A DNA stretch of 40,751 bases from Sphaeroforma arctica JP610 (taxonomy: Eukaryota). The DNA is taken from contig NW_014040406.1 in NCBI RefSeq assembly GCF_001186125.1, positions 1 to 40,751 on the forward strand, written 5' to 3'. The position numbers were made by a program, and so were the translations under genes. Below are positions 1 to 40,751 of this stretch, piece after piece (positions within the stretch are counted from its first letter, which is position 1; each line of letters starts with the position of its first letter). The notes under the pieces are model-generated. The model had not been told where the DNA came from and ran no database searches. It was given only the letters and a program-made list of their open reading frames with translations.

Positions 1-48
1 ATATATTTATATATATATATATATTATATATTTATATATTTATATATT

Positions 49-144
<96 letters not shown>

Positions 145-175
145 GGTGGGTGTGTGTGTGTGTGTGTGTGTGTGA
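1..175. repeat. (TA)n/(TG)n microsatellite, intronic
   Basis: Dinucleotide runs seen directly; they lie downstream of the 428 splice donor of the thioredoxin reductase gene. Confidence 0.95.
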
Positions 176-428
176 TTCGATGTATGGGATACCAATAGTA
201 ATACCAAATTCAAAGACTTCTTCCGTTGTATCTGGTATCAAATCCATGTATGCCCTAGAAACAGTTACAGTATATTAAGGGAAACCTCATCTTGTTACCA
301 TCATATGTCTTCGTGAACACTTCGAATGTATGTGTGATACTATCCATATTACAGCAACAACTTATGAAAAGTAAATATTTGCCCTTTGGAGATTCCTTTC
401 ATTACACAAGGTCAGGTCATGAACATAC

Positions 429-612
429 CTGGAGCCACACCCCCTGCGAAGAACCCTTCGAACAGAACTGGCTTCAATTCAGCGCGAGCTGCATACACAG
501 CTGCTGTGTGTGCAGCAGGTCCACTGCCTATGATAGCCACGTGTGTGCGTTCAAGGAACACAGGAGGTTTGGGTATTTTGGACAAGCATCTCAGCACATG
601 AGTGACCTTCAT
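429..612 (-). CDS. TRR1: Thioredoxin reductase (low-MW, TRR1/trxB type), first coding exon; remainder probably lies left of the window
   Basis: Translation ...[40 protein letters not shown] matches the FAD-binding N-terminus of fungal/plant/bacterial TrxR ([12 protein letters not shown]). It ends at a CAG|GTATGT donor (intron starts 428) just before the expected GGQL motif. Confidence 0.88.
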
Positions 613-2509
613 TGTCTAAGTTACAGGCTGTGTGTGTTTCTGAACGTCTATGGCTCATGCGCGAGAAACTTGAGTGGTAAATACGCAAATCTTGGTCGAA
701 GATGGAAAAACGACTAAAATACAAACCTCGCAGAGAAGGGGTGAGCTATAAGCAGCTGGGCCCAGTAGACTGCAGAGGGCAGGTGGCTGGGGATGTACTG
801 TAAAAAAGAGGTTGTTCTTATTTATGTGTGTATTTATTTATTTATTTTTTAATAAAACAAAAACAAAAATTTAAATAAGCCTTCTTTTTGGGGCCATTGA
901 AGGTGTTCTTTTTTCTATTTATATCGATATGTAGTTCTAATTTATTTTTATAAATATTGTATGTATAATTGTATCCCCCCCCCCCCCCAAAGCATAACCT
1001 GCAAGTTGTACTGAACTTTATTCAATTTTAATACCGACGCGAGCCAGGAAGCCAGCTGACAAGTAACTTTTTTTTTTAAACAAAAGAACAAACGCATCTC
1101 AGCCATCTGTCTTTGCTTTTTATTTCAAAAGCAACCCTTTTTTTAAAAACAATATAAAGTACAGTACATGTACAGTACATACATAGTTTGTATTTTTAAT
1201 TTGTTTTAAAAAAGAAGGCAATGTTCATAAATATTTATATAAAAATACAAACTGTAATTTTTTAAATGTGTTTTTTCTAAAATATACTCTTTTGTTTTCA
1301 AAAATATCAATTATGTATGTATTTATGTACGGAACATAGCCTCCCCGCCCCCAGGACTCAGGCCAGGCTCATCTCAGGCCCCTCATCTCCCCTCTAAGAA
1401 AAAAAAGTCAAGTAGGAGAGGGGGCTATGAATCTAAATATATATATTTTTTTAATGTTTATTGGTGCAATGAAGGCTATGTTTTACTTTTTTAGGTTAAA
1501 AATAGTATTCGAATAGTAGAGTCAGAGGGCGCTGTCGCTCAGGAGTCAGGACTCCCCAGAGCATGAGAATTGAGAGCGACCTCTTGACTCTTTCTCCTTT
1601 TTTTTTAATGTTCATTTGTAAATTTGGGGGGTGGTTTTTTGTTAAAAATAACAAATACTAAAATCGAGAGAGTATTCAAAAATACTCCGAATATTTACTA
1701 CTAATCATAAGGTAGACTGACTCTCTACTGCTGAATACTATATTCCAAATATGGCATGTCAACCTTTGGCGCGCATTTACTTTTGTTTTTTATGTAATAA
1801 AAAACAATTGTGTATGTAATTACTTCAATTTACTCAACAATATTGACTACACGAGTAGCGTAATCACATCCACAGTCAAGTATTGACACAGCTTTTAAAT
1901 GGCCTTATGTATCAGGCCGACAAGTCTAGCGATCATGGGAATATCCTGAATATGTATCTCAGCAGGGAAAGCTGCACTCAGCCGGGAGTCTTTGTTCTGT
2001 CAACAATGGTACACTGTCCAACCGATAGAGTCAACTCTCGAGTTCTAATTTAGTGTTAGAATTTAGTCTGGCATATATAAAATATGTAGGCATCGAAAGA
2101 TATTTCTGATGTGTGTGTTTTATTTGCACCTGTGGATAAGAGAACTGCACGCCTGGGCTCCCCACTGCATTGTATTTGGGTGTTTTGGTGCAACTAAAGC
2201 ATTCTACACACACGTGTTGCTATTCGATCACAACATAGGCGCAGGCGCACCTCAATCGGCACATAAAGACACACTCTGCACATCAGAGGTCCAGTGAGCT
2301 TGCTGTCTTTGTCGGTGTCGCCAGCGAACACGTTCTTCGGTTCTGTGGCGTCAGCGTGACGCTGTATTACCCCGGAGATAGTACATTCGTCCACGAAAGG
2401 CTTATCCCACATGAGTGTGTGTATCGTCAGCTGAATCAAATGCACTCTAGTTACGAACTGAGCGCTTGTTGGTATATGTCGTGGTTGTGAATTTCGATTC
2501 TGACTTAAT

Positions 2510-2591
2510 CTATAGCTTCATATCATGCCGAATGTGTTCACTTGTGGTCCCAGAGACTGGCGGCACTGGGGCGGATTTGTTCGCCATGGTT
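2510..2591 (-). CDS. Possible terminal exon of the DUF389 gene
   Basis: TTGCAG acceptor followed by phase-0 NHGEQIRPVPPVSGTTSEHIRHDMKL*, compatible with the phase-0 donor at 4737. No homology support; other 3' exons are possible. Confidence 0.3.
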
Positions 2592-2847
2592 CTGCAATTA
2601 AGACGTGTTTATGCCAAGTTTAGGATATGTAACCGTAGTGCTCTGACCACACACACTGTTTTCTCTTCGGATCTCGCGATCAAATATGTAATCGGATGAG
2701 ATATATGAAACATCACTTTGCAAATGTGCAATCCTTCACTGACAGAAGTACATTTAATTCGGTTTCTTGATCACTTGAGCTGGGATCACTATCCTTAGAA
2801 AAATGACAGTGTATTATTATAGAGGTACAAAGAATTTATCGGAGCTC

Positions 2848-3225
2848 GAAGTGTGTCATAGCAGTCAGCCTGCTCATATACATTAATCACAGTATACACG
2901 TAACACATGTACACTGTTTGGAAGTGTATCATAGCAGTAATCCTACTCATATAGACAAATCACAATACACACACGAAATACGTGCACTGCATCAAGTGCG
3001 TCCTAGCAGTCAACCTACTCATATACACTAATCACAATACACACACAAAACATGTTATACATCAATCACAGTATACACACGAACCAGGAGCACTGGCCTA
3101 CTCATATACATTTAAGCACAGTACACACACGAAACATGTACATCAATCACAGTATACACATGAACCAGGTGCACTGGCCTACTCATATACATTTACCCAC
3201 ACGAAACATGTGCAATGCATGTATG
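2848..3225. repeat. Degenerate ~70-bp minisatellite
   Basis: Recurrent ...agcagtca.cct.ctcatataca..aatcaca.tacacacacga.acatgt units, including a near-exact duplication at ~3035-3120 / ~3124-3195. Confidence 0.8.
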
Positions 3226-3364
3226 ACGGTGTATATTCATAGCGCATAAAGTACCACAACGCCTTTAGAGGCACACGCGTATCGTCTCCGCAGAATACCA
3301 TTGATTTCCTATTGGTGTTAAACCTGACCCATACGCACATACACCTGTGATAGTATAAACTCGC

Positions 3365-4725
3365 CGCACACGACACTAGTGAGTATTCGGCAATCCACTG
3401 AGTGTAAATCAAGCACTCACAACACACGACACAAGTGAGTATGTATATCACAATCCACTGAGTATAAAGCAACCACTCAAAACACACAACACAAGTAAGT
3501 ATGTATCTCACAATCCACTGAGTATAAAGCAACCACTCAAAACACACAACACAAGTAAGTATGTATCTCACAATCCACTGAGTATAAACAACCGCTCACA
3601 GCACACGACAAAGGAAGTACGTATATCACAGTCCAATGAGTATACTACAACCACTCACACAACACGACACAAGTAAGTATATCATAATCCACTGAGTATA
3701 AAACAACCACTCACAGCACACGACACAAGTAAGTATGTATATCACAATCCAATGAGTATAAAACAAGCACTCACAACACACGACACCAGTGAGTATTCCG
3801 TAATCCACTTAGTATAAAACAATCACTCATAGCACACGACACAAGTAAGTGTGTATATCACAATCCACTGAGTATAAAACAAGCACTCCCAACACACGAC
3901 ACAATTAAGTATGTATATCACAATCCACTGAGTATAAACAACCACTCACAGCACACGACACAAACAAGTTTGTATATCACAATCCACTGAGTATAAAACA
4001 AGCACTCGCAACACACTATACAAGTAAGTATGTATATCACCATCTACTGAGTATAAACAACCACTCACAGCACACGACACAAACAAGTTTGTATATCACA
4101 ATCCACTGAGTATAAAACAAGCACTCGCAACACACTATACAAGTAAGTATGTATATCACCATCCACTGAGTATAAAACAGCCACTCACAGCACACGACAC
4201 AAGTATGTATATCATAATCCACTGAGTATGAAACAAGCACTCACAACACACGACACCAGTGAGTATTCCGCAATCCACTGAGTATAAAATAACCACTCAC
4301 AGCACACGACACAAGTAAGTATGTATATCACAATCCAATGAGTATAGAACAACCACTCACAACACACGACACCAGTGAGTATGCTTTTCACAATACAATG
4401 GCTATAGAAAAACCACTCACAGCAAACGACAGAAGTATGTATGTATTTTACACTTCACTTGGTATTAAACAACCACTCGCAACACACAGCCCAAGTAAGT
4501 ATGTATTTCACAATCCACTGACTATAGAACAACCACTCACAACACACGACACAAGTAAACAAGTTAGCATGTATTCCGCAATACACTGAGTATAAAATGA
4601 GCACACACAGCACACGACACAAGTAAGTTTGTATATCACAATCTACTGAGTATAAAGCAACCACTCACAGCACAGACCCAAGTCAGTATGTATATCACAG
4701 TCCAATGAGTATAAAACAAGCACTG
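3365..4725. repeat. ~59-60-bp tandem minisatellite, roughly 22-23 copies, intronic
   Basis: Unit approx. acaatccactgagtataaaacaaccactcacagcacacgacacaagtaagtatgtatatc, repeated head to tail. Confidence 0.95.
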
Positions 4726-4737
4726 GCACCGGGTTAC

Positions 4738-7700
4738 CTGTCTGCGCACTAGGCTCTCGCCCGTTAACAATGAGGATCCCATGTTGGGGTCGTATGTGGG
4801 CATGTTCAGCCGAGTATTAGAGGGACGGTACGCCATCAGTTCGCCAATAGACAGCCCGTGCATCTCTCTGGCTGCCGATTGGGCCGACTGAGGGGCTAGA
4901 CCCACAGGCATAGAGTTGGAGATACCCTGTGGATGTGGGGTGCGGGATATCGGTGGCGTACAGGCGGGGAGTGTAAATAGGTATCAATTGCGTGTGAACC
5001 ATGCGTGTGAGATATATTGTATATGAATTGTATACTATCGTCCATTGTACTAAAGCTATATAGCTAATCTCTCACCGGGATATGCGCTGCGTTTAACTTC
5101 CGTATTGTGCTGCATCTACTTTACTGGGGTAAGCTTGAACTTATGCTTCAAAGTTCAACTACTATAATGCTGATACCACTCACTTATTATGGGAGTGCTA
5201 TCCGAGCACACATATATATGTAACTACAGAGCCGTGTCAATAGCCTAGACGGTTGAGATGCCTTGAAGATGGGGAACGTGCATACCGTGAGGCCAGATGT
5301 AGATATAAGAAAGCAACGAAGTGTACAGCCACTCGTTTGGATATCAGCCCACCTCTGTAATACTTTCCACAAGATTTTGATGATTAATATATCGCTCGAC
5401 AAAACACACACCGTAGTCACCTCGTATACATTATCTTCTGTCCTTTACACTTAATATTGACTTCACAGCAGTGAGTGTAACACGCACACACGAACGTCAT
5501 CTCGAATACATTATCTTCTTACTTGAAAACTTACCATTGACTTCACAACAGAGAGTGCAACATACACGAAAGTCACCTCGTATATATTATCTTCTGCCCG
5601 TTAAACGTACCATTAATTCCACAGCTGTGAGTGTAACATACACACGAAAGTCATCTCGTATAAATTATCCTCTGCCCGTTAAACGTACCATTGATTTCAC
5701 AGCTGTAAGTGTACCATACACACGACAGTCATCTTGTATATACTACCTTCTGTCCTTACACTTACCATGGACTTGACAACCGTGAGTGTGTTTTTGCTTT
5801 CGGGTGCCACTGCGTCCATTTTGTTGTGTGCGTGTGAGTATCGTCGTAGGGGCTCAATCATCGCTCTGAAGTCGCGCGCAAGGTCTTCGGCCGCCTCACC
5901 CTGGTGTCACAAATTTGAGCGCAGTTGAGTGCTTTGTAGTAGTACATAGTACCAGGTGCTTTCAAGGCATATATATATATATATATATGAGTGTGTGTGT
6001 GTATATGTATCTGTATCTGCATCTGTATCTGTATCTGTATCTGTATCTGTATCTGTATCTGTATCTGTATCTGTATGTGTATGTATATGTGGATGTGGAT
6101 GTGTATGGGTATGTGTATGTTTTTGTGTGTTTGTGTGTGTGTGTATGTGTGTGTGTGGAATATATATACATATACCAAGTGATATTGTCGGTAGGTTTTC
6201 TCAGTGGATTACATCAGGAAGTTTGTATCCCAGGGCGGTACAGGTAATACGTACTCTGCATATTTCTCTGCAGGTGCAAACTCTGATGGTATGAAAGTCC
6301 AGACCCTGGGTTGATACATACTATAATATCAGTATGTATGACATTGCAGATAGTTAGAGAAAGCGAATAGACGACAAATTCCTTCTCCCTCACCAACTGG
6401 TGGACGTACTCACAAGATGAATGCGTGGAACTTACAACTGATGTTTCTACGTGGGAATCGAATTGCAAGGGTGTTGTGTTATTGCGTGCTATGTCAACGT
6501 ATAGCAGGCACATGCTATATTGGGCCTGGCTACACGTACTAGAGTACTACACTTCCGTATGCGAGCACAGCCTTATGCATCCCTCGCTCACGTTTACATC
6601 AATTGAGCATAACCTACACACAGAATAACTCATACACATACGCGCACATACCTTGACTGTTTCGTTCGCGCTTCTCTGCGCCTGCACCGCACTCTTCCAG
6701 AAGTCCGTCTTACCAGGGATAGGCGCAACCTCTTTAATCTTAAACATCAGCAACCCCATCAAGTATATACACACGATATTAATTACCGTCAGCAGGAAGC
6801 TCCATGCGCCCAGTAATGCCATCTCCGCACCGTCGACCGGGTTTGCTGGGTTGGCCAAAAACGGCCCTACGATTGCATACGCCCACAGAATACCAGCATT
6901 GACTGCCGGGGGCAGTAGGGAGGCTGAGATGGCCACACCTACGAGTGAGGATGTGTTGTTTCCTAATATAGACAGCGCTACTCCCGCACCCGACGGGATA
7001 GCGATGGTGATGGAGACCAAACACGCCTGCCACGTGCCGCGTGAGGACATCTCATTGGTGGGCCAACCCCACGAGTCGTAGCCCAGTGTACAGAACACTA
7101 AGCCGATGATGAAACCTGTGACCACGCACATGAGAAGGGAGACACACTCCATGAGGAAGCCGTGGCGCACCATCTTCCAGTCGAGGATGATAGACCCAAA
7201 GGTGAAGGCCAGGATGGGCCCCATGATGGGAGAGATAAGCATAGACGCTACTACGGCCACCACACTGTTGTGCACACAGAGGGGTGAGAGTTGTTTTCGG
7301 TGAGGATTGGGGCGGATGGGATAATGAGTTGTTGGTGGCGAACTCGGAGTTGCGTATGATTGAAATGTGATCCCGTAAACGTTAAGGACTGTTCTTTGCA
7401 ATGGTATACTCCTACTTAAACGGCAATTGTAACACGCCAATCGCATGCAATGCAATTTGTGGGGGAACACTCGCGTACCTGTTTGTGGCTAACCCCATTC
7501 CTGCAACAAACCCGGCGATAACCACCAACGACAAATAATCGAAGGTCATAGCTGCACCAGCTTCCACCTGAGCGAGTACCTTCTCCATCACCAAACGGGA
7601 ACGGACGCTTTCCTGTGTGAGTTTTGTATTGGACAGACAAAGTCGGTGTAGTGATTCGCAAGATATTTGTATGGTGTTGTGGACCGAAGTGTTGTTGAGT

Positions 7701-8650
7701 CCTCTGTGTGTGTATCATGATTCCGTTTTGTGACTTGGCAGTATGCTGACCAGATGCAACTTCTGCACACTCTCAAGTTATCTGGTAACAAGGTCAAGCT
7801 GTGATGCAGTCCACTTTCGGAGGAAGATGGTTTGCTTTATTATTAGTGTGTGCATAAAAACGAAGCCCTTCAATGCTATAAACCCTAAACCCTAACACAG
7901 CTCTCGTTGCACGCACATGCTAATAGACTATCCAAAGCAGCGGCGACCGTAGATACGGCCTGCGAATGACATATACAAGTTGATCCCTATCTCGTAAAAA
8001 ATATTTAGGTTATACATTAACCAATTGTATATTCTACATACATCAACGTGACCTACCATGAATTTGCCGCCTTTTCGGCTATTGTCGTCTTCGACCACAG
8101 CTGCGAAGGGACGTGACAGCTCAATGGGGATCACTTGCACTGTGCCATAGTCCCCACCCACCCCAATGGAAAGTAGCTTCTCCATCACATGCTCCACTCT
8201 GTTTAGTCAGAGTATGTGTGTAGTCTAAGATGATGAGCTTGCAGCATCGAATCATATCATATTTGGTATACGGCATGTAAAGATACGAAGTCTGTGGATG
8301 TTTGCTAGTCAATTGGCTTATTTCATATGCGGATGGTGGAGGATTAGAAGCCTGCCTGTAGCATTTCGTCGACAGAACTTAAACTCTGCAACGATCATAA
8401 ATATCATCCCGGAACATGCTTGTGTTGGCGAGCAGTATAGCAAATAAATACTCGTTATTCAATACAAGCGTATGGTTTTTGAGATAAACCTGACCAGTAC
8501 ATGTGCTGGAATGCTTTACGCCAATAACTCCTTGGTAGACATTTCGTCCACAGTTGATGATATCTCATCCATAGGGTTTAGTTTGTGGACTAACTTCTTG
8601 TGAGAAAAGGTGTGATTGATATATATATATATATATATACATATATTATT

Positions 8651-8720
<70 letters not shown>

Positions 8721-8773
8721 NNNNNNNNNNNNNNNNNNNNTATTAGTTAGTTAGTTATTGTTATTAGTTGTTA

Positions 8774-8837
<64 letters not shown>

Positions 8838-8838
8838 G

Positions 8839-8901
<63 letters not shown>

Positions 8902-9953
8902 AAGAAGATCTGTGTAAAGCTATACAAACAGACACACACACATACTTGTTGGCATCGCAAGGGAATTGCGCGATGTACTTCTTTCCTTTCAGCCCTTGCA
9001 CCCAAGTGGCCGTTATTTTCAAGTCATTGAGCACATCGTTCAGCAATTCGCTCACGTCGACCTGTTGAATGTTATATATAACAAAACAATATAAAACAGA
9101 ATTTCACGCACGTGCTCGTGAGCATGATACTCTGAAAGACGATAGTATATAGTGGAATGATATGTCCTTATATAAATGTCCTTAATATGAGACGCTGCTT
9201 AATATTCTGCAACGAGGCAAGGAATACCTGGTCCGTCCAGTCAGAGTCGCATATTCCCGCATTATGGTACACTGCCTTTAGCTTGGGTTAACATATTGAG
9301 CACACGCCCAGGCTACCATCTCATATTTTCTACGCACATCCAATCCTGAGATTGTCCCTCCCGCATTTAGTCATTTGCAACTCACCTCAAAACCCGAGTT
9401 TTTCCGCTTCTGGCGACTGCTCTCCTCTTGTTGTCGTAAAACTTCCGATGCCATGCGTACCGCTTTCTTCTTGGTCTCTTCTGTGCTCGGAGGTGCATCC
9501 TCCGCTAAGTCCGACTTGACAGATGGCGTAAACAGGCCCTGCATTTGCCTCTCTACTTCAATCATAGAGCTGCCCGACACGGTAGACAATCAATTGGTGA
9601 GCATCTACACTATGCATGTGTATGTGCTGAGAAGTCCTAAATAGTAAGCACCTATACTATGCATGTGTGTGTGTGCTGACGAGTACTCGGATTAGGATTT
9701 AGGTCAAGAATTCACATACTAAACATTGCATTCAAGGAATAGGGAAAATAATTGTTACTAATCATGGATACCTGTATATACAAAAGAGTTAGATTATCGA
9801 AACAAAACAATATTCGTACAATCGTGAATTACCAAAGGGGTTTGTATGTGTTGGATTAAACAACATTCGTACAAATGTGAAGTATTACTGTTTCATTAGT
9901 CAATAGTTGTTTGAGTACTCATAATTTACGGATATGTGATACGTAGCAACACC

Positions 9954-10011
<58 letters not shown>

Positions 10012-10110
10012 CATATATATATATATAGCTATATATATGTGTGTGTGTGTGTGCGTGTATATATACAAGTGTGTGTATATATCTATATATACATGTGTAT
10101 GTGTGTGTGC

Positions 10111-10165
<55 letters not shown>

Positions 10166-11464
10166 AAGTGTGTGTATATATATGATTAGACTGAAAAAGC
10201 ATACATACAACACATCGCAGAACAACTTTTATGATCTACGGTCCAAATTTAAACGCAGTTCAGAGCTAAGACTGGAGGGATTTGTGCACCTACATGTAAA
10301 TATGTCTGCGTGCCACGCTCCGTAAACAAGCATATTTGAAGCAAAAATAAGTATACGTATTACGCATATCGTGGGCGTATACAAATCTACAGGTGTTTTG
10401 ATGTTTATTATATTGATAAATGAGCCCATCAACGAAAATGAAATCACAAAATGATTCTAAACACTGACACCAGCAATAAAAGAAATACGGTATACATACA
10501 TAAATGATTACTCGAGTTTTCGTAACCTAGACAGAAAACTTTATATTCGTACTTGATCATCCAAACTAGGATACGTTTATCCAAGTGATCAATAAAACGA
10601 CATGTACAAGCAATGATGTGTACGAGCAGAATCTATGTGATTCTATACTTCTGTACACTCGTATGTGTGTCTTATTTGAAACATCCTCATCAAAATATGG
10701 AAGAACTGTGCAAGTCTCTCCGAGTGTGAGATTTATTTTTCGTATAGGATTGACAAGGGACTCGTATAGATAATACGATTGAGAAACAACTGTATACAAA
10801 ACGTGTTTATATGCATACAGAACAGCTAAATAGATAACTATATATGCAGTTCAAACATAACGTTCATATAGATACAAAACACCATTGAACACTGTGTTTC
10901 GATGACTGTATACACTATATATGTTTAAAACACCATTAAACACTATATTTCGATGACTGTATACACTATGTATGTTTTGATGACGCATATAGATACACTT
11001 TGACCAACATTGAGCTCTACTAGATAAACATTCTATGAATAAAGACGAAAGCCAACCAAGACAGTAGAATATGATAAGACTTTCACTGGAATCACTTAGG
11101 CGTACACTTGCGTTTAAATCAAGCACTATTGAAATCTATTGAGGGTATATATAAATTAAAGCCCATATTAATAAAATCGTTTTACTTACGGTCTTCCTCC
11201 TGTCGTGACACTATCTACGTCACTATCCACATTGATGGTAGTCTGTATCACAGGTACGTCAATAACTACTTCGTCGTATAAGCTTGAGTCTTCATTCTCT
11301 TCTTTGATGCAAGAAGTCATTGAGCCTTGCATACCAAACATAGGCTTACTGGAGTGAGACTGCCTGCCCATATTCGGATTTATTGTATCGTTCAGCTCAT
11401 ATACTGTACCGGACGTCTGCAGACGTACGCCACAAGGAATAGTCACGATATACAGAAACGACAT
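4738..11464 (-). CDS. DUF389 (TIGR00341-like) multi-pass membrane protein, spliced
   Basis: Phase-compatible GT-AG exons at 11190-11464 (or acceptor at 11416), 9386-9569, 8946-9061, 8057-8198, 7479-7612, 6652-7264, 5766-5900 and 4738-4926. The spliced core reads ...TFDYLSLVVIAGFVAGMGLATNSVVAVVASMLISPIMGPI...EMSSR...IAIPSGAGVALS...SSLVGVAISASLLPPAVNAG, which is the DUF389 signature. Start codon and last exon are uncertain. Confidence 0.85.
5405..5790. repeat. ~78-bp tandem repeat (5 copies) spanning an exon/intron junction
   Basis: On the - strand each unit is about acactcacNg.tgtgaa.tcaatg|gtaagt/gtacgt...gatgact.tcgtgtgt; the rightmost unit contains the real exon end (5766). Confidence 0.85.
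5968..6175. repeat. (TA)n, (TGTATC)n and (TG)n simple repeats
   Basis: Seen directly. Confidence 0.9.
8619..8900. repeat. (TA)n / 20-N assembly gap (8721-8740) / (TTAG)n / (TG)n
   Basis: Seen directly; lies within a DUF389 intron. Confidence 0.95.
9954..10182. repeat. (TA)n/(TG)n microsatellite
   Basis: Seen directly. Confidence 0.9.
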
Positions 11465-14400
11465 AATGCTTTGTTTCTTTCAATAACTTATGTGGTGTAT
11501 CTTGTTCTATGCAGTTTCTCTATACGGTATTCACTGTAGGGTCTCGATTGTGCGGATTGAAGCAATCCACGGTTCCGAGGTGACCGTTATTGAACTTCTG
11601 CCAAATGCCCACAGTGTGATAACTGATACAACTAATCTAGAATTATACTGCGCATACTTCGTGGGCAGTACTTAGCTATGTATGTGTAGTAGATGATATG
11701 CACAATACGTGGCTTCTAATCAACCGAATAGAACATACACGTGCGTGTACTATCGACTAGAGAATGCGTGCGCGCATACGAAGAACGAGTTCCGAGGTGA
11801 GAAGTACAAGTCACTCGCCAACTTGTTTGTATACCCTTTGCAAAGTGGTTGGGGTTTTCGATTATCGATGGGGTAGCTGAGCAGCCTGATAGTTCCAGTC
11901 CCAGCTGGCGTTCCTACGGAAAGAATCGCTTATCAGGTGAATCTATGTGTGAAGCTTTTGATTGAACAAATCTTGGGGGTTCGTCCCTTTTTCAATTTTT
12001 TGGCCTTTCGATCTACCAATATGATGAGATGTAACTCAATCAAACGTAGGCTTTAATTCTATTCATCTTTCTTTAGTGGAATGAAACACAATAACGAACC
12101 AATAATATTAGACTAAACTTCTGTGATAAATAGAGCGATATGCCTTTTACCACTTTAGACTCTGGATTTTAAAGATAGACTTTAATTGGATCTAAAATGA
12201 ACTATAGTGCTTTTGTTATTCGATAAGATCTAAAATAGTGCACAATCATATGGGGGCGATAACCACACGACACATGCATTCAAAATCTACTTTGTTATGA
12301 GCTTACCAAGAAGAGAGTGAGTTTGGACTCTTGAGTCTCGAGAGAGTCGAGAGTTCGAGATGCCAGTCTGGCCTCACTCTGGCAGCTGGTGACAAATATG
12401 TATGAAGATTATACATAAATACATACCAGTTCAAAATATAGTTTACGGCTATGTGAATGTATCAGTACATCATATGTAGCCTTCTAAACTCTTATACCAT
12501 GGGCTATGTTTATAAGGGCGAGTCTTTAAAATGGGTTCGAGTTTTCGTTCCTTTACTTTCATTTTCAAAACCAGTCGCAGCCAAATATCTTATTAAATAA
12601 TCGTACTACCAAGTACCAACCTCTCTGGCACATTTTTTTAAGAAACAATGCTATGTATGTTATGTACTGCTGACTCAAAATATCTATTAGATTGTTAAAA
12701 ATAGGTACATGTCATGGACTCGTCAAAATCGGACCAGTGAACTTGAGAGTACATACGAGTACACTTACAGAATTACTCAAACTGCCATCATGACGAAATA
12801 AAGTTTTGAATAAAGTATAGATCGTACAAAAGTTGTCACTGTATGATGGACAAAACAACAACTATAAAAAATGACAAACGAAAGAATACACGAGATCGAT
12901 ATCAACCAGACATTGCAGCAGCACATAGAGTATCCACTTATATGTCAGGTTCGACTGGTACTGTATTGTAAATAAAGTCAACATTTAAATATTGCTTACT
13001 GGTTCTCTGTCTGATAACAAATAATTTTGAAAATAGTACTCGCTATGGCTTTCTGCCAAGATTGTAACTTCATGCGTCCCGGTTTGCAAGACTGCCAATT
13101 GCGTCCATTTGTCTTGCCCCTTCGCAGCGGGTATTCTACCTTCTGGAAAGGACAAGATAGCAGAAACACTCTCTAAGAGGGCACGACTGTTTTTATCCAT
13201 ATTTCCGACCATTTATTTGTACTGTGTACAAAGCATACTCCAACGATGGTGTGTAGTGGTCCTTTTATTTCTAAAAGCATAATTGCCAGGGCAGACAGAT
13301 ACAAGTCTGACACACAAGTGGTAGACGAGGTTGTGTAGGTGGTAGGCAAGTAGTAGGCACTGCTAGAGAGGACTCTACTAGAAGAGGCACTGGCAGCGTG
13401 TGCTTAATAGTCTGCTTGAGACCCTATACTCATAAAGAGAGCGAGAGAGAGAGAGAGAAGAGTATGTAACGCCCTTGGCCCTGGACCCTAAAATACTCTG
13501 TCCACGGCTGACGGCTTAACGGAGTCCACGCTCATGAGTCAATATCAGTTACATAAGTAATAATTATCGGCAAATAGGGATAAAATCATAAATTTTCTTT
13601 TCTCTCTCTCATCTGACATCTCTCTCTCTCTCTCTCTCTCTCTCATCTGACATCTCTCTCTCTCTCTCTCTCTCTCTCCCCTGTATCTACTCTCTACATA
13701 TGCTGCAGAAGGCTCTCTACTCTCAGAGAAGCCTGAAGGCATCAAGGCAACATACTACGTCGGCGGTCGGACTCACGTTTCACCGCTCACCTCACGCGGT
13801 CACGCCTCACGGAGTCACGGTGTCCGCCTGAGTGTTGACGTGTTCTAAACCTTTTTTTTTTAATGTTTTAACCTTTGTGTGCTTTTATTTTTAACTGCCC
13901 AAATACTGCAACTCTTTCTAGGGGCTAGTAGATATATACATCAGTTTGAAACTCCCAACTTCCAACTCCCAAGTCCCAACTTCCAACTTTTAACTTTTAA
14001 CTTTTAACTCCCAAGTTCCAACAGCCTGCCCTGATCCTCACTCGGAGTCAGGCCTCAGGCCTCATCATGCCCTCAGATTTCAGAACTCAGATGTCGTAAA
14101 GGGAGAGAAGGGGGGGGGGGGGGGGGGGAGAAGGGTGTTTTAGATACCTAAAGCCAAACCCTTAAAATCCTTAAAACTCAGTCACAGGACTCGCGTCATA
14201 AATAAAAGGGTGCAGTTCGACCTTGGGGCTTGGGCCCTAGCCCCTGGCCCCTGGGTCTGGAGACTGGGGGCTTGGGGGCCTGGCCAGGGGCACTGGCCAC
14301 TGGCCAATGGGGCAGGGCCGCAGGGGCCAGGGGGACTCCGACTCTCAATTTAGGACTTTGGTGGGACCTTGGGGCTTGGGGTGTTTGTTTGTTTGTTTTT

Positions 14401-16226
14401 TAAGAAATATATCTAGGGCTCACTCACTTTAAAAATATCCTAAGTAGAGTAGGAACGTTCGCTACTCTCTCTATTTATTATTTAGAGAGTATTTACAGGA
14501 AGTAGGAACTCCCATGTTTTGTAAATACAAAAAGAAAGTTTTAGTTGTTGTTGTCTTTTTGAATAAAACAACAATAAAATGTACAGATAGTCCCTCGAAA
14601 TCTTCACATTGTTTTTTTGTTTTTGTTTTTTAAATCGATCCAAACAGGTTCACAGTACACACTTCATGTGTTGTCTTGTTGTCTTGTGTTGATCACACTT
14701 CACAATTCACAGTTCTGAGTTCACACTCAAAGAGACACAGGCGTCGTTCAGATTTCATTTTGGATTTCCTTCCTTGCCTGCTCTTGTTGACTTCTGGCTG
14801 GTATCGCTATCTAGTATCATGTCCCGACATTGCCGACAACCGTAAATAACAACTGACACTACTCAAAAGTGACAACTGGCAAGTGACAAGTCGCCGAAAT
14901 ATAGTGTTTGTTAGTTTTTTATAAAGAAACAAATTAACGACGATATCCAACCCAGGTCTGAAAAAGGATCTCGATTTAAAAGTACAATTTGATTACTGGC
15001 TACTGAGACTTTCTTGAGGTATGTATCAAGTACGTGTTAAATACATAAATAAATATACGACACACGACACATCGATTTTTTTTATACCAAAAAAAAACAT
15101 GTATGTACTGTACGAGTGTACATGTTCTCTGTTTTTAGTCTGTCCGGCCACTTTTTACGTATTTACATAGTACGGCGTACTATTTGTTTTATGTAACAAA
15201 AATACCTTCTTTTTTTTTCTTGGCGATTTTTGTGTCGATAGAGTGCATAGTGCCGAGGCCCGAGACTCCGACAGTTGTAGCCTTCTAAAAAATATTAAAA
15301 AACACGAGAGTGCAGACTCGGGAGTCGGAAAATGATACCAATTACATACCAGCCAGAAGCCCAGAACTTCAAAACCTCAAAAGCCCAACACAACCCGCAA
15401 TCGCAGTCCCGCACTCTGCAGGAACTTTTACAATTTTAGATTTTTTTCTACTGAGTAGTTTTTACTATTTAGTAGTACTAGACCCGAGCCTTTCCCAGGC
15501 AGTCAGGCACCCCCACACACAAAAAATGAAATCTGAAAAGAAGAAAAAAAGGAGAGAAGTAGATAAAATCAAAACTGTCCAAACAAATTTAACAAACCTT
15601 TGTTTGATATTTGTTTTGTAAAAATTCCTTCTTTTTTTAATAAAATTTTGTTTAAGCATACATTTATAAATAGCCTCGCAGGCTCCCCCCGGGGCATATA
15701 ACAAACCTTTTTTTCTTGATTATTGCTTTTGTAGAAATAAAGTCAAAAATAAATGCCATGGGTACTGACAAATTAGGACCATATATATGAGTAGTAAACT
15801 AAATAGTGATCGTATTCCACGCGTGTTTTCCTGCTAATTGGTGCATACCCACATAAAATGATAAAATATCATTCATAGCCTTTAAATTAATACAAAAGGG
15901 AGCTAATATGTTGTTTTTTTAGTTAAATTTGTGGTTCAGAACCTCAGGCCTCAGCCCTCAGGCCTCATCAGTGACTGTAAAGAACTGAAGGGTGGTGCCA
16001 CTGTGTTCCTGCGTGTGGTGGGCTGGTAGCCTGGTACCTGGCGGTTATTATTTGATTCCCCTATCATTATTCTACTAGCGTGGGTAGTCAAAAAAGGTTC
16101 CATGATGCTATACGGCTTTGGCTAACACCGTATTAATTTACACGGAAACATAACGAGCCGCCGCTGAAAGCCTTCCATGAGTATACTGCTAAATACGTAC
16201 AGTTCACGTAGGTGTAATCTCGTACA

Positions 16227-21721
<5,495 letters not shown>

Positions 21722-24700
21722 TGTGGTCTACAGAGCTTAATATAATTAAACTTTTATTTATTCGAGTTGTCGATGTCATATATTTACCACATGGTATAGC
21801 TCACTGCTTTGCGTTTCTTCGTCCTTGGCGGAGGTATAGTGTAAAGAAAAACGGCAGCTATCGGGCGAAGAGAGAATGAGCATACATAGGATTGGATCCA
21901 CGTATAGGACCTGTTAGAAGCTTCCACGCTGTATGGTATTTTCCATAATTTTAAATCGGGAGAAAGGGAGCTGGTGCATGATGTTGTCGAAAATTGTTGC
22001 TAAACATGATTTTTAGAAGGAACTTTTAAATTGAAGTTTGGCTAAAGCTTCAATGGCTTTGATGCACTGCACTGTACTATCCTACACAATCTTTTGGGAT
22101 AAATTACTCTCATCAAAATAAAAATTTTAAAAAAAGCTGTACCAAAATCATTTGATCGCATCGCATTCATCATACCGAATTAACGGAGGACCAGTGAAGA
22201 ATTTGTGGTACATATCTAGCCCATATTGATGTCCATATTTATGTCTAAAATGAGCAATGCTCAATATTTGGAACGTTTATACTTAGTACTCCCATGCCAC
22301 AAAACTGGAGAACACACTTGCACACACAAAACTTATAGACAAACGAAGGATATTCCGAATTCTCAGGCATCGTCCCGTCGAGCCGATTCTGATAGATCGG
22401 GGAATCACTTGCCCAAAAAAAAACAGACCACTATGATTGTCCACAACCAATCCTTATCGTTTTTACCCCTAGCTCTCCATGGTCGTCGGAGCGTAATTTA
22501 TTTTCCCCTATAGGTTCATGACCTCGTCGAAGTGACAAAAAATAGTTTTTCTTGATCTAGAATAAACACATAACCGAGCTTTTGCATATACTGTATTACT
22601 GTTATATCTTGGAAGGCTATAGGTCATTTACTTTCAATGTTTACTTTGATTTGGTCCCGTGTTTGGCGAGGGTACAATATAGAAGGCTGGAACCTTTCTT
22701 AACCCTTTACATGTTAAAACGGTTATATGTTATAACGGTTTAAAAATATCAAAACTGTGCACGTTTACATTTCACTTGCACGTGTTTATACGCTGGGGCT
22801 GAAGTACCATATAAACGTAGTGATATTTGACAGAGTGTGGTCAATAAAGCGGAATTCAATGTATTCAGCTCCGTACTGTATGCGGAGGACTAAAGGGTTG
22901 GAAGAAAGGGCGATATAGAGAAAAGACTGAAAAATAATGCATGTTTATTTAAAAACAAAACTAAAGAATAAGCTGAAGAATAGGAATTTTTGAGATATGT
23001 TGTTTGATACATGATAAAATATTTAGAACAAGAACATGACAAAATATTTAGAACAAAAAACATGAACTGGAACCATCATATACATTACGTCCGATTGGAC
23101 GGATAGGAGTATGAGTCGCTAGATGGGTTGGTTGAATGTATTATTTGTATTAAGTAACCATTGAGACGGAATATAAGTTAAATCGTGTATCTAAAATAGG
23201 CACTGTATGATTGGTATGACAAGATGCGGAAATGACGTATGGTGAATAGAGTAAATATAATAAACATTCATATATAATTGTTTTAATAGGGGGGATGTTT
23301 TCGCGGGACATCAAGGGTGAAATCCGGATCGTGATCATGTTGTGTTACGACATTGGACTGGCGATGCGGCTCAGCACAGGAAGAGTCACGAAATGGGTTT
23401 CTAGTGTCCGCAGACTCCCTTTTGAGGACAGGGAGGCTGTGGGGGGCACCGTTGATGTTGATGGAAGGAGCGTTGCCTTCAGACTGGTCAGAGAAACCAA
23501 TAGAAAAAGAGGTACTTACCTGAGAACAGGCAAGGGGATCATATTCGGAATCGTTCGACAAGTCCACATGTGGGAATAGCAAACTTGCGATCACCAAGAC
23601 ACCAGATTCAAATCCAGGCTTCTGAGCCATGTGTGTTGCTTGTCAATGATGAAAAGGTGGCCCGAGACTTGGACAAGAAATTGTTGTCCTGGCGGAGATA
23701 GCTGCAATTTTCACCATTCAAGATAATAAGTTCATATTTGACAATAGATTCTATCATGGCCTGAACATTCGTCAGGAAGGGGATATAGGAAAATGTTCCC
23801 AGTAGAGGCAACGATCACTTACGCGATGGCGACTAGTTTGTCATACACGTAAGGAATTGCAGCACATGGGAGGGGGTTTGATCGTTAAAGCCTTACCATA
23901 ACCACGTACGAATTTCATTTTAGGAACATTCAGCAGGTTGCTAACTATAGCTACCTATGAGGCAGTGATCCAGATAGTACCTTCTGAAATGTTTGTGATT
24001 GCAATAACTAAGCCAATCTGCTCGCTCCCTTCGAACAGAGAGTGTTGTATCTATACTGAATTACATAAGCAACAGCCAGAGTATTTGGATTCACTTTTAT
24101 GGTCCTGAGTCTGACATTTTAATTTGGCTTTCCAAGAAGGCACAGTTTGCGTTTGAAAGTTAAAGAAATCATTATAGATCGTAGGAAGTAGAGTAAACAC
24201 TGTTATTTGTATAAACTGTGCTATGGAATCAGTGTGAATATGTACGGCTTCTATGCTTATTGCGAAATACAATCATGCATTGAACAGGATGTACATTTTT
24301 ATGTATACGAATCTTGAATAAAGAACTGTGTGTGTGGAACCCTATATCAGGACATGCACGAAAGATGGTAGTAGTAAAGATAATAGTATGGTGTTTAATA
24401 CACAGTGCAAGTGTGACTAAGTGATGCGAAAGATAAGTAGGAGAGTATGGCGCATGAATTTTACTAGTGATACTCTTGTGGGCAAAAAAAAATTAAATAA
24501 ACTGTGTAAAACAGATGTAGGGGTACGTATTGTTAGTGTCGCTAACCGAAATATGTGTGGAGATGTTACGGGACACTGAATAGAGTATGAGCATACAAAA
24601 GCCCTATATAGGGTTTTGGGTCACATATGGGAAGATAGAAAGTGTACTTCAAATTATACATTGTAGTTGGCGCCACGTGTAAGTACCATATCAAAGAACA

Positions 24701-26339
24701 ATAACTGTATGAATGTTGTGTAGATAGCGACAATTGTTGTGTTATACATTATATATAATGTAATATACAGGATATTTCGGAATGAGAAGTATTGCTCAAC
24801 GTAGGTAAACGAAAAACACATGAACGTTTTTCGCTAACTTAAGCGACGCCTACCTGAGGTGTTTGCGAAAAAATCGTGATAAAAGCTTTTCGAATCTGGT
24901 GTGATAATCTATTAGAGAATACTAAATTGGTTTTTCACCATTGATATCTGATGCACTGGTGTTGAATCACGCGATTCTGGCTTATAAGTTGAGGACCGAT
25001 CGAGATGACCCGTCAATACTTCAATCAATGAGTTCTGAATAGCCTGGCCACTAAAACATGCTACAGGAGGATAGATCTCCGATGGCACCTGAAGGAGATA
25101 TTCTTAAGCCTGAGCCTGAGCCGGAGACAAATGTCTACCCCGACTTGCCGAGACAGCTACTGACCCCGCCACCCCCACCTATTGTCCTACAGTCATTAAT
25201 TGCTACTTCATGGAGTTCCTTGGCTACCCCAAGATCCCCAAGATGTTCTGATGTCGAAAAGGATAAGCTGCTGCATGGACAGCAACAACTAGAGCTTTTA
25301 GAATCCGAACCTGTGATAAGTGAATGAAGGATTTCAGGCTTTACAGCTCGTCTGGAACGCGCAGAAGCTGATGTCACTACAGCTATGGATGCTATCTATA
25401 ACAAAACTTCTCCAGTCTAACAGTTTCTGAGTTGCGCTCGATCCAGACCGAGAAGACTTTAGGTAGCAAAAAGTTCGTCACTACATATCGCCCGGATCGA
25501 AAGGACAGGCAATAGCCTATCGATATAAGTAGTTTGACAAGTCAGTCTAAAAATTTAAATGAGTTTGGTCAAATCATTTTTACCGCAAACCTCCGCAAGA
25601 GCATTTGGTTTGATACAGCAAGGCGGAGCTTTAGGCGTCCTCATTGTACTTATATAAGTTGGAAAGGTCGATGGCTACTATGACGCAACCAAAGACATGG
25701 AAACAGCAAAGCGAGATGATCGTCCCATTATTTTCGATGGAGCCTCGACCAGAGTAATTGGCGTCTATTTTGATCCCTGTCTATTTTGATCCCTCCGGAG
25801 CAAGGAACGTCAGTGTCTTACTACTTATTGGCGTTAGATACACAATTATTGCATGCTCAAACTAAGGACATGACCGAGGGCAGTTCGAACATGTGTGTGC
25901 TTTGGGTACAAACTATATTTTAGTACAACCTTCACCGGAGGGATCAAGAGGTACTGTATGCAAATATACACCAATCTCACCCAGGCAAGGTTCGCGATAT
26001 CTTAATTGAAGAACCTACGTAAATCCGACCGGACATGGCTGAGTTTTAATCGTGATCAGACCTGACCTTCGCGAAGCGTCTGAGTTACGTGGTAAAAGTT
26101 GCCTAATCTCATAAGAAGATTGTGTCTAATGCAAATGAAAAATCATTTGTCGATCCAAACTCTCATTCTACAATAGGCCAATACAAGGGAAACAAAGGAA
26201 GCCAACATTAACCAAATGGTAGATGAAACGGTAGACGCGCAGAGAAATATGAATATTTCATTGAGAAGTGTATTAATTGTACTGGTATTAGAGAGCACAT
26301 ACAGTCGTTAAATATACCGGGTCTTGTCACTAAGACAAA

Positions 26340-27750
26340 AAAATGCGCCGCATGACGAGCGCGTCATTCTTGATGTACGAGGTACTGAACATGGAATGAA
26401 AGCGTTTTTGGATCCGGGCTTGCAAATTTCAAGTATATCATCACGTTTCTGTAAGATAACTTATATGCGTAAATAAGAACCTACACGGTCGATTGTCGCA
26501 AAGGTGTTGCCACGAAGGCTGTCATCTGTATTACATCACCAGACTATGACTTGAAAGTAGGCTTGAGTGGATTGTTATCGATAGGTATATCCATTACTGT
26601 ATTACCCATGGACATTGATCCACAGAAAGATCAGTCAGACGACTACTTATTGAAGCGTGTATGAAAGCCTTCAAAAGCTGTGAAAGAGATGATACCTCAT
26701 TTCCCAGAGAAGCCAAAGGATTGTATTTTTGAAAATGATAAGATCAAAATGACAGATTGGGCTATGCCCACATTTAACAATGGATGTGTGAGCTTAGACC
26801 TGACCAAATGTAGATTTCTCGAAGCTCAAGTGTCCTACTCGCAACTATATCGGATGGGGTCATAAACAGATGGTCAGACGACAAGCTAAGGCCCGGTTGG
26901 AAGCCACCCCAGTAACCCTTCTACCCTTCGCCATGGACATTTCAATTCTGATGGAACCTTGAAGGTAGTACGAGTTTGATGAGATATGAGCCCGATTTAT
27001 GTGCTTATTCCAACACACAATTTTCACATACCTCGGAACGAATAGAGGGAGCTGTGATTTCCCCCACCATCGATCTAAAACAAGACTATCACCATATGAA
27101 TATATACGAACCACGCAGGAAGTACTTTACGTTTACCAAGGATGGACAACAGTAATATTTTAACTGCACCGTTGTTCTTCCAATTTATCATGCAATAATT
27201 CGAAACATGGATAACGAACACAAGTTCAAGATCAACAGCAGGGAATGTCACTCCGGAGTGACCGAAATGCAGCTGTTGGGATACGATGTATCGGGAGACG
27301 GGATCATGATCGATCTGGGGAAAATCGAGCACTTACTAGACTGATAACACCCACGACAGGACTGGATGTGAACAGCATGTGCGGTTTCGTCAATTACTTG
27401 TCGAATGGACTTTTCCATTTAGCAAGTTACCTTATGTCTTTTCGAGGTTTAAAATGTCACAAATGCAAATCAGAAGCTTTATGAATCAAGGTCTGTTGTG
27501 ACGATGATTTTAAGAAGCTCAAAACAGTGGTTTAACTGGCACCCGTAGTTTTGTTACAACAGGAGTCGGAGTACCGTTCATGATTGCAACAGATGCATCC
27601 GCCATGGTACTCGGAGGTCTAAAACTCTAAATCGGGAAATCAAGGTACGTGTTAGTTCTCTAGCAAAGTTGTGAACTCGTCCCAAATCGATTATTCAACT
27701 GTGCTACAATTGCGTTTAGCTATTGTGACTGCACTCTCACTACGTAGACA
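26340..27750 (+). pseudogene. Heavily decayed Ty3/Gypsy pol relic (protease, RT, RNase H)
   Basis: Manual translation: HDERVILDVRG...KAFLDPG (protease, ~26350-26460); ERIEGAVI..TIDLKQDYHHM..RKYFTFTKDG and KFKIN..ECHSGVTEMQLLGYDVSGDGI..TPTTGLDVNSMCGFVNYL (RT, ~27035-27400, YxDD region missing); GVPFMIATDASAMVLGG (RNase H, ~27568-27618). All are colinear with the intact neighbour's domains. The Pro-rich ORF at 25058-25327 may be a gag remnant. Confidence 0.8.
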
Positions 27751-27769
27751 AAGTAACCTAGGCGCAGAT

Positions 27770-27880
27770 TTAGGACCAGACCAGAAGATCGGGCCAGAAG
27801 ACCGGACCAAAAGATCGAACCAGAAGACCGGACCTAGCAGGATATTCTAGTTTTGGGCCAGAGGACCAGACTAGAGGATC
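27770..27880. repeat. 13-bp tandem repeat (ccagaagaYcgga)
   Basis: ccagaagatcggg/ccagaagaccgga/ccaaaagatcgaa/ccagaagaccgga at 27781-27832, with degenerate flanks. Confidence 0.85.
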
Positions 27881-28107
27881 TTGTAGAATTAGAGGGAGAG
27901 ATCGATGACTCATCGGACATCATCATAATTTAGGAACTATGAGAACAAAACCATAAATACGGGTATTTACAATCGACCCGTTGTTGAGAAAACCTCGCCC
28001 CAAATAAGAACGTGATTACTAAATACAGCAGGCGCGCCGTTAACGACACTTCTGACTGAGTTTACTTATTCAAACTTGATACTCTACTTAACGCTACTCG
28101 GTTTGAC

Positions 28108-28435
28108 TGTAGTGTATGGAGGGTAGCTGAAGGATACGAGACAAAGGAATATAATAGACCTCTTCTCAAGTACGGTTATCTCAGCTAGGAAAAGTCCCTA
28201 GTGTGAGAGAACCGAACTGAGTCTTAATTTGTGTTTCACTAGACTCAAGATTTACTTGAGTGTTTCTCTACACGCACACGAGAGTCCCGGTATAGCTTAC
28301 CGGTTCTACCGCTAATATATCTGATGACTCTAATATCAAAAATATTACAATCCTAATTCCAAAACTCAGTATTTGATTATTCTGGGTTTTGGGTTTTGGA
28401 TTGGCCTTTTGATAATCTGGTCCCTAGATGCTACA
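28108..28435 (-). repeat. 3' LTR (328 bp)
   Basis: About 93% identical by manual alignment to 36477-36802 (around 21 substitutions, 2 indels); TG...CA ends. Confidence 0.95.
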
Positions 28436-28447
28436 GCCCCCCAACTT
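28436..28447 (-). other. Polypurine tract (PPT)
   Basis: The - strand reads AAGTTGGGGGGC immediately before the 3' LTR start TGTAGC. Confidence 0.8.
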
Positions 28448-28810
28448 ATGCTTCTTAGCCTGCGTAGGAGTAGACAGTGAAATCTTACAGTACTAGATTA
28501 TCTAAAGGTTGGTGTTTGTATACAGGGAAAAACCTGTCCCTTAAGGGGCATAAGATGAAAAACTTGCCACCAGTATCTATTCTTACATGTTACCGATTAA
28601 TTAAATTTATACTATAGCAGGAGTTCTCTACCACGCTCATCGGAGTCGGTCTTGTCCGGTGCTCTCGGTTGATCTCAACTTGGCTTAAGAAAACGCATCT
28701 CAACGGTGGCTCTACAGCCGAGTCTCTGGTCCTTGTCCCTCTGGTGTATGGGGAGAGTATGCTTCTAGGCGAGAAAAGTGGGAGTATCCTGTGGTATCAG
28801 TGAGACTTGC

Positions 28811-30130
28811 TTAGGTCCCCCGCCGTGTGCGCTGTCTGTGGCTCGCTGATCTTTCATCAGTGTTCGTTATCCTTCTTTTACGTCTCCGGCGTTGACGGTA
28901 TGTTGTAATGACATCAGCATCTGCGATGTCTGATTCATGCGTCCAGGTACGCTCACCATCTGTCCAATGCAGTAGGTACTCCTGGGATCCATCCCCTCGG
29001 ATGGACGGCCTGTCTTCGACTATGAAGGAGAACTGAGTCTCTTCGTTTGGTTGTACGTGATTGTTGGAAGTAAATGCTTTCGGAGCACTGGCCCTTTTTA
29101 CGAGGCCAAGTAGCTCATCACTGATCGAGTCAGGATATTCGGGGGCTTTAGTCCCATCAAGGTTACAGACAAAATACCCATTGCCCTCCCTGCATACTAT
29201 TTTGTATGGTCCGTCATTTGGTGCCGTTAACTTATTCATTTCACCTTGATAGCGAACCATGACAAGGTCCCCTTCCTGGGAGTTTACATACTTCTTTTGA
29301 TACTTTCGATCGTATGCTGCGCGCATCTTCTCTTGATACTGTGCAACATTATTATCGAGTTGTGGCCTGCTAGATTTTGCAGTCGCTCTTCCTAAGATAC
29401 TGTTCTACTGGGTGCGGTCATTGGCTCATTGTAGTCCGTGAGTTGATTCTGTCTGCGACCAAAGTACACATTATAGCGCGGTGACTTGTGTCTTCTGGAT
29501 GTACGCAGATTATGGCCCATCTGTACGAATGGAAATCGTAAACACCAGTTACCTGGATTCTGTTCATCGAATTTCCGTAGCAGTAGCATGAGATCTCTAT
29601 GTGATCGTTCGTTCGCTCCTAAGACTTTAGGTTGACACGGCCGAGAGACTAAGTGTTGCATTGGCGCTTGTTCAACAACTTTTGCAAGTAATTCGTTAAC
29701 GTATTCAGTGCCTTGATCAGTTTGTATGATTTGTGGGAATCTATGTTCACACATAATTGGTACCAGCGTGCGTGCTATGTATGGTAGCCGCTGATTTGTC
29801 CATCCTTGAAGGTAAAATGACGTATGATTAGTATACGTCGAGCCATACTAACACATATGTGTGTCCTCTATTGGAGTCCAATAATGGACCTATGGTATCC
29901 ACTTGGACCCTGTCGCTTGGATATGCGGCTGTGATTGATTGTAAGGGGTGAAATCCCTTTTTGTGTATCTTATTTTTGAGACATGGTATGCATCCGTCAA
30001 TGAACTTATGTACATGTTGTTGGATATCAGGCCAATCATGTTCATCTGCTTGCAACTTTTGTACCGTTTCCCCAGGAGTGTAATGTCCCAGGTTGTGGTA
30101 TTGCTCGATGATGGTGACACGTGTCTCATA
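28811..30130 (-). pseudogene. DDE integrase with HHCC zinc finger, GPY motif and C-terminal chromodomain (28898-29032), frameshifted
   Basis: YHNLGH...CIPC; RVQVDTIGP; IIQTDQGTEY; GANERSH; GDLVMVR...GPYKI; IVEDR...EYLLHWTDGERTWTHESDI; spread over ORFs 29828-30454, 29392-29754 and 28811-29326. Confidence 0.92.
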
Positions 30131-30232
30131 CTCTGTTGCCTGTGGTGCGTCCCTAGAATGAACTGGTTCTGATGCTGCAACGTGTATGGCAGGTTGTTCC
30201 CGCGTTGAGTCAAAGTATGGAGACTTAGCTCC

Positions 30233-30610
30233 TATTTTTGTGACTAGTGTGACGCCCCATGGGGTCTTGCCACAATCCTTCTTGCCCTCTTTGAGGAAAG
30301 TATTGTTTGTGTTTTCCACTAGCATCGGGTCCTCTTCTAATAAAGACAAGAACTTTGGAAACCACGATGCATTGGGGTAGTAGGGTGGTTGCCTCTTCAA
30401 TGACTTTGTCAAGGACATCAGGTATGAGTTCCCATGGCGGATTCGCCCATGCATTCACTTCCTGCGCTCGATTTTTTTGTAGCGCATACTGTTCTTTGGT
30501 GTAGTATTCATCTGTGTGTGTATTGTGTGCTGATGCAAACAGATCTACTGTGAACTTCCCAAACCGTCGTTCCGCTCCTTGGTAGAATCTGGGATGTAAC
30601 ATCCAGTCTA
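30233..30610 (-). pseudogene. Dam/DIRS-type amino (probably N6-adenine) DNA methyltransferase domain within pol
   Basis: DWMLHPRFY...FGKFTVDLFASAHN...YYT...WANPPWELIPDVLDKVIEE, then after a frameshift near 30385 PYYPNASWFPKFLSLL..P...TFL...PW. DLFAS is at 30531-30545 and NPPW at 30432-30443. Confidence 0.85.
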
Positions 30611-30675
30611 TAGCTGATATGGTTATGGGCATGTTCGTTTCCAAGGTGGTGTACTCTTGGCTGTTATGTGTTGCC

Positions 30676-31939
30676 TCATTCGCTTGTTACTTTTGACTCT
30701 TTCGTACTAAAAGTATCTTTATGGAGACGCGACAACCTGTCTGCCATCTGGTTGTCCTTGCCCGGGACATGTATGATGGAGAAAGGGTGGTGGAACGTTT
30801 TTGCTCTCCATTTGGCTAGCATTGGGTGTAACGTCTGTTGACTGTTCATTTGCGTGAGCGCTTTGTGATCTGTCCACAGTGTTATGTCCCCCCTTTTGAT
30901 GTATTCTGAGAAATGTTCCAGGCTGTATGCTAGTGCTAGTAGCTCTTTGGTATTTGTGCCATAGCGTTGTTGTGCTGGATTCAAGTCTTTTGAGAAGTAG
31001 AGTATTTCTCTTCTAACTACATCGATGACTTGAAATAAACATCCTCCTATGCCATAGCCACTAGCATTCTTCATTATTTGAAACGGTACCCCGTCAACAG
31101 GGTATGCTAGCGTCGCTGAACAGGCGATGGCTTCTTTGAGTTCTTCCCACTTCTGTTTGAGTTCCGGAGTCCATAACATGGATATGTTCTGGTTCATTTT
31201 TCCTTTCATTAGGTTCCGAAAGTGTTTCGTTGTGTGGGCAAAGTTAGGGACATGTCCTCGCATGTAATGTGCTAGTCCCATTGCTTTGTGCAGATCTCTT
31301 TTTGTTCTGGGTAGTGGCCAGTCCATCATTCTTTTCTGTTTCTCAGGGTCTGCTTTGATTCCCTGTGTGGTGACTTTCACACCGAGTATGTTGACCACTT
31401 TGACCGCGAAGGCACACCTGTTGTGATTGAGTCGGAAGTTTGCTCCATTCAGTCGCTTGATTACTTCACGAACTGTTTTGCGGTGTTTTTTCCTCCGTAA
31501 GACTTGCAATGACTATGTCGTCTACATACACTTGCGCTCCTTTGATGTCTATGAGCAGATTTGCCATGACTCTTTAAATTTATGCTGTGAGTGAGTGTAG
31601 TCCAAACGGCGCGGACTTGAATGAATATTGCGTTCCACTCCACGAGAATGTGAAGAAGTGTTGGCTTGCTTCGTCTACCAGGAAATTGTGAAATCCTCCT
31701 GTAAGATCTTGCTTCGAAAAGAATTGTGCTCTTTGGAGGTTATATAATACTTCCTTTATTTTCGGTAACACAAATTTATCTTGCTCATATTGATAATTGA
31801 TCTCACGTAAGTCTAGACATGTTCTTACTTTCTTGAGGAGGCCTGTTTGGTCATGTTCACCTGTTGATATCAACGGTAGGTTCGCCGTTGTGGGTGTGTC
31901 ACGTTTGTATATGTGACCATCCTTAAGCCACCTTTGCAC
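30676..31939 (-). pseudogene. Reverse transcriptase and RNase H
   Basis: KVRTCLDLREIN, FFSKQDLTGGFH, APFGL; YVDD at 31517-31528 (in frame with ORF 31580-31939, beyond a premature stop); RH motifs PFQIMKNASGYGIGG (catalytic D apparently lost), KELLAL, WTDHKAL, GKDNQMADRLSR. Confidence 0.93.
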
Positions 31940-32166
31940 ATTCTCACCCGTTTGTGGATATATTTGTGAGGTACAAAATTGACTTTAGCGTGCCTCATTT
32001 GTCTGACGTTGATTCCATTTGCGGGTACTGTGACTGTGGAGCCTGGTAGGTTGCAATATACATCAGGAGGTATATTCGCATTGGTATCTAAAAGGTCTGT
32101 AAGCGACTCTCTGAAACCTTCTTGTTCATGCTCTGGGTCCTCTTCATGTGGTGTGAGGAGTGATTC

Positions 32167-32628
32167 TCATTTTGAATCTGTGGGTTTAAGTGGATTGATT
32201 AACCCTGCTATGCATATACTTATGTATGGTAGAATGTCCATACCTAGAAGTATTGGTGTCTTTTTGTCAGGTAAGTCCAATACTTCAAAACACTGAGAGG
32301 TCTTCCTACCTCCATAGTTAATGTCACAAACTTCTGTTGATCCAGTGCGTTGTATTCTTGCATCTGTTTGTGCTAGTTGTATATATCTCGGTTGCGCTCT
32401 AACAGAAAGATATAGTTCTGATACTATACTTTTGTCCATGCATGAGCGTTGTGCGCCCGAGTCTACTAGTGTATTGTATGTATTGCTATTGATTTGTATG
32501 TCAATGTGTAAACGTTGGTCTCGTGGTGCGGGAAGTAAAGATAAAGGTTGATAATTTATATCATATGCATTTATTAACAAAGTTTCTTTATCTGTAAATA
32601 CATTGAGTCTGTCAGCCAGGTCAATCAT
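32167..32628 (-). pseudogene. Retropepsin (aspartic protease)
   Basis: TLVDSGAQRS catalytic motif and PILLGMDIL. Confidence 0.9.
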
Positions 32629-32652
32629 GTTTGCTTCCGCCCACCAGTGTTT

Positions 32653-34089
32653 TCAGTGCTCATCACTTTCTGTGATGTCTTCCACCTTGCCAGATGTAAT
32701 GGACAGTATTGCTTTCTGCACATCTTTCTTGGCTCGCTGCTCAGCCTTCTTGGCTTGATTTGCTTTCTTCTCGGGATATTCGCTGTACCGATGTGGGGAT
32801 GGCATTACCAGGCAGTAGGGGCATGCACGCTCTTCACGTGCTCCCTTCTTCTTCTGTGTCTGCCCCCCCTTGCTTGTTCTGGTTGTGTGCACCATTGTCT
32901 GGCTTGTGCCGTTTATTAGCGTTCGTAGAGTTTTCCTCAACTGATGTGGTTGTCTGTGCGTTGTTGCGCTTGTTTTGTGCACGCACCTGATCCCTCAACA
33001 TACGCTCTGCTTGTGTCACAGCCGCCTTCTTATGTGTGTCTCAGTCATAGTATGCAACTTGGTGTGTTCTATGTCTGACAAGTGCCCTTCACTCCCATCT
33101 GGTTGCTTATCTCCTTTGATGAGGGTATCTACCACTGGTTGCAGTCCATAGTACTTAAGTGCCTGGTACCTTTGTACTTTGAGGATTTGGAAGTGTATGG
33201 GTTCCTTGTCTGAGTCGCGGTAACGCTCCTCTAACATCGCCATTGTCTTGTGCACACGCTCTGTGCGCACTTCGACGTTCATTTTCTTATTCTGCAAGTC
33301 ATTGAGAAACTTCTCCAACAGATAGTCTACTGGATGTGGTCTAAGTCGATCAATAATGATTCTATTGAATTGCTCAGGATCTTTGATGTGCTTAGTCGCA
33401 TGTGTCTCATAGTCTCTTAAGTTATTGAGTACTGATTTTGTTTTCTCCGTTGCATCAGTAGAATCCAGTAAGCTTCTTACTAATGCTGGGTACTGACACA
33501 AAGGCATGGACTTTGCTAAGAATATGTCACTACACTGTGTAGTGAACTCTAAAATGTCTTCGCAGTTTTCCATTCTAAAGTAACTATCTTTAGGCATTTT
33601 AGGAAATTCAGAAGTCTTCAGTAGTTTCGCAAGTGGTGGCTCATTTATCTGATCGCCCAAGCGTGAACGCATGAGCTCTAACTCACTAATGTATAGACTT
33701 ATTTGGATGAGTTGATCTTCTTCATCATCACCACAGTCATTGATCGCATGGTCATATCGTCGTCTGAGCTCTGCATCCACTAGTGGCATGCGGCGCTCTG
33801 GCTGTTGATCATAGATGCCTACCCTCATCTTGTGTAGAGTTGGTATGGGCACCGGTGCTGTTTGTTCCAACTTGGACACAAACCGACTCACCATAACATG
33901 ATTGCATTGACAGATATTCTTGTCTATTTCTAGACGCATTGCTGACGCTACGATGGGTACCCCCGCCGGTGTAGGTTGGCCCGAACTATTGCCTGGGCTT
34001 GGCCCCCCCATTGGGCTGACTCCCACGTCATCCGCGCCTTCACTCCCTTCCTCCCCACCGTACACGCCTGCTCTGGTTGCTGTTGGCAT
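32653..34089 (-). pseudogene. gag (frameshifted), with a degenerate zinc knuckle
   Basis: A 357-aa ORF in the gag position continues through ORFs 32834-33019 and 32653-32982; CPYC-x6-H-x4-Y is a CCHC-like knuckle lacking the last Cys. Confidence 0.75.
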
Positions 34090-36476
34090 TTTCAGAAGTC
34101 TGCGTTTTAGTTAGTGGATTATTAATAAAGACTCTGGTTATGTTTTGAAACCCTATAATACGGTAGCTTGTTGCTTTGTTCCCTGTATTTATGAGGGTTA
34201 AAAACTGTGTTTGTTAGTCAAGCTTATTCCGTCACGTGTGACGTCACTTATGCTTATTCCGTCATCTGAGAAAATAATTCCTCATGTGCGTTCTCAATGA
34301 GATGTTCGGTGCTAGTGATGTCACCGAAGAAGTTCGGTCCTGTTGACGTCACCTCTTGATGTTCGGTATCGTACCGAACAGTATGGTTCTTGTATCGAAC
34401 TGTGACTCTGTCGGATATATCCTGTTTTGTATAGACTATACTTTGTCGGAATGTTCACTCAATTTGACCCCACTTTATATCATTGCCCGTGTGTACATGT
34501 GTCATTGTCACTCTGTAGGTCTTATATACTCTGTAGGTCTTATATTCCTGTGTACTAGACGTCTACACTAAGCGTGTGCGTGATGGTTATACTTCTTAAT
34601 TGTTATGAAGTTATACCGTGCTTGCATCAACTATGTGCGGGGCTTATGTGTGTCCTGCGTGATTGCTTTGGTCGGAATCTTATGTGTGCGAATTCCATTT
34701 ACTGTGGGTCCTCAACCTTGTTGTGACATTCGATTCCATGTATTGGATCTTTGTTGTCGAGGTCTTGTGCGTATCTAGTACCCTGTTATTGTTCTGTTCC
34801 TATTGCAGGAAGTCTGTGTTTGTAATGGTTTCTGCCATTACTTTTCGATGTACAATGGTGTGTAGCATTTCGATACTGTTAATACCGTGCGTAGTAATCA
34901 GGTTTTATCGTTGCTAACATTCTTGATGTATCTGTGTGAATGTCTTGACAATGAGAACTATTCTTGTGCCCCCTTTTTTACTTAGACTTCTTTCTTTTAT
35001 TGATCGTTGTGTGGCATTGATTATGCCAGATCTGATTTCAGTAAGTCGGTCACTTGTCTATGTTCCCTGTCAATTGTATGTGTTTATTATCACTTGTCTA
35101 GTAATTGCTATGCAGTTCTTACTCGTGATTCCTTGTCTTATGTTTATTCTTAATATCGATATCTTGTCGTATATGTGTGTATATAATCTAATATCAATCG
35201 ATATGATTTGAATGCTTGTGCAAACTGTCGTGATGAACGTTGGCTTCCTTATGTGCTAGTTTGTGCTTGTATCTAGTATAGCGAATAGATTATATGTGTG
35301 TTATGAGTTCTATTGTGGACTCTTTGTTCTTGAAAAGGTAGTAATAGATGCTATCTTGTGATTCTGTGCTTTTGTTAGTTAAGACCGGTCCTTACGATGT
35401 TTTTGGATGCTCATCGCATTCAATCGTATTCTTGGCAGGCCAATTACTTTGAAAGCTGTATTCATATGTAAATGCTTCTTGGGGTCTTTGCAAACCCGTC
35501 ATCATACCAAGTATTCGTATGCTCATCGCATTCGATTTTAATTTTTGGGAGAACATTTACTTCTGAAAGCTAGACTTGTATTTTTGATGCTCTGTCTTTT
35601 CGTTTTGTTTCTGTCAATCTCGAATCTGAGATTTGATGACCGAAATGCTTGTGAATGCTCTTGAAATTGATATTTGGTGCTTGTGCATCTTACAATATCT
35701 GTGATTCTCATTATGTTTTGTTGTGTTTAGTGAGGTGTGAATGATTTATCATTGTCTTTGTGTGCCACTATTGTCTTGTGCGTGTCTACTTGTGTCTATG
35801 TTTGCGCAGATGTTCTAAACGAGCTGTTTTGTGTCATATGTTTACTGCTATTGTTCTGTATATGATAACTGAGTGAGGTGGTATGGTGTCTTTTTGTGAT
35901 TGTGACACCAGGATATTTTCTTGTCCGAAAACTTAGAAAAATCTCTAACCTTGATTAAATGATCATTGTGACAGCTCTTCCCTTTTTTCACTGTTTTAGC
36001 CTCCTTACTTCACAAGTTTTCACTGGAACACGTTCTTAAGTGCACTGCAACTATTCCGATGGTTCTGAACGCGTTACTCGTACCTGAGTGTCATAGAGCA
36101 CCACGTTCCCGTACGTTACAGTTGTACACACACTCTGGGTCACCTGGCCTAAATGTTACCCTAGAGCACAACCCTTAGTGGCTTACTTCCACTTCTGGGA
36201 ACAATTACCCGAGGATGATTCTCCCTCTTCTTGTACCGTAGGGTGCTCCTTGTCCACTCCGGTTCTTGTACGCTGTGGTTACCCGTGTATCTGCTCTTGC
36301 TTTCACGGAATTATTCAGTCTTGCCTCAGCATTGCTCAGCTGTCTTAGTTTTTTAATGGAAATAAAGTTATTCTTCTACTGCGGTATTTTAGTTATTGAC
36401 TATACTATTACTTGCGGTAGCCTTTGCACAGCCTTGAGCTAGTTGACTTGTCTATAAGGATATTGTATTAAAAAAA

Positions 36477-36802
36477 TGTAGAGTATGGAGAGTAGCTGAA
36501 GGATATGAGACAAAGGAATACAATAGACCTCTTCTCAAGTACGGTTATCTCAGCTAGGAAAAGTCCCTAGTGTGAGAGAACCGAACTGAGTTTTTATCTG
36601 TGTTTTTACTAGACTCGAGATTTACTTGAGTGTTTCTCTCGCACGTGGGAGTCCCGGTATAGCTTACCGGTTCTACCGCTAATATATCTGATAACTCTAA
36701 TAACAGAAATATTCCAATCATATTTCCAAAACTCAGTATTTGATTATTCTGGGGTTTGGGATTTGGATTGGCTTTTTGATAATCTGGTCCCTAGATGCTA
36801 CA
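36477..36802 (-). repeat. 5' LTR (326 bp)
   Basis: Direct repeat of 28108-28435, followed by the TSD TGAC. Confidence 0.95.
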
Positions 36803-37290
36803 TGACTACATTTTATGTGACCAAGCTACTGTATTTATTACGTTACGTACTTTACAACAGGCTAAGTGAACTAAAATCAAATTAGCTTTATAATTTTGTT
36901 ACTACGAGGAATGAATATACTACGTGGACAAGGAAACCTGTCTTCGATTGTTGAAACTACTGCTTAAAATTCATCGACAATTGCCTTTGCTCAGGGTTAA
37001 GGTATAAACAACGTTTTCCACTGATCTGGCACCGGGTGTTAAAGCTAAGACAGAAGTCCGTGTTAGGCTAGCCTGACTAGTATTTGAAACTTAACAATCG
37101 ATTTCTACGTTGGCTGAGGCCAAACAAATTATTGAAGGGGTTATCGACCGAGATGACCACTTGGGGATGATAGCAAATGTACAGGAAGATACGGAGATTA
37201 TTTTGCTTTTTCAGCTACCACTTCCCGAATTTCGTGAATTTCCAATGTAATGGAGTTGGCTCGACTCAAGACAATGGCACGGTCTAGATG

Positions 37291-37759
37291 ACGTCGGGCT
37301 ATGTAACAGATAGCGTAACCGACATCACCTCGTTGGGCTTTGTGACACCCGACGCGGACTCGCAACCCTTTAAACAATGGGGTGAACATTATGGAATAAT
37401 TCAGCCCAGTGAAGTACAGAGTTGTTCGCACGGATCCTGTTCTTTACGTTACTATTACGTTAATGAATCCTGTTATTCGTTCAATACGTTAATGTTCACA
37501 TTGCTAGCTGAAACAGGATCAGGCAATGGCACGTCGGGCTACGCAACAGATAGCGCAACCGACACCGCCACGTTGGGCTCTGTAACACCCGACGCGGACT
37601 CGCAACACTTCAAACAATGGGGCCTACATTATGAAATAATTCAGCCCAATGAAGTGCAGAGTTGGTCGCACGGATCCTGTTCTTTACGTTGCTATTACGT
37701 TAATGAATTCTGTTATTCGTTCAATACGTTAATGTGCACATTGCTCGCTGAAACAGGAT
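37291..37759. repeat. 240-bp tandem duplication (2 copies)
   Basis: 37291-37519 vs 37531-37759, exact period 240, no indels seen; it produces an 80-aa repeat in ORF 37288-37935. Confidence 0.92.
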
Positions 37760-37960
37760 ATAATAGTGTGGCTCTGACAGTAATTAGGAGTCGACGACTG
37801 CTGTCCAATCCCCTCGCAGGAACTATCTGGAGCCAGGAGAATCAGGATACTTACAGTGTACCTATTGATACGATAGCAAACTGTTCTACTAATACGGTAG
37901 AGATAATACTTTTAATTCAATTTGGGGTCAATTAATATATATCTACATGTACATCAAGCT

Positions 37961-38746
37961 TCATACTCGTTGGTGAGGTTCAGGGAAGATTGAAGGGAAG
38001 TTAAGATTGTCGAACTGCCGCGAGAAGCTCGGGGCGAGTGATGCAACGATGGAGGACACATGATGCGTTAATTCGCGACGATGGGTACAAAATACTTCCA
38101 CCATTGGGTGGGAGCTAAAACTTGGGTTCCATTTTGTAAAATAAAGCTGGTCCACACTCGTAGCGGTAATCTGGGCTGAGTCAGTATGAGTATTTTTGAA
38201 CGTGATACCAAGAAGGGTACAGAGGTTGTCATCCGCAATTCTGTTTCGGAGCGAAGTTGGAGGCTGTCCGATACCACACGACACGACTAATGTTTTTGGA
38301 ATATCCTGGTTGGCCATATCGGAAAGTATCATTGGCGGTACCAGAAGTCTCGAAGATGTGGTCCGTACCGAAATCTGAAAATAGTACTTCAGCAGAGTGA
38401 TGAGACGGGGTATGGGGAACATCAATCTATTGACCAGTACAGGATGGGGGTAAATTGATGCCCGCTGTTCACGGCCAAGATAGCTCTCGAGATGTTCGTG
38501 GAGAGTCCATATGCCGTGGTAGTCATGCCGAGTCTGTAGCTGTTGTAGTAAGTTCGGTCTAATTGGCGGTAGATTAGGGCCCACCAGAATATGTCCTATT
38601 AAGTTACTGATACAAGCAAAGTGGCTGGAAGTAAAACTCATATCTCCGGGGCACGCTGGACAGAAGCATCCACCCTTACGATAGCCAAGTAATTTGAACA
38701 GGAACTTGTTGGTTACTACCTTGGTAATGGATACGGATTGTCTCAA
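37961..38746 (-). CDS. Hypothetical 261-codon ORF (CxCxxC near the N-terminus)
   Basis: Long stop-free frame of non-repetitive sequence with a TTG start (first ATG about 38641). No family recognised. Confidence 0.35.
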   Translation of the reverse strand: MRQSVSITKVVTNKFLFKLLGYRKGGCFCPACPGDMSFTSSHFACISNLIGHILVGPNLPPIRPNLLQQLQTRHDYHGIWTLHEHLESYLGREQRASIYPHPVLVNRLMFPIPRLITLLKYYFQISVRTTSSRLLVPPMILSDMANQDIPKTLVVSCGIGQPPTSLRNRIADDNLCTLLGITFKNTHTDSAQITATSVDQLYFTKWNPSFSSHPMVEVFCTHRRELTHHVSSIVASLAPSFSRQFDNLNFPSIFPEPHQRV

Positions 38747-39042
38747 TATTTACCATCTCATCGTGAATACCAAGAGTACAGCACTACTGCGACACCTGCA
38801 AAACAAGATATTCAGGGCAGGAAATTCCCTATGTGTATGAGCGTACGTGAGGAATTACAATTTGATGGGAACGGTGGCGACAGGATCTGCCTCCAAAGTG
38901 CATCAAGCTATTATTTTTCTTCTTTTTTTTCCTTTCAAGCGTGAGAAAATGAATCTATTAATATAAAGGTTGTTGAGGTGCAGGAAAATACCCGGAATGT
39001 ATGTTAAAATAAATACATATCGACGGCTTGTCGGCCCTATCA

Positions 39043-39050
39043 CCCCCCAT
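39043..39050 (-). other. Putative PPT of the second LTR element; LTR would start TGATAG at 39042
   Basis: The - strand reads ATGGGGGG|TGATAGGG about 10 nt after the integrase stop. Confidence 0.65.
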
Positions 39051-39058
39051 GAATTGTG

Positions 39059-40751
39059 TTACACACTACAAAGGGTCAAAGGCGCTTTAAGGCAGTGAAA
39101 GGCTACATGAGGCGAAGAAGTTAAGTGTTCTCGGTTACCCTGTGAGTTTTGTTTACCAGTAGGTCCGTGGTGGTCGACTGGACGTTCCTTACGCTTCAAT
39201 GTCTTAAGCACATATGAAGAATGAGCATCAAGGCTCGGGATAAATGCTGTAGGCGGATAAGTTTTAACTTCCATTCCTTCAGCCGATGGAAACATGCTAT
39301 CTTTTTCAGCTTGTGACTTATGCAGGCGTTTACGGCATTTTCGATTAAAGGCTTTTAAATAGTCTTGGTTATCGAAAGCATCTGAAGTCAACTCAGCTAT
39401 TGTACCGTCTATAAAGCGTGTACGATAGTATGTATAGCCTCCCTTATCCATTCTCCATATAATGTCTTTAAATTCAGAACGATCAAGAGGGGCATTAGAG
39501 TCATGTCCTCTTGCGAGTATAATCTCTGTAGTCGGAATACGACTTGTGCCTATATTAAGCGCACTAGAACCATCGGGGTTATTTACCTCGTATGTTCCAC
39601 TTTTAGTGTCTGCTACAGAGATTATGTATGGACCTATCCATTTAGATGTTAATACAGTAGCATCGGAATTACGTTGACGGATGTTAACTCTGTCACCAAC
39701 CTGATATTCGGCTATCTTCTTGGTTGTGTTCCAACGCTTTTGCCTTTTTAATAAGGCTATATTGCGTATTTCTCGCAAGCAAGGATATACAACGTTATAA
39801 ATACGTTGGACCTTCTCTAACCATGGTAACTCATGGTGATCGGGTTCGTCCTTGTTAAAAGGGATTTGTAACTCACTATATCTGCCACGAAAATAGTGAG
39901 CGGGTGTAGTTCCTGTAACAGGATCATCACACTCGTTCATCTGTGTTTGTACCCACTTAAGGTGGTACGGCCAATCATCTGCATCATCCGTTAATGTAGT
40001 ACGCAAGAAGAACTTAAGTCTTCTATGGCGTGTTTCATTCGCGCCTTGCGTTTGCGGCATATATGGCACACCTCTCTTATGGCATATGCCTGATACGAGT
40101 ACTAGCGATTCCATTACGTCATCGCAGAACTCACTACCGTTATCAGTGTACATAATACCTGGCCACCCGTGGTCAGCAAAGACTTGGCAACATAATTCTG
40201 CCACGGTCTGCGTATTCTTATTCTTTAATGGATAGAGCAAGTTAAACTGTGACGCCACATCAAAGAAGTGGCATACGTAACGGTCGCCTGTGTGCTCAGA
40301 CGTGGGCAGGTCAACCAGATGAATGATGACCCAGCGCCATGGAACATCTTCAGTCACACTCTTAAGCGGTGCGAAACCATAGCGCTTGATCTGATTGAGA
40401 TCACAGTCTGTGCATGACTGATATACTTTGTCAACTAAAGTTGCCAGCTTAGGGTGGGCGATCCCATGTCGCTTAGCATCTTTAAGTGCTTCTACTACGG
40501 TTTGGTGCTTCAGCTTATGATGTTGCTTCAGCCAAGCAAGAATGTTTTCATCATTCTGCTCGTCCATTATAAAGGTAGGGTGTTGAGAATCTTGCGTGGT
40601 CTCTAAGTCTGTAGTGTTTTCAGACTCTTGTCCTGTTTTTGCATGAGCGTCATAATCGCGCTCATGTGCGTTAGATACACCTGACTTATTAAATAGTCGC
40701 ATTATATGTGTATACGCTTCAGGATTGTCTTTCATTAATCCCTTTAAAAAT
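39059..40751 (-). mobile_element. 3' part of another Ty3/Gypsy pol: RNase H end, integrase and degenerate chromo-like tail; truncated by the window edge
   Basis: 558-aa ORF with HHKLKH...CTDC, VIIHLV (first catalytic D appears as H), MYTDNGSEF, GANETRH, GDRVNIR...WIGPY and DIIWR..YYRTRF. Confidence 0.9.

What the first reader, a model, noticed from the sequence alone, without database searches (positions are those of the whole stretch)
30233..30610. Ty3/Gypsy element carrying a Dam-like DNA methyltransferase between RNase H and a DDE integrase
Seen: a ~125-aa domain lies between the RH end (GKDNQMADRLSR) and the integrase HHCC finger. It has DW..., a SAM-binding-like DLFAS..N, an intact amino-MTase motif IV (NPPW), L I..VL.K, and P.yP...WFP.f..LL...P. 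Established: this motif string matches the phage-Dam-like MT domain found after RH in DIRS1-type tyrosine-recombinase retrotransposons, whereas canonical Ty3/Gypsy pol is PR-RT-RH-INT(-CHD). Here the carrier is clearly an integrase element (direct LTRs, TSD, PPT, DDE, chromodomain). Inference: this LTR lineage captured an amino-methyltransferase and may methylate (6mA or 4mC) its own cDNA or insertion site, for example to mimic active-gene 6mA or evade silencing. This copy is frameshifted. I cannot tell whether the architecture has already been reported.
Basis: partly seen in the sequence, partly recalled or inferred. Interest (0 to 1): 0.92.

Follow-up and report, generated by a model that had tools for sequence, protein, structure and literature searches.

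The report
Decayed methylase-carrying gypsy retrotransposon, hidden chromodomain
This is a broken copy of a gypsy-type jumping gene, likely from a single-celled relative of animals, whose replication protein contains an adenine-methyltransferase-like domain; a 2026 preprint already described this kind of element, but this lineage also carries a divergent chromatin-reader (chromo) domain that the preprint says it lacks.

Summary
A dead 8.7-kb Ty3/Gypsy element (minus strand; LTRs 92% identical; 4-bp TSD) has a Dam-like amino-methyltransferase domain between RNase H and integrase (Pfam PF05869, E=2.6e-12; NPPW intact). Two 1,288-aa relatives carry PR-RT-RH-Dam-integrase in one open frame. The domain is conserved like its neighbours (80% against 43-50% for three nearby linker/tail stretches) and folds as an N6-adenine methyltransferase, closest to PCIF1 (Z 10.2). 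The nearest named relatives are from Sphaeroforma arctica and Abeoforma whisleri. The scan has noted DAM-LTRs on other DNA before. So it is already known. Catalysis and substrate remain unshown.

The parts
36477..36802 (-). 5' LTR (TG...CA)
   Evidence: blastn 304/329 identical to the 3' LTR; K2P distance 0.068 over 325 columns
36803..36806 (.). Target-site duplication TGAC, right copy
34111..36476 (-). About 2.4-kb leader with no long ORF; a T7 run, not a TGG tRNA-type primer site, follows the LTR
   Evidence: no tblastn hit with 13 pol proteins
32656..34110 (-). Probable gag (364-aa ORF plus broken continuation); named by position only
   Evidence: no Pfam hit; ORFs
32170..32652 (-). Aspartic protease (DSGA at 32463-32452)
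   Evidence: PF13975 E=3.3e-11
31370..31954 (-). Reverse transcriptase, broken (YVDD at 31528-31517); ends approximate
   Evidence: RVT_1 E=4e-4 on one fragment; 83% identical to P0002
30727..31075 (-). RNase H (first catalytic motif altered in this copy); start approximate
   Evidence: PF17917 E=1.5e-22
30233..30611 (-). Dam-like amino-methyltransferase domain: DW, DLFAS, NPPW (30443-30432), WFP, TPWG; frameshifting deletion near 30385
   Evidence: PF05869 E=2.6e-12; phrog_111; motifs; fold of an intact relative
29981..30097 (-). Integrase HHCC zinc finger
   Evidence: PF17921 E=4.4e-08
29395..29902 (-). Integrase DDE core, broken
   Evidence: rve E=1.4e-4 on a fragment; 69-76% identical to P0002
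29090..29290 (-). Integrase C-terminal SH3-like region with GPY motif; ends approximate
   Evidence: alignment with SH3_Tf2-1-bearing P0019; beta-barrel matches
28877..29040 (-). Divergent chromodomain, lacking the first and third cage aromatics
28436..28450 (-). Short purine tract (G6) just before the 3' LTR
28108..28435 (-). 3' LTR
28104..28107 (.). Target-site duplication TGAC, left copy

Best explanation
This is a dead copy of a Ty3/Gypsy retrotransposon, likely of the ichthyosporean DAM-LTR lineage, whose intact relatives encode protease, reverse transcriptase, RNase H, a Dam-like methyltransferase domain, integrase and a divergent chromodomain in one frame; the methyltransferase likely marks adenines of the element's own nascent DNA. 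Shown: domain order, open frame in relatives, conserved NPPW, methyltransferase fold (predicted model), chromodomain likeness, and decay of this copy. Inferred (about 45% for the whole chain): the roughly 140-aa domain has no evident target-recognition domain, so being tethered in Pol would supply its substrate. It would use SAM to N6-methylate adenine on the cDNA or RNA:DNA intermediate inside the particle. Integrase, possibly steered by the chromodomain, would insert the marked copy, and the host's AMT1 would maintain 6mA, giving the copy active-gene-like chromatin and more transcription. The confidence given is for the identification.
For: Pfam Dam E=2.6e-12. P0001 and P0002 (1,288 aa) and P0170 carry RT-RH-Dam-H2C2-rve in one frame, P0001/P0002 also PR. 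10 of 27 long hits scanned show the order RH-Dam-integrase. MT identity P0001/P0002 is 112/140 (80%) against 15/34, 7/14 and 12/28 for the MT-INT linker, pre-chromo linker and tail; P0001/P0170 is 82/140 (59%) against 9/34, 2/14, 2/28. AlphaFold model of the P0002 domain: pLDDT 92.9; top matches are N6-adenine methyltransferases. In the MT tree, 15 rows including S. arctica P0003 and A. whisleri P0017/P0011/P0015 form one side of a branch (95/90), and the RT tree groups the corresponding 12 rows (SH-aLRT 83): consistent with joint inheritance of MT and RT. The preprint reports more 6mA and expression on DAM-LTRs than on other LTRs in S. arctica and A. whisleri, and 9 of 13 DAM-LTR species encoding AMT1.
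Against: The preprint's heterologous DAMs did not raise 6mA in dam-minus E. coli. Its 6mA enrichment is correlative and could come from host AMT1 acting on transcribed copies. The closest solved fold is PCIF1 (Z 10.2), then rRNA methyltransferases (Z 8.4-9.2); T4 Dam is at Z 8.0. Iyer et al. (PMC4738411, passages read) derive the DIRS domain from PCIF1 and call DIRS copies likely inactive. The host is not proven: the best runs hold only 59% of the element's words, and the neighbouring DUF389 gene's best hit is Amoebidium parasiticum at 60%, with no Sphaeroforma protein among the 120 listed. The 15-row group was defined from an earlier quick tree of the same data, and no Repbase reference RTs were in the trees.
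Confidence: 0.85

Rival explanations
1. The domain is an RNA N6-adenine methyltransferase of PCIF1 type. It would modify the element's own genomic RNA (for example the cap-adjacent adenosine or the RNA strand of the hybrid), aiding stability, packaging or escape from RNA silencing, and the 6mA on DAM-LTR DNA would come from host AMT1.
For: PCIF1 is the top structural match in both searches (Foldseek E=1.3e-4; Z 10.2, rmsd 3.0, 135 aligned), followed by KsgA/DIMT1/Erm RNA enzymes. PMC4738411 places DIRS MTases in the PCIF1 clade. The E. coli DNA assay was negative.
Against: Sequence profiles tie it to phage DNA methyltransferases (PF05869, phrog_111), and the preprint's tree roots the eukaryotic clade among prokaryotic DAMs. 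The Z gap to the next match is only 1.0, and a shared fold shows no substrate. PCIF1's cap-binding helical domain is not part of this 140-aa domain (PCIF1 is aligned over residues 234-652 with only 135 matched).
Confidence: 0.25
2. The domain is kept as a non-catalytic module that binds nucleic acid, SAM or a host factor (for example recruiting AMT1), not as an enzyme.
For: No activity has been shown for any eukaryotic DAM. Many relatives among the 152 aligned domains carry FPP in place of NPP. Earlier scan notes describe Gypsy carriers with a lost catalytic motif (not checked here).
Against: All 15 rows of this element's clade keep NPP followed by W or F, and the D of D-x-F/M-A, across lineages whose RTs differ by more than one change per site; such conservation fits catalysis.
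Confidence: 0.25
3. The segment is a one-off DIRS fragment that landed in this copy.
For: The copy is broken on both sides of NPPW, and many homologues are DIRS-like RT-RH-MT proteins without integrase.
Against: Intact in-frame fusions at the same position in P0001, P0002, P0170 and Abeoforma P0017; depth of laid contigs runs through the domain in all 30 bins in 4 of 4 runs; the MT groups with LTR carriers, not with the DIRS-like rows.
Confidence: 0.01

Closest known systems
Ichthyosporean DAM-LTR lineage (Fernandez-Moreno et al., bioRxiv 10.64898/2026.05.21.726589; whole main text read, figures and supplements not seen)
   Same: Ty3/Gypsy element with a PF05869-type DAM domain; nearest named relatives are EukProt proteins of S. 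arctica (P0003 78%, P0004 68%) and A. whisleri (P0017, P0011, P0015), two of the three species named for the lineage; NPP triplet conserved.
   Different: The preprint says the lineage lacks chromodomains; here a divergent chromodomain is found in the window and across the clade, Abeoforma included. The text does not state the RH-Dam-integrase order for this lineage (it may be in Fig. 2B, not seen).
DIRS1-type tyrosine-recombinase retrotransposons with an MT domain (PMC4738411 passages; preprint introduction)
   Same: Same methyltransferase family, placed right after RNase H.
   Different: Carrier has direct LTRs, a TSD, protease and a DDE integrase after the domain; no tyrosine recombinase hit in the 9 element fragments scanned.
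PCIF1/CAPAM cap-specific adenosine methyltransferase (PDB 6irx, 6irv)
   Same: Closest solved fold (Z 10.2, rmsd 3.0, 135 residues).
   Different: 14-18% identity; no large helical insert or WW domain; substrate of the element's domain unknown.
Group II chromovirus chromodomains (PMC3350952, passages read)
   Same: Integrase C-terminal chromodomain that keeps W45 but lacks Y24 and Y48 (window, P0001, P0002, P0170).
   Different: That paper reports group II only from plants. Abeoforma P0017 keeps an aromatic at the first position, so the loss may be convergent. No tree of chromodomains was built.

Membership tests
Ty3/Gypsy LTR retrotransposon | Direct LTRs with TG..CA ends and a short TSD | tested here: met
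Ty3/Gypsy LTR retrotransposon | Order PR-RT-RH-integrase, with HHCC and DDE | tested here: met
Ty3/Gypsy LTR retrotransposon | RT groups with reference Ty3/Gypsy RTs | tested here: inconclusive
   RT tree separates 18 rows (integrase carriers and their fragments) from 16 integrase-less rows (98), but held no named reference elements
Ty3/Gypsy LTR retrotransposon | tRNA-type primer-binding site and polypurine tract | tested here: inconclusive
   G6 tract present; a T7 run instead of TGG follows the 5' LTR
DAM-LTR retrotransposons | PF05869 DAM domain at E<1e-5 within an integrase-encoding pol | tested here: met
DAM-LTR retrotransposons | Asn-Pro-Pro catalytic triplet with following aromatic | tested here: met
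   NPPW in window and relatives
Ichthyosporean DAM-LTR lineage | DAM domain groups with those of S. arctica and A. whisleri | tested here: met
   with names; the preprint's own alignment was not available
Ichthyosporean DAM-LTR lineage | Ichthyosporean host | tested here: inconclusive
   likely: nearest named element proteins are S. arctica, neighbouring gene's best hit is Amoebidium parasiticum at 60%; species not shown
Ichthyosporean DAM-LTR lineage | No chromodomain at the preprint's threshold (hmmsearch E 1e-5); a descriptive remark, not the basis of the clade | tested here: met
   Pfam Chromo E=0.028, 0.015, 0.0042 for window, P0001, P0170; no row for P0002. More sensitive tests do find the domain
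Ichthyosporean DAM-LTR lineage | Raised 6mA and expression of insertions | not testable with these tools
   no methylation data on hand
Chromovirus | Chromodomain at the integrase C-terminus | tested here: met
   first 21 of 24 PDB sequence hits are chromodomain proteins; top fold match Z 8.0; profile test
Chromovirus | RT falls in the chromovirus clade | not tested
   no reference chromovirus RTs were on hand
DIRS1-like retrotransposon | Tyrosine recombinase instead of DDE integrase; inverted or split repeats | tested here: not met
   DDE integrase, direct LTRs and TSD
Active DNA N6-adenine methyltransferase | SAM-dependent methylation of DNA adenine | not testable with these tools
   published E. 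coli test of relatives was negative

The most novel reading that the evidence does not exclude
Ichthyosporean DAM-LTRs are cryptic writer-plus-reader elements: a PCIF1-like methyltransferase that marks the element's own RNA or RNA:DNA intermediate (which would explain the failed dsDNA assay), joined to a cage-less, group II-like chromodomain so far known only from plants that steers integration into 6mA-marked active chromatin. The same methyltransferase was also captured by Ty1/Copia elements, at two different positions, extending the phenomenon beyond Gypsy and DIRS.
Probability: 0.2. Interest if true: 0.65.

Novelty: already known. Interest (0 to 1): 0.27.

Why it matters
Retrotransposons that carry their own adenine methyltransferase may write an 'active gene' mark on new copies in hosts that use 6mA. 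That idea and this lineage are in a May 2026 preprint, so the copy itself adds little. It matters modestly in three ways: it corrects the published architecture (a chromodomain is present, so reader and writer co-occur in this lineage too); two intact 1,288-aa polyproteins give ready substrates for the still-open activity test in a culturable host group; and the PCIF1 match says which substrates the assay should include.

Tried and rejected
No whole genome is held for this window, so no genome-wide copy count or dN/dS could be made; protein identity per domain served as a proxy. phmmer of the MT fragment against PDB sequences gave 0 hits; the profile of alignment A1 hit only RNase H chains, from flanking columns. 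Foldseek of the SH3-plus-chromo model gave no match at E<=0.001 (best 0.016), though most listed rows are chromodomains; that model used an 8-row alignment that included three rows with chromodomains above Pfam's cut-off (P0019, P0034, P0132), so it is not independent of them, whereas one search is. No RNA holder was listed among sequencing runs; this says nothing on expression. A read-based look at the whole element, including the long leader, was not obtained, so whether the leader is conserved in the family is open. Self-priming was considered: only a 9-nt AT-rich match between the region after the 5' LTR and the LTR was found; not significant, no control run. ApT is not enriched in the element (observed/expected 1.0; CpG 0.71). 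In the chromodomain profile test, 3 of 11 clade representatives did not score: P0006 (-2.1 bits), P0015 (1.4, ends inside the domain) and P0018 (none; its longer cluster members score 6.4-10.0). Literature searches for earlier reports found only the preprint for Dam in Gypsy elements; PMC6338049 (passages) assigns DAM to DIRS; PMC9289625 (passages) had nothing on it. The library lacks most subscription papers and Repbase. Rows left out of trees: hits without at least 125 aa of RT core; P0058, P0060, P0046, P0004 and the window's half-domain.

Full report
Observation. The window is eukaryotic DNA rich in AT/GT microsatellites. An 8.7-kb element lies on the minus strand between two LTRs, 28108-28435 and 36477-36802, 304/329 identical, with TG..CA ends, a 4-bp TGAC duplication on both sides and a G6 tract before the 3' LTR; the LTRs differ by 13 transitions and 8 transversions over 325 columns (K2P 0.068). 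Pfam finds protease, RT, RNase H, Dam (PF05869, E=2.6e-12, 47.2 bits, cut-off 28.1), integrase zinc finger, rve and a weak Chromo, in that order. PHROGs agrees on the methyltransferase (phrog_111, 5.4e-12). The copy is dead: 6 frame changes and 5 stops against the intact relative P0002, including one shift in the RH-MT linker and one short deletion after the NPPW helix.

Is the domain a family trait? Yes. Searching with the N-terminal half found 3 longer proteins among 18 candidates. P0001 and P0002 are 1,288-aa open frames with PR-RT-RH-Dam-H2C2-rve, and P0003 is S. arctica SARC_00333 (78% identical). P0170 (995 aa) has the same order from RT on. The catalytic motifs of PR, RT, RH and integrase are intact in these. 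Between P0001 and P0002 the MT is 80% identical (112/140), against 94-95% for RT and RH, 91% for the integrase core, 67% for the zinc finger, 77% for the RH-MT linker and 43-50% for the MT-integrase linker, pre-chromo linker and tail. Between P0001 and P0170 it is 59%, like RT (58%), while those three stretches fall to 7-26%. Contigs of 4 public runs cover the RH-MT-integrase stretch in all 30 bins and show extra letters at the 30385 break, so the break is not the family state.

Wider kin. HMMER over 1.84 billion representatives gave 162 hits, 150 listed. I scanned 27 of them, chosen for length: 10 show RH-Dam-integrase, two more Dam-rve, and five have other orders (Dam before PR in P0037, after integrase in P0058, after an endonuclease in P0145, and two Copia-type polyproteins, P0039 and P0140). 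Of 152 aligned domains, NPPW/NPPF/NPPY dominate and FPP occurs in a minority. The RT tree splits 16 integrase-less, DIRS-like rows (my label, from architecture) from 18 LTR-type rows (98), and puts the window's family with A. whisleri P0017 and P0011 in a 12-row group (83). The careful MT tree has the matching 15 rows on one side of a branch (95/90); that group was first read off the quick tree, so this is a support check, not a blind test. MT and RT thus appear to have been inherited together.

Fold. The P0002 domain, folded on a 55-row alignment, gives pLDDT 92.9 and pTM 0.87. Foldseek's three matches at E<=0.001 are all PCIF1/CAPAM. VIA-align ranks PCIF1 first (Z 10.2, rmsd 3.0, 135 aligned), then DIMT1, KsgA and Erm (8.4-9.2), T4 Dam (8.0), M.TaqI and E. 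coli Dam (7.7). It is a minimal amino-methyltransferase core; the fold does not tell DNA from RNA.

Host. Likely an ichthyosporean, probably Sphaeroforma: the closest named element proteins are S. arctica P0003 and P0004, and the DUF389 gene at 6550-7488 has Amoebidium parasiticum as best hit, at 60%. The species is not shown; the best runs hold 59% of the element's words.

What is known. The first literature search returned bioRxiv 10.64898/2026.05.21.726589, whose main text I read whole (figures and supplements not seen). It claims the first identification of DAM domains in non-DIRS LTR retrotransposons, defines five lineages, among them an ichthyosporean one in Pirum gemmata, A. whisleri and S. 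arctica, reports more 6mA and expression on DAM-LTRs than on other LTRs in the latter two, finds no activity in dam-minus E. coli, and proposes methylation of reverse-transcription intermediates followed by AMT1 maintenance. Iyer et al. (PMC4738411, passages) earlier put DIRS MTases in the PCIF1 clade, which fits my fold result and differs from the preprint's prokaryotic origin. The scan's own notes list 23 similar findings in at least 3 other genomes (unchecked).

What is added. The preprint says the ichthyosporean lineage lacks chromodomains. At its threshold that is so (Pfam Chromo E=0.004-0.03). But the 59-aa window segment 28877-29053 hits chromodomain proteins in the first 21 of 24 PDB rows (best E=2.7e-5). 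It aligns with true chromodomains at invariant I, Y, W, W. A profile built from five chromodomains outside the clade scores the window at 12.3 bits and 8 of 11 clade representatives at 4.0-21.6 bits, Abeoforma P0017 highest, against at most -1.2 for 16 DIRS-like controls and 1.3 for 100 shuffles. The model has three strands and a helix and matches chromodomains best (Z 8.0, rmsd 2.1, 54 aligned). It is 89% identical between P0001 and P0002. By alignment to P0019, the window's family keeps the cage tryptophan but lacks the first and third aromatics (my reading), the pattern that PMC3350952 (passages) defines as group II and reports only from plants. Its ligand is unknown. Separately, 'copia' and 'Ty1' do not occur in the preprint's text, a paper search for Dam plus copia gave one unrelated listing, and the scan's notes hold none with all those words, yet P0039 and P0140 are RVT_2 polyproteins with NPPW-bearing Dam domains that group together (100/98). 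Their DNA and hosts were not examined.

Mechanism and verdict. Best reading: a family of integrase elements that keeps a catalytically intact-looking methyltransferase tethered in Pol, likely to put 6mA on its own new copies so that the host treats them as active genes (identification 0.85; full mechanism about 0.45). Rivals: RNA substrate (0.25) or non-catalytic role (0.25); a one-off insertion is excluded. The finding is real and striking, but already described, in this very host group. Interest 0.27, for the chromodomain correction and the sharper substrate question.

Noticed in passing
proteins P0039 (Dam at 656-727 of 1838 aa) and P0140 (787-874 of 1583 aa): Ty1/Copia-type polyproteins (RVT_2, SH3_retrovirus) with an NPPW Dam-like domain, between protease and integrase in P0039 and between integrase and RT in P0140; sister rows in the MT tree. 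Not mentioned in the DAM-LTR preprint text; possibly an undescribed Copia-Dam group. Hosts unnamed.
   Followed up: partly
protein P0145 (2144 aa; cluster of 5): Order endonuclease/exonuclease/phosphatase - Dam - RT - RNase H - integrase zinc finger in one frame; P0037 has Dam before protease, P0058 after integrase, so the domain's position in pol varies.
   Followed up: no
window 26506-27739, + strand: Heavily decayed PR-RT-RH remnant of a second Gypsy family, best matched by DAM-LTR protein P0006 (35-42%, E=2e-60); it breaks off within RNase H, before a Dam domain would lie.
   Followed up: partly
window 39260-40751, - strand: Open frame of a third Gypsy element running off the window: HHCC, rve (E=2.2e-6), GPY motif and a chromo-like tail seen by eye; no Dam hit in the part held.
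   Followed up: partly
window 34111-36476: About 2.4-kb leader between 5' LTR and gag with the same strong A-rich strand bias as the coding part but no long ORF; might be a decayed extra gene. A T7 run replaces the usual TGG primer site.
   Followed up: partly
window 6550-7488, - strand: Host gene exon of family DUF389 (E=2.4e-31); best hit Amoebidium parasiticum, 60%.
   Followed up: partly
window 37291-37759: Two tandem 229-nt copies, 91% identical, 240 nt apart, inside a 215-aa + strand frame without a clear Pfam hit.
   Followed up: no
window 3299-4729, 5403-5723, 18473-18944: Minisatellite arrays with units of about 60, 78 and 45 nt.
   Followed up: no
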